Shown: positions 1-64,000 of the stretch, piece after piece
Layout: the number at the start of each line of letters is the position of its first letter
Position numbering within the stretch: the stretch's first letter is position 1
Origin: Eledone cirrhosa
Taxonomy: Eukaryota
DNA: 64,000 nucleotides
Assembly (NCBI GenBank): GCA_964016885.1
Contig: OZ024743.1
Location: 346,394,001-346,458,000, forward strand
Direction of reading: 5' to 3'
Notes under the pieces: model-generated
Database searches by the model: none
What the model was told of the DNA's origin: nothing
Seen by the model: only the letters and a program-made list of their open reading frames with translations
Translations under genes and position numbers: made by a program

Positions 1-78
1 AGTGGGCTCCATTTAGCAGAACCTTATTGATGAGGACGCGGCATATGGTTACCGACGAATGAAACGCCGGCAAAGTCA

Positions 79-136
79 GCCACCTTACCTGTTAGATATG
101 GTGGCCTTGGCCACCATATCTAACAGGTAAGTTGGC
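79..136. repeat. Near-perfect palindrome (23-bp perfect arms, TT loop)
   Basis: cttacctgttagatatggtggcc-tt-ggccaccatatctaacaggtaag at 84-131, extended by gcca/tggc after one mismatch. Confidence 0.95.
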
Positions 137-389
137 CTATTGCAATCCAAGGTCGTAAACCTGACGTTGCATATCTCCTCAGCATGGCGAAGCAATTCCT
201 CAACAGGATGAGGGTTGGATGGGTGTAAAGGAAATCACATACACAAGGGTTGGACATTTGATTCATTTGATTCTCCTTTTGCTTTACTCCACTTTTCAAA
301 TCAAACGTTCACTCTTCGCGGGTGCTCTAGGAACATAATGCTCGTGAATACCGGGGGACAGCTGTAAACATACACACACACATACATAA

Positions 390-442
<53 letters not shown>

Positions 443-715
443 AATATGTACATATATGTCTTGTTATTGCTAGAGATGACGATGGTGATGGTAAACATAC
501 AATTGCTGTTTGGTGGGGCGGGGAGTGTTATTGTTGTTAATAATGGTGGAGTTGGTATCCTTGATGGTTGTGGTAGTAGTGGTGATGATGAAGGCGCGGT
601 ATGTTAGATGTTGAGATGTTGTTGTTCAGTCCTGGGTTAAACTTAAAGGGACCTATGTATAAAAGGCATTTAAGAATAGTGTTTCGTATGAACGATAACA
701 GGCCGCCGTGGACAC

Positions 716-913
716 AGCATGGCTGAATAGTTAAGAGTTACGCTTCACAATCATAAGGTCTCCAGTTCATTCCCATTGCCTTTCCTCTTGAAAAAGTGTT
801 ATTTATCCCGCCGAGGTTGACTTTGCCTTTCATCCTTACGGGGTCGATAAAATAAAGTACCAGCAATGCACTGGGTAATTGCTGGCCTTGTGCCTAAAGT
901 AGAAACAGTTATT
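716..913 (+). mobile_element. Chimeric SINE: degenerate tRNA-like head (family 2) joined to the 3' half of SINE family 1
   Basis: tggctgaatagttaag A-box-like start; 807-913 matches the 3' half of 46351-46540 (ccgccgaggttgactttgcctttcatcc...gtagaaacagttatt). Confidence 0.75.
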
Positions 914-1029
914 TATCATAGCGTCAAATCGCCCATGATTTGTAAGTAAAATAAAGAGGTGGAACCTGTTTGGAAGCCCAGTGGAAGTCCATACTTGGAA
1001 GATCGTGTTATTCAAAGGACCATCCATAA

Positions 1030-1175
1030 TACACACAGTATGACTTCGAATCACCTTGATGATTACGTCAAGGGAACACGTGTTTGTGGAATGCTCAGCC
1101 ACTTACACGTGAATTTCATAAGAAGGCTGTTCCGTTGATAGAATACCTGGAACATTCATTATCCAAACTGAAAGA
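1030..1175 (+). repeat. Interspersed repeat, unclassified (related copies about 10520-10620 + and 12690-12800 -)
   Basis: Shared segment tgtggaat(g/a)ctc...(c/t)gttccgttgat...tggaac in three places in the window. Confidence 0.55.
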
Positions 1176-2221
1176 GTTCAATTCGATAGATCAGCTGGAA
1201 ATGGGATAGGACTGATAGCACTAACACCCCCACACAATTGAGCATTTCAACGTGGCGCTAATTGTTCTTTGGATGTAGGTATTGATAACTTTTGTTATAT
1301 ATTCATTAGTTTTTACATGATGTTTGTGTGTTAAGTGTTTGCTGTTGTTTTTGTTATTTCTGTTGTAGTTGTTTTGGATGTTGGTTGTTGTGGTGCTGTT
1401 AATGTTGTTGGTAACGTTAGTCACCAATTTAGTGTCTAGAGTTTGTGGTTGGGGTGATGGAAGGAGTGGTTGTGTTGAGGGTGAGAATTGTGGTGGTGGT
1501 GGTTGTTAAATTAATTAACACTTCTTCTAAATATGATTGTTCCGAGGCTGTCAGTATCGCTCTTAATATACTGTATACAATTGGTACTACCGAATTCTAT
1601 GCGACTATTTGGGAAGAGATGGTGGTCTGATGGAGGAGAGAGTGGTGTGTTTTTGTCGTTATTTTTGCTGGTTTTATAGTATTGTTTGTATCGTTGGTCT
1701 CTAATTTAATGTTTAGGTGGTCGTGTGAGTTGTTTGCTTTGTTTTGTGGTAGTGTTGGTGATGATGATCATGGTGGTGATGGTGGTGGTGTTATTGGTGG
1801 TGTTGGCGGTGGTGTTGATAATGGTGGTACTGGTGTTGGTGTTAGTCGATGGTGATGATGATGGTAATGTGGACTGTTTTAGGTGGTGAGAGGGTTAGCT
1901 TAAACAGTTGGTCATTTCCGTTGGTGTCAATGTATAGGTCAAAATAAAAGCCGAACTGTCAAATACTACACTACTAGTGACGACATGTCAGACATGCACG
2001 ATGGTCAGATGACGCGTGATCGACACAGTCTGGGGCAGGTGCCTGTGTCTATCACTTAGAAAAGTCAGTTGCCGTACGCGTCAGACAAGTAGGGTAGTTG
2101 TAACTCCCATCACCCCCTGCTCTACAATTTACACGAACAACCTACAGCTACTTACTAATAGAACTAACTACTGCTGCTGCTGCAAGTACTGCTTCTGCTG
2201 CTACTAATACGACTACGAAAC

Positions 2222-2900
2222 ATAATGGTTTCTGATTTAGGCATGCGGCCAACACTTTTGAGGGAGGCGAAAGTCGATGAAATCGACCCAGTGCATTACT
2301 GGTGCTTTAATTTATCGACCCCGTAAAAGATAAAAGCAAAGCTAACATCGACGAGACTGCTACTAAAAACAATAATTACTGCTTTTACTTTTGGCAAAAG
2401 TCCAGCAATTTGCAGGGAAAGGGAAAGTCGATTAAATCGACCACAGTGTGCTGCAGCTACTTTGTTTCATCGACCCGGTAAAAGTAATCTTGACTTCTTT
2501 ATTAATGGTTTCTAATTTAGGTACATCGCCAGTAATATAGGGAGTGGAGAACAATTGGTAAAATCGACACCAGTATTTAACTAATACTTGAATTTATTTA
2601 CCCCCTAATGATGAAGAGCAAAGTTAACATTCGTGTGATTTGATCTCAGAATGTAAATGACCTTAATTAAATGATGCAAAGTATTTTCCCCGACGCTCTA
2701 ACCATTCTGTCAAACAACCACCCTGAGTAATTATTTCTGATGTAGACAATTGGCCCGCAATTTGTGGGAATTGGAAAATCGATTAAATCGACCCCAGTAT
2801 TTAAATGGTAATGTATTTTATTGACCCTTAAGGGATGAAGGCAAAGTTGACATCGATGGGATTTGAACTCAAAACATAGAAAGTCGCAACTAAATACCGC
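2222..2900 (-). mobile_element. Tandem stack of about 4-5 degenerate SINE family 1 copies
   Basis: Repeated units starting ataatggtttct/aataattact and containing atcgacccc...aaagcaaagt...gatttgaactc. Confidence 0.8.
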
Positions 2901-3779
2901 CTAGGGTGATTACGTAAATTTTTAAGTGTTATTTCAACTAAACATTATTTAATCTCATGTATGTAGCACATACTTATAGGTACACACATACGGACATACG
3001 TGCGCGTACACATATATACACATGGGCACAAATACGTACGCATGGAAGCACACATAAGTGCACATACAGTCATATTTATATACGAGATGGAAACCGCTTG
3101 GTGACACTGACAATATTGCAAAATTTATAAAAGATAATTGTTTAAACTCGTCACAAGCACTGGAACGGGTATATAAGGGCATGGTTGTATATAGACAATA
3201 CAGAAGTATTAGTATCACCGAGACAACCACTCCGCGGTCATAGGCTGCATAGATGGAGTTATAGATTTTCAGTCCCGACCGAAAGGACAGTTGGATTATT
3301 CGGCGTCACATTGTCTACCAAGATAGTTAAACACTGTCTTGGAGTATGATAGCCGTTGAGGAATGATTTGAACATACCATACCACATTTTCGCAGTTTAT
3401 CATGCAACTTTTTTTATTTACTTCAAACATCTAATAGCAGGCTTGAGAGGCAGGTTTCATTACGAAGCTGCTGAATTGTCTGCTAGAAGAATGTATTTGC
3501 TGATGCAAAGTTAGATTTCAGCTTAACCCCAAAGCCTTTCAATGTTTAACTTTGTATGCTTTTATTGCTTCTATTGACACTTTTCGTGCCTCCTTGCACC
3601 GCAAAAGCAAAAAAAGAACGTATTTCTAAACCAACGATTGTACGCCTCCTTTCTCGCTTCCGAATGAATCATCCGATACGTAAACAAGCCGGTTTCATTC
3701 GTAGCATTTAAGAACTGAAGAAGAAACTGACTGTTCAACTAAGTTGAACAGTCTCCACTCCGTTTTAACGTCGTTAGTT

Positions 3780-4690
3780 CTCTGAATATGTTTGCATTAG
3801 TACCCGCATACCTGGTCATCGCCTCCTTATCAGCCAGCGCTTTTCACTTTATACTGTAGGTTGAGTGGGACCAACCAGTTTGGTTGGTTTTCTTGGCTTT
3901 AGGTAGATTCGGGTTGCAGATAACTAGATATTGATTAACTGACAACTCAGCGCCTATCTTAACACAGACATCCAGCACAGAATCAAAGAGATCGGAGACT
4001 ATAACAAAATCGATCATTGATTTTTGTCCATGGTTTCCTTAATACCATGTGCTTGAAGAATGTGTTTATTGAGAGTCATTTACTAGAACATAATTCTAAT
4101 AAGTCCTCTCTATTCTTATTTAGACCCGAAACGACGTTCCATCCAATCACTCCTTTCCATGTCAGATGGTCAGCGCCAATATGTGTATTGAAGTCTCCTA
4201 TTAGCATATAAGACTTAGCCGTAACTACATCTAACGCTACAGTAACTCCACCAAGGAAGAATTTGCATCCGTACTCTCTGTTTGGCGCATACACTTGCAC
4301 CAGCAAAAGAGGCCGCTCTTTCAGCCAAAACATCAAGGGGCAAATCCTCTTTCTCAATGGTATCTAGTCCATAATACATTCTGACAACTTGGGTCTTCTG
4401 TGCAGTCATTTCTGGCACCACAACTGGATAGTGGTTTGTCCATCCTCCGTCCAAATATACGGTACCAGACCCATGGAACTTTGTTGCGGAATTCCCGACT
4501 ATCTAGCCGGTAGCATCTGGCATATTCACTTGTTCCTGCTCATTATATGTAAGTGTTGTAAAGTTCCAGTTACCAATTGTTAAGTGTTCCTCCCTTCCGG
4601 ACCACCTTTGTGGTTTCGAGATACGAAACCTTTGTGCTTCCATCACTCATCTGCTAAGAGAGGTCGCAATCCCATCCCCATTTCTTACAG
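3780..4690 (-). mobile_element. RTE-clade LINE fragment, APE endonuclease region (degenerate)
   Basis: Minus-strand LLVQVYAPN and LIGDFNTHIG (ORF 4076-4357), followed by IDFVIVS..LDVCVKIGAELS..YLV, the typical RTE/Expander APE motifs; stops and frameshifts present. Confidence 0.85.
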
Positions 4691-4874
4691 CATTTGATAT
4701 AGACTGCAATATATTTTTCGAACAGGCCCCTTTAACTAAAACCTGAACGCTGCTTACCATGTAAAGAATAATGTCATCCGCCGCTCCAATACCTTTAGTA
4801 GATTACGCTGTTGGTCTGCAGTTATAAATTTGTCCGCCGGGACCGCGCTTAAACCATAACTAACCAGCACATCT

Positions 4875-5093
4875 CGTGGCCGAATCGCTATCCACCACCT
4901 ATGTAGTCTTATCAAAACTGACAGGTATACGTTGAATCGGCTGGGGTTTGATAATATCATAGTACTACTTGATTTCACGTTGCTCAACTGAAAATGAGTA
5001 CCAGAATAGGTGGGGTTTTAACCCTGCGATGGACTGACGGGGGAAGTCTCCTACTCAAAAATCGCTTTACGCCATGAAACCGGGATAAGCACC

Positions 5094-5096
<3 letters not shown>
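4875..5096 (+). mobile_element. Probable SINE of a third family (degenerate), ending in (TA)n
   Basis: Contains aaccctgcgatggactg and gaaaccgggataagc, which I recall from 3' regions of marine-invertebrate SINEs; recalled, not searched. Confidence 0.4.
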
Positions 5097-5166
<70 letters not shown>

Positions 5167-5738
5167 GTGTGTGTGTACGCGTATGTGTGTATTCGTGAAC
5201 GTGAGTGTCGGTGTGTGAGTGTGTGTGGGGTTTGTATACAGACATATAAATATATAGGGAAAGAGATAGGTTGAGTGAAACAATGTAATCAATGAAGAAA
5301 AGTATTTTATAACGCGACAGGAAGGTACTTCCGGTTCGTCTGTGTCTACATGGCCTGGATGTAAGGGTGGCCGAGAGAGAATAAATACACTAAACTGAAG
5401 TAAATAAAGATCGCTCTGAAAATTTGAAAATGTGTGTAAAGTTGTCTTCGATTGACACTTGATCATACCATCCCCCAAAAATTCACAAACATACACAAAA
5501 TACTCATATACACAAACCCACAGACACGCATATATATATGTGTGTGTGTGTGTGTGTGTATGTGTGTGTGTGCATACGTGTGTGTTTGGGTGTGGGTGTG
5601 AGTGTGTGGGGGTATTTATGTGTTTATGTATATATATGTATATATATGTGTGTGTGTGTATCTATGTGTCTGTATCTGTGTGTGTATCTGTGTGTGTGTG
5701 TGTATGTGTGTGTGTGTTTGTGTGTGTGTGTGCGCGCG

Positions 5739-5771
<33 letters not shown>

Positions 5772-5958
5772 TCCCTCTATTTGTGCATGCGTTTGTGCAC
5801 ATATCTGCTTGATCACAAACAGAAGTAATCACTTATACATTCACACACACACACACGTACACAGACATACACACACCAATACAGTCAAAAACAAACATAT
5901 ATGTGTACCCTGAGCAATATATTCACATACGCAGGAGGATATTCAGTCAGAGTCTTTC

Positions 5959-6033
<75 letters not shown>

Positions 6034-6736
6034 AATATATATATATACATAAGGAATTAGATATTTTCTATTAAAATTTTCTTTGATTATTTGTATATTT
6101 GTATGTCTGTGTGCGTGTATAGAGTGACCAAGGACTTTTGTGACACGTCAGTGTGCCAATTTTAAAGACGCACGTCTCATCTACTTCCGGTGAGAATATT
6201 GTCAACGTGCGGACATATTTATCAATATGATGAAAACATCAAAATGTGAAATTCCTCTAGTGTGAGGAACAGAAAAAAAAAAACACATGTTCTACGGCAT
6301 TTATATTATACGATACTGCATTCATATCTTGCTTATTTTCAAGTTAATTATTAATTTACTTGTGTTTACTGTAATGTTTAGATCCTGCCGAGGTCAACGT
6401 TGCCCTTCATCCATTCCATGTCAAGAAAAAAGTCCTAGTCTACTACTTGTGTCGATTCTTTCTCTGTTTTCCTTTCTTACTTCTATCCATCTCTGGAGAA
6501 AATTTGCTGTACTCAGACATAAGAACTTGTGCCCTGAACAACCCTTGCCTCCTTTCAGAATTTCGAGGTTGATAATACATCAATCTAGTACTGGGGAAAA
6601 TTCTTACTTTCTATTCTTTGAAAGAAATTCCCTGTGTTCACGCACGGGAGAAAATGAGCTACACCAAGTTTAAATGTTTAAATGCGTTCTGACATTTCCA
6701 TGTGGAATTAAGAGCATATACCTATTTAATAATATT

Positions 6737-6921
6737 GTGGATTGGCAGTATCGGTAGAGGGTCGGATGCTATGCTTTGCAGCATAGTTACGTCCCTTTAC
6801 GGACTGAGTTCAAATCCCGCCGAGGTTAGCTTTGCCTTTCATTCTTACGGGGTCGATAAAATAAAGTACCAGTAATGCACAGAGTAATTGCTGGCCTTGT
6901 GCCAAAAGTAGAAACAATTAT
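6737..6921 (+). mobile_element. tRNA-derived SINE family 1, near full length
   Basis: A box tggcagtatcgg, B box gagttcaaatcc, tail gaaacaattatt; high similarity to 46351-46540. Confidence 0.95.
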
Positions 6922-6952
6922 TTATAAACTGTCTCTCATTATATAGGATTTG

Positions 6953-7120
6953 GAAGAGAGCTGGCCCGTCGGATAAAATGCTTGAGGTATTTAATTACGG
7001 TTTTGTACGGTCTAAGTTCAAATCCTGCGCGGGTAACATTTCCTTTCAATTTGTCTGTGTCGATAACATAAAGGGCCAATTCAAAGTGTTTTGCCTTGTG
7101 CCTACATTAGAAACCATTAC
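6953..7120 (+). mobile_element. Older SINE family 1 copy, tandem to the previous one
   Basis: gagctggc head, aagttcaaatcc B box, ccttgtgcctacattagaaaccattac tail. Confidence 0.75.
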
Positions 7121-7555
7121 TATCAATCACCTATATGTCGGTGATAGCAATTTTAATATAGCAACCTTAAAAAAGGAAACGATTCTTAATTGGTAAATAT
7201 CGAAGAGAAATTGGGAACAATGTATTTCCAGTTACAGTTTGCATCATCTCTTGATCCTATTTTCATTGTTAGAAGATTAAAAAAATTTCAAAGATATCAG
7301 CAATTAGGAGAAGATATTTTTAACCAATAAACTCTATCAACAGATTGCTAAGCAATTGTCGCAATTAATCTGAATTGAAATATTTTTGTTTGTATTTATT
7401 TATGTATACGTTTTTCCGTCTTAGTATATATTATAAATAATAATTGGTAATTGGGTTCAAATCCTGGTCAAATTCTGCAAAGATAAATCTAATTACCTAC
7501 TCATGAAAATAGTGCCTCGTAATATCTTAAATTCAATGATTGACAGAAATAAAAG

Positions 7556-8843
<1,288 letters not shown>

Positions 8844-8973
8844 AACGAAGGAGATGTGGTAAGGAACCAGGTGGACCATAACGCACCAAAGTACCCAATA
8901 CTTAGGGTAGTAGTGTGGGTAATAGGAACGAGTAAGACCCCGAAGGCCGAGCTCAAGCCGTTTCGACGGCTAA

Positions 8974-8976
<3 letters not shown>
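8844..8976 (-). mobile_element. PLE pseudo-LTR 3' fragment (family H1) carrying only the 3' half of a hammerhead, flanked by (TA)n on both sides
   Basis: Near-identical to 24444-24577; minus strand reads gccgtc-GAAA-cggcttgagctcggcc-ttc-ggggtc; stops inside the stem II strand. Confidence 0.75.
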
Positions 8977-9013
<37 letters not shown>

Positions 9014-9017
<4 letters not shown>

Positions 9018-9384
9018 GAACACAAAAAAACGAACAAACAAGGGGATGCATTAATATAATGACGTATTAGTTTCATGCTTAAAAGGAAGAGAGTTAAAGA
9101 GTCAACGAATCGGGTGTTTGCCCTTCATCAGGAAGAACAGACGGAATAAAATGTATGCATAAATAATAAATATATATTCTGACCTACACTTACACAAAAT
9201 GGGTGACTCAATTCACATGTATTTTCCTGCTGTGAAAAATAAATCGTTTTTTTTTTTGTTTTGTTGTCTTTGTTATCCCATCTTACACTTGCATCTCTTT
9301 GTAGTTCTTTGATCTTCCGATGATAGACTAACGTACGAAATTTTCAGAAAAAGTTTCTAAAATTTCACGTGTTAAACTAATAAT
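9014..9384. mobile_element. Head-to-head pair of degenerate HHR-bearing repeat fragments (9014-9140 -, about 9290-9384 +)
   Basis: Minus strand: cCTGATGAagggcaaacaccc-GATT-cgtt...aaactaata; plus strand: ccGATGAtagactaacgtac-GAAA...gttaaactaata; third copy near 29325-29440. Confidence 0.55.
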
Positions 9385-9570
9385 TGTTTCTCCTTTTGGT
9401 ACAGGGCCAGCATGTGCCTTAACCGTGTATTAACAGTGCATTAACGGTGCTTTATTTTATCGACCCCTTAAAGATGAAAGCAAAAGTTAAACTTTGCGAG
9501 ATTTGCACTCAGAACTCATTGCTGCAAAGCATGGTGTCTGCCGCTCTACCGTCACTGCCATCTACCGCCC
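9381..9570 (-). mobile_element. SINE family 1 inserted into the tail of the next SINE
   Basis: Flanking direct repeat taaactaataat at 9373 and 9571. Confidence 0.9.
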
Positions 9571-9579
9571 TAAACTAAT

Positions 9580-9763
9580 AATTGTTTCTACTTTTTGGCA
9601 CAAGGCCAGCAATTTCACAGTGTATTACTGGTACTTTATTTTATCAACCCCATAAGGATGAAAGGCAAAGTTAACCTCGGCGGGATTTGAACTCAGAATG
9701 ACAAGGGCCGTAACTCTATGCGTCAAAGCATGGCGTCCGACCCTCTACCGATACTGCCAATCC
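9580..9763 (-). mobile_element. SINE family 1
   Basis: Reverse complement of the 46351 consensus, including A and B boxes. Confidence 0.95.
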
Positions 9764-10647
9764 TTCTCTTGAGTTTTCTTTCGTATATACATACATACAT
9801 GCACACATACTGTATTTTCTGTTAATTTAGGTTTAAATCTAACATTTTCAATGTCTCCATCCACACTCACCGTACTTTGAATGACATTTTATATAGCATC
9901 ATATTTTTATCAAGTAACGTAGTTCTGTCTATTTCGATATATAAGATTACATTATGTAAAAACAGTATATTTCTACAGGTTTTCAAACAAAAAGCAGGGG
10001 AGAGAACTCCTACAATATTAGTCGATCAAATGTGCTTGAGTTAGGGAATTGATGTTTTTGCACAACATTAAATTTGATTGAAAAACTTTCTTTATACCAA
10101 CTTACATCTGAATGAAATTATTTCTCGGGAATAGAATCTCATTAGACAGGAACTAATTAACGATTTGTTAAGCGACTGGGTGTACAATAATCTCCCAATC
10201 ATTTACTGCCAACCATACCCCGCATAAGCTCACTGTCGATGTGCAAACGTATTTTTCAACCGATTCATCCGTAGCAACATAGAATGAAATTATTTATTCA
10301 GCATGCGCCGCCGAGTTCGAGGATGGAAAACTACCATTACGAATATGAGTACAACACATTTGGGGTATTAAGCTTAATATATAGACTAGACTATGTATTA
10401 GATTTGTATGTCTGTGATTTTGAGAATGTAAGTGATTTAGTTGTTAAGGTTTTTGAATACCGACCATAAGATCGTTAATTAGATTCACATTGACGGGTTT
10501 TTTTCATTGGCCTATGTACGTTAAGGGTGCAATTGTCTGTGGAATACTCTGTCTCTTGCATGTTAAATTCAGGAGCAGGGTGTTCTGTTGATTTAATCAA
10601 ATGGAACACACGTCATCTAAAATGTCGGAGTTATATATATATATATA

Positions 10648-10830
10648 TCAGAATGGAGGCGGTAAAAACCAGTTAGACCATTACTCACAAAAGTACTCGA
10701 AACTTGGGGTAGTAGAGTGGGTATATGACAAATACAGGACCTCGACGGCTGAGCTCCGGCTACTTCAACAGCTATATCCGAACTTGGATCTAGCTGTTGA
10801 AACGGCTGGAGTTCATCCGTCGGTGTCCTG
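10648..10830. mobile_element. PLE pseudo-LTR fragment (family H1, diverged) with fold-back palindrome 10735-10830
   Basis: Homologous to 24444-24645; arms caggacctcgacggctgagctc... / ...gaaacggctggagttcatccgtcggtgtcctg, centred near 10783. Confidence 0.8.
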
Positions 10831-10951
10831 ATTTCATGTATGTATTTATGTTTGTGTGTTTGTGTGTCTGTGTTTGTGTGTGTGTGCGTGTCAGCGCGTG
10901 ATTGTGTGCGCATGTATATGTTAAGATGAGTGTATAAATATATATGCATGC

Positions 10952-11009
<58 letters not shown>

Positions 11010-11161
11010 ATATATGAATAGATTTATCTGTATATACATATGTGTGTGAGCGTGTGTGTGTGTATTTATAGTACTAGTAATTGGTATGGTATGGACGCAT
11101 AACTCCCGATACATATACTCACACACACATATATATAGAGAGGGAGGGAGTTAATGCCCTT

Positions 11162-11213
<52 letters not shown>

Positions 11214-12156
11214 TATTTATTTATTTATATATATGTATGTGTCTTTTTAAGCTTTTGTGTCCGAGTTTTTCCTTATATATACTCGTTTATACATATGCAA
11301 TGTATTAGCCTGTGTGGTTTTCTTATGTTTTATATTTTAAAATGGGTTTACGTATGCTTGTAATTATGTTCACACACGCAGTGTATGCTTGCGTGTGTAT
11401 ATGTGTTTGTGCTGTACTATATTTTATATTGAGTCAACTGACACGAAGGTATACTATTGTAAATTTTCACGAGTCATTAGACGCGTAAAAGACAGTTAAA
11501 ATTGAGAATCAAGGCATGTTTATGTGCTACTAACAATATTTTCCTTCCAAAACTTCCGTTTTATTTCTGCGACAATAACTTAATGTTGCTATATAAGTAA
11601 ATTCAATGAGTAAACGGTTTCCAAAACCCGGCTGTAGGAATTAATCTTATTGGGACTAATCCTTTATTAAGCAAGTTTCAGAGAAGTACAACGGCTGGTG
11701 ATTTTACTACGAAATCCATTGTCCCAACACAATAAACATTCACTGCAGACATTATGACGATTATGAATAGAGCCAGATATTAGCACAATAGTCGGACAAA
11801 AGCATTATTTATGGCCGGGTAAGTTAAGCATTTAATTCAAACCTATTCAGCTAGTCTCATAAAAGTCCTAATACATTCATGCAAGCATCGTATAGGTGAA
11901 CATATTAACTCATACGTGTTTATGTCACTATGAGGCTTAAAGCATAGAATTGTGTTCATATTTTAACCCCGAAAGATGTTGAGAATTTTAAATAATGATA
12001 AGTGAAAGAGAAATGAGAGAGAGAGAGAGAAAAAAAAGGGAGGATGATGGTGAGGATGGAGGAGAGTGTAAAAGCTAGAGTGAGAGTTTAAGAGAAAGAG
12101 AAAGAAAGAGAGAGAGAGAGTGGGAGAAAGAAAGAAAGAGAAAGAAAGAGAGGTAA

Positions 12157-12220
<64 letters not shown>

Positions 12221-13348
12221 GAAAAAAACGTAATTCAGAAAATCTTCCGGCGCCTAATCGCACGCAAAACCAAATTTATTTCGTTTTATAGTAACGTACG
12301 TGGCTTGAAATATTTGCGTCATGAACCCGATATGTCCTGTCTCAGATTGTTAGTTGTAAGTTGTGTAGCTTTCAGTGTTTGGAGTATGACAACACACAAG
12401 GACATATATGTGTATATACAAAATGGGAATGTTGTTAGTTGTTCTGAAAACGTTGCATTAGCCACCCGTAACTGCTTGGTAAAGTAATTTACTGACAAGT
12501 TTATTCTAAATAATGTATAACAACCGTATAAGAATCGATGAAAATATGCTAGATTGGAAACAATGCAAAAATTAAGAAATAAATACTCTAAAATAATTAT
12601 AAAGAATCACTTGTTCTTCATGCAACATTAAATAGCTCGTTGGATGAAATGGATATGTCATTGATTAATATGATATATCATCCGTCTGTTTCAACGACGA
12701 GCATCCAGTTCTTCGGCCAACTGATCTAGCTGCTTGTTATATAATAAGGTAAATGGCAGAATATTCTAAAAATACGTGTATCCTAAACGTAATTCTCAAA
12801 GTAAATCAGCGGGACATACCATTTAATAGACCATTTATTTATAGGTGCGATGCTATCGACGAGCTTCCACACAGTTTCTGTCTATCGAATTTTAACTTCA
12901 AGTCATGAGTCGAAACTATTGTAAAAGATAATTTCTAAACATTCCACTCACTGGAATCGAATACAGGTTCTCATAATTTTGAATCAATTATCGTAAACAC
13001 TCGGACATGTCTGTGTCTATAATATATTGATTAAGCAACGAAGACAAATGAGGATTTACTCTGGTTGATTGTAATTAAATATTATCCATGTCAGATCTAA
13101 AAATATTATATTAATGTTTAATCCTTCACTGTGTGTTGTAGCTATACAAAATCTCTTATGGCTTAGTGATTGCTTAGGTTTAATCCGACCTTGTAAAATA
13201 TAAAGATCCAAATGATATGATATCACCTGCATGTTATGCTATCCCAAGTTTGTTTAAAAGAATTATAAATCACGACTAACTGGAAGGTTGGCATAAAATT
13301 CCAATATCCTAGATATATAATTTTCTAGTTTGGCTACATATAAAAAGA

Positions 13349-13445
13349 TAATAATTGTTTCTACTTTTGGCACAAGGCCAGCAATTACCCAGTGCATTAC
13401 TGGTACTTTATTTTATCGAACCCGTAAGGATGAAAGGCAAAGTAA
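13349..13445 (-). mobile_element. SINE family 1, 3' fragment
   Basis: ataataattgtttctacttttggcacaaggccagc...gatgaaaggcaaagt. Confidence 0.9.
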
Positions 13446-14019
13446 AAATAATGACATTGATTTATGCAAAGATTCTTTTGCGGAAAATGTCAGCTGTATT
13501 AAATGAACACTTGTCTTTATAAAAACAGGTTAAAATTTTAGCCCGGACATTCATTAGTAAAGGGTTTATTCTGATTTCAATGGAATGAAGGGAATGAGAT
13601 TACAAGTATCTCACTGGAACGGATGGCAGGTCGTCACAATTTTAACCTCAGCTGTTGTAGGGTATCAAAACGGGAATTCAGGCATTCTTTAAAGGACACA
13701 CCGTTATCTAAATTAGTTATCATTCAAATCTATTTCAGTAATGTTTAAATCTGATTGGAAAAGTGATAATTTTAAAATTTGACTTGATTCAATGATATCT
13801 TTTAAATATTAAGTCGAGTCAATGATAATTTGTTAAATTCACGAGCCAGGTTTTCCATAGATTAAAAGAATGGAACACACGAGATCAGAACATAGGTTTC
13901 CTCCTTGATCTCTGATTGCCATGGTCTTAACCAGTTCAAACCTGAACCTGCTGACGTTAGGAGTGATCCGTAACTTGAGAAGATTTGACTTGAATTATTT
14001 TGCACTGCCGGTATTATGC

Positions 14020-14875
14020 AACTTCGAGCAGAGAACATACATATATAATCGACTACAACCTAGAAGTGATTGAATATATCCAACATTATGGCAATAGGGC
14101 TGCAGAGAGGCGTTTTGGTTCATCTCCAACCGAGGAAGCTATCCGCTACTAGAGGAAACAGGAAGACCTGTTGATTCCTGCATCAAGACTTAAACGTAAA
14201 CCGTATCAACCTCCAGTTAAGTGGCCAGAAATTAGTTGCGTGGATAGTTGCAGAAAGAAATTCGGGTCTTGTCGTATCAACAAAAAGAGAAGAAGAAAAA
14301 ATAAGGAATCAAACATGAATCTAGCAACAAGAGGTCTAGATCATTTTTGTAGCACATCACTCTGATGTTACAGATTTATAAAAAGGCGAGGACTAGTAAT
14401 GAGAATGAAAACAAGAAACGCACAAAAAATACCTAAAGATTATGATAACAAATTATTCGAATTTCACATGTTCATATTCAGTGCAAGAAAAAACACTGAC
14501 TATGAACTGGGTCAGATCGGACAAATAGATGAGGTGCCACAAATATGTGTTGTGGTATCTCGAAGAAGTGTGGATGTTAAATGTTTAAATCTGTAAGTGT
14601 AATGATATCTGGACATAATAAAACCCATTATACTGCGTTACTATCGTATTGTGCTGATGAAACAAAACTGCCACCGCTGCTTATTTTCAGGAGGAAAACT
14701 TTACCAAAAGACAAACTTACACGTGGAAATTTTGTTCACGTTCATCCAAAGGGGTGGATGGATGAAGAGAGAGTGAAGGTATGGCTAGATAAGGTCTGGT
14801 CAAGGCGTTCCTGTGGCCTCCTTAAAAAACAACTCTTCTTGTATGGGACCATATTTGCATTTATGTTTTGGTAAA
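14020..14875 (+). mobile_element. pogo-family (POGK/Passer-like) DDE transposase remnant
   Basis: Brinker-type N-terminal motif GNRAAERRFG (about 14090), HTH/CENPB-like region, then ADETKLPPLLIFRRKT and KGWMDEERVKVWLDKVWSRR (DDE_1 domain); multiple frameshifts. Confidence 0.85.
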
Positions 14876-16126
14876 TAGACGTGTCGACTGTAATGAACAT
14901 ATAATTTGCTAAACTACAAACTCAGATGCAGACACATACACGCATATAGAGACACACATGCTCACAGCCACATGTATACAATAAATACACATGCTTTTAG
15001 TCTCCTTTACACAGATGATGTAAAGCAATCGTGTGGGTTCTATTGATTCTCTAAGAGAAGGGTGAAAATAAACAATAATTTTAATCACCTCTAACCAATC
15101 ATTTAATCGCGTGATGGACAAGAGAGAGCCTATACTATAGTTTCACACATCTTCGTGACGAAATCAGAACCTGTGCATATAAGATCGTCATACCGGAAGT
15201 CATGCTGCAGCTGAGCCAACATGGGGGGATGAATATAAAACTGAATAAATAAAATATAAATGCAAACGGAGTTAACGGCGTATTGACACAGCGCTCATTT
15301 TCAGCCCGATGGCTAGCTTAGGATATAACCGGATACATATCGGAAATGAAGACTAGCGGACAAGATTTTGGGATAATCCTTCAGGATTGGATGTGGAGTG
15401 ATATATAAAGAGTTATGAATTCTCACTTCGGATTAAAATAGTTCACCCCTGCGTACGAGTTCCGGTAGGAAAACTGGGAGCAACCTAGGCTGTCAAATGT
15501 AAGTGAGCAAATTTGTATGGAGATTTGTAATAATATTTCAACAAACAAAACTTCAAAACATGGTTATATATATATATATATATATATATATAGATATATA
15601 TATGTGTGTGTGTGTGTATATATACACACACATACAACATGCTCACAAACATAGAGTGTATGTGTGTGCGTCAGTGGAATAGTAAAAATAGTTGAGAAAA
15701 TGATGTTTAATAATTATTGATGTTAAGTTTCAAAAATAAGTAAATGATTTAAAATTGAATTATGATGCCACTGAAACATACTTGCATTTTTAATGTCTTT
15801 CCCTTCCAACTCCCCCTCTCCCTCTTTCTCTATCCCTCTTTCTCTCTCTCTCCCTCTCTCTGCATATATACATGTGTGTGTGTGTTTACGTAATAAGACG
15901 ACGGTACAGCCTGATTACGTCTGTCACGTTCATACAAGTAATCGATGCAGGCTGGTTATGGTTTTCCTGACGGGTTGGATTATAGTTTTTATGGATAAGT
16001 TTATGTTACTTTTTCTTATGTGGTGTCACTTTGGTGAATGTAGGATTTTGTTTGCTTCAGTTCATGGATAGCACTTGGTTGTTGTAGATTTCTTATTGTT
16101 AAGGCTTAGCTCAACGCACGCACATA

Positions 16127-16294
<168 letters not shown>

Positions 16295-16319
16295 GGTAGT
16301 AACATGTTCTTACGCCGTA

Positions 16320-17970
16320 TTTGACTACATAGCATTAGTCTCTTAGTTGGGATTTTAAAAGCATAAAATGCTCTCTCCAGAGAGATGCTGAAAAACTACT
16401 CATCAGCAACGTAATATTACCAATCGTCAAAAAGAACCGAATCACTTTTGTAGAGGTAAATAGCCTTCGAACTGGCACCCAGTATAGATTTAGCCCAATT
16501 AGAAGTTGCCTTACGCAGGCAGCTCTTACATCATTATGAGTGAGTAATGAAACAGTTATTAGATCATTCGAATATGGATGTAATATATCTCGACTTTGCG
16601 AAGGCCTTCGACAAGGTTGATCATATAATTGTTTCTACTTTAGACACAAGGCCAGCAATTACCCAGTGCATTGCATTACTGGTACTTTATTTTATCGACC
16701 CCGTAAGGATAAAAGGCAAAGTCAACCTCGGCGGGATTTGAACTCAGATCGTAAAGGGACGTAACTATGCTGGAAAGCATGGCGTCCGACCCTCTACCGA
16801 TACTGCCAATCCATCGCCCTTGATCATATAATGATACGTCACAAACTACGTAGCTCTAGCGTAGGTGGGAAATTAGTTGATTGGCTTCATGTCTTCTTTA
16901 AAGACAGAAGCTAAAGAATTGCAGCAAAACCAAACGTCAATAACAAGTAGGCTTTCCCAGGGAACGGTCTTGGGACTACTATGGTTTGTGGTGACTATCT
17001 CAGTCATGCCCTCTGTAATACGAACAGCCTCCCTCAAAAGCAATGATTATGACAGCAAAGAAACACAGGCAGTCAAGAAACGGTCTGATGCTACTCTGTT
17101 ACAAGATGATTTAGATGTTATACAAATGGGCAAGAATGTACAATTTAATTCCGGAAACATTCACTATCAAGCCGCATACTCAAGGCCTCTACAACATAGC
17201 TACACTAGATCAGGAGGATTCGATATCCGCTAGTTGAAATAAATACGGGATCAGAGTATTAACATGAGCAACGATGCGTCATTTCATGCAGACATCACCA
17301 AAATGAGGGCAATATGCAGACGATGGCATGTTGAATTCTGAGACCGGGAATCCGTATGTGTCCTCAAGAGGTATTTCTTCTTCAGCCAACGGGACTATTG
17401 CTCTCAGCTGTGGTCGCCCCACAGTGTCAAGCAAATCACAGAACCTGAAGCAATCCAACAAAGATACATCATAAGGACAACTTTAATTAAGGAGATGAGC
17501 AACTAGGAGAGGCTGAAAACATTAAAACTCTACACCCTGAAGCAAAGACAAGAAAGATACGCAGTGATAAACGTATGAAAGATCCTGAAAAGCTAGCACT
17601 AAAGTTCGGCATTCAGAGCTGGAGCAAATCCGTAACAGGACGCCATTGCGTAGAGCCAAAGGTTTCAATGTTGGCATCAATAATAATGATCTGATACGGC
17701 AATAGCCTGGAGTTCATAGGTCACCATATCTGTATTAAGCTGCCATAAAATCTGAAAGATCTACATAGTGTGCATATAGATATTTTCAAGAAGCCTCTCG
17801 ACATTCTGGTAACAAATAAAACCATACCAAGAGATGAAGCACAAATAAGTGCAGCAGCAACAAACTCCCTCTTACATAAATCGCCTACCCATGAAGGCTA
17901 GCTATAGAAAGTGTAGCGTGTATGGCGGTGACCCTGCATGACTTCAGCCAGTTGGCTGGAACATGTACAA
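16320..17970 (+). mobile_element. CR1-type LINE, 5'-truncated RT to 3' end, interrupted by a SINE
   Basis: NMDVIYLDFAKAFDKVDH, SRLSQGTVLG, degenerate YADD (DYDSK), DYCSQLWSP; many disruptions. Confidence 0.9.
16630..16819 (-). mobile_element. SINE family 1 with 13-bp TSD
   Basis: TSD ttgatcatataat at 16617-16629 and 16820-16832; splits the CR1 RT right after AFDKVDH. Confidence 0.97.
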
Positions 17971-18124
17971 GAGTAAACGTATATATATATATATATTTAT
18001 ATAAGCAGTACCACTAACATATTGTGCTTCATTGTAGAGGTGGATATGTAAACATATACGATGTGTTTATGTATAATACATATACTTGTATACTCCTTTG
18101 GGGTATGCTTGGGTAAGGTGTGTT

Positions 18125-18342
18125 TGTGGAAGACCAATAGTGGCTCGTGCATGCAAGTGTCCCCTCCTCAATGCAAATGCACTGGCCGATACAGATTGGC
18201 ACCAGTGACGTCACAAACCTACGGCTCAGTAAAGTGGAGCACCGTGAAATAAAGTGCTGTGCTCAAGAAAACAACGCACCATCCGGTCTGGGATCCCAGC
18301 TCACAATCTTCCGATTATGAGCTCAAAGCTCTCGCCACAAAG
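18125..18342 (-). mobile_element. tRNA-derived SINE family 2
   Basis: Reverse-complement similarity to 50655-50985 (cgttgttttcttgagc...cactttatttcacg...gtcactggtgcc). Confidence 0.7.
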
Positions 18343-18368
18343 CCATATATATATATAAAGATATATAT

Positions 18369-18439
<71 letters not shown>

Positions 18440-18539
18440 GATCGATATATATAAATATACATGGTGGCTGCCCACTCCCACTCGTTATTGAGTATGGCCA
18501 TTGCACGATATGCCATTATTACTAATTATTAATTAATGC

Positions 18540-18802
18540 AATCATGCAATCTCTGTGCGTGAAGAATATTTTGAAGTGAGGAAAGACTGTGCACCGAGCC
18601 AATCCCACTCTCTGAGCGACAGTAGTTATAACCCGAAAAGAAGAAAAGATCAACATCGGTAACTATTGAGCCGCGGGTTTTATGTCGGAGTTATCCCAGT
18701 TTCCTAAGTTGCCTTCTCCTAGAAGAATGCTCTCACAAAGCCTAGAGGTCATTCACGTCTAGTGGTTTAACCGCGCAATCGGGTATCCAGCCCGACTATT
18801 TC
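18540..18802 (-). mobile_element. RTE-type 5' UTR-like fragment (related copy about 40070-40520)
   Basis: Shared ccaatcccact...tcaacatc...agccgc(g/a)ggtttt with the 40130-40260 region; minus strand has ctaggagaaggcaact, typical of RTE 5' ends as I recall them. Confidence 0.55.
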
Positions 18803-20762
18803 TATGTCCCCGCGCATATTATATATACACATGTACACATGCATATACATATATGTATGTGTGTATATATACACACTTTTGGATGGCCGTTGACTCTTAT
18901 GAGTTCTTCCGCCCTTTGTCGGGTTTTGCTTTTTTCATGAAAGGTGTCCAAAATCACCCTCTTCACCAAGTAAACATACATACATAAATACGCATATATA
19001 AATCCCACTTCCTGTGGTTTAAGTCATTTGAGAAGTACATATGCATATACTTCCACATACATCTCTATTATAAATCATGCTATGTTAATGATACTGGTAA
19101 TTAAACCTAGACAACCAAATGCATGCTGTATGCAGATGACCATCCAGCAGATGTTTTATAAGCAAACATTCACCGCCATTGAATTCAGATCAAGGTTCTC
19201 TCTACGTCAAAACAGCTTTTGTACCCCAGTCCGCCACGACTTTCTCAAGTAAAAAAACAACAACATTTGATCTGCAATGAGTGTCCTGACCAAGACCACA
19301 TCGTACACTGAATGACACTATCCGTGCATCCTCTGCTTTAAGGTCACCATAAACATATTGCTCACCAATGAAACAATATCTAATAGTAAAACCGAGATCT
19401 TTACCTTTTGTTGACACATGGTAAATAAAACATACATCAACACGTACCCAATCCTGGATATTAAGATCATTATTGCTATAACATGCACACACACAGACAT
19501 ACACACACATACATACATACACGCACGCGCGCACATACATACACACTGAACTAAAGTAATCTTTAGACACCTCAAACAAATAACACATGCTTATTACATT
19601 ATACGCAACATCAGAATGTGTACTTAACACATATCCAAATCTACGAATGTGACCTGGCTTAAAGCTACCAGAAAATAATGGCCACTACACACAGGAAAAA
19701 TACTCAACCACACCTACATAACTATAGATTTAAACCAACCGCAGTGCCAAAGATTTTCTGTAGTCTAACACGCATAAAGACAAATTCCCTGATACCATAT
19801 AACAAAACAGCAAGTGTTAGACACTTCTGCACTAACAAAAAAGTTTATGCACCCACAACTAAAGAATTACACCAGAAGTCCACATTACACATTTAATAAG
19901 CCCCAGAAGAAACCCCATATGACAACAATTAACTAACCACAGATTGTTACCTCGTTACATAAATATTTATAAACCAACCATAATGCCAACATCTTTCCTA
20001 TTGAATAAGGCATTCATAATAATAGATATAATGATACCACGCAGTTAACTCCTTCAACAACCAGCAATAGGCAACACAATTATATAAGCCTCCAAAGGCT
20101 TACAAACTTACGCAAATTATCAACCTAGCACAAAATCGTTCCTTACAACACCTACACTCAATTACACCCACACATTTCTTACACCAACTTAGTCCTTTAA
20201 TTTCTTTCTCTCTGAATGAAAATGACAGTAGAACTTAATTCAAAAAAACTGGATGGAAAACCACCATGTTTGGATACTGTAACACATATCTACATTAATA
20301 AACTACTAGGAACATTAGAAAATAAGAAATATGCAAGATAAGAGAACACGGAAATAAACACTAGCCAAACCTGTCTCTAATTAAATTTAAAAATTACTTT
20401 ATCTATAGCATGTAGATGGTCAAAGCAGACTGTTCAATGACCTAGTGACTGTTCCCATTTCATTTCATTCTTGCCATGTCTTTGGTTGTTATTTTGCTTT
20501 ATTTACTATTAAGGTTTGATTGCAGGTTTCACCACTACTTCTCCAATGCTTTCTCGCACCTGTCAATCACCATATATCATTGCCCTTGAAGAGATAGACT
20601 TGAAACAAATTAAATCAATCAGATTAATTTCTCATTTGCTAACGAAACGGAATAAGCTTAGCCTCTGGGCAAAAAAATCTCTGTAACAATATCTACACTA
20701 TTTTCCTTACGCATAGTTTACTAATTTGAATAATGGTCTTACTGAACTTAATAACAGATTAT

Positions 20763-20820
<58 letters not shown>

Positions 20821-20824
<4 letters not shown>

Positions 20825-21101
20825 ATATAATAGCCTTGTGTATTTGTCCGTCACACATGCTAGAGATGACTGAAGGAGAAAGGGGTGATTATGTCGACTG
20901 AGGAAGGAAGAGGTAATTACGTCCACTGAAGAAGAAAGGGGTGTCTAATATATACACCTCTATGAGATAACAGACGTCCAGTGTTCTAAGATACGTCACA
21001 GCTTTGTTTTTTTATGTTTGTATCTTTTGTGTGAGTGAGCGCGAAGGAACCAACCAACCTACCAACCAACCAGCCAACCAACAATGGTACGGGGCCAGCT
21101 A

Positions 21102-21102
<1 letters not shown>
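20821..21102 (+). mobile_element. Non-autonomous Helitron-like element in (TA)n
   Basis: 3' end acggggccagCTAG followed by T; internal 28-bp x3 repeat and (CCAA)n; same 3' end in reverse at 24669-24755. Confidence 0.65.
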
Positions 21103-21147
<45 letters not shown>

Positions 21148-21191
21148 AAGTTAAATAAAAGTCAAATGATTAAAATTTAGCTTCGTTTATT

Positions 21192-21246
21192 ACTGCTATA
21201 TATATTTCAGTGACAGCCATCTTTGGCTGTGACCTCTTCAGGCAGT
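21192..21246 (-). ncRNA. Minimal type I hammerhead ribozyme (intact core)
   Basis: actgc-CTGAAGA-ggtcacagcc(aaagat)ggctgtcact-GAAA-tatata-TA-gcagt. Confidence 0.92.
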
Positions 21247-22435
21247 TTGAATTAGTATGGTATAGACAAGTACATATGTTGTTTAGGTGTATGATATTGT
21301 CAATACTCTGATATGCCCAGTTCCTTGCTGGGTTGTTAATTCACTGGGGAACTGGAGTCATATGAATTCAAACAAACGAATTTTCGTGTCACAGGTCCCC
21401 TTCTCCTCTCATTGGTCAGTTATTAGTGTTGTCATTGTTGGAGTTAGCTTAAAAATTGATAAAATGGTAGAAGGGACAAGGTGTTGAAGGAACAAAATCT
21501 CAAAAAATGTGTCAAACTTCCCATTGTTCAGTTCTGAGAGCATTCCTCAGTCAGAGTCTATAGAATTCTTTCTGGGGTGAGGCTCCCTGTGGTGTTTATG
21601 CCTGCTATTGTTCAGTACATTTGACCTCCACCATTATTTTGGTACTGTTGTTGTTGTAGTGGTCAGCTTATACCTTGCTGCTGCTAACAATTTAGAAGTA
21701 TTCAGTTTGTGTTTTCTCTTCATCCCACCCGCCACCATCGTAGTGGTGGTGACGGGTGGGGGGAGGGGGTTCTTTCATGTATATGAAGAAATATAAGGCA
21801 ATAAATGAAGAAAACAGAAGATAAATAAATAATATAATAAAATAAAATAATTAATATAATTTGTGTAATTTGAAAATAAATAAATAAATAGAGAATAAAG
21901 AATAAAGAGTAAATGAGAGATTGGTGAAAAAGTAATGATAATGTATATGGAGAAGTGAGAAATAATGTAGGATAAAGTGTGTGTGTGTGTGTGCTATAAC
22001 CAATCTCAAGGTCAGAATATGTTGGATAGATTGGTATGATACAAGATGTTAAGATGAGATATTCAATGTGTTTGTGTTATAATCTATCTCAACTTAAAAT
22101 AAATATAAGGTTATACAGTGAAGAGGGCAGAAAACAAATAACAAATTAATAAAGAGAAATCAAGATTTAAGATTGGAACTTTAAAGTCAGAAATCTGGTA
22201 AATTAAAAGTGTTTGTGTTATAGATGTTGGCCAGATTATTATGGCTGTGTCCGATTCTATCTCTAGGCTATCATGGTGTCTGCTCCGCCTGGGTTGTTCC
22301 CTATGGCTTGAGGGGAGTTCACAACCTAGGGTGTTGTAATTGTCCATATAGCTTGAGGGAGGTCTGGCCGAGAGGTGTTTTCATGTTCTGTAGAAGTCCC
22401 TATAGCTTGAGGGGAGTTCACATCTTCTTGTGTTG

Positions 22436-22900
22436 CTACTGTCCATATATTTTGAGAAAGGTCCCGGCTCTAAGGTGTCTGCATGTCCCGAAGAAGTCGG
22501 TTCTGAGGTTTATCAGGCCGCTTCCACCTCTTAGTATCTCGAGGGTCTCGTTCAGGCATAGTTTGCATATGCAAGATCCCCCTTTATCGGGTGGTACTTT
22601 CCTGATTATGTACCAGGCCAGAGAGTATGGGGTCCTGTCCAGCTTAAGCTTCCAGATCAGGTCGGAGAGAGCTGTGCTTTTCCTTTTGGCCTCCTTCTTG
22701 AATGAATGGCGATGGTTGTACCAGCGGTCCTTAAAGCTCGTTGATGTGGCTCCTATGTAGAGGTATTCGGAGTTGGGGGTTTTAACCCTACAACCGTACA
22801 CTATGTTCTTCTTGAGACATTCATTACCAAGGGGGCATGATTCGGGGTTTCTACAGTTGCAGAGGGTGGGCGGCCTCTGCGTGCTTAGATTAGGGTTCTC
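22436..22900 (-). pseudogene. PLE GIY-YIG endonuclease domain (5'-truncated ORF; CNC..CPL..C linker, tentatively Nematis-type)
   Basis: CNCRNPESCPLGNECLKKNIVYGCRVK..YIGATSTSFKDRWYNHRHSF..CKLCLNE; open reading frame but no RT. Confidence 0.92.
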
Positions 22901-23259
22901 ATTATGTGCTACATGTAGGGAGCCTCACCCCAGAAAGAATTCTATAGACTTCTGACTGAGGAATGCTCTCAGAACTGAACAATGGGAAGTTTGACACATT
23001 TTTTGATATTTTGTTCCTTCAACACCTTGTCCCTTCTACCATTTTATCAATGTTTAAGCTAACTCCAACAATGACAACACTAATAACTGACCAATGAGAG
23101 GAGAAGGGGACCTGTGACACGAAAATTCGTTTGTTTGAATTCATATGACTCCAGTTCCCCAGTGAATTAACAACCCAGCAAGGAACTGGGCATATCAGAG
23201 TATTGACAATATCATACACCTAAACAACATATGTACTTGTCTATACCATACTAATTCAA

Positions 23260-23314
23260 ACTGCCTGAAGAGGTCACAGCCAAAGATGGCTGTCACTGAA
23301 ATATATATAGCAGT
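23260..23314 (+). ncRNA. Minimal type I hammerhead ribozyme (intact core)
   Basis: Identical inverted copy of 21192-21246; stem I actgc/gcagt, palindromic stem III atatatat. Confidence 0.92.
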
Positions 23315-23455
23315 AATAAACGAAGCTAAATTTTAATCATTTGACTTTTATTTAACTTTATTTTACACTACTCCGGAGTAACCAAACCAACCTGCGCACT
23401 TCGTCGAGTGCTCCAGCCTGCATACTGAGGTGTTGGTATACAACCAACATAAACT

Positions 23456-23527
<72 letters not shown>

Positions 23528-24263
23528 GGATACTATTTATAGTTATGTATATACTAAAACCTTTTATAGTTATATATATTTTAAACCCTAAACAGTGAAA
23601 GACAGTAATTTATTACTACCTTATTACCAGTAAGATAAATAGCTCAATGTAATAACATCAGTTGTTCTACAGAGCAGTTATATAGAATTCACAAGAATCA
23701 AAGCTATCTTCAAAGCATTTATTATTTTTCTGCACACATACTTTTTTCTTCTATACAAAAAATACCTTACCACTACAACCACCATAATAATCTTGCTTAC
23801 CCGCTTAAAGTGCTTGCATTACGTGTAACGCCCTGCCACACAATGATAGTATAAAACTGAGACACACTTGCATGTTCCACGTGTAACTAACGCATACACT
23901 ACCTACTAGACCTGACTATCAAACTATCCTCTTGCATTATCTGTGTTATCTGCCGAATGTATTTTAATTTTGATTTTGATTTTAAATTTGATTTTGATTT
24001 TGATTTTGATTTTGAATTTGAATTGCTGTACAAAAATAGTATAGTATAATATATGCCACTCCACTGTACATCAATATATATATAAGTATCTGTATGTCTC
24101 TTGCGTTGGAAAGGATGTCAATTATGTGTACAAACATTGAAAAAGGCTCCGAAGACTCCAAGCCTAGGTTTGGGTGAAACAAATGTAAGTGAATAAATGC
24201 TTTGAACATAGCTTTGATTCTTGTGAATTCTCTCTCTCTCTCTATCTCTCTCTATATATATAA

Positions 24264-24440
24264 CTGTTTCTACTTTAGGCACAAGGCCAGCAATTACCCA
24301 GTGCATTACTGGTACTTTATTTTATCGACCCCGTAAAGATGAAATGCAAAGTCAACCTCGGCGGGATTTGAACTCAGATCGTAAAGGGACGTAACTATGC
24401 TGGAAAGCATGGCGTCCGACCCTCTACCGATACTGCCAAT
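24264..24440 (-). mobile_element. SINE family 1, 5' end abutting the H1 element
   Basis: Near-identical to 16630-16819. Confidence 0.95.
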
Positions 24441-24443
24441 ATA

Positions 24444-24645
24444 TAACGAAGGAAATGTGGTAAGGAACCAGGTGGACCATAACGCACCAAAGTACTCAAT
24501 ACTTCGGGTAGTAGAGTGGGTAATAGGAACGAGTAGGACCCCGACAGCTGAGCTCAAGCCGTTTCGACGGCTAATTCTAGACTGAGTCCAGAATTAGCCG
24601 TCGAAACGGCTTGAGCTCAGCCGTCGGGGTCCTACTCGTTCCTAT
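24444..24645. mobile_element. PLE pseudo-LTR fragment (family H1) with 61-bp fold-back palindrome centred at 24584
   Basis: Arms 24523-24583 / 24585-24645 with 2 mismatches; the plus arm has GAAA(24603)-cggct tgagctc agccg-TC-ggggtc. Confidence 0.9.
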
Positions 24646-24668
24646 ATATATATATATATATATATATA

Positions 24669-24755
24669 TACTAGCTGGCCCCATGCAAAAAATGACAGCT
24701 AATTGTAATATCTATACATAATTTAAAAACGAGATATTTGTCTGTTGGTTGGTCA
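24669..24755 (-). mobile_element. Helitron-like 3' end fragment
   Basis: actagctggcccc is the reverse complement of the 21090-21103 terminus; ttggttgg repeat. Confidence 0.55.
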
Positions 24756-27700
24756 ACAAGAGCTAAAAAGGGACCCTTTATGTGGTCCCTCGACATGTTA
24801 GATATAACATCCAAATATTATTAGATCCTTGTCTGGTACCTTAAATAAGCGGATATACATTGGATAATATAATTATCGATATACAAAATTGGATGGCCAC
24901 GGCTGGAATGCATATATAGGTATGCTATATCAGGGATGATTTAGGTGTTAAAATAAAAAAAACGACGTTGGCAAATACTTTATTAGTAACACCTTCACAA
25001 CAATGAACATTACTATCACTGCCACTAGAAATTCTGTTATCGCTATTACTACCACAAATATTATAAATACTATCGACATACCAAGTCTATGTCTCTCTTA
25101 ATCAACATCATACATACCGATACAGCTGCTACTTCTTACAGTCGATATAAATACATCAGCACCACTTTTATCACCACCATAATCACCACTATCTCCACAA
25201 CAACAAAAAACTACATCCAAAAACCCAACAAATATTCCTACACTGCAACTACTACTGAATAAAACACCAGCAACCACCCTTACTCTCCTACACACCATAG
25301 GTCCTCTATCACCACACCGTACAAACCCCATTAGCACCCACCCCAATACACATAATATTCCCTAACATCATTCAAATGACTAGAGATTCTTATTCATGTG
25401 AACAGCCATAAAACCTTTGAACAGAGTTTTGCTATGACGCAATGTTAATTTTCTCTGTGCTCCTGATTAAATTGGGCGGATCAATATTGATTATCGATTG
25501 ATCATGTTCTTCAAAGAACCCGCCAATACTCTGTCCATAAACTTCATCTCTATTCTACTGTTTATTTCGTAAACGGATTCTGTAGTCCTACTTAAACCTC
25601 TTAGTCTTAAGCGAGTTTAATTTTCAACCATCATTGCACCATCCTTGCCTCATTGATGTCGCTGTTGGTAGTAACGGAATCTAATAATTTGACGTCAGTT
25701 TGCAAGAAAATAATGGTTAAAATACCAACAGACATTTGTCATGTTTATCAGGTTTACAACATTTGTATATAATTATTTTGAAATACGTATAAAATGAAAA
25801 TTTTCAATCTAACCATTTCAATATTAGACTTAGTTTTTAAATTGGTAAGTAGGCCACACGTTTTAATGGTTTAGTCACTTATATTAAATAGTCTTTCAGA
25901 TTAAAAAATCCAAAATAAAATCGGTTATATCAACCACCGTTTTTCACATTTTAAAGGTTAAATTATTATATAAACCTGAATACTATCAATTCTAAATATA
26001 TACTCATTAATATCATCCACATTACTTCACATTATAAACCACACCGGATTTGAGACCTGCGTCTTATTTGTTAACCTTCAATATGTTCGTGGATGTCACG
26101 AGAAGATAAAACGTGCTTATTGTTTGATTCGAACTTGCAATTTTTCGACCGCCACTATCCTTCAAAATTAAGGCGTATTGTGATAGGGATTTCGCATTGT
26201 TCATATTCTTGAACCGAAAGAATTATGTACATTGACTGTAACTAAAAAGAGGTGGAAGAAAGTGAAATATAGATATGTAAAATTTGTTAGTTGACAAAAC
26301 AAATATGCATATATTTAAACGGAGATGAGATTTACAATTAGAAATAAATTATAATCATTGTTTAATACAGCGAATCGACCGCAATACATATGTAAAAATG
26401 AGTTTATTGAACTAAAATGAGGAAATATGAGGGTTCAATGAAAAACTAGGTCCCAAGGATTCGGAAAACTAATGGACCGTTTTCCCACCAATTCTACCAT
26501 TCTGCCTTCAATAACTAGGCATAACGTTTTTATATTCATAAGTAAAAATATAAATTGTTGCGACAGCTATGCCTTTCCCAGGAGCGTTGACTGTGTAAGA
26601 GAAAATAATTCGATTTAACTAGTGATTGAAATCGCGTCACAAACTAAGCTTTATTTGAACTTCTCGTTGAACGACACTTCCTGCATAAAATATTGGTATT
26701 AATTTCTAACAGTGGCACACTTGATAAGAATGTGTATAGTCAATAAATTGGAACTAGTATTAGGCTGGTAATTATTTCATCATATCCATAAGGGATTTGA
26801 TCTCAGGGCTTAAAATAATGTATCTTAGCACCACCAGGCAATAGAGTTTGGCACGCTACCGTTTCTGCTATCCACCACCCCAAAGACTGTTAATATTGCA
26901 TACGCACAGGCATTAAACAAACTAATCAGTTGGTTTTGTTTGGTCACATGAATGTTACTTGGAGGAAGCCTTCATAAGGTCAACACAGGAAACATTTGTC
27001 CGCTCTAATAGCTTACCGAAATTCGCGTGGACAAACTGTGCTGTGTTGGTTTAGCTACAGCTGAAGGACAATAACAAAATTGATTTTAGTATTCTGCTTC
27101 CTCTTCCTCTTTTTTATTTTGACACATGGTGTCTATGCTGACCCTGGATTTATTTAAATATTATAAGAGTTATGTTTTTTCAGAATTGTTTTCTTTATTT
27201 CCCCGTGTCCCCGTTTGTACATAAAAGAGTGAGTATAAGCTGAAAAAAAAAAGAAAAGAAATTCGTGGTTCCTCGATAAAATAGCAAAGTTTGTTAACCG
27301 GAAAGGAAAGACACGCAAATCAAAAGGTGTACATCGCAAAACAAGTTCTATATTTGGCAGACAGGAAGTATTTCACTTATTTGTTGTTTGTTTATGGGGT
27401 GTTGTTTTTTTGTTGTTAATGTTTTTTTTTTTTTTGTTTTTTGTTTTTTTGTTTTTTGTTTTTTGTTTTTTGTAAAGTCAGATAGACATGAAAACCATTG
27501 TATTTATCACAATGTGTCTTCTATATTTTGTGGTCCCGGTGCACAAACTAGTAAATACGCTACTCCGAAGGTTAGCTTTGGAAATTATCTGTCTGAGCCA
27601 TAGCATCTTGTGAGGCGGACTCATACATAAGGATGGACATCTCTATTCGGATTAGACTATGTGAGAATGTGATATTGGAGGTCAATGACGCCGGATGTTT

Positions 27701-29478
27701 CCATTGTTACAGTAAAAAGTTACATTTGTTTCTGTGTCTAGAACTTTACATCTGTGAAATTTCGTTAGGTCCCCTGAGAAACATATTTCTATAATCTGAA
27801 ATTATACACATACTTTAATAAGAACCATCTAAGATGTAATGGAATAGCTTATTGAAATGAATTATCAATACCGGCATATTTCTTAAAACCTGGGCAAATT
27901 CCCTTAACTTTCATCAGCTCCAATTGAACTTGAACTTGGCAGTTCTGCTGAAATTATACAGCTCTTTAGTTATTAAAGAGTAATTAGATTTGGCTATAAA
28001 ATACGTAGACTCGACAAACCCCAATTATTTGCCAGAGCGATTGACAAGATGTAGTGCTTCCGATTGTATACGACCATCAGGATTTCTGATATGAGTTTAA
28101 CACATTATCGTGTCAGCTATCAACACCTTTCAAAATTTTCATCAAGTTATCAAAGTCAATCAGAAACAAAATGCTCATCTCCATAGTAACAATACTGTAA
28201 ATATCTAGCTCCATAACAACACTAATCTAGTGACGTAAAAGTTATATATTCTGAAATTAACCCAAAATTATAATTTCAATAGAACGAATTCAATTATTTT
28301 CTCATTAACTTTAATGATTAATTCTTCAAAACATCTTCTACGCATGACTAGTAGTTTGAAGGCCTTTGCATAACTCATTTATAGGTATCTTTAACTCAAG
28401 GGCACGAAACTAATTACCGAGCTTGGATAACTTCTTGTACTTTAAATATATAAAATACAGGTATTTCAATATTCCATTTACACCAGGAATTTGAATAATC
28501 ACTCAGAAAAATGGATCTTTTTAATTAAAAATATCACTTGGTTTAACCCAATCTCTGGCATTTGGTTGACATAGGAAAGTCCACTCCGTTGTATGTAATT
28601 GAATCAGGTTTCGGCACTGAGGAAAACCTTATGAATCGTGATTCTCGTCTTCTTTTTCTTTTTTTTTTTCATGTGTCTAAGAAGCCCCTTATATAGTTTT
28701 TTCTTCTTTTTTTTAGATTCTCATCCATCTTTAAAAAGAAAAAGGAAAGAAGACAGTTTTCCCGATCGGATCAAAGAAACTATGTTCCCCTTGTTTTTTC
28801 CATTGCTGATACAACACTTTGCAAAAGCTCGACTGATTTATCACTGACAGGAGGAAGGATATGAATCCAGAACCCACAAAACCAGATGGTATACCCAATA
28901 TATTTAGCCTAAAATGTCGCTTCTAACCAGAAATAGAAAAAATATTCATATTATTTTATAGCATCGACTTCAAAGAACGAACAGTTACACACCTTGACAG
29001 CAAACCTTAAAATATTCATTTTCCATTCATATATCTCACAACCCAGGCATCGATATGGAGCACAAACGTTTAAATATTCAGGAGTTTATAAATCTTATGA
29101 TTTTCGACTGTATAGCGCTTAAAAATACGCAGGCATCCAGAGTTATTTATCTAATAGTATTAGATATTTTAGTTTCGATCAGCCTACATCCTTCTTAGAT
29201 TTGCGAACATACATAATTTGAAGTGTAATTTATGTCTATTACACAATGTCAAATCCACTCATTGTTTAGTTTATGATGTCATCCACTAAAACACATTTGT
29301 TCCATTAATCCTAATTATCCTACCAATTTCTTCTTATGAAGGACTAGTGTACGAAACGTTAAGTCTCTCTTCCTGCTATTTCAAGCGTTAAACTAATATA
29401 TTTCTTCCATGTACTGTTGAGTTTGCTTTGTGAATTCTGTTTACACACACACACACATACACACACACACACACACAC

Positions 29479-29546
<68 letters not shown>

Positions 29547-29554
29547 AAAAAAAG

Positions 29555-32216
29555 CTGAAATCGAAAATGCAACTGAGTCTTATTTTTTTAAAAATATATA
29601 TATTTATTTGGTTCTTTTACCGGTTTCGCAGTTCTTCTGCTTTTCGAAAGTAGAGTTGAGATGGAGGGTCTGTGGTTTTTCTCACATCTGGTTGGTCTTT
29701 GAATGTTACTTGTTTTATATGGAAAAAACTGGGTCGAAACGCCAGGTTTTTAGAGAAGTAATTTGATTGGTTGGTCAATAATTATGATAAATTTCGCGCC
29801 AGTTCGCGTTACAAAGTTCTTCAAGCAAGGGGGCGGCTCAGGTTGATTTTTTCATATACGAGTGTTTGAATTTCTTTTTACTTTAAAAAAAAGGGGCTCA
29901 TGAAGGCTTTTTTTAAATAAACGTAATGTGATTGGTTATAAATGAAATTATGGCTGTCACGTGAACTTCGTGCCCGTATTTGGAAATTTATTCTGTAGCC
30001 TTTTTAGAGAATTTTATGACAAGCAAAAGATAATGGTCAAGAGAAATGGAATGGGAGAATTGTTCTGGTTCAGTGAATAAGGTTAGTTCGCTGGGGTGTC
30101 AGAATTCAGATTTTCTATTGAAATAAAGAAAGTAAAGATATGTATGTTTATTTGTGTGCTTGTGTGTGTTGTGTGTGTTTGAATTTATTTTTTACTTTAA
30201 ACAAAGGGGGCTCACGAAGGCTTTTTTTTTTAAACGTAATTTGATTGGTTATAAATGAAATTATGGTTGTCACGTGGACAAGTTTTCATTAAATTTCGCG
30301 CCCGTATTTGGAAATCTATTCTGTAGCCTTTTTAGAGAATTTTATGACAAGCAAAAGATAATGGTCAAGAGGAATGGGATGGGAGAGTTGTTCTGCTTCA
30401 GTGAATATGGTTAGTTCGCTGGGGTGTCAGAATTCAGATTTTCTATTGAAATAAAGAAAGTAAAGATATGTATGTTTATTTGTGTGCGTATAGGAAGATG
30501 ATTATATTAGTAGAAATGGGGGAGGGAGTTGTGTGTGTGTGTATGGGTCTTATGTGTGTGTGCGTGTGTGGGAGTATGTTAAGTTGGAGCGAATATATAT
30601 ATTTTGTGTGTGTGTATATATGTGTTTAGGAAAGTGATTCTATTAGTAGACATGGGGGAGAGAGTTGTGTGTGTGTGGGGGTGGGTTTTTGTATGTGTGT
30701 GTATGGGTGTTATGTGTGTGTGGGAGTATGGGTAGCATGTTAAGATAAAGAGAATATATATATATTGTGTGTGTAGGAAAATGATTCCGTTAGTAGAAAT
30801 ATTTTTGAATGAACATATTTTCCTCACTTATTCGTATTTGTGCTGTTGTATTGTCAGCGCAAACGTATGTTAAGGCTTATTTAGTTCGGGTTTTTATTTT
30901 CTAAAGTAGCAGGTGTTATGTGTGTGTGTATGTGTCTGTTTTGGATGGTTCGCACGTTATGGTGTTCACATAATGTATATTAAACCATATTTATTGCTGG
31001 TCTATATTTTTTAATAAACATATTTTCCTTATTTATTCGTATTTGTTCTGTTGTATTGTCAGCGCAAAGGTAAAATGGGAAGACTTGGAATTTGGGTGTC
31101 TTATTACTTGCGCATATGTCTAGATGTACGCTTAGTGGTATATGTCTCGTGGTTGGATCTCGTAATTGTTGGCGATGAACTGTCGTTCTGTTTCTGAGTG
31201 TGAGTTTAGTTTGTCCTATATAATCTTCATTGCATCCTTTACATTTAATGGCATAAAGTAGATTTTTTGATGAGCAAAAATTTCTCCTGATTTAATATAT
31301 ACGTGTTGCCTTCAATGAGGTGAGAGGAGGTTCCACAATTAGAGCGACCACATTTTTTGACAGTTGGTTGTGGGTTTGTGGTAGGTAATTTAGCATTGGT
31401 GAGTAATGTTTTCAGTGATTTAGGTTGTCTTTTGCTTTTGATTATTTTGTGTTTCAAGGGCTTTTTTCATTCTTGGGTCTTGTTTTAGTAGTGGGATGTA
31501 CTTGTGAATAGTGTTGTAAGCTTCCGCATTTCTTGGGTTGTGTGTTGACATGTATGATAGAATATTGGACGTACCTTGAATTTGTTTCTGTTTTCGTAAT
31601 TCATCAATGTCTATTGTTTTAGCCCTTTCTATTCCATTATTTATTAGTAATGGTGGGTACTCTCTTTCTGCGTTTCATAATTGGAGACAATGGTGCAAAT
31701 TCTTCTTGCTAGGTTAAAAGGAATGTTCGTCTTCGTGTGCTTTTGATGGTTGGAGGTGAATAGCAGGTATTGTTTGGAATCTGTTGGTTTGTAGTGTATG
31801 TCAGTTTCAATATTTATGTCTTTTTTTAAGATTAAGATCTCCAGAAATGGGAGTTGATCTTGGCTGTATTCCATTGTGAATTGGATGTGGTTATTGATGC
31901 CGTTTATTAAGTTTTTGAAATCATTCAGCTGGTCGAGTGTGTGGGACCAAAGAATGAGACAATCATCCAAGTAGCGTTTCTAATTCTCTGATATATATTT
32001 GTGGAAGTTCAATCCGTATTTTAATTTGGACTGTTCATATATCTGGACTTCTAAGTATGCCATAACTAAGTTGGCATAAGTTGGAGCGGATTTTGTACCC
32101 AACGCAGTCCCCGATATTTGCTTGTAAGTACTGCCATCGAAATCAAAAAAAGTTGTTCTGTAAGATAAATTTTAATCCCACGGTGATGAAGTTTTTTTCT
32201 ATTCTGCCAGGTATCT
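29555..32216 (-). mobile_element. 5'-truncated Penelope-like element (RT + C-x4-C-x2-(C)-type linker + GIY-YIG + long 3' region + pseudo-LTR), tentatively Neptune-type
   Basis: GTALGTKSAPTYANLVMAYLE and RYLDDCLILW (RT), KKCGRSNCGT linker, YAIKCKGCNEDYIGQTK..R..HRQQ (GIY-YIG, about 31050-31260); degenerate HHR at 29614-29650; ends near (TA)n. Confidence 0.93.
29868..30490. repeat. About 313-bp tandem duplication inside the PLE 3' region
   Basis: Units start gaatttcttttt (29868) and gaatttattttt (30181) and share long identical blocks. Confidence 0.9.
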
Positions 32217-32277
32217 CATTGGGATAGTTCTCTAGCCAGAATCCTATTGCTTCCTATATATATACATATATATACAT

Positions 32278-32358
<81 letters not shown>

Positions 32359-32413
32359 CATAGTAATAATAATACATTTGAAGACTAAAATGCCAAAAGG
32401 GCTCGATAAGGAT

Positions 32414-32533
<120 letters not shown>

Positions 32534-32570
32534 GTATGTATATAAATACATACATACATATGTATGTATG

Positions 32571-32649
<79 letters not shown>

Positions 32650-32654
<5 letters not shown>

Positions 32655-34333
32655 AATCTACCAAAATAAACGGTAGGGTTCAATCCGTATGAATAACTCA
32701 ATGTAATCCAAATATAGAAGATATCATGAAAAGAGAAAATACATTCAAAATTATAGGATAAAAATCATAGGAAAACAGAGTCAAGATAAATTAATAAAAA
32801 CAATGAAATAAAAACAAAGAACAGGTTCCTTATATTGAAAAAGTATCCTTTTACGATCGTTTCTGGCATATATATGTGTGTGTTGGTATGTATATTATAT
32901 TAAAGATGTATGTAAAAAAATATTACAAATTATCAGAGGAGATATACGCACCTTCACTTATATATGCCATCTTGAGAAATGATGAAGTACTTTTATTAAA
33001 AGAAACAAAGTATTAATACAAAAAGTCTGTTTGAGAACAGGTTTTGAATTGACCAATAGAAAAGAGTTAGAGGTCAAGTTGATAGAATAACAGTAGTAGA
33101 AACTTTATGCTAGGAGTGGAGGATTGTAAGTTTATGCTTTGAATGAAAATAATACAGTGGGGAAGAGAAAGATAGGGGTTAAAATGAGGTCAAATCAATG
33201 AGATAGAGAAAAAATTGATGTTATTAAACAATGTTGTTAAAAGTGAAGGGAAAATAATTTTTTTGTGGTATGAGAGTGTTAGTGAGAAGTACTACTCCTG
33301 TTTAATTTTCAAGGAACCTAGATACATAAAGGGAAATTAAATTAATTAATAGGTATACTTACAGAGTTAAAATTATATTAATTCTTATGAGTGTGATAAA
33401 TAAAGAAGTAAAAAAAAAATATATATATATAGAGAGAGAAAGACTGAAATAGATAACATTTTATAAAAAGTAGTGTATCTATCGAAACATCCATATTATT
33501 AAAGATATTAATTATATTCACTAATCCTAGGTATTAAATAATCCTAGGTATTAAATAATCCTAGGTATTAAATGTGATAGAAGGTGGATGCGGTTAAAAG
33601 AAGTAGTGAGGTTAAAGATAGCTTTAGGTAAAATGAGCTGCAAGAGGGAAATAAAATTATGAAATTCTTTGTAGTAAATATCTAATTATAGGTTAACTAA
33701 ATTAAAATTTTTCTTTTTTAATCTATTATAATAATTTGTAAAATATAAGAATGAGGTATATATTAATTAAGTTTATAACATTTGAAGGTTTTTCTAATTC
33801 TATGTTTGGATGATATAAATAACTCCTGTCGCTTATTTCATAGTATATCATTAGATTTCATGATTACAAATAGTTATTGGGAGCATAACCTACACTCATA
33901 TCTGCTATTTTGATAAGGGCTGGCCCTTTTGAGCACGCTCCAGGTCAGGTTGTAATCAATGTCCTTCTTTCTATAAGTATTCATTGCTTCAGCCAAGGAG
34001 GTTGTATTAGCTAATGCGGCATTTTTAAAACTATGTTTGTGGGTATTAAATCTTACTTTAAATTGTTTAGACGTAGCTCCTATATAGGATTGAGTGGAGT
34101 CCTTAGTTCTAACTACACATTTATAGACTATATTATTAATAAGACAATTTCCCTTTAATGGGCAATTTCTTTTGATTCTACAGTTACAGCCATTCGTAAA
34201 TATTGTATCAGGAGAGTTAATTGTGTTATCTATAGTGGTATTAGTGTTACTATTTTCATTAATGTATGGTTTAGAATAGGTTGTAATTATATTAGTATGA
34301 TTAGACAGGTTGTTGATGGGTGATAGTTTAGGG
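32650..34333 (-). mobile_element. 5'-truncated Penelope-like element (GIY-YIG + AT-rich 3' region + HHR-bearing end)
   Basis: GCNCRIKRNCPLKGNCLINNIVYKCVV..YIGATSKQFKVRFNTHKHSF..CRLC (ORF 33874-34446, whose N-terminus runs into the hAT end). Confidence 0.9.
32845..32983 (-). ncRNA. Degenerate hammerhead with a very long stem II insert
   Basis: tcattt-CTCAAGA-tggcatatata..(about 85 nt)..tatatatgcca-GAAA-cgatcg-TA-aaagga; core has G>C. Confidence 0.65.
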
Positions 34334-36255
34334 CAGGGGTCGGCAACCTTTTGGAGAGAGAGGGCCAAACAGCTATGCAGTCTCATGGAGGAGAGCCATG
34401 TTATTAAATATGTAAATAAATTTTCTGGAGGTTTAAAGCAAAACAAGGAATTTAATATAATTTTCTTTTAACAAGGCCCCTTATTTTACTGCATGAATAA
34501 CAAAAAAAAAAGAAAAAAAAACTACAAACACATTTAACAAAAAAAAACAAGACAAATTCCTTATTTTACTGCAGGAATAACAGAAAAACAACTACTATCA
34601 CAATCAACAAAAAAGAAAGCAAATTCCTTGCTACAAACGAAATACAGTTAGAAATGGTAAATGATTTAATGAGACTCTTGTTTCTGCTTATTGTGCGATA
34701 ACTTCTCCACATCAGTTGAAATATTTGTCGACGACAGGAGCAAAACATCATCCAGGTGGTCGTCACGCAACCTTGTTCTTAAATGACTTTTAGTATATTT
34801 CATTTTGAAAAAAAAGTTGTTCACAAGCTTATGAACTTCCAAATAATGATATCATCAGTTTCGCATTAGTCAAGATGTTTTTATATTTTCTGCTTGGCAA
34901 TATATATTTCTTGTAGAAGTCAGCAGTGTATTCGAACTGAAATTTCGATTTCAAAGATTCGACGCACTGTAAGTCAATTAACTCCAACTGATATTCTTCT
35001 GCCACTTGCTCCACATCTGTTTCGTAAGGAGTACCAAATAATTTAAATAGAGTTCCATATTGCCGGAAGTCAGCAAAACGAGAGGAAAACTCGCTTCTCA
35101 AATCCTTAATAGAGCTCACAAAGATGTCTGGTATTATATCTCTCTTGTGATTTTGGAGACTTGGGAAATGAGAGTAGTTTCCTTTTTGAAGTTGTGATTC
35201 CCACAGTCGAAGTTTTCTCTCAAAAGCAGTAATTTGACCAAACATCTCAAATACAACCTTGTTCTTTCCTTGAAGCTCAAGATTCAAAGTGTTCATGTGG
35301 GTCGTGATGTACACTAAAAAAGCTAACTTGACAACCCACTGTGGATCCTGAAAGTAAGAATTATCTTGGTCTTTGCTCTCTAAAGTCATAGAAATCTCTT
35401 CTCTCAATGCATATACTCGTTCTATCATTTTTCCGCGGCTAAGCCATCGAACATTTGAAAAATATGTAAGGTCGCCATACTCTGCTTCAATTTATTTTAG
35501 AAATTCTTGAAACTGGCGATGATTTACTCCTCTTGACAGTATAACATTCACTGTTTTCACGACCACTGCCATGATGTCCTTAAAATTCAGTGACTTTGCA
35601 CATAATGCTTCTTGATGAATAATGAAATGAAGTTTGATTAGTTTTTTTATCAATACCGATGGGGTTTTGGAGCAATGCAACACACCCCTTTTTCTCTCCA
35701 ACCATTGCTGGTGACTACTCCAGAAAGCTTTGATAAATCCAGATTCATTTTGGTAATCCATTGTATTATGCTTCCAAAATATCTGCTCCAGTGCTAGTGT
35801 CCTTCATAGGAATCAATTGTACAAATTCTTCCACAATATCAAATGTTGGTTTTACACACCTCACAAACACTGCAGGTTGACAAGTATCCTTCATATCTGT
35901 GGATCCATCGATAGCAATGGAATAATACTCCAGATTATTTAAAATGCCCTCCAAGCCACTTCTGACATTTGCTGCCAGCTCTTCAATTCGCCTTGTTACT
36001 GCCGATAAGCTGATCGCAGAAAATAATTCCTTTTTTTCTGGACAAACAACATCTGCTACATTCAACAATAATTCTTTGAAGAAATTTCCATCAGTAAAAG
36101 GTTTCATCCTTTCTCCAATTAGTTTTGACACCTCGTAGCTAGCACGAGTATTTCGGTCACTTTCTTTAACTTTTCTAGTGAAGAAGGATGATTGCTTTGT
36201 TACATTATTTCTCAGCCGTGCAACTTCGTTTACTCGGGCTTTTCCAGTAAACGAT
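34334..36255 (-). mobile_element. hAT transposon (Buster/SPIN/GTF2IRD2-like transposase), 5'-truncated and frameshifted
   Basis: TIR CAGGGGTCGGCAACC at 34334, preceded by gttTAggg (nnnTAnnn Buster-type target); motifs YYSIAIDGSTD, IIHQEALCAK, VRWLSRG, LNLELQGK, SLFGSS. Confidence 0.93.
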
Positions 36256-37726
36256 TATTATTTTTTAATTTAATTAAATTCGGGTTACGTTTGGATCGAT
36301 GAACAGTTTTCTCTTTCTCATGTTTGTAGACACTTTTAATATGATATTATACTTCAATATAGATCTTTAAAAATGTTCTCGTATTTTAAAATTATATAGC
36401 TTAGATATTTGGCAAACCATTTACTTATTTATTTTGAATCTGGTTCTTATCCTTATGATTCATGAAGTTTGATTTGTATATTTATAGTATATATGTGTTA
36501 TATGATCCTAATATAATAATTGATCTAAAATCTTAATTTTAACAATATTAACAGTAACTTATTTATTATATTATATTATGTTATGTATAACTGACTAATA
36601 TCGTATTGAACTTTAGACAATATACTCTTTGTATAAATTTAGACAAATATGTATATCTAGTTTAATAATACCCTTTTTAAGTATAATTATAAGGCATTTA
36701 GAATTTTTAGGGCATTCTAATTGTTAATTTAAAATTTTTAAAGTTATAACTGTAATTATTTTCTAAATTATATAATGATTATTATTTTAATATAAAATCT
36801 TTTTAAATATAATTTAATATGGATTACCTGCGAGAGGATGAAAATATTAAGTCTTTTCTTTCTCATGTTTGCAAATACTTTAAATATGATTTTATAAATT
36901 AAATATGATAGTATACTTTAATATAAATACTTATACATTTTTATAGCCTGAAATATTTTACCTTTAGATTAATTCATTATTCTGAACTAACATAAATGAT
37001 TCGAAATTTAACGGTCATCCGGATACGTTTGGATATATATAATGTATATAATTAATTGTTAGTATATTTCTAATTAACTAAAGACTCGAAATTAAACCCT
37101 CATATAATTACACCCAGATATATTTAAATATTTAGATTGATTGATTATTTCTAGATAATTTAAAGATTCGAGTTTACTCTTTCACAAAGCTATGCCCAAA
37201 TGTATATTTATGTATTTATATATATATATATATTTGCATCATCTAATCACACACTATTTATCCACGACAATACAAATCTCCCTCCCTATGCTTTATACTA
37301 TAAACATTATTCCTCCTTGTCTCTCTATCCTTGATCAATTCCCTTTTGCTTTCTATACTTCTAGTAACTATATTTTTCCTCATCTGTTTCTCTCTGTCTT
37401 TCTTCTTTCTTCAATAATTTAAATTATTTGAATCTCTAACAGTTATGTAAATTGGTATTATGTATTTTTAAGCGTTCTCACACGCACCTTCTGTATTATA
37501 TGTAATTCTTTCATGTCTCAATCTTAAGGTATATAAATATTGAGTTTTGTCATATCTTATTCATTACCATGACTGAATATTAACCATCTACTAAGTCAGG
37601 GTATGTCATGCATCATCTTATTTTATCTGATGAGGACGTACGGTTGAAGATTGCTCAGTACCTATAAAATATGTATAATAAAATATATTTGATCACACGA
37701 ATATCTATTTTTGTTAATACTTTGAA

Positions 37727-37730
<4 letters not shown>
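36256..37730 (+). mobile_element. AT-rich PLE 3' region/pseudo-LTR remnant ending in (TA)n
   Basis: Degenerate HHR at 37619-37685, about 45 bp before the TA tract; internal repeats 36305-36365 / 36853-36930. Confidence 0.55.
37619..37685 (+). ncRNA. Degenerate hammerhead (same family as 53465-53535)
   Basis: tattttat-CTGATGA-ggacgtac..gtacctat-AAAA-tatgta-TA-ataaaata. Confidence 0.6.
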
Positions 37731-37771
<41 letters not shown>

Positions 37772-38493
37772 TATTTAAGAAACCGAATGACTCTCGGCTT
37801 CAGAGTTAAGAATAATGTAAATAAATTACAAAGGTAATTGAAATCAACAAAAATTAAATATATACAAGCACGCATCCAAATACGTACATACACATGCATA
37901 CGCTAAAACATGGGTATGCAAATACAAGCACGTACACTAAAAAACACGCGCGCACATACAGAACCCACGCAACGCCTGTACCCGCACACATTCGAACGTA
38001 TGCACCAAATACACATAAAAATATTTAAAAAATATATATATATGTGTGTGTATGTATGTGCGTGTATACATATAACTATATAAACGTATATGAATATACA
38101 CATATAAATACGTATATAACGTGCACACACATACCTACATGTAAATACACATGTTCGTTAAACCTACGTCAACCAAAACACAAAGTACACATATACACAC
38201 ACCCCCAACATACGTAGGAACCCGCATATCCACGCAAACGCAAAACTCACGTATACACTTAACCATATGCACATGTACCAGTATATATAACATATACGCC
38301 TATAACATATACAAGCAAATATACGTACGAGAAAGTATACGTTCCTTGACAAAACATACAGGTAATATATACTTACGACTTCATGTATACTATGAACGTG
38401 GTTTTGTCTTTGCGTGTAATTGTTTACACCGCCCCAAATAATGACGTATTATCTAAATATTTACTCCTGCGTTCAAAGATTGATTGTTTTACT

Positions 38494-38654
38494 TTCAGAA
38501 GATCCCGCTAAGGGTGAAAGCAGCGATTCTTTGCTTAAACTTTAATTTGTTATTTTAATAAATATTTGCTCTACGGTTCTTATATATTTGATATATATTT
38601 ATCCTTATCGAGCCCTCTTTGTATTTTAGCCTTCAAATGTATTATTATTATTAC

Positions 38655-38656
<2 letters not shown>
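38494..38656 (+). mobile_element. Short (TA)n-associated repeat (family H2) with an HHR-like 5' end; other copies 55022-55183 -, 44598-44650 -, 32361-32415 -
   Basis: tt-CAGAAGA-tccc(gctaa)gggt-GAAA-gca..tgc-TT-aaacttt followed by a shared tail of about 110 bp. Confidence 0.75.
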
Positions 38657-38685
<29 letters not shown>

Positions 38686-38697
38686 ATATATATATGC

Positions 38698-38811
<114 letters not shown>

Positions 38812-39423
38812 ACACACTTGCAAACACATCCAAATATACATATAAAATTATCCCACTCTCAAATTATTTCTTGCAAATCATCTCATTTCATTTCTTAACC
38901 ATTACGATCCGCGTTACCACCGGCGCACACACTATCAATTCCATCACCATTATTATCTTCACCGGCACCGTTGATCTTTCATCTATGGGGGGCCCCACCT
39001 CAGTGATTCTCTAGTTATCATATACTCACCTCAACAGTCACGAAAGTAAGAAGCCATGGGCCATTTTTTAGAACAAAGAAATAAATCGCCGATCGGGTAG
39101 TAAAATCGACCCGAGCACAGTCGGTTCGTGTCAACATGATTCCCTGGGAGCTAATAATATCTCTCTATTGCTGCAATCAATTTTACATCTTGCCATATAT
39201 TCTTCAACAGACATCGCCTTATTTTCTTTCTCAACGCAAAAACAAAATTAATACCTCCTGGTTCTATATTATGCTTGCACACACGAGAGCACACAAACAT
39301 ACGTATTTGCATACATATACATATATATAATGACACGCATTTCCACAGTGACAGATACGCAGGGAAATAGATTTTCAGTCTAACAAGATCTCACCAAAAA
39401 CATTATAAAATAGTTTCAGGAAC

Positions 39424-39475
<52 letters not shown>

Positions 39476-39568
39476 GTCTGTTTGTGCGTGTGCGCGTATG
39501 TATATATATATATGTGTGTGTGTGTATATATATGTATATATATATGTGTATATATGTATATATGTATG

Positions 39569-39630
<62 letters not shown>

Positions 39631-39712
39631 TATATGTATATATATATGTATATATATATATATGTATATATGTATATATATGTATATATTTATCTATCTA
39701 TCTATCTATCTA

Positions 39713-39782
<70 letters not shown>

Positions 39783-40533
39783 TACGTTTAGAGTCGGTTC
39801 GCCGTTCTGAGTACTCGATGCTGTTCCAAAGTTCGTCTATTATTGAGGTTTGTTCCAGAGTTAAGGCGGCTCTATTGTGCAGACTGTAATTAAATATAAG
39901 GAAGGTAGAAGTTACAACGTATATATGAAATTTATGGCACATTAAAATCGTTTGAGTATCGATCAGTATCGAGTACATATATATGATAGCTGCAAACTCT
40001 GCTAAGATTATTGCAGCCGCTTGTAGGATTATAGAGTTTGGTGCACTTTTAGGCTACAGCCAGACAGACGAACCTGTAACAGATCCTTAACAAGCAAAGG
40101 CTGTGCTTTGAAGGTTTTTTTAAACTGGGAAAAGGCCTTGCACTCGACCAATCCCACTATCTAAGCATCGAAAATACTACCCAAAAAGGTGAAATGGTCA
40201 ACATCATCGGATGCTTCCGAAGCCGCAGGTTTTTTTTTTCAGAGTTTCCCTCTCCTTGAAAGATTTTGTGACAACTGGGGGCCTTTCTCACCCAGGTAAA
40301 AAAAAAAAAGAATAAAAAAAAACTATTTGAATGGTCATAGACTCTGTTGAGTTCCTCCTCCCATTACCGGGTCTTGTATTTCATGACGCACGGTGTCCAA
40401 AGTTCACCCTCCCCAACAAGCTAGCTTAGTGGGGTTGCCGGTTTAGTCGCCGACTACCCGGCCATGAGACAGGTTGTACTGGGTTACATGTTATCAGTAG
40501 CACTCGCTAGTGACCTGACATAGTATATATATG

Positions 40534-40576
<43 letters not shown>

Positions 40577-40578
<2 letters not shown>

Positions 40579-40862
40579 CAATGGAGTGTAACGTAAAGTT
40601 ACGGTAGGTTCACCAAGGTGAGCACTCGATGTTTAGATTCATGCCTGTAACGCGGTGTTACAGTGTTAGAGCTTAACAGAGTGTAAATATTATAATACAA
40701 GGACGATATGTTATGTCTTCATTACGTTTATTAGTTGGTGACGCGCGTTTCGCTATTGATCAGCTCAAGGTTCGATCTGAATCGAATAGCGAAACGCGCG
40801 TCACCAATCAATAAACTTAATGAAGACATGATAAATCGTCCTTCTATTATTAGATTTATATA
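40577..40862. mobile_element. PLE pseudo-LTR fragment (family H3) with fold-back palindrome 40682-40860
   Basis: Both arms read gc-GAAA-cgcgcg-TC-accaa; joined through gctatt...aatagc. Confidence 0.85.
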
Positions 40863-40871
40863 TAAGGGTCC

Positions 40872-41054
40872 TGGATTGGGAGAACCGCTAGAGAGTCGAA
40901 CACCATGCTTTGCTGCATAGAGTTACGGTCCTTTAAGGTCTGAGATCAAATACCGCTGAGGTGAACTTTGTCTTTCACCTGTAACGTACTGGGATCGATT
41001 TAATCGACTTTCCTCTCCCTACAAATTACTGTCCTTTTGCTTTTACTAGAAACC

Positions 41055-41058
<4 letters not shown>
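40872..41058 (+). mobile_element. SINE family 1 (diverged)
   Basis: tggattggg head, gagatcaaatacc B-box remnant, tagaaaccatta tail. Confidence 0.75.
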
Positions 41059-41132
<74 letters not shown>

Positions 41133-41822
41133 TGCATATGCATATAAATATATATAAATAAATATCTTCGCGTGTACTATATTCACATATTGTTACACTT
41201 GTCTTAACTTTGAGCTACAATATTTTTTCTTTAGATAATAATAGTAAGAATACACCTTTCCTCCTTGCATATACATATCTTATACGTTTCTTACCATATT
41301 TTATATCTTTGTACGACTACGAATTGTGTGATACTTATTAAGCGTTGTCATAGGTACTTCTTGCATATCCCACTGTTTTGTTCTTGCGGTTTTTTGTTTC
41401 TATTTTTCGCTTGTGATCTACTCATTATTTATTTAATTGTCATCTATCTTCAACCTTATTTTTCTACTTTAATTACTACTACGGCCACTGAGGCCGAGCA
41501 CTACAGCTAGCTAACTAAGGTATCGTCGATACAGCCGTAGATGTAAACGAATCCCTCTGACACAGCGACTGATTTCTGCCACTGCTAAAACATCTCAGAA
41601 TGACCTGGTTCCAGAGACAGTGAAGGGCAAATTTCCGACCATGGTACCACTAGGTATATACAATCGCTCGGGGATATGGTGGTAGTAATACATCTGACCA
41701 ATAGCTAGTGGCCTTCTATATCCATTGTATTGAGGCTTTCAGAAACCAAAACCAAGTATCAGCCCAGGACATATTAATGAATTGAAACAACAGGTGTAAT
41801 TTTTATTTCTTCGTGTTGTTTT

Positions 41823-41885
41823 CTGATTTTCTGATGTGGATATAACTGTTGCATAACAGTTATCATCGAAATACGTATAACAGTT
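41823..41885 (+). ncRNA. Degenerate hammerhead related to 23260 and 54786
   Basis: CTGATGT-ggatataactgtt(gcat)aacagttatcatc-GAAA-tacgta-TA-acagt. Confidence 0.6.
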
Positions 41886-41943
41886 ATAAGGGGGTAAATG
41901 ATCTAAATTCTAACGTGTTGACTTGTACTTCATTATTATGAAT

Positions 41944-42260
41944 ACGGGGTCGATAAAATAAAGTACCAGTAATGCACTGGCTAAATGCTGGCCTTGTGCC
42001 AGAAGTAGAAACAATTATTATGAAATGACTCCGGAATAAACAGATGTACTTGTATACTTCTTTGAGTGCACTATCCTGCTTACAATAGTTGTTTCTACTT
42101 TTGGCACAAGGCCAGCAATTACTCAGTGCATTACTGGTCCTTTATTTTATCGACCCCGTAAGGAGGAAAGGCAAACTTAACATTTGGCGGGATTTGAACT
42201 CAGAACATAGAAACGTAACGATGCTAGAAAGCATGGCGTTCGACTGTCTACCGATACTGC
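41944..42260. mobile_element. Two SINE family 1 copies, tail-to-tail (41944-42020 +, 42086-42260 -)
   Basis: Direct match to the family consensus. Confidence 0.9.
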
Positions 42261-42329
42261 GAATAGCGTCAGTTACATATTTAATTATATATATATATAT
42301 ATTGTTATACTTGGGGAGGGTCATATATA

Positions 42330-42714
<385 letters not shown>

Positions 42715-42763
<49 letters not shown>

Positions 42764-44041
42764 AGGGTTAAAATACTGGAGTGTGTTAGAGTTAAACACC
42801 CTCTTCGTATTATAGAAATGACAGTAAAAGGTATAGCTCAATGTAGTTAAACAGAGCCGAAAAATTAACAGAGTAAAACAAAGAAGCCTTCAATACATCA
42901 AAAGTCTTTATTAGCCGACAATGTTTCGTCCTATTAAGGACTCATCAGGGCAATTAAAACAACAAGAAGTAATATCGGCAGATACAAGCCGGAAGCTCCG
43001 AAGAATATGGAGTGTACATACACTGAAGTATTACAAAAATATATAATAAAAATATATGATAAAAATTACTAAGGATGTATATAACACTAAGAACCATATT
43101 ACAAATATAGTCCAAAGCAAAAACTAGAGCTAAACAAAGGTGGTTATATAGAGCAGGAATTATATATAATACAATATAACATACTATAATATACCTTTAC
43201 CAACATTAAAATTACAATAAAAATCAAAAGATACAATATGCATATGTATATATGTGCGCACACGTACACACACACATACACATACAACAATACACACATC
43301 CATCCTCAACTGCACAAATTAAACCTTATTAAGAATTTGAATATATAAATAAGCATGATAGGAATGAAAATAATAATAATAATAATACTAATACATCTAC
43401 CCAATATACATGAGGTAATAATATGATATAATTATAAGTAGTACATAGGTAATAATATGATATAATTATAAGTAACACATATAATAATAAATAATACAAT
43501 TATATACTATATAATACAATATAATAGAATAGATAATCTCCGGTTAATTTACACAAACAATATAGATGTCACAATAATAATATAATAATAATATTTACAA
43601 TATACAATATACTAACATTCTAAATGTACTCAAGTTAACAAGTCAATTCATACTGGGTTGCAGAGTAGGTGAGGAAAAATAAAATGTACAATACCTCAAA
43701 AGAATTTTGATGATACAGAAGTACAAACATCTTACAAGATATATAAGGTTTAACATATCATAATGTTACATATAATTAACGGTAAGTAATAAGGATCAAT
43801 ATTACAATAAAAAATACAATATAATATAATATAATATATAAAATAAAATTAATACAATATAATATAATTACTTATAATTACAAGGTTGGTAGACAGACAT
43901 GTACATGGATGAGTGAGTAAGTGCCAGACAGTAAATATAATCATATATCGGCTCTGTTTAACTACATTGAGCTATACCTTTTACTGTCATTTCTATAATA
44001 CGAAGAGGGTGTTTAACTCTAACACACTCCAGTATTTTAAC

Positions 44042-44081
<40 letters not shown>

Positions 44082-44099
44082 GTGAGGTTTTTTTTACAA
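42715..44099 (-). mobile_element. Non-coding PLE-type element with about 146-bp inverted arms (42715-42860 / 43948-44099) and an intact HHR
   Basis: Arms identical except for TA-tract length; AT-rich interior with no ORF. Confidence 0.88.
42910..42954 (-). ncRNA. Minimal type I hammerhead ribozyme (canonical, GUC site)
   Basis: attgcc-CTGATGA-gtcct(taat)aggac-GAAA-c(att)g-TC-ggctaat. Confidence 0.92.
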
Positions 44100-44469
44100 G
44101 TAAGTAAAAAAAGGGGGGAGGAGAAGAAAAAAGGAACAAAACATAAAACCTAGATGTCAAAACACGGATATAAAGACACATACACATACGCATACATATA
44201 TACATACACATAAATATATATACATATATATATATACTGACATACAGATACATTTGCCCTTAATTATATATTTACGCACACTTTTTCACTATACGTATAC
44301 ATATGTGCATACACATATATGCACATCTGCGAGCGTATATACATACATATACACACACCTAACTATATTTCTTGAAAGATTATTATATATTTCATATTCT
44401 AATTCATTTGTCTATATCTTTTTTTTGATTTTCTTGACGAGACTTTCCAAGTATTTACCCATGTTTTAT

Positions 44470-44547
44470 ATTGCCTCGTCTGACGAACGAATGAAGACGT
44501 TTCTTTCGTATTCGCCTCATTCGGGAAACCTCTGGTAATGAGGTAAT
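44470..44547 (+). ncRNA. Type I hammerhead with intact core and long stems
   Basis: attgcctcgt-CTGACGA-acgaatga..tcattcgg-GAAA-cc(tct)gg-TA-atgaggtaat; 10-bp stem I; A.G mismatch at the base of stem II. Confidence 0.8.
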
Positions 44548-44659
44548 TATATTGTATTGATTTTTATACATTATATATATATATATATATATATATTTAT
44601 TAAAATAACAGATTAAAGTTTAAGCAAAGAATCGCTGCTTTCACCCTTAACATATAGAC

Positions 44660-44690
<31 letters not shown>

Positions 44691-44692
<2 letters not shown>

Positions 44693-44842
44693 ATATAGAA
44701 ATGGCTTCTACAGGACTAGAACTGTTTCACTCGAAGGAAACTGTTCTCGTCCTGTAGAAGATATTTCTCTATTAAATATTTATACTCTGCTATGTATAGA
44801 GTACCTTAATTACTGTGGTTACTCCTGATTGATCCCGGGATA
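44691..44842. mobile_element. PLE pseudo-LTR fragment (family H4) with fold-back palindrome 44691-44774
   Basis: The arms read GAAA-cagttctagtcctg-TA-gaag (one arm slightly diverged); an unfolded relative with CTGATGA is at 61463-61520. Confidence 0.8.
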
Positions 44843-44870
44843 TACACACACGCACACACACACACACACA

Positions 44871-44932
<62 letters not shown>

Positions 44933-45358
44933 TACATATATACATATATATATATATATTTATATATATGTGTGTGTATGTGAATCTGTATATTTTAGCA
45001 GAAACCCTCTCTCCGCTCGGCCACAATTGTTAACATGGCGCAAATATTTTGCCTGATATCGCATTACTCCTCTGAGTAGACGATTGAGAATATAAGTATA
45101 TGTATCTCAATCCTGACCATCCACGCTCTCTCCCTCTCCCTCTCACACATTCTTACATCTTACATCACACACCAACATTTTCGTCGTCAAATTTTCAGGT
45201 ATTTAACGCGAAATCGTACAATAAATGTTTCAAAACAAATTAATTTATTGAAACTTCTGTCGTTGCTTACCTGGAAATTAGAACGGAAATGAAGTAATCA
45301 CGAATATAAGATACAAAGTCGATATGTATAAATGTCCTTCTTTGTGTGAGTATATATG

Positions 45359-45424
<66 letters not shown>

Positions 45425-45485
45425 TACATACATTTTCAAACATGCACACACACACACACATATCTTATATATATATATATATATG

Positions 45486-45544
<59 letters not shown>

Positions 45545-46350
45545 AGATAGATATATGTGTGTGTGTGTATAAAATCGTGATTTCTGACTGTCGAGTCATC
45601 GATACACTGTCAGATAACCAACAGTGAGTTCAGAAGTTTATATCTTTTTACAGACACTCCCATATATATTTACGTCTAATTGTAAATAGATATTAGTATC
45701 ATAGTAGTGAAATTTGGAATGATCGTATTACTCAGTGGACTACCTAAAAATATACCATCTCTCATTTGGAGCAACCTATCCTCGGTCACTCAAACTGCTA
45801 GATATAGCAGCCACATATCCTTCAACCCACAAGATATTCTGTTTAAAACATAGACACGGTAGATTATTTTTTCTAACAAAGGCATCGATCTAATAATTTG
45901 TTGGGGTCGTTTAGGCAATTACATTTTCGCCAGTATATGACTAGTACTTTATTATCGAGTTTAGATTTGGACTCAGCACACAGTGAGCCGAAATCAATTG
46001 AGCTTGGTCATTTGTCTGACACCTTCTATCGCATCTACACCCTCGTCAATTTAGATAATGTAATCAAAGGTTTTTTTTCCAAAGCTGTACATATATCAGC
46101 ATTAATAGTTTCCAACTGAACAGAAATGTGTAAATTGGTTTGTATAGGATTGTTATCTCTTAGCAAAAGGAGGAGATTAAGGAGTTGATACTCATTTACA
46201 CACACTTGCATTCATTCAGCTATTCACTCATTCATCATCGGGATTTAAAATAACGATGTGGTTGTAGTAGTGGTGTTCTCGCATACCGAGTAACTTATGC
46301 ATTTCAACCTAGTGTAGCCAATCCCTCTCATTATTTGACAATAGACAAAA

Positions 46351-46540
46351 GGCGGTGGATTGGCAGTATCGGTAGAGGGTCGGACGCCATGCTTTCCAGC
46401 ATAGTTACGTCCCTTTACGATCTGAGTTCAAATGCCGCCGAGGTTGACTTTGCCTTTCATCCTTACGGTGGTCGATAAAATAAAGTACCAGTAATACACT
46501 GGGTAATTGCTGGCCTTGTGCCTAAAGTAGAAACAATTAT
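46351..46540 (+). mobile_element. Full-length SINE family 1 with 17-bp TSD
   Basis: A box tggcagtatcgg, B box gagttcaaatgcc; TSD attatttgacaatagac at 46330-46346 and 46536-46552. Confidence 0.97.
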
Positions 46541-46733
46541 TTGACAATAGACTATTACTTCCAGAGAACTAATGGAGAGAGTTAAAGAACTTTCGATAAA
46601 AGAATTGACTCCAACATTGACGTAGTTTATTCATCGACCTCTAACACACACTCACATACTAACAATTGCATCATCAGTGCAGAGATAATTTTCATCAACA
46701 CCTCAACCACCGACACTTACATCAACGTCATCG

Positions 46734-46817
46734 CCCCTAGAAGCCTAGAACCGCTACCATATATACTTCATCATCCCCCTAGAAGCCTAGAACCGCTACC
46801 ATATATACTTCATCATC
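46734..46817. repeat. About 42-bp perfect tandem duplication
   Basis: cccctagaagcctagaaccgctaccatatatacttcatcatc x2. Confidence 0.95.
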
Positions 46818-48329
46818 AGCAGCAGCATTAACACTATCATTACTCTTCCCATTAATACTCCACCACCACCACCACCACCACTACCTAAGTATAGATAGAA
46901 GAATTAAATGACAAAGTACAAATAGTTATAAGAACTGTTTCTTTGTCGCAAAGAACATCTTTTTAAACGTTTCCGCGAGTATTTCCTGTTGTCTGCCTGT
47001 CTGCCCGTCCACGAGATTTGTCCTTCTATATTTTCAGCATTCTATAATTCTTTCTCTCTAGTTATTCCTTCTTACATTCTATCTTTAACTCACCTATACT
47101 AGATTTACTCTATTTTTTGTTTATTTAATTTATTTCTTTTTCATTTCTTTCTCTTCCCAATTTCTTTTATTATTATTATTGTTATTGTTGTTATTATTAT
47201 TATTTATTTATTTTTACTAAAGCACTTAATTAGAATAAAAGCGCTTTTGGGTGTAACAATGCTTTTTATGTGTTACAAAAACATGTAAGGTATTTTATTT
47301 GTTTCCTCTCGTTTCAATCAAATTTTTAGCGTGCAAATCATTTCTTTCTCTATCCACCCCTAAGACAGAATAGATAGAAGCTATTTGTTTTATGTTATTT
47401 ATTTCATTCATTTTTTTAATTTGATTTTTTAAATTTATTTTTATTGTATTTCTCATCGTGTTCTACATCATTTCTCATATTGCTCCTTTCTTTTTCTCCA
47501 TATATTTTTCTAGCAATGAAATAAAACTGAAAGTTTTTTTTTGAATGGTATAAACATTTGAAACAAAAACATTGTATTTTTTTATTTTTTTGCGAAATTT
47601 CTTCTTTGCAATTGACGTTTTTATTTTAAATCTCATGTCTGACGACAGAATTTTGATCTTCAAATGTAAAACCAATGGTTTCGATATTCCTTAGAATATT
47701 GGCATAGTTCTTAAAACTCTATACATCATATATATTTTGTTCGAAGAATAAATTTAAGGGTGCAAATATACTGTATTTTCGCATAAGATTGGCAGCATAA
47801 GTATAAATATATATGAAATATATATTTATACTTATGTACCTTCTCCTAGAGAAGATATTTCGAAACTCTGTGTCGTGACGCATTACTCTATCGCAAATAA
47901 ACTCTGGGTGTATCACGAATTTAACTCTTGTCTGAAAATTGTTCCAAATATTTGACTGTGAAGTATATGCGAGATACGACAACTTACCGTAGAATTATAC
48001 GTGTGAATGGGGACACCTGATGTGATATTTAATTATTTATTTATTAAATTCTTTAATTTCGTATTGCCAACAAAACTTAATTAATATGTCACGAAAGATT
48101 TTATTTTTAAAAAGCGTGTCAATGTGAAAAATCTAGAGTAACAACCGTAAATTATACTACTAAAAGTGTTGTTTTTTTTTGTTTTTTTTACACATCATGC
48201 CTATATGTGAGGGAAGAGAAAGAGGAAGTTGTGATGTTTATATTCTCAAAGGGTTTAGTAACAAAGAGGAAATGAATGGCTTCAATTGGTATGTCCTCTC
48301 ACTGGATATTTATCGCTAGCTTAACAACC

Positions 48330-48604
48330 ATAATAGCATGGTGCAGTCTGCGACTGACCAAGGTTCTGCTGCACATCGGGCTGAGGAGGCCAAACTCCTC
48401 AAATACCGGTCGCTCTCCGACAGGTTTGCGGTCGTACCCCTGGCAGTAGAGACTTCTGGTGTCCTTGGCCCCAGGGCTACCTCCTTACTCACCAGCATAG
48501 GCGCTGAGCTACCCAGCCGTGAGTTGGAGTGGCTTTTCCAGCGAGTATCCATTGCCGTCATCCGGGGAAACGCCTTCTCCATTCTGCACGCCGGGGCTAA
48601 TTAA
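48330..48604 (+). mobile_element. CRE-clade non-LTR retrotransposon 3' fragment (C-terminus of the restriction-like endonuclease)
   Basis: AAHRAEEAKLLKY..FAVVPLAVETSGVLG..LFQRVSIAVIRGNA; GC-rich island in AT-rich DNA. Confidence 0.85.
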
Positions 48605-49894
48605 CGTTTGATCTAAGAGACTGAAGTTCTCTTGAATCTGTCATTGTCCCCTCTAACTTAAGTATAAGTAAATACACAAGTACACAGAAACACACATACA
48701 GACACATATGTACTTCACTCTCTGGAACTATATATCTAATAGGGAGAGAAGGAAACGCTATTACCACAATCACACCCAATACTAAATTGGTACGTTTTAC
48801 ATTGCCCTTGAAAAGATGAAAAGCAATGATGACTTCGGTGGGATTTGAACTTGAAGCACCGTGAGCCAAACCATATGTCGAGGTATTTTTATCGGACACG
48901 CTAAAGCCTCTGCCAATATGCCGGCTTACTAAATGTATGTGTGTATGTATTTTTAGCTTTTGGGGCTCAACTTATATCGCCTCTATGTTTCATATCCCAT
49001 CCAAATGTTAGATTTTGGTCTTATCTTCTGAATGAAAGGTTTGTTAGTGCCGTTAGTTTTTTTTTTATTAGCAAGTTTTTATATTGAGGAGGATGGGTAA
49101 GAAATTGTTACTTATGTTATCAACGTCTGATTAACATTTTTGGCCGTTAACTTCAACTTGATTTCGCTTATCAGCAATGTATCTTAGCTTATTACTTAGT
49201 GCTATGACTGCGTATTAATGTTTGGTTTCAGTTCAGGGAGACATGTATATAATATTATTTAAAAGAAGCACAGAATTGGAACAGAAATTAGAAACAAACC
49301 CACTGACATTACGCGACCCGTGTGCGTATCACTCGCATGTAGGAGCATCTGTTAAAACGCTCTCTCTATAAAATGTATTTGACTAATATTTTATATTATT
49401 GTGCATTTCTATATCAGGGGGTTATTTCATCAACTTAAAACTCAAAATATTCTTTTGATGTAAATATATAAGCCTACAAATAAGCCCTTATGTATATATA
49501 GAAGACAGTAATCAAACTAACTGTGACACTGATTTCTGTTCCTAAATTTGTTGTAAACATACTAAAAGATTAAAAAAAGGATGCAAGCGGGAAGGATGGA
49601 ACTTTAAACTTAGATTTGAATTCAAGGTAACAAAATGCAAACACGGACAGACTTTGTCCAGATGTCTAACATCTGCACACATTTAGAGATTAGATATCAT
49701 CAAATTAGATCCATCTATAACGGTTGCCTTTTATATCGACCAAACATCAGCAATATTTGAAGGCATATCACAGAGATCGGGTTTAGGAGATTAGCAAAGT
49801 ATTCTCTTCAGAGAGGTTCATCCTCAAGAAGTAAAGAGAATATATTGCAGATCTCCTAAGTCTGATCCCAACAGTATCTTCTGATGCACACGAA

Positions 49895-50362
49895 GTGCAT
49901 CTGTGAGTGGTGGATAATCTCTCTGAAGCTTAGGACACAAGAGTAGTTAAAGAGTTCAAATGTGACAAGACCATTGGGGAAGATGAAATCCTGCCCGAGA
50001 TGTTAAAAGCCTTAAATTGAGATGGCATCTCTGGCTAACTTGTGTGTGTCGGGTGGCCTGGATCTCTGGAAAGGCACCTATGAAATAGCAATCGGAAGTG
50101 ATAATCGCAATTATCAGAAAGAAAGACAAGAGCGATTATTCCAATTAAAGAGGGATCTCCATTTTAAGCATCCCCCGTAAAGTCAATACCAATTGTCTGG
50201 CTAGCTGATGAACAGGGGTAGACCCCGAACAAGATGACTGGATAACATCCATGAGCTTCGCTGATCCCTAGAGCCGGAGCAGGTGTAGACGGTTGAAGGA
50301 GTGTTTGACCTCTCAGTCCACACGACCCTCGCAAGAAGAAGAAGATGATGATGGCGATGATC
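49895..50362 (+). mobile_element. RTE LINE with a large internal deletion (RT N-terminus fused to the 3' end)
   Basis: GEDEILPEMLKAL..IIAIIRKKDKSDYSN*RGISIL, then a 3' terminus with a (GAA)n/(GAT)n tail. Confidence 0.8.
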
Positions 50363-50654
50363 ACACAGAGACATAGCTGATTATTTCAATGCATTTTGTC
50401 TGGTACTCTACTGAATATAGGAGACTTTTTCTGGAAGACCTAGCCAACATTGGATGTCAACAAGATGATACGTTCGTACTGCCTCACCACAGGCATGGCT
50501 ATTATTGATGGAAGAATAGATGTAGGGACGCCCGATAAGCAACAACATGGTTTCACGTATGATCCACTGACACATATACCAACACACAATCCGGATAAGT
50601 CCCTCCACCATTACATATATATGCGTTTTTGTGTATGTGTGAGTATGTGTGAAG

Positions 50655-50985
50655 ACGCATGGTATACTGGTTAGGGTGTTGGATTCACAATCGTGTTGTG
50701 GTGAGTTCGAGACTCCGACCGGGCGATGCGTTGTGGCTTTGAGCAAAATACGCTACTCCAGTTCATTCAGCTGTAGAAATTACTTGCGATGTCACTGGTG
50801 ATAGGCTGTCGCAGACTTTACCTTTTTCTTAGACAAAATCAGTAGCGCGGAGAGATGATTCTGGTATGCATGGGCGAATGCTTGTCTCCCAAAAAATCAA
50901 TTTGCCAGAGCTTGTGCTTGCTTCGGAGGGGAACTTTCTAGATCCCATGGTTTTTCGTAAATGAAGAGGGGATCTTTACCTTTAT
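50655..50985 (+). mobile_element. tRNA-derived SINE family 2
   Basis: A box tggtatactggttag, B box gagttcgagactcc, then gcgttgtggctttgagcaa; tail tttacctttat. Confidence 0.8.
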
Positions 50986-51813
50986 CTATATTTACTGAAA
51001 CACGGAGAAGTGAAATAATTTTTTTTTTATTAATTTACCCATGTTACAGCACATAATTCAATAGATTCTGGCAATTCTCAACTTGTTTATATATTAATGC
51101 TTGGCTTGGGCCTAGAATTCGTTATTTGATGTTAAACAACTTCGAGTATAAGGTTTCCTTTCAATGGGAAACCAATCCTTAGCAACGTCATTGTCTCCTG
51201 TTATCCGTCTTTATGTGAATTATGTGCATAGTCAAAAGACCAGACTTCATGACATCACATTAGTGAGGCTAATAATGTAATCTTCTGGTCGAGCGCCTTC
51301 ATACATTGTAATTCAGCCCATCCCGAGTAATCCACAGTCGCTTCAGGTACTTGTCTTTAGCTGAAGCAACGGAAGAAATAACAGGCAAAAAGTGCCTTGA
51401 AATCTATAATAAGCCATTGAATCTTGGTCTAGAAATAGGACCTCACAAACTTACGATCACGAGAACAATGCATTATACACTAAGCTACGCGATTTCACAC
51501 TTTGTGGTTACATATTGAATGTTAATTATTGTGTTTGAAACAAGATAAGGTAAAGCAACAGAAAGGTCTTTATATTCTAAACGAACGGCAGCAGTGCCAG
51601 TATAATTCTCAACAGCTCTGCTATAGCTAAATGTTGGCCTTTCAAAATCTCTCAAGATATTATCACATGTCAAGTTTCTGCCAAGAATTTTGACTATTTT
51701 TCTATAATTCTAGAATAATCTCTGACACTTCATTATCTTTCATATGTAGCTTTTTACGTGTCTACACACTCACACCCAGACACCCCTACCCCAATCCACC
51801 CACTCACATAGAG

Positions 51814-51880
<67 letters not shown>

Positions 51881-52073
51881 AAAATGTGTGTGTGTATCTG
51901 TGTGTTCGCACAAGTAAGACTGTATGCTGATGAGACCCGGCTTGTATGTGTATATTTTTAACAAAATGTGCATATGCGCATGGATTTCGTATATGTGTAA
52001 ATATATACGTATATGGATAATTATCCGTATACACACATATATATATATATATATACGGATATATATATACACG

Positions 52074-52141
<68 letters not shown>

Positions 52142-52477
52142 TATTTATATATATATATATATATATACAGTACATACATACATATATATTAGTATGTGGA
52201 ACAGATCTACATTTTTATTATGTGAGAAAATATTTCGTGGGACACGTACGAAACATATTTACGCATGTCAAGCTATAGAAATGATGCGTGGAAGTTGTGA
52301 AATCCATTCTTCATCTATTTGTATTCACGGTAGAATATCATCTATGTGTCATCAATTATGAAACATAAACCCCTAAGAAACATTCGACCGTCCCTTATTA
52401 TCTTTCTCCCTCTACCATTCTCCAATTTTCCACATTGCTCATTCCTCTCTATGTATGTATGTATGTATGTATGTAAA

Positions 52478-52569
<92 letters not shown>

Positions 52570-52644
52570 ATAAATATATATATAAATATATATATATATA
52601 TACCTATCATTGTATATATGTTTACTTCTACACACATACATATG

Positions 52645-52705
<61 letters not shown>

Positions 52706-52739
52706 ATCATTGTATATATGCTTACTTCTACACACATAG

Positions 52740-52785
<46 letters not shown>

Positions 52786-53078
52786 GTGAGATACCCTCGA
52801 ATTGTCTCAACCTATTCCTCCATATTTCAACGTTTCATTTGTGAATTAGAGATAAGAAGTCACAGACGAACAGTCTATAATGATGCCTAGGCATTCTTTC
52901 AGTACTAATTCATAATCTACTACAGCTGCTTGAATTATCATTAACTTGCCACTGCTTCCAAACTTGACACATACACACGTGTACAATGTTGACACCGAGT
53001 TACTTATATTAGTATAATTTACCTATGTGTGTGTGTGTATATATATATATACACATACACAGACACATATACACACAA

Positions 53079-53194
<116 letters not shown>

Positions 53195-53220
53195 GCGCGC
53201 GTGTGTGTGTGTGTGTGTGT

Positions 53221-53362
53221 ATCAGTTCGGATCGAGCTGTCGAAACGGCAAGAGCTCAGCCGTCGGGGTCCTGAATTTGTTCATATTACCCACTATACTA
53301 CCCCCAGTATGGAGTACTCTGATGCGTTATGGTCCACCTGGTATCTTACCACACCCACTTTG

Positions 53363-53364
<2 letters not shown>
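53221..53364 (+). mobile_element. Family H1 fragment beginning at the stem II apex
   Basis: tcagttcggatcgagctgtc-GAAA-cggcaagagctcagccg-TC-ggggtc..., tail into (TA)n. Confidence 0.8.
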
Positions 53365-53434
<70 letters not shown>

Positions 53435-53464
53435 AGATCAAACGATGGTTAAAAGAGTTCCAAG

Positions 53465-53535
53465 TATTTTATTATGCGCATGTCAAAAACAAAAATCATC
53501 GTGGGATGATATCTGCGTTCTCATCAGATAAAATA
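53465..53535 (-). ncRNA. Hammerhead with a GAAA>GACA change, at the end of an AT-rich PLE remnant (about 53435-54095)
   Basis: tattttat-CTGATGA-gaacgcagatatcatc(ccac)gatgatttttgttttt-GACA-tgcgca-TA-ataaaata. Confidence 0.75.
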
Positions 53536-54094
53536 GGGAGACATGATATGAAGTTTAGAAAACACTTGTGAGCAGTGAAGTTTTAAATCAACATATGAAA
53601 AATAAAATAAGATGGATATATGATATAGAGAAAGAAATAAGAGTAAAGGTTGGTGGGGGAGGAGTATAAGAAGGAAGGATGAGAGAGGAGGAGAAATGGG
53701 TGATAGAGAGAGATAGCCTTCACAACTGAGAAAATATTGTCTCACAGAGAGAAATAAAAAAATCGTTGGAAGATAATAGATAATTTAAAAGATTTTGAAA
53801 TTAAAAGTTAATGAGGTTTATGCATGAAGAAAAAGGAATTAAGAATAGTATTAAATTAAGGTTTGTATATTGAAGGGTTTAATAATATGTACGAAAAAAA
53901 GAATTTATTAATATGTATTATTAAAATAAAAATATTAATGATATTAAGGATATAATGTGAAAGAAGGAGAAGAATAAATGAGTTATGAACTTAAAGGAAT
54001 TAGGTAGGGTTTAAGTTTGTTTTTATGTATTGTAATATGTAAACGTAAATATTAGGTTTAAAATGAGTTATGTGCTACAATAAAACTCACCTCC

Positions 54095-54133
<39 letters not shown>

Positions 54134-54137
<4 letters not shown>

Positions 54138-54375
54138 AAAAAAGGAATGATAGGTGATACATGTAGTTATTTGCCAAATAGCGTATGCAGAAGGTGCTCA
54201 ATACTAGTGCCGGCAATATTATATATTAGAAGTGTTAATATCTAGTGGGCGAGAGAGTTAGCAGAGCGTAAGCACGTGGAAAAGTAAGAAATCGGAGAAC
54301 AGACCGTTAATACATGTTTATTTTAAATAAACATATATTAACGGTCTGTTCTCCGATTTCTTACTTTTCCACATG
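54134..54375. mobile_element. Microsatellite-flanked fragment (family H5) with fold-back palindrome 54273-54375
   Basis: 51-bp arms centred at 54324 with 2 mismatches; the arms read TAAA-catg-TA-ttaacgg (HHR-half-like). Confidence 0.75.
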
Positions 54376-54383
54376 TGTGTGTG

Positions 54384-54428
<45 letters not shown>

Positions 54429-54481
54429 CATATATATAAATATATTATATATATATACATATATATTAGTATATACATGTG

Positions 54482-54513
<32 letters not shown>

Positions 54514-54536
54514 TACATATATACATGTATATATAT

Positions 54537-54715
<179 letters not shown>

Positions 54716-54785
54716 TATATATGTCCCAAGATTCTGATACCATCAACACTATATACACAGAGCTGGCATATCTAAGAACTGACTA

Positions 54786-54841
54786 ACTGCCTGAGGAGGT
54801 CATAGCCATTCAATGGTTATCATCGAAATATATATAGCAGT
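54786..54841 (+). ncRNA. Minimal type I hammerhead ribozyme (intact core) in a solo pseudo-LTR fragment of about 165 bp (54723-54887) between (TA)n tracts
   Basis: actgc-CTGAGGA-ggtcatagccatt(c)aatggttatcatc-GAAA-tatata-TA-gcagt. Confidence 0.92.
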
Positions 54842-54886
54842 AAATAAAGGATTATGAGTTCATGCAATTGACTTATGTTTCGTCAC

Positions 54887-55025
<139 letters not shown>

Positions 55026-55229
55026 ATAATAATAAATTTGAAGACTAAAATCCAAAGAGGGCTCGATAAGGATAAATATATATCAAATATCAAAGAACCG
55101 TAGAGCAAATATTTCTTAAAATAATAGATTAAAGTTTAAGCAAAGAATCGCTGCTTTCACCCTTAACGGGATCTTCTGAACCTCTATAATATATATATAT
55201 TAATATATACATATATATTAATATGTAAA

Positions 55230-55860
55230 TGTCTGATGGCCTTGTTAGTACATGGTAGATGCTCCAGAGAAAGAAGACGCATGGCTGGCTTTAATATAAT
55301 ATTTAAATTTCGATGTGTTAGATGATAGGGTTACACCGGCCGCTCAAATAATTAACACATATGTAGACTAAAAGTCATTTTGAACGCAAAACAAATGGTG
55401 TAAGCCATCTCATTTCTCTCTCAATCAAAGTTGCCAATCCAGCTCTGTAGAATGATACTTTATCTTGTTGACCACAAAAGAATGAAAAACAAAAAAAAAA
55501 TAAAATGTTGCTGGCAAGATTTAGACTGTTACTGGTGGGTGGAATAACGAGGATCAAAGAGCACGTTAAGGAAAGTTTGCAATTAGTCCACATATATGCT
55601 ATCTGCTCGAAGTGGCTAACACCAGGTTAATCATCTTGGCAAAAAGTCACTTCACAATGTTTACTCATTTTGAAAGTGTACGCCACATCCGGGGTGAGGA
55701 AAATAACTTTTACAGCCAATGACAGCAATCGAGGCAAGGAAACAGCAGCAATAACATGGCTTGTGGAATATGCAATCATGGAGGATTGGACTTCGTATTG
55801 GTCTGATCTATCGAAAGACGTTACTGACTCAATATTAATTCAATTCGCTTTCCATTAACC
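55230..55860 (+). mobile_element. Highly degenerate DNA transposon remnant, possibly the Academ-type XPG/PIN-like region
   Basis: LLEVANTRLIILAK (about 55604) then GVRKITFTANDSN resemble the HEEADTRIILH...DTDV signature; frameshifted. Confidence 0.4.
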
Positions 55861-56567
55861 GAGACGCTATATATTCAGGGTCAATAATCGACATGAAGTT
55901 TACTACAGTGATACGATGGTGTTTAGCCCATCTTAGCTTTGCTTCAGTAACAGTATGATTAAATGAATTCTTGCTGTTATTTTTTTTTGTCTGATTTTTT
56001 TTTTTTAGACAAAATGTATCTGACTACATTAAACAATGCGATCTTTCCGTTAAAAATCAAATATAGGGTGTGATTAGAGAAAGTAAGAGATTTGATTAGT
56101 CAGTTTATCAAGCCAGACGACTACACACAATCTCCCATATTGTTTCTTTACTTGTAACACAAAAGCACGGGTGTCAGTTAACTGCTAGCACAAAGTAAAG
56201 CTGTCCATGTTTAATAACATATGCCAGTTATTTCAGTTAAACTTCAAATTTAAATGAGGATTCAATGACCATTCCTTCAGCCTTCATCAATTTCATTCCT
56301 AATCCCGTCAGATTACGAGAAGCTGTCATTTTGCTACCGACGCCAGAAGTAAGAAAGAACTTCTAACTTCAATCATATGATCTTCACAACACAACTGCTA
56401 AACGACAAATCCTGTTGGCCGAGATATAATATTACATACCTTTCATTGTGTGTAGGGCTTACTCCTTCAATTATTTAATTAAAATACCTCTATTTCTCTT
56501 TCTCCTTTCTCTCAAATACATACATGCAGATATAGAGACAAATACACAAACTCATACAGACACACAG

Positions 56568-56622
<55 letters not shown>

Positions 56623-57054
56623 TATATATATATATATATATATGGAAGGAGACAGCTGGGAAATATAATTTATATATATGTATATATATTTTTGTTGTAA
56701 TATATATATATATATACATGTGTGTGTGTATGTGTGTGTATGTGTGTGTGTGTGTGTGTGCGCGTGTGTGCGCGTGTGTGTGTGTGAGTGTGGGTAGATA
56801 ACGGAGTGATTGGGGATTCTGTCTAAATGCAAGGAAAATCTTAGTTAATTGGAGTTTATCAAATGGTTATAATTCATGTGTGAGATACTAACGGTACATC
56901 TATTTTTAGTGTGTATATTGTGGGGTTATTTTTATATACACAAGGAATATAAAGAAAATGGGTGAAACATGGTATGTGTTGAGTCAACAGCTTCTATACT
57001 GTTGCGTGGCTTAGTGGATATATTTTTCCTCTCATGATCGAATACATATGTATG

Positions 57055-57120
<66 letters not shown>

Positions 57121-57125
<5 letters not shown>

Positions 57126-57309
57126 ACTAGAAATAGATTGACACATATATATATATAAAATAAACACATGAAACAATCTCAGGGAATAATTTGTAAAGTG
57201 AGTAACCACACATGGCTAGGTAGGTAACTAATTAAAGTTTAACTAGAATTTCAATATCACCTTCAATATAACCTTTGAAAATGATTAATCTCCTTTGTAT
57301 ATATTTCTT

Positions 57310-57340
<31 letters not shown>

Positions 57341-57927
57341 TTACTTCTACACACGTCTAAGAGACATGACAATCTTAATTTAATGTTGGATATATATACT
57401 GATATATATTGATGTAGAGCTAATTCAGTTGAATAGACTCGGCTGCTATTTCTATCTGTCGATAATCCTATTCATGCCACTGGGATGACGCGGTGCGGTG
57501 TCTGTATTTTTTATAAATTGCAAAACGTGGTTCGATCATTCACAGATTTGCATTTGATGTGTAAACGCAGATGGTTGGATCTTCTCCTTTGGTGACCATT
57601 CGGGTTTGACCGCTGTGATTTACTGGTTAATTGGTGAAATATATTTTTTATTTAAAGAAATATATACAAAGGAGATTAATCATTTTAAAAGGTATCTATA
57701 TTTGAAGTTCTAGTTAAACTTTAATTAGTTACCTATCTAACTATGTGTGCTTACACACTTTATAAATTATTCCCTGAGATTGTTTCATGTGTTTATTTTA
57801 TATATATATATGTCAATCTATTTCTAGTTGATATAAAATGGTCGGATCTATTCATTGGAATCTTTGAACTTATTCTGCAGTGAATATGGCGCATGTCTCT
57901 CAAACATGACATTCTTAATTTAATTTT

Positions 57928-57930
<3 letters not shown>
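57121..57930. mobile_element. Inverted pseudo-LTR pair (57121-57315 / 57649-57835) with a decayed HHR at 57583-57675, (TA)n at both ends
   Basis: About 190-bp diverged arms; tctcctttg-(gtga)-ccatt..aattggt-GAAA-tatat..atata-TA-caaaggaga. Confidence 0.75.
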
Positions 57931-57994
<64 letters not shown>

Positions 57995-58117
57995 AGTGTG
58001 TGTGTGATAAATAAATAATTGATATATGATTATATATTTATACTTAACTCGTATTCACTCCTGTTTGGAATTTCTTTGTTTTAAACAATGAATCACTTAT
58101 ATTTCTGCGTGTATGTA

Positions 58118-59257
58118 TGGTCTTCTGGTTATATTATTTTGTAAACTTCCACCATTTCAGAGAGTGCCGGTCCCTAACTTAGAAACAAGATTCTTTCATT
58201 GGAATTTAGTCAACATCAACTAGGTATATACGTATGTATATCTGTATATGATTAAATGTATGTGCAGGAATGCATGTGGATAAGTATTTTCTTTTCAGTT
58301 ATATAAGTATATTTTTTTTAGTTACATATGTTTCTGTATCTATGCATGTCTATATGCAGCTATTACATGCTGAGTTTCTGAAATGTTTTACACAATTTTA
58401 CAGTTCCATTAATGGACTGTATTTTCATCTTCCTCACTAGTCGTGCTCTTTCTAGTTCCGTGAAGCCCATCTATGTATGTATGATATCTCTTTCTCTTAA
58501 TTTCGAGTATATTTTTTTGCCCGGCCACCTTCCTGGTGGCAAGGTTGTAAAAGAAAAGAAATTGTCATCCCTTGAATCGCAAGAATGTTTTGCAAATTTT
58601 GAAGGTGCCAGCTATCGCAGCCATTTGTAGACTATGAATTAGGGAGCTGCGCTTTTTGTCCGCAAATCCAAGTTCAGTCATACTTTGGTCCAAGCGGGTT
58701 GGTATATAACTCGTAGCTCCAATAATGATGGGTATGAAGGCTATCTTGGATACTGGATTTGTAAACTCCTCATCAATGGTCCGTATATGTCCTCCTTGTC
58801 CTGTATTTTTCTGACAACGTTTACATCAAGTGGGCAGCTGATCTCCACAACAGAACTCGTTTTCAATGTGTAGTCCCAAACAACAATATCAGGCCGGTTG
58901 TGCTTTAATTTAGTGGCAGTTTTTATTTTCAGGTTCCACCAGTATTCCTTAGTGCCATCTGTCTCAATATATTCTTCCTCGTTTGTTGTTAATTTTGTTT
59001 ACCGAAATGCGTTCCAGATGGTTCTAGCTATCCCATCGTGTCTCATGGGGAGGTAGTAGCGAGATGACATTCTTTCGCAGCTGGCAACAATGTGGCTTAC
59101 ATCCTCGATCTTTGTTTTACATAGCCTACATTTATTGTCAGCTGATCGCCCTCCCCTTTTGTGCAGCAGATATTTGGTAGGGAGTTCTTGTTCCTGTATT
59201 GCATAGAGATATGCCTCAAGGTGTGATGTCATAAACTTGTCGAAACTCCATGCCAGA
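58118..59257 (-). mobile_element. R4/Dong-clade non-LTR retrotransposon 3' fragment (CCHC + RLE + 3' UTR)
   Basis: AIQEQEL..CRLCKTKIEDVSHIVASC..YLPMRHD..KHNRPDIVVWD..VEISCP. Confidence 0.9.
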
Positions 59258-59404
59258 TGTATGTATGTATGCATGTATGTATGTATGTATGTATGTATGT
59301 ATGTATGTATGTATGTATGTATGTATGTATGTATGTGTGTATGTATGTATGTATGTATGTATGTATGTATGTATGTGTGTATGTGTGTGTGTATGTATGC
59401 ATGC

Positions 59405-60742
59405 ATTTTCTACTAGTTTCATTATTTTATAAATTTTTACCAATACAGAGATAGCCGGTTTCTACCATAGACACAAGACTCTTTTATTGGAATTTAGACA
59501 TCAACTAAGTAAATATGTATGTATGTCTGCTAGCGTGTGAGTGTTCGTTCATGTGTATGTGTATGTGTTATTACTGAGGCAGTGTATGTGTTATTACAGT
59601 GCCCCAATAATTACAGGCATAAATCTGAAGGTGTAGTCAGGGTGGTGTATCTGTAGATTCCTCATTAGTTCTGTATAGATGTTCTCCTTTTCGCTGACTT
59701 CCACTACTTTGCATGTCTTCTTTTCTCTGTCCCATATAACTATATCTGGTCTGTTATGCTTGCATTTAGTTTGGGGTTTTGATTGAAATATTCCACCTGT
59801 ACTCTTTCTTATTATGTCTTCTACATTACCATAGCTTTTAATATGTTTATTGCCAGGGCTATCTTTTCTATAGATTGTAAGGCAGAGTGGTTTGGCTACT
59901 ATATCGTACCTCATCGGTAGATATTACCATGATGACATTTTGTCACATCTAGTTGTTTTGCCTGCATCCCTATCTCTATTGCGAGTCAGGTATTTTGTAT
60001 TGATTTCTTGATCTTGGATTTCAAAAGCTTACCATTCAAATTGAGAGCCAATATGGCGGTTGTAGGTCCAATATAGACTACTTTCCTTTACTATATTACT
60101 CTCAATTTGGAACCCCATGGCAACATATCCATTCATAATTCTTTTGCTGATAAACATGCAGCTTTTCGTCCATGGTTTCACTGCGGTATTGCTGTCCAAT
60201 TTCCCCGGGTGAGTTTTTGATTATCATACAGGGATTATTTCTCAAGGAGCTGCTTCCAAACTCTCATGATCTTAACTGGCTCCTGTAGAGAGACTTGCTC
60301 AGTAGATGAGCTCCTACGCTTGATTGTTCATAACTGTTGACAGAGGGATGTGATGCGATACTCAAATGCAGTCTGCACTGATATTAGGTCTCTGCGTCCC
60401 TGTTTACGTTTCTGGTAGAGGCAGTATATGTCACTGTAGATGTGAAAATTTCCGGTGTTTTTTAAAGATTTATCGAGTTTAATCATCGGATTTCATCTAT
60501 CGTCCAATCGAGTATTCCGAATATTGGTATTAGGACAAACACAGCAAACCCTCTCTGACCCACTGTTTTATTGAGTGCAGAGAATTCAGATGACCCTATT
60601 TTCGATAATATGGTGTAATAAACACTGGTTAGGCGTTCCTTGTTACAAATACTATCATAAGATATATTCTCATATATTCCTAGGTATCTGTAGGAGTTCT
60701 CTTGACATATCCCTGAAATAGTTAGGCCATTGATAAGAATGT
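59405..60742 (-). mobile_element. Second R4/Dong-clade fragment (end of RT to RLE + 3' UTR)
   Basis: SYRYLGI, FGILDWT..EI, MRYDIVAK, KHNRPDIVIWD..PVIIGAL; 3' UTR homologous to 58125-58250; (ATAC)n on both sides. Confidence 0.9.
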
Positions 60743-61462
60743 TGTATGTATGTATGTATGTATGTATGTATGTATGTATGTATGTATGTATGTATGTATG
60801 CATGTATGTATGTATATTAGTATGTATGTATGTGTGCTTGCATGGATGGATGTATACTTAATCAGATTAAGCTCTTATTCATTGCAGATTTAATGCGAAT
60901 ACTTAATTTAATGGGGTGGCTTTGCTTACATGAGAAGATTTTTTTTAGAAATATTTTAATAATAAATGAAAGGTTAAATTGATACTATTGGTTTTTCTCG
61001 ATGCCGTTTTGTATGTAACTAGTGTGTAGTTTTAAGGTAATATAGGGTGCGACAATTTCTATATACACAAGTGTAATCCTTTGCAAAACATTTAAGTATT
61101 TATAATTTTTACAATTCTGTGTCGAGTAATCAGTGCTGTCAATGTCCAATCTTCATAATAATTCGTCCCATCCAGCAGTAAAGGCAAACATTAAAATGAC
61201 GATGAAAAAATGAATTTTGTTGTTGATGAAATTAAATAAGATGGTGACGAATACGAGAGTGACAATGGCGAAATTGACGTTCATAATGCTGATCTTCAGA
61301 GGACCCCCCCCCTCTCACTCTCTCTGTATCTATCTATCTATCACTTTCTCTATCTCTCTCCCTCACTCTCTCTCTATATATAGGCATATATATATATATA
61401 TATATGTGTGTGTGCGTGTATATGTTTATCCTGGGTTCATACCACCATATTAATTGACAGTC

Positions 61463-61507
61463 GGCTTCCTGATGATTTCTCAAAACAGTTCTAGTCGTGT
61501 AGAAGCC
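61463..61507 (+). ncRNA. Degenerate hammerhead (family H4; stem II mostly deleted)
   Basis: ggcttc-CTGATGA-tttctc-AAAA-cagttctagtcgtg-TA-gaagcc. Confidence 0.6.
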
Positions 61508-61537
61508 ATTTCTATATTAAATTAAATATATATATAA

Positions 61538-61589
<52 letters not shown>

Positions 61590-61602
61590 GTGTGTGTATG
61601 TA

Positions 61603-61637
<35 letters not shown>

Positions 61638-62142
61638 GTATATATATGTTTATATGTGTGTGTGTGCGCGCGCGTGTGTGATGTGAGTGTGAGAGTGTGT
61701 GTGTGTTTGTACATGTGTGTGCGTGCGAGAGCGCATATGTGTGTCTATATATGTACGTGCATACACACGCATAGTATATTGGTCGTGATTTAAGTGAAAA
61801 TCTTCGTAGTGTAATTAAAACAAAAACTCAAACATAAACACATATAAACGAAAAAACAACAGAAGAAACAAAACTATGAGAAATCATTGAAAACTAAAAC
61901 ACTATTCATTAAGCTGTGAAATATATATGTAAGACTTGTCACTCATTCGTTTGGTATTTATACGTTGGTGTATTAATACGGATACTGAAGACTGTTATTT
62001 AAGTACAACTGTGATTTTTACTGACCAAGGTCAGAGTTAGACAAATAGTTAAACATATATAACTATGTGTGTGTATGTGTGAGTGTGTGTGTTAATGTGA
62101 AAGTGTATGCGTGAGAGAGTGTGCGTTCGTGTGCCTATGGAC

Positions 62143-62210
<68 letters not shown>

Positions 62211-62238
62211 ATATATATATATACATATATATATATCA

Positions 62239-62308
<70 letters not shown>

Positions 62309-62398
62309 GTATATATATATATATATATAAATGTATATATATATATATGCATATATATATATATATGCATCCATACATAAACATATATGTATATATAT

Positions 62399-62457
<59 letters not shown>

Positions 62458-62464
62458 TATATAC

Positions 62465-62496
<32 letters not shown>

Positions 62497-62517
62497 GCAT
62501 ATATAGAGTGAGAGTGA

Positions 62518-62560
<43 letters not shown>

Positions 62561-62975
62561 CATAAACATATGTATGTGTGCGCCTACACATATACATGCA
62601 TACGTTCACATATATATACACACATATATATACACACACATATATACATACATAATGCAAGTAAGTAGTCTCCCAGTTATTTTTATTTGTTGTTTGGTTT
62701 GGTTATGTTGTTATTTTGCCTGATTTCTTTACAATTTATCCATTTGTCCAGCCATACTTTAGAAACAATGTTAAAAGTCACTAATTCTAGTCTTAGTTGC
62801 TTGTTAATGAATAAATATATAATGAATCTGGTGAGGTCACTTGTACCTGACATATATGGCCGTTCTTATAATTGTCCACCTCGTCGTCTCTTTCTTTTTC
62901 GTCTGTCTCTCTCTCACTCTCTCACTCTCATTTTATTCCTTACTTGTATATTATTATTATTATTATTATTATTGT

Positions 62976-63523
62976 TGTTTTTATTTCCTTTCATTATTGT
63001 TTCTGAGATATATGCCGAGTGTCTTCCTGACACCTAGGGCAAATAAATTCACAGTGTGCATTGGTAAGCCAGTTAATGCAGCACATTGATTATAATTAAA
63101 AAAAAACAGTATACATATATACACATGTGCATAGGCATATGTAAATACAAGGAGGGGTATCAATCTTACAGAGAGAGTGCTCTTCTCAATACGTGTGCAG
63201 TACCAGTCAAAACAATTTTTTGCACCTCGTGCAGAGAGGGTAAACCAGGAAACATTCACAAATATTGTTCTGTTCCTTTTATGATCATTCCCAGTCCTCC
63301 CACAATCACTGGTATTGTAACGGCCTTGAAGTGCCTCATTTTCTCAATTTCAATAAGCAGATCTTTATATTTTCGTAGTTTGCCAAATTCTTTTACTGCG
63401 ATATTGTGATCACATGGGATGCTCATATCTATCAATAAACAGACCTTGTTATGTTGATCTTTTACAATGACGTTTTTATGGTCCTGTCAGTATGTACAGG
63501 AAAGTCCCAGAGAATTGTTACTT
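62976..63523 (-). mobile_element. R4/Dong-like 3' fragment flanked by (TAA)n
   Basis: TILWDFPVHTDR..KDQHNKVCLLIDMSIPCD..KYKDLLIEIEKM..PVIVGGLG..TARVLRRALS; TAA repeats at about 62951-62975 and 63524-63533. Confidence 0.88.
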
Positions 63524-63589
63524 TTATTATTATTGGCCCTTGTGGCTAATAAATGAAATCATTATTATTATTATTATTGTTATTGTTAT

Positions 63590-64000
63590 TCCTTGAATCT
63601 CAGTCATTGATGTTGGTTAACTGGAAAGTCCGTTGGATTGAATATCAAGCCACTACCTGCAGCCTCAGATATTCAGGACGTATCGGAGGGTTCTTGCTGT
63701 TCCAAGCAAGCATGCCTTTTGAAGCGTTCCAAAAAGCGTGAAGGGGCCGATTTTCTTTAACCATCCCTGGAAACCTTTGGAGATAGTCCCCAGTGCGCCT
63801 ATGACAATCGGGATCACTTTGACTTCATGGCAGTTCCAAATCCTTTTCACCTCCCACTTTAGGTCCTGGTATCGGTTAATTTTCTCCCTCTCCTTCTCTT
63901 GCACTCTCGTGTCGAACGGGCAGGCCACATCCACAATCAGGCACGATCTTTTTTCTTTGTCCACAACCACCAGGTCAGGTCTATTGTGTTCCAGTTTTTT
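63590..64000 (-). mobile_element. R4/Dong-like 3' fragment with (TAA)n tail; runs off the window
   Basis: HNRPDLVVVDK..IVDVACPFD..EKINRYQDL..PIVIGALG..LQKACLLGTARTLR (open frame). Confidence 0.92.

Follow-up and report, generated by a model that had tools for sequence, protein, structure and literature searches.

What builds a palindrome in which two 3' halves of a hammerhead ribozyme stand back to back? The question is raised by a 202-bp unit at positions 24444-24645 of a 64,000-nt stretch of the Eledone cirrhosa genome (hereafter, the window). A first-pass annotation had explained the unit by a cDNA of a Penelope-like element (PLE) that snaps back on the stem II hairpin of the ribozyme and copies itself. 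The analysis described here leads to another answer: the unit is probably a minimal head-to-head insertion of a PLE of the Hydra clade, for which the 5' leader of a capped sense RNA would have been copied onto both cut ends of a (TA)n target.

The palindromic unit and its copies

The palindrome itself spans 24524-24645, with G24584 as its axis and 60-bp arms that match at 95.7% over 117 bp in BLAST and differ at two positions by eye; an 80-nt extension is found on the left side only. On each strand, the arms comprise GAAAC, stem III, GUC and the 3' strand of stem I. In the short arm, the hammerhead 3' half occupies 24603-24630 (plus strand), as judged from the parent fold and pair counts, and the equivalent of the cut lies after 24625; in the long arm, it occupies 24538-24565 (minus strand), with the cut equivalent after 24543. 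Reading both strands of 24524-24645 bore out that two such halves are placed back to back. CUGANGA is absent from both strands of the unit, which thus lacks the combination of core, GAAA and three stems expected of an active hammerhead, and no hammerhead was found at 24444-24645 among the Rfam matches listed (150 of 225), the sole hammerhead among them being a below-threshold match at 42910-42954. The single long arm with its tail and the TA at both ends were also described correctly, the left flank being a short AATATA and the right one a (TA)n tract at 24646-24670, with a target duplication that is not definable.

The central hairpin exists as well, but two letters had been dropped from it (the actual centre reads ...attct A gact G agtc C agaatt...), and its identification as stem II did not hold: it consists of the 3' strand of stem II plus six loop letters, paired with their own inverted copy. 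The original observation therefore stands for the palindrome, half motifs, one-sided tail and TA ends, and fails for the stem II identity and for the design supposed to be common to several families. RNA of the unit is predicted to fold into a single 61-bp hairpin (-138.2 kcal/mol, z = -18; none of 200 shuffles equal), and trans-cleavage of a whole transcribed palindrome appears unlikely in this model, as the cut sites would be buried in the helix.

Further copies of the family in the window include a long arm alone, set in (TA)n, at 8845-8976 (minus strand; BLAST), which ends at +7 in the numbering of the parent given below. An older subfamily is represented by a decayed two-arm palindrome of like design at 10661-10834, 74-80% identical to other copies, and by a long arm alone at 53224-53365 (plus strand), which starts at an initiator-like TCAGTT, the homologous site in alignment A1. 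The palindrome at 10735, in which the first-pass annotation saw the design again, belongs to this older subfamily. The unit at 24444-24645 is adjoined by a dispersed repeat of ~180 bp (24265-24440) with at least seven copies in the window, further ones being located by BLAST at 805-916, 6737-6923, 9577-9763, 16621-16821, 42084-42264 and 46348-46544. A 58-bp palindrome (93%) at 79-136 is without relative among 71 surveyed palindromes.

Searches with exact patterns returned at least 9,105 short head-to-head junctions and 37,277 arm motifs genome-wide, which places about half of the arms in such palindromes. Among 2,618 candidates of the unit in G000, the 40 that were scored are full length and 96-100% identical, and the 30 best copies all have TA on both sides within flanks that differ among them. 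A set of 56 head-to-head pairs in genome order, drawn from the first 100 arm motifs on contig C1 and the first 15 junction loci, combines one long end (+141) with one short end (+61) in 54 cases; the same holds for 20 of 20 tail-selected and nine of 10 position-sampled pairs. The centres are variable, also within one subfamily: a hand count of the first 50 junctions gave about 31 kinds, the commonest of which occurs six times. Since centres differ between junctions, each of these short insertions (stubs) was likely built when it was inserted.

In contigs of run X1, depth rises about 20-fold at position 3050 of the parent locus L189, and loose contig ends, which recur in independent runs, occur at L189:3109 and L189:3189, observations that are confined to run contigs, the kind of run being unrecorded and the source sample possibly included. 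The ends at 3189 run into (TA)n. The earlier suggestion that priming takes place in (TA)n is supported. Run X5 (organism B) yielded a 60-nt contig with a depth of 1.9 that matches L189:3059-3088 on both strands. This contig, the 9,105 separate sites, their differing flanks and the fixed long and short ends make an assembly artefact unlikely. A non-LTR retrozyme was rejected as well, given that the unit is a single head-to-head structure with half motifs and not a tandem array of full type I hammerhead monomers. The unpaired 80-nt tail on one arm and the variable interior exclude a MITE or other DNA transposon. At L169:1500-2050, three short arms lie head to tail with microsatellite between them and no adjoining long arm.

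The parent element and its ribozyme

Some copies continue 5' into a 495-bp pseudo-LTR (pLTR), and 5,111 such read-through arms were found genome-wide. The intact locus L189 consists of an inverted pLTR with tail, a truncated copy, a pLTR, a 719-aa ORF and another pLTR; its direct pLTR repeats are identical at 99% over 495 bp and the tail is borne by the inverted copy, as is characteristic of the pLTRs of PLEs. The ORF contains the motifs RWR, DKT, YRDD, CxCx5C, VIY..YIG, CxxC and CxH, of which YRDD and VIY..YIG mark a reverse transcriptase (RT) with a C-terminal GIY-YIG endonuclease. It has 2,054 homologs, the best of which gives a GIY-YIG match in Pfam; Pfam and PDB scans of the L189 ORF itself yielded no hits. 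These pLTRs and the RT/GIY-YIG ORF confirm the PLE origin proposed earlier, and by its motifs L189 is an intact endonuclease-bearing (EN+) PLE of the Hydra clade, an assignment that was made by motif match to the published description, with RWR in place of the expected RWK. In the accessible text of that description, the Hydra clade is defined by DKT, an RWK-like motif, a CxCX5C linker, CxxC and CxH, absence of CCHH, and (TA)n targets (PMC8557442). The element described here shares all of these and the hammerhead in the pLTR, and differs in its stem II domain of ~54 nt and in a core that is often U3-A8 or C3-A8. Neptune elements are described in the same text as having a CX2-5CxxC linker and a CCHH motif in the endonuclease (PMC8557442); this clade was rejected, as the linker of L189 is CxCx5C and only one Cys lies between VIY and YIG. 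At L190:2094-3449, a long inverted copy with pLTRs of the present family encloses an RT fragment that clearly stems from a different PLE family, either as a nested insertion or as a chimera.

The parent pLTR carries a full hammerhead motif, in which the stem II domain of ~54 nt forms part of a three-way fold with a z-score of only -0.64. Pair counts on aligned copies back the stems and a change from C3-G8 to U3-A8: 83.9% of cells in the hammerhead stems are paired, nine pairs have changed on both sides, and none of 500 shuffles scored as high. In the 18 rows of this alignment, which are related, hand-picked and in at least 12 cases came from CUGANGA searches, the core pair is C3-G8 in 13, U3-A8 in four and another pair in one. 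Nineteen loci that were not selected for CUGANGA gave 11 U3/A8, seven C3/A8 and one G3/A8. The subfamily of the window unit mostly has C3-A8, a mismatched core, and this form is a property of an abundant, young subfamily; by subfamily, the series around L189:3006-3012 and its relatives runs through CUGAGGA, CUGAGAA, UUGAGAA and UUGAUAA. A search for CUGANGA with a gap of 4-30 nt returned 13 hits, all of them by eye chance or junction-made cores, and missed the parent owing to its long stem II and a core that is often UUGA..A. Read-through copies of the L189 type do have a core 5' of the half motif, as the first-pass annotation had demanded of a parental family; in the stubs, no core is found beyond the GAAA-GUC halves.

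Inner limits of the arms and the joining of two copies

At the inner side, 96 of the 112 arm ends in the genome-order pairs fall between -5 and +9 around L189:3049, which is taken as +1, and only two lie further 5'. This limit sits in the loop of stem II, 25-30 nt before the stem II 5' strand. Because the arms stop inside the loop, the central hairpin is a product of the inversion itself, and the claim that stem II is the inversion centre was not supported when the centres were checked. What remains of the claim is that the centre of this family lies in the stem II domain, where an inner helix is found nearby in the parent fold.

The limits are sharp at +1 and at -4. All 18 aligned copies, which represent two subfamilies, have the A at +1, in a loop that otherwise diverges; this A stands within a YYAG word that is initiator-like. 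Upstream of the L189 start lie what we take to be a TATA-like box at -29 and, presumably, a CArG-like box at -62. In the subfamily of the window, the TATA-like box is poor, and YYAG resembles a splice acceptor too, which counts against a start site. The promoter mapped in Penelope is internal and TATA-less (PMC2377424). From these sequence features, we infer that +1 and -4 are putative transcription starts of a capped pLTR RNA.

A further indication comes from a letter that is not in the parent. In read-through copies, the letter before +1 is a pyrimidine 5,111 times and G seven times (7/5,118). In 2,720 junctions where both arms reach +1, G is found on both arms in 195 and A on both in four, and the first 100 arm ends listed, counted by hand, comprise 20 with G, four with A and 76 that continue with parental letters. 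The second start at -4 shows the same extra G by eye. An extra G derived from the cap has been described at full-length L1 junctions in the accessible text of PMC11702581. The extra letter, of which G24584 in the window is one example, would fit run-off at the 5' end of a capped RNA; alternatively, an untemplated C could be added at any RNA end. About 13 of 50 listed double-G centres hold templated AGAATT inserts (hand count), and brief self-priming of finished cDNA ends does seem to occur.

These observations can be joined in the following proposal, which builds on the L189 parent with its hammerhead motif, the outer ends at +61 and +141, the inner limits, the extra G and the variable junctions. 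The PLE enzyme would cut both strands of (TA)n. The pLTR promoter would start transcription within the loop of the long stem II, so that the RNA would be without the CUGANGA half and would not be self-cut. Reverse transcription would begin internally, at +141 on one target strand and at +61 on the other, and both cDNAs would run off the RNA 5' end, often with addition of a C opposite the cap, before their ends are trimmed and joined by microhomology-type repair. For longer inverted copies, the start sites used would lie in the downstream pLTR of a read-through transcript. Applied to the window, the long arm (24444-24583, minus strand; matching L189:3049-3189) would correspond to +1 to +140 of the transcript, with priming at the distal RT start (+141), and its 80-nt tail (24444-24522, minus strand), present on this arm only, would lie between the two RT start sites. 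The short arm (24585-24645, plus strand) would cover +1 to +61, with priming at the proximal RT start, where the loose ends at L189:3109 lie, and the central G24584 (plus strand), which the parent lacks, could represent the RNA cap as copied in the short arm. The earlier assumption of an uncleaved template is supported. Arms at five loci (L034, L147, L166, L213 and L129) stop between +35 and +44, close to the ribozyme cut at +41/+42, and are possibly copies of self-cleaved RNA.

That two cDNAs were joined is indicated by the pairs in which the arms are unequal. In 16 of the 56 pairs, it is the short arm that reaches deeper in the 5' direction, by at least 10 nt, and in two pairs it is the long arm; such outreach of the short arm is not obtainable by self-copying of a tail-primed cDNA. 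At L152, L164, L134 and L041, the end of the long arm falls within the tail or at its border, and the two arms have nothing in common. The +61 end of the short arm is also used in kilobase-long inverted insertions without a central hairpin. Arms of different subfamily alleles occur at L117 and L112, and L064 and L066 are junctions of this family with the pLTR of another. Arms of different haplotype occur in 18 of 94 pairs, of which 13 differ at a single CpG site, mostly at loci chosen for their likeness to the query; as the arms almost always share subfamily alleles, one template and two are indistinguishable here. Asymmetric junctions could partly be later deletions, and at L059 one rare variant is symmetric, as expected from self-copying or conversion.

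The other palindromes pointed out in the window, at 10730-10834, 40684-40858, 44692-44773 and 54276-54372, are real (BLAST), but a centre in stem II is not common to them; a survey of 624 kb turned up 71 inverted junctions, which belong to many families. In the family of 44692 (C), with 18,373 complete hammerhead cores, TATAAATA stands in the parent 30 nt upstream of a CCAG start that is followed by CUGAUGA; of 53 truncated arms, 30 end at 0 to +6, immediately 5' of CUGAUGA, and four end in stem II. Families C, F1, F2 and E likewise have their arm ends clustered from a YYAG start on, and three of the four carry TATAAA or CATAAA at -30 to -32. F1 (20 hits) and F2 (13 hits), two small samples, both have such a box and ends from +1 onward, and no hammerhead was seen in them; in family E, nine ends lie exactly at +1, five of them with a non-genomic G. 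In the small samples of family c9 (nine hits) and the family of 54276 (G, three hits), the few ends are found 3' of the ribozyme cut, at a distance of 6-12 nt (4/5 and 2/2 truncated ends). The one read-through copy found for the 54276 family (L048) has a whole hammerhead upstream of the centre, a compact one with a U3-A8 core, this being a second family with such a variant. The single read-through copy of the 40684 family (L233) yielded no core. The window also contains a PLE fragment of another family at 21143-23363, whose inverted pLTRs (447 bp, 99%) are accompanied by a long-stem-II hammerhead around 23260-23305 and by what looks by eye like the remains of a GIY-YIG coding region (minus strand); an element set in (TA)n at 42764-44044, whose inverted ends are perfect over 97 bp and which holds a complete minimal hammerhead (42910-42954, minus strand); and a palindrome of family F1 at 42448-42661, copies of which stop sharply at an initiator-like site 30-32 nt past a TATA box, with no hammerhead seen at the centre.

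Against this background, snap-back of the cDNA on a stem II hairpin in several unrelated families, as proposed in the first-pass annotation, is highly improbable. The position of the centre and the inner helix near it would agree with such a fold, and the 44692 copy in the window does invert at TTTC/GAAA across stem II. However, the centres follow initiator-like sites rather than stem II, the arms do not extend to the 5' strand of either helix, at most one of 50 listed centres resembles the 5' inner strand of the parent by eye, family C ends in stem II in only 4/53 cases, and F1 has an equally sharp limit with no hammerhead in sight. Neither the extra G, found on both arms in so many junctions, nor the inverted copies without a hairpin and the cross-family junctions would follow from snap-back and self-copying. 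A related possibility is that a single tail-primed cDNA folds back on 1-4 nt at its run-off end, copies itself to +61 and jumps to the target. Self-priming was put forward for the palindromes at inverted PLE junctions in the accessible text of PMC3846280, the AGAATT inserts show that it can take place, and the arms are concordant in most pairs. Yet the 16 outreaching short arms, the double G, centres entirely without a loop, the +61 end of kilobase-long inverted copies, and the discordant and cross-family arms make this course quite unlikely; for another PLE, extension of both target strands has been seen in vitro (PMC11167929).

If priming was two-ended, the inner limit could instead be a processed RNA end, left by a nuclease or by splicing at YYAG, or a strong RT stop, with an untemplated G. 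All five mapped limits contain YAG, and the centres of families c9 and G suggest that processed ends are used as well; we nevertheless judge this reading unlikely, given that the arms retain the A and G of YAG and that no constant upstream exon is seen, given that three families carry a TATA box at -30 to -32, and given the G at both of two starts 4 nt apart. Hardly credible, finally, is a non-autonomous palindrome that is copied whole and whose centre is later revised by hairpin breakage: the 40 near-identical full-length copies and the recurrence of some centres could be taken that way, but centres vary within one subfamily, the recurrent ones coincide with microhomologies, and later trimming would not yield G on both arms.

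Known systems and the meaning of the stubs

In its architecture, the design noted in the window is the known PLE design in its shortest form, as inverted pLTRs, one-sided tails and junction palindromes have been published: in the accessible text on EN+ PLE insertions, an inverted, 5'-truncated pLTR, a tail on one side and a palindrome at the junction are described (PMC3846280, PMC8557442). The stubs share with these the head-to-head order, the tail at one end, the junction palindrome, (TA)n and a start within the pLTR. Unlike those described there, they contain the leader alone, have a tail of 80 nt as opposed to 30-40 nt, occur in at least 9,105 copies and have their centre at an initiator-like site with an extra G. 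The accessible part of PMC3846280 takes the self-priming template to be probably antisense and leaves the question undecided, whereas the data described here point to a sense, capped template that is primed twice.

For the Poseidon element PAc, the text available in PMC11167929 reports that, in vitro, both strands are cut and extended, that two internal RT starts define the tail and that uncut RNA is used. Two-strand cutting and extension, internal RT starts that bound the tail, uncut RNA and a predicted dimer are shared features; PAc belongs to a different clade, and the main text, as far as accessible, mentions no head-to-head junction, capping or leader-only stubs. Minimal PLE hammerheads, as presented in accessible parts of PMC4209133, likewise have the type I fold, a palindromic stem III loop and a U3-A8 core variant, and form pairs on opposite strands 100-700 bp apart, whereas the arms considered here hold the 3' half only and probably have a promoter inside stem II. 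L1 twin priming, in the accessible text of PMC11702581, resembles the proposed course in the second priming on the other target end, microhomology end-joining and the extra G; it differs in that, in the stubs, the two cDNAs overlap and a palindrome results from both running to the 5' end, and in that priming is internal and not at poly(A). The animal non-LTR retrozymes described in the available text of bioRxiv 10.64898/2026.07.22.740005 are also short, non-coding, hammerhead-related and PLE-derived, and the stubs differ from them in being not tandem, having no complete ribozyme and showing no sign of unit copying. A literature search that lay mostly outside subscription journals and covered main texts found no description of stem II or of a capped start as an inversion centre. 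What appears to be new is the evidence for a cap and a start site, together with a promoter that would be nested in stem II, all of it read from DNA.

Beyond the single unit, we lean slightly towards the more general view that mRNAs of Hydra PLEs are copied from the capped leader at both cut ends and that stubs record the transcription start and the two RT starts of each family. The origin of inverted and tandem PLE insertions is named as an open problem in the accessible text of PMC8557442. If the general view is correct, it would settle whether the template of the inverted junctions is sense or antisense. A promoter in the stem II loop would also mean that the 5' copy in the mRNA is always half a ribozyme and the downstream copy a whole one, which could separate the body of a read-through transcript from the RT start sites. 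With a cap-like G on one or both arms, the thousands of independent junctions offer a cheap and direct test. Stubs would form perfect 60-bp hairpins if transcribed, and with the 71 inverted junctions in 624 kb, stub transcripts could be a large source of dsRNA; palindromic repeats have been linked to heavy A-to-I editing (PMC5625713, accessible text). The transcription starts of PLE families would also become readable from DNA alone.

What the first reader, a model, noticed from the sequence alone, without database searches (positions are those of the whole stretch)
42715..44099. Inverted arm copies through the (TA)n target into the neighbouring element
Seen: the inverted repeat includes about 98 bp of element end, the TA tract, and ttgtaaaaaaaacctcactttctaa, which is contiguous with the tail of the 42443-42740 fragment and reappears inverted at 44076-44099. 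Inference: the inverted arm was templated on the already joined cDNA-target strand, not on element RNA, which duplicated flanking DNA in inverted form. This is mechanistic support for DNA-templated fold-back synthesis in PLE integration.
Basis: partly seen in the sequence, partly recalled or inferred. Interest (0 to 1): 0.72.

Follow-up and report, generated by a model that had tools for sequence, protein, structure and literature searches.

The report
Retrotransposon end copied with neighbouring DNA
A truncated jumping-gene copy carries a mirror image of its own end that runs on through a TA repeat into 24 neighbouring bases; this probably records DNA copying during insertion, as known for other retrotransposons, but one site cannot prove it.

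Summary
A 97-nt arm (42764-42860) and a 24-nt outer segment (42715-42738) recur as exact inverted copies at 43948-44044 and 44076-44099, around TA tracts of 25 and 31 nt. The element is a non-coding, 5'-truncated, hammerhead-bearing Penelope-like end in a probable octopus genome.

The 24-mer has no third copy in the window, and the neighbour family's only other copy ends about 60 nt short of it, so its ownership is inferred.

For DNA-templated copying:
- 16 of 17 independently fixed element ends here abut microsatellites.
- Internal TA tracts are 8-13 nt, not 25-31.
- The outer junction lies in the loop of a 9-bp hairpin, as in repair-type joins.

Against:
- The 36 unduplicated bases match the classic Penelope one-sided 'tail'.
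- A second element (57124-57929) shows similar anatomy, apparently element-internal.
- No fold-back pairing is visible at the inner junction.
- Geometry cannot separate cDNA fold-back from invasion by the other DNA end, RNA read-through or later conversion.

cDNA snap-back and inverted flank duplication are published for R2 and L1; my searches found no Penelope case. Best reading about 0.55; interest 0.4.

The parts
42443..42531 (-). Inverted arm of the neighbouring element E2; its outer end merges into a (GA)n tract
42532..42678 (+). E2 direct terminal repeat, about 88% identical to the 3' end of the RT + GIY-YIG element at 29544-32255
42567..42600 (+). Minimal type I hammerhead-like motif of E2 (variant core)
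   Evidence: own pattern scan and fold; not an Rfam hit
42679..42714 (.). 36 nt, single copy and not duplicated; part of E2's tail (preferred), E1's tail, or host DNA
42715..42738 (+). Outer 24-mer, left (putative template) copy
42739..42763 (.). (TA)n tract, 25 nt; putative shared target of E1 and E2
42764..42860 (-). Last 97 nt of element E1 (putative primed 3' end at 42764)
42910..42954 (-). Hammerhead type I ribozyme of E1
   Evidence: Rfam RF00163, 31.7 bits (gathering score 34), E 1.6e-5
42861..43947 (-). E1 body: terminal repeat plus AT-rich non-coding region, 5'-truncated, with no coding remnant
43948..44044 (+). Inverted copy of E1's last 97 nt
44045..44075 (.). (TA)n tract, 31 nt
44076..44099 (-). 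Inverted copy of the outer 24-mer
44089..44112 (.). 9-bp hairpin (44089-44097 with 44104-44112) whose 6-nt loop holds the outer junction
   Evidence: noticed first and tested afterwards

Best explanation
E2, including a tail of about 60 nt, already ended at the (TA)n tract. E1 then inserted tail-to-tail in the same tract by target-primed reverse transcription from the plus strand, stopping after about 1.18 kb. During resolution, a DNA-templated step copied the new 3' junction in inverted form: 97 nt of E1, the TA tract (slipping by three units) and 24 nt of E2's tail. The copy was joined to the right flank by microhomology-type end joining. Shown: the arms, tracts, hammerheads and family boundaries. 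Inferred: the order of events, E2's ownership of the 24-mer, a DNA template, and timing at insertion.
For: (1) Element ends in this window sit on microsatellites. Of 22 termini tallied, 17 are fixed by a second copy or arm, and 16 of those 17 abut a dinucleotide run of 7 nt or more (for two of them I set the coordinate 10-13 nt short and read the tract from the printed flank). This reading gives both E1 and E2 such an end. (2) TA tracts that I classed as internal to element ends are 8-13 nt (11 of 11). Terminal tracts are 7-61 nt, with 11 of the 13 measured at 16 nt or more; two more were not located. E1's 25 and 31 nt fit the terminal class. (3) Two families here have two 3' termini 80-90 nt apart, shown by dispersed copies, so a 60-nt E2 tail is in character. 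(4) The outer junction lies in the loop of a 9-bp hairpin; 264 of 127,634 window positions give an equal match. That resembles the snap-back end-joining signature described in PMC5728401 (passages). (5) Three short-loop inverted ends in the window turn 10-30 nt upstream of a hammerhead-like GAAA, as expected for cDNA self-priming at stem II (inference). (6) Precedent: cDNA snap-back onto cDNA or nearby target DNA at R2 insertions (PMC11371274), and inverted flank duplications at L1 insertions (10.1101/2024.12.14.628481).
Against: There is no empty allele and no dispersed E1 copy. No contiguous microhomology or stable fold is visible at the inner junction, where a fold-back over 1.1 kb must start. 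The unduplicated remainder is exactly 36 nt, the length of the classic one-sided Penelope tail. No remnant of the TA tract and no target-site duplication is seen on the right flank. The 57124-57929 element has the same arm + TA + 24-nt anatomy, and there the outer piece looks element-internal. The inverted arm at 22917-23363 is followed by 97 nt that the direct arm lacks; if that is element tail, fold-back cannot have made that arm. The hairpin test was post hoc.
Confidence: 0.55

Rival explanations
1. RNA-templated. The TA tract and 24-mer were in the RNA, either as E1's own terminal repeat with a 36-nt tail on one arm only, or as read-through or antisense RNA from a donor locus where E1 abutted E2. 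Both arms were then primed separately or self-primed on RNA.
For: 42679-42714 is 36 nt; a 30-40 nt tail at one end only is typical of these elements (PMC8557442; 31 bp in PMC3846280). A purified PLE protein nicks and extends both strands and starts at two internal RNA sites (PMC11167929). PMC3846280 proposes self-priming on antisense and read-through transcripts. The segment at 23582-23680 is the best match to E1's tail among 352 TA-adjacent segments and is followed by a 9-nt TA and 52 more nt. The 57 kb element shows similar anatomy.
Against: In the own-tail version, both E1 ends would lack a microsatellite (runs of 4 and 2 nt), and the internal tracts would be 2-3 times longer than any other measured. 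The 52-nt outer piece at 23521-23572 resembles 42679-42738 no better than real TA flanks do (36 of 167 score as high).
Confidence: 0.2
2. Post-insertion change. E1 inserted with an ordinary inverted arm ending in (TA)n; later replication template switching or conversion between the arms overwrote the start of the right flank with a copy of the left flank.
For: Both arms and the 24-mer are perfectly identical. The 57 kb arms show patchy identity, with about 70 identical outer columns beside a diverged middle.
Against: It needs pairing across a 1.1-kb loop and a second event. Perfect identity is equally explained by youth.
Confidence: 0.12
3. The empty site was already a palindrome centred on (TA)n, made by an earlier break and snap-back repair, and E1 inserted at its centre with a normal inverted arm.
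For: Both E1 arms would end on TA tracts, unequal tract lengths come for free, and the junction hairpin fits a repair origin.
Against: 0 of 31 TA tracts of 12 nt or more with two complex flanks form such a palindrome in this window.
Confidence: 0.08
4. Assembly or polishing error that copied left-flank bases onto the right arm.
For: Identical arms of about 150 nt around a microsatellite are hard to assemble (general knowledge); reads were not available.
Against: The window has no N and keeps long microsatellites. The tracts differ in length, and the mirror ends at a unique flank.
Confidence: 0.05

Closest known systems
Inverted pseudo-LTR and tail of endonuclease-bearing Penelope-like elements (PMC3846280; PMC8557442)
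   Same: 5'-truncated copy with a head-to-head inverted 3' segment, a hammerhead in the terminal repeat, a (TA)n target and no clear TSD.
   Different: Here the inverted segment apparently extends past the element into the target repeat and adjacent DNA. The passages I read describe tails as element sequence and propose RNA self-priming.
Snap-back 5' junctions of R2-protein (PRINT) insertions (PMC11371274)
   Same: The cDNA 3' end primes DNA-templated synthesis on cDNA or nearby target DNA before the 5' junction forms.
   Different: Engineered non-LTR system in human cells; a run from cDNA through the primer into flank is not described in the passages read.
L1 insertions with inversion or inverted duplication of flanking DNA (10.1101/2024.12.14.628481)
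   Same: Inverted duplication of target DNA at a TPRT site, explained by self-annealing of break ends.
   Different: The reported inverted duplications are on the reciprocal end and primed by small hairpins; here the primed-side junction itself is duplicated.
SD-MMEJ snap-back repair (PMC5728401)
   Same: The junction lies inside a short inverted repeat, with templated insertion.
   Different: Described for nuclease breaks and short inserts, not for a 150-nt copy across a retroelement junction.

Membership tests
EN+ Penelope-like element (E1, 42764-44044) | ORF with PLE-type RT and GIY-YIG endonuclease | tested here: inconclusive
   No coding remnant in E1; it is truncated within non-coding sequence, so the feature is missing rather than contradicted
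EN+ Penelope-like element (E1) | Type I hammerhead in the terminal repeat | tested here: met
   RF00163 at 42910-42954(-), 31.7 bits (gathering score 34), E 1.6e-5
EN+ Penelope-like element (E1) | 5' truncation with an inverted copy of the 3' end | tested here: met
EN+ Penelope-like element (E1) | Dispersed copies that define the 3' end and tail | not testable with these tools
   None in the window; none in bacterial and archaeal genome contigs; no host genome available
Neptune/Nematis-type PLE (E2 family, via 29544-32255) | RT followed by CX2-5CxxC linker and C-terminal GIY-YIG | tested here: met
   Translation shows the cysteine linker before GIY-YIG; Pfam GIY-YIG; homologues with RT + GIY-YIG; linker definition from PMC8557442. 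No tree was built.
cDNA snap-back junction (R2/PRINT type) | Inverted segment complementary to cDNA or target next to the 5' junction | tested here: met
cDNA snap-back junction (R2/PRINT type) | Pairing of the cDNA 3' end at the turn point | tested here: inconclusive
   None visible; hidden microhomology cannot be judged without a family consensus
cDNA snap-back junction (R2/PRINT type) | Duplicated flank single-copy in the pre-insertion allele | not testable with these tools
   No empty allele
SD-MMEJ junction | Junction inside a short nearby direct or inverted repeat | tested here: met
   9-bp stem at 44089-44112; post hoc, and the original end is unknown

The most novel reading that the evidence does not exclude
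Many inverted terminal repeats of octopus Penelope-like elements are made on DNA, not RNA. Truncated cDNA self-primes, often at the hammerhead stem II hairpin, copies back toward the primed end and usually resolves by annealing in the (TA)n target; occasionally it runs through and duplicates about 24 nt of flank (here, and possibly at 57124-57835). Inverted flank copies would then be a countable genomic signature that decides between DNA fold-back and the published RNA self-priming or two-primer models, and the ribozyme hairpin would have a role as a cDNA priming site.
Probability: 0.3. Interest if true: 0.65.

Novelty: new variant of a known kind. Interest (0 to 1): 0.4.

Why it matters
How Penelope-like elements make their tandem and inverted ends is stated as unresolved (PMC8557442, section 15; PMC11167929). 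An inverted arm that includes true target DNA cannot come from element RNA, so a genome-wide count of such junctions would test the models directly. One locus only suggests the test, and the same behaviour is already published for R2 and L1.

Tried and rejected
- Dispersed E1 copies in bacterial and archaeal genome contigs: 0 matches.
- PLE loci in the same collection: 11 loci, none similar to the finding region beyond short AT-rich matches. I viewed 3 of the 11; none holds both a direct 3' end and an inverted arm, so flank copying could not be scored.
- Coding remnant in E1 or in the 60-nt segment, searched with 76 homologous proteins: none.
- A recalled N-terminal His-x6-Cys PLE motif matches 42695(+) as the only window hit. 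The pattern was fitted after seeing the segment, and the nearest-clade locus L001 lacks it, so I do not count it.
- Similarity of the 60-nt segment to 23521-23572: 63 of 2000 shuffles, but 36 of 167 real flanks score as high; rejected.
- Distance from hammerhead to terminus: 119-174 nt in the other long ends, E1 164, E2 153. Treated as weak, because several ends were defined by the tract itself and the 23521 extension would give about 220.
- TSD search: none.
- The octopus repeat library of PMC13282606 is on Zenodo and was out of reach. Supplement lists of PMC13282606 and PMC8557442 were seen but the files were not opened, and bioRxiv supplements were closed; any of these could bear on family ends.
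- Metagenome and viral contig collections stayed unchecked.

Full report
Observation. The inverted repeat is real. 42764-42860 and 43948-44044 are exact reverse complements (97 nt), as are 42715-42738 and 44076-44099 (24 nt). The TA tracts between them are 25 and 31 nt. The 24-mer has a fixed-site chance probability near 8e-14 and no third copy in the window.

What the pieces are. The window is AT-rich, microsatellite-rich eukaryotic DNA. The best named homologue of its RT fragment at 31647-31979 is from Octopus bimaculoides (86%), so the host is probably an octopus (inference). The element in question (E1) reads on the minus strand. It has a type I hammerhead at 42910-42954 (Rfam 31.7 bits, just under the gathering score of 34) and no coding remnant, so it is a 5'-truncated Penelope-like end by anatomy, not by protein. 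The neighbour (E2, 42443-42678) has its own hammerhead-like motif on the plus strand and matches the 3' end of the RT + GIY-YIG element at 29544-32255. That relative stops at a TA tract at the position equal to about 42678. The 60 nt from 42679 to 42738, which contain the 24-mer, are therefore single-copy, and their owner is not shown.

Who owns the 24-mer. I used the other element ends in the window as controls. Two families have two 3' termini 80-90 nt apart, shown by several copies, so a 60-nt E2 tail is in character. Of 22 termini tallied, 17 are fixed by a second copy or arm, and 16 of those abut a dinucleotide run of at least 7 nt. The other 5 were set by the tract itself and are not counted, and for two of the 17 I mis-set the coordinate and read the tract from the printed flank. 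If the 24-mer is E2's tail end, both E1 and E2 finish on the shared (TA)n; if it is E1's, neither E1 end does. Tracts I classed as internal are 8-13 nt (11 of 11), while E1's are 25 and 31 nt, like terminal ones.

Evidence the other way. The unduplicated remainder is 36 nt, the length of the one-sided tail described for these elements (PMC8557442 passages; PMC3846280 passages). The 57124-57929 element shows arm + (TA)n of 13 nt + about 24 nt in both arms, with one arm running on 95 nt to a long tract whose end is repeated nearby, so there the outer piece looks internal. The segment 23582-23680 is the top match to E1's tail among 352 TA-adjacent segments and is itself followed by a short TA and 52 nt, though those 52 nt do not resemble the 60-nt segment beyond background (36 of 167).

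Junctions. The inner junction (43947/43948) shows no contiguous microhomology to the turn point and no stable fold. The outer junction (44099/44100) lies in the loop of a 9-bp hairpin; 264 of 127,634 control windows give an equal match, but I tested it after noticing it. This resembles snap-back end joining (PMC5728401 passages). It fits resolution of a fold-back product, and it fits equally well priming by the right-hand target end that then copies the left junction from outside in. Both routes are DNA-templated. No TSD was found. Three short-loop inverted ends elsewhere (24526-24642, 40684-40858, 10730-10834) turn just upstream of a hammerhead-like GAAA, where stem II lies, which suggests cDNA self-priming occurs in this genome (inference). 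The inverted arm at 22917-23363 is followed by 97 nt absent from the direct arm. If that is tail it needs an RNA template; if it is host DNA it fits fold-back resolved in TA. I could not decide.

Mechanism and odds. DNA-templated copying across the joined 3' junction at insertion, 0.55. RNA containing the 24-mer (own tail, read-through or antisense), 0.20. Later template switch or conversion, 0.12. Pre-existing TA-centred palindrome, 0.08 (0 of 31 eligible tracts form one). Assembly error, 0.05. These are my judgements, not computed values.

Comparison with the literature. Inverted terminal repeats, tails and (TA)n targeting are standard for Penelope-like elements. PMC3846280 (passages and Discussion) infers self-priming but places it on antisense or read-through RNA. 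PMC11167929 (parts 1-2 of 4) shows both-strand nicking and extension with two internal RT start sites. cDNA snap-back onto cDNA or nearby target is reported for R2 protein (PMC11371274 passages), and inverted flank duplication for L1 (10.1101/2024.12.14.628481 passages). PMC13282606 (passages) reports recently active Penelope-like families in O. vulgaris, and 10.64898/2026.07.22.740005 (passages) added nothing on this point. Nine searches of an open-access library turned up no report of a Penelope inverted arm extending into target DNA. Subscription papers, including older Penelope work, are not covered, and no supplements were opened.

External tests. A genome-contig scan for the E1 arm found nothing. 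A scan with a PLE protein alignment gave 11 animal-like loci in bacterial genome bins. Of the 3 viewed, none allowed flank copying to be scored; L006 does confirm a related element ending on (TA)n.

Verdict. It is one locus without family consensus or empty allele, and the process is known in other retrotransposons. New variant of a known kind; interest 0.4.

Noticed in passing
window 24526-24642, 40684-40858, 10730-10834 (possibly 44698-44767): Short-loop inverted element ends that turn at the stem II position of a hammerhead-like motif; the inverted arms stop early, two of the three at short or long TA runs.
   Followed up: partly
window 57124-57929: Second element with arm + 13-nt TA + about 24 nt in both arms; arm identity is patchy, and a 60-nt repeat of its far end lies at 57339-57398.
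   Followed up: partly
window 21143-23460: Young PLE (GIY-YIG on minus strand) with 447-nt arms, 99.3% identical; the inverted arm is followed by 97 nt and a TA tract that the direct arm lacks.
   Followed up: partly
window 55024-55180, 38494-38650, 44597-44651, 32361-32413: One family with two 3' termini 89 nt apart, and a 51-nt terminal piece alone between TA tracts.
   Followed up: partly
window 23521-23723 and 24140-24228: Hammerhead-like end with a 37-nt inverted arm and a 166-nt extension weakly similar to E1's tail.
   Followed up: partly
window 29544-32255: Neptune/Nematis-type RT + GIY-YIG element with stops and frameshifts, flanked by TA tracts on both sides, with tandem 300-nt repeats in its 3' non-coding part.
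   Followed up: partly
window 41943-42264 and about eight other sites (805, 6737, 9577, 13350, 16625, 24265, 40872, 46355): Abundant SINE-like repeat of about 190 nt; the copy at 41943-42160 also has an inverted 3' arm.
   Followed up: no
window 34829-36254 (-); 58999-59923 and 63665-64000 (-): Transposase-like fragments (hAT-like by recall; no Pfam hit) and non-LTR RT-associated fragments (zf-RVT hit).
   Followed up: no
L007 3221-4325; L011 1451-2324; L001-L011 generally: Animal-type PLE contigs sit inside bacterial genome bins (probable host contamination); L007 has a 1-kb head-to-head inverted 3' part, and L011 a long hairpin upstream of its RT match.
   Followed up: partly

Follow-up and report, generated by a model that had tools for sequence, protein, structure and literature searches.

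The locus at 44691-44839 of the window, which here means the whole 64-kb stretch of DNA that was analysed, is a short near-perfect palindrome with an extension on one side. Its features, and those of a related locus near 61 kb, are collected in Table 1. The two arms were found to pair at 33 of 38 positions around a centre at 44732/44733, with 8 nt between them, while the top pairing in a shuffle control (200 shuffles, repeat-masked window) was 26/38. The palindrome folds as RNA with -40.5 kcal/mol (z = -9.4), a stability equalled by none of 200 shuffles. On each arm the centre sits 4 nt 5' of hammerhead position G12, that is, between A9 and G12, and G12 is a G in both arms. The distance from G12 to the tail-less end is 36-44 nt, as for a decayed hammerhead near the 3' end of an element. 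The arms differ at 5 of the 38 positions, and all five differences are private to the right arm and disrupt Watson-Crick pairing. On the minus strand, the left arm has a complete 4-bp helix III with all 4 pairs; the right arm has one helix III mismatch, and its stem I strand is altered at two positions. The earlier note had described a palindrome of two like halves. The 8-nt spacer that it quoted was found, but the helix III that it quoted is present in the left arm only.

The right arm runs 65 nt beyond the palindrome, and the left arm stops at a TA repeat. (TA)n or other simple repeats flank both the palindrome and the related locus, and no target-site duplication is readable in these simple-repeat flanks. 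The 65-nt extension is called a tail by analogy, because no second copy of it is present within the 64-kb window. The palindrome itself occurs once in the window, and its sole relative there is unfolded. An exact 24-nt scan of a prokaryotic genome collection gave 0 matches, and a local Rfam scan of the palindrome returned no hammerhead.

Table 1. Features of the palindromic locus and of the related locus near 61 kb (positions in the window).
Feature	Position	Strand	Basis
(TA)n-rich microsatellite, likely left insertion target	44660..44690	.	sequence
Left arm, tail-less: G12-A15, helix III of 4 bp closed by an 8-nt loop, cleavage site UA, 3' strand of stem I and a short 3' end	44691..44728	-	36/38 identical to 61482-61519
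Spacer with the symmetry centre; neither strand with a 5' core	44729..44736	.	8 nt
Candidate natural helix II: 4 pairs (one G-U) and tetraloop	44725..44736	+	forced fold +0.7 kcal/mol
Right arm, second hammerhead 3' half, holding all 5 arm-to-arm differences	44737..44774	+	arm comparison
Extension of one arm, 65 nt; candidate Penelope 'tail'	44775..44839	+	inferred by analogy
Sibling sequence 5' of the ribozyme, beginning at a microsatellite	61425..61462	+	without other copy in window
Sibling 5' strand of stem I (61463-61468), then the 5' core, intact (61469-61475)	61463..61475	+	stem I pairing, core match
Sibling helix II remnant, 6 nt, stemless	61476..61481	+	sequence
Sibling 3' half: G12 lost and helix III broken at one pair; 3' strand of stem I at 61502-61507; tail-less, ending at (TA)n	61482..61519	+	arm comparison

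The related locus gives the arms their identity. The segment 61463-61519 is 36/38 identical to the left arm and 31/38 identical to the right arm, and it carries the 5' core CUGANGA together with the two strands of stem I, which form 6 Watson-Crick pairs, in agreement with the earlier note. The word made of stem I and core occurred once in 111,416 positions, and about 1e-6 occurrences would be expected within 60 nt of a shared arm. Because a sibling of the same family keeps the 5' core and the 6-bp stem I beside the shared arm, the palindrome arms are hammerhead 3' halves. The earlier note had proposed both this identity and the family relationship, and both hold. It had also called the 61-kb locus the unfolded parent, a label that does not fit. 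At this locus the 3' core GAAA is broken by an A in place of G12 (61482), one inner pair of helix III is broken (61497), and the gap from A9 to G12 is only 6 nt with 0 helix II pairs; the UA cleavage site is present. The lost G12, the broken pair and the short gap do not appear in the earlier note. The sibling and the tail-less left arm end at nearly the same place. The best reading of 61425-61519 is a decayed sibling insertion of about 100 nt, 5'-truncated and lying between microsatellites: a separate, longer and dead copy, and not the donor. If hammerheads with so short a helix II occur naturally, its 6 nt may be less decayed than we read them; a review (PMC6765202) was found to have no passage on stem II. 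An Rfam scan of the sibling at E<=10 gave 15 hits with no hammerhead among them. Its score of 5 in our hammerhead census was also reached by shuffles, 1-6 times each, and therefore its identity rests on homology and stem I. Family membership in the window amounts to three arms, two in the palindrome and one in the sibling, none of them in tandem.

Where the centre falls was judged from the alignment of the two loci. The earlier note had expected a centre within stem II. By position, the centre does lie in the slot between A9 and G12, but helix II itself was not recoverable from the sibling, which fixes the centre by position only because it has itself lost most of helix II. Colinear comparison of the spacer with the sibling bases upstream of G12 gave 0/4 and 1/6 matches, on either strand. 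The four bases after the sibling core (61476-61479) equal the first 4 nt of 44725-44736 (chance about 0.006, post hoc), and these same 4 nt are the complement of the GAAA of the left arm. On the plus strand, 44725-44736 can be read as a helix of 4 pairs capped by a tetraloop, immediately preceding the GAAA of the right arm, with the centre at the border between the loop and the 3' strand. The energy of this candidate helix II is +0.7 kcal/mol, compared with -3.0 to -11.8 kcal/mol for six helix II folds in five other families of the window, and the minus-strand reading of the spacer, a 3-bp helix at +1.4 kcal/mol, is almost as good. Two or three small gaps must be opened in the sibling before it fits the spacer, whichever strand is used, and under the helix II reading these gaps would stand for a loss of 6 of 17 nt. 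In addition, the candidate helix could mispair with the core. The placement of the centre in stem II is plausible, not proven, because the helix is unstable and the minus-strand reading almost as good; it is a post hoc reading of a weak 4-bp helix, not a consensus. A different origin, in which the spacer arose by slipped copying of the bases at and near G12, was set aside as a post hoc idea that cannot be told apart from the helix II reading; the match is 6 nt when the sibling core is read as consensus (chance 0.006) and 3 nt as the sibling stands (0.73).

These results are best explained if 44691-44839 is one very short Penelope-like (PLE) insertion in (TA)n, consisting of two 5'-truncated copies placed head to head, one of them tailed, and joined in helix II; we give this reading a probability of roughly three in four. 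The clade is probably the TA-targeting Hydra clade. Within the window the palindrome family has no linked ORF for an RT or a nuclease, both copies being too short, and PLE membership is for this reason something we infer. Two Hydra-type nuclease ORFs are present in the window, neither linked to the family. The layout of simple repeat, tail-less arm, centre and tailed arm recurs in other families of the window, with extensions of 80-108 nt. In this proposal, the GIY-YIG nuclease of the element would cut the TA repeat, and reverse transcription would begin at the element 3' end from two start sites, giving a tailed and a tail-less arm. Synthesis would halt after 40-110 nt, inside helix II of the ribozyme, and the two ends would join through 4-nt complementarity, a step suggested by the complementarity of the GAAA core with the bases after the 5' core. 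Annealing of two target-primed cDNAs appears to be the best fit, since it would explain both the tailed/tail-less pair and the presence of all five differences on one arm; fold-back of a single cDNA would lead to the same centre, and the 5:0 asymmetry is weak (p = 0.06), and weaker if two adjacent changes are one event. The 5' core and the 5' strand of stem I would never have been copied, and, judged from sequence, the product would be no ribozyme but a decaying 38-bp hairpin that cannot self-cleave. According to the earlier note, the core had been replaced by the inversion; both arms, however, end at the element 3' end, one of them tailed, in a TA repeat, which points to 5' truncation and joining.

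Four other origins were considered. The palindrome could belong to a palindromic non-autonomous element, in which one old fold-back spreads as a unit, driven by a PLE or in the manner of a MITE. Two members of the family represented at 24526, 10730, 8845 and 53235 are palindromic, and the copies at 10730 and 53235 have a common apex sequence, as such spreading would produce. The palindrome studied here, however, is single in 64 kb with an unfolded copy as its only relative, and a one-sided extension and ribozyme-derived arms are marks of a PLE and not terminal inverted repeats, so that we regard unit mobility as unlikely. A MITE or other non-autonomous DNA transposon was rejected for the window on its one copy, its asymmetric ends and its unfolded relative. 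Somewhat less probable again is a DNA event after insertion, either a template switch in replication or a repair fold-back, that made a longer single copy palindromic and removed the core, as implied in the earlier note. Such an event would suit an inverted duplication that is almost perfect, has a short spacer and lies next to unstable TA repeats, but the shorter arm ends where the unfolded sibling ends, with no run-on into tail or flank, and a tailed/tail-less or head-to-head layout is common to five other loci. The stable 38-bp fold (z = -9.4) and hits to miRNA families of up to 30.4 bits would agree with a selected host hairpin RNA, such as a pre-miRNA or a source of endo-siRNA. We consider this very improbable: all the miRNA hits are far under the gathering scores (best 30.4 versus 63), all five arm differences break Watson-Crick pairing, and the repeat already explains the origin. 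Least credible of all is a fold-back artefact of assembly or library, to which short palindromes near TA repeats are prone, as the arms differ at 5/38 positions and only one is extended, where a read fold-back would be identical.

The preferred reading, a PLE insertion joined head to head, was compared with the other hammerhead-bearing junctions of the window. After masking, 13 self-inverted elements were obtained, and 5 of the 13 contain a GAAA-helix III-UH half, against a background of 1-4% per random arm. Head-to-head junctions bearing hammerheads number six, namely five palindromes and the long inverted element at 21141. The distance from G12 to G12 is 8 nt at the 44691 locus, 37 at 24526, 32 at 10730, 39 at 40686, 65 at 42448 and 2089 at 21141. 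Four of the six junctions, from three families, fall in the A9-G12 slot, one does so by one arm, and one lies 381 nt away. No 5' core with stem I is kept at 44691, 24526, 10730 or 40686, and no unfolded parent of the last three is present in the window. At 42448, one arm begins exactly at G10.1 and the other keeps the core, a judgement based on the unfolded copy at 29544-29679. The inverted arm of the 21141 element begins at an unrelated 10-bp palindrome, 381 nt away from G12, and thus other hairpins serve too. Among 15 solo copies tallied by hand in the window, three end 9-19 nt 5' of G12 (G12 at 8964, 53242 and 44642), ten keep the 5' core or a remnant of it, and two start 3' of G12. The copy with G12 at 44642 ends in loop II, and its family has two unfolded copies in the window; it is a cleaner case of helix II truncation than the pair of palindrome and sibling. 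These counts include two junctions of one family, short spacers were favoured, and core-less solo copies are visible only if anchored by another copy. The helix II joint pattern is accordingly suggestive, but small, biased and partly non-independent. The asymmetry of spacer folds was rejected as evidence on the strand: the tailed strand was favoured in 3 of 4 slot-centred palindromes (by 0.7-4.3 kcal/mol) with one tie, 42448 was opposite, and the signal was too weak.

It is tentatively proposed, at somewhat less than even odds, that in PLE retrotransposition helix II recurrently serves as a place to stop and join, where RT halts and the complementarity of the hairpin primes or anneals the second strand. 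If true, such a hotspot would mass-produce short palindromes of ribozyme halves that are mistaken for MITEs or miRNA hairpins in annotation, and the PLE hammerhead fold would gain a role in integration apart from cleavage. If helix II is preferred genome-wide, junction positions would be a cheap test between self-priming and the annealing of two cDNAs, and in such genomes many of the short palindromes flanked by TA could be assigned to a different class. The palindrome locus itself is a dead transposon stub, of value as one data point on how inverted junctions of PLEs are made.

The families counted above are as follows. The copies at 24526-24642, 10730-10834, 8845-8975 and 53235-53353 form one family with an 80-nt tail. 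Two of them are palindromes whose centre lies 5' of GAAA, and the others are solo arms that stop 13 and 19 nt 5' of G12; a 5' core was seen in none of the family's copies in the window. At 40686-40856, two hammerhead 3' halves surround a 39-nt bulged hairpin that resembles a natural helix II, and a 108-nt tail lies on the left. The locus 42448-42661 is a head-to-head pair, with one arm from helix II and the other with the core, and 29544-29679 is its unfolded relative. Another hammerhead family is found at 44597-44650(-), 38494-38650(+), 55024-55180(-) and 32364-32413; its first copy lies 40 nt left of the palindrome and is truncated in loop II, and the two longer copies, 38494-38650 and 55024-55180, have A for U4 in the 5' core. 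The type I hammerhead at 44472-44546(+), some 150 nt left of the palindrome, looks complete: it has the top census score of 17, an 8-pair stem I, a 7-bp helix II and both cores intact, and a local Rfam scan of 44455-44570 gave no hammerhead. More type I hammerheads lie near TA repeats at 42910-42954(-), 37627(+), 53527(-) and 16406(-), the last three with one GAAA change each. Rfam, also run on the whole window (E<=10), gave 343 hits; of the best 150, nearly all were microsatellite noise, and the one hammerhead among these was 42910-42954, at 31.7 bits against a cut-off of 34.

The element at 21141-23365, with a tail to about 23460, is a classical PLE with near-identical inverted pLTRs of 415 nt and looks young. 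It has hammerheads on both arms, at 23265(+) and 21241(-), and its junction is a 10-bp palindrome centred at 22913; a diverged relative lies at 54791(+). Its GIY-YIG ORF (about 22436-22924, minus strand) matched Pfam at E = 5.5e-4, below the curated cut-off, and contains the CxCx5C, CxxC and CxH motifs, as in the TA-targeting Hydra clade; protein searches with the nuclease (22439-22924) found nothing at E<=0.001, and neither the clade nor the host is read from a database match. A second Hydra-type nuclease fragment is located at 33874-34467(-). Fragments at 34829-36254(-), which gave no Pfam match, are presumably of a hAT-like transposase, and 58999-59409(-) is a zinc-binding fragment of a LINE (zf-RVT, E = 3e-7). 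An abundant tRNA-like SINE of about 190 nt, labelled by eye from words like A and B boxes, is represented at 46348-46544, with copies at 6737, 9577, 16621, 24265, 42084 and elsewhere, and 41943-42160 is one inverted pair of SINE ends. Two further near-perfect palindromes were seen. One, at 54276-54372, is a single copy of 97 nt whose arms resemble a hammerhead 3' half without G12, and it was not scored as a half; the other, at 79-136, is 58 nt long and has neither a ribozyme motif nor microsatellite flanks. The 97-nt inverted copies at 42764-42860 and 43948-44044, 1.1 kb apart, are 100% identical with matching flanks, and represent either a recent duplication or an assembly repeat. The window as a whole is eukaryotic DNA, AT-rich and full of simple repeats, and its repeat content may point to a cephalopod host.

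Several known systems can be compared with the palindrome, as far as the available portions of the cited sources describe them. Solo PLE hammerheads (PMC4209133) also occur as scattered truncated copies. In Schistosoma, opposite-strand hammerhead pairs stand 100-700 bp apart (PMC4209133), but these are whole motifs, whereas both cores of the palindrome are cut, 8 nt apart. Non-LTR retrozymes (bioRxiv 10.64898/2026.07.22.740005; PMC7229834) are likewise short non-coding repeats with type I hammerheads derived from PLE pLTRs; they are, however, head-to-tail tandems with a whole ribozyme per unit, while the palindrome is head-to-head with none whole, and retrozyme identity was rejected, since none of the three family arms in the window is in tandem.

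The hammerheads of Hydra-clade PLEs are closer. In File S2 of PMC8557442, a U often follows the core, the same 4-bp helix III is found in four rows, and all five of the supplement rows with the Hydra nuclease motif word belong to the Hydra clade (5/5). The palindrome family shares with them a (TA)n target, the position of a type I hammerhead near the 3' end, a U that follows the 5' core and a 4-bp helix III of the same letters. It differs in a loop III of 8 nt, compared with 1-3 nt in that clade, in a helix II that is missing or weak, and in having no linked ORF. Three 10-letter motifs of the family had no match among the hammerheads in this supplement, the Hydra element of Octopus among them.

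The closest counterparts are the PLE insertions themselves, in which an inverted 5'-truncated copy lies next to the 5' end with a tail at one end (PMC8557442), and whose head-to-head junctions with palindromes were read as self-priming (PMC3846280). Both target strands are extended, two RT start sites define the tail, and insertion in vitro proceeds without need for ribozyme cleavage (PMC11167929). How the inverted junction forms is termed unresolved in PMC3846280 and is among the steps not yet validated in PMC11167929. No paper describing a PLE inverted joint in helix II was found in the literature searched, which covered sources other than subscription papers and repeat databases. As in the pLTR junctions of PMC3846280 and PMC8557442, an inverted 5'-truncated copy abuts a direct copy at a joint palindrome, with a one-sided extension, here a candidate tail, and an AT-repeat target. 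The arms here are only 38 nt and are cut inside the ribozyme, whereas the published ones are whole pLTRs of about 180-220 bp with a joint that is not tied to a hammerhead, and the extension of 65 nt exceeds the published 30-40 bp. The head-to-head arrangement is therefore known, and what may be new is the repeated use of a small stem of the ribozyme as the joint.
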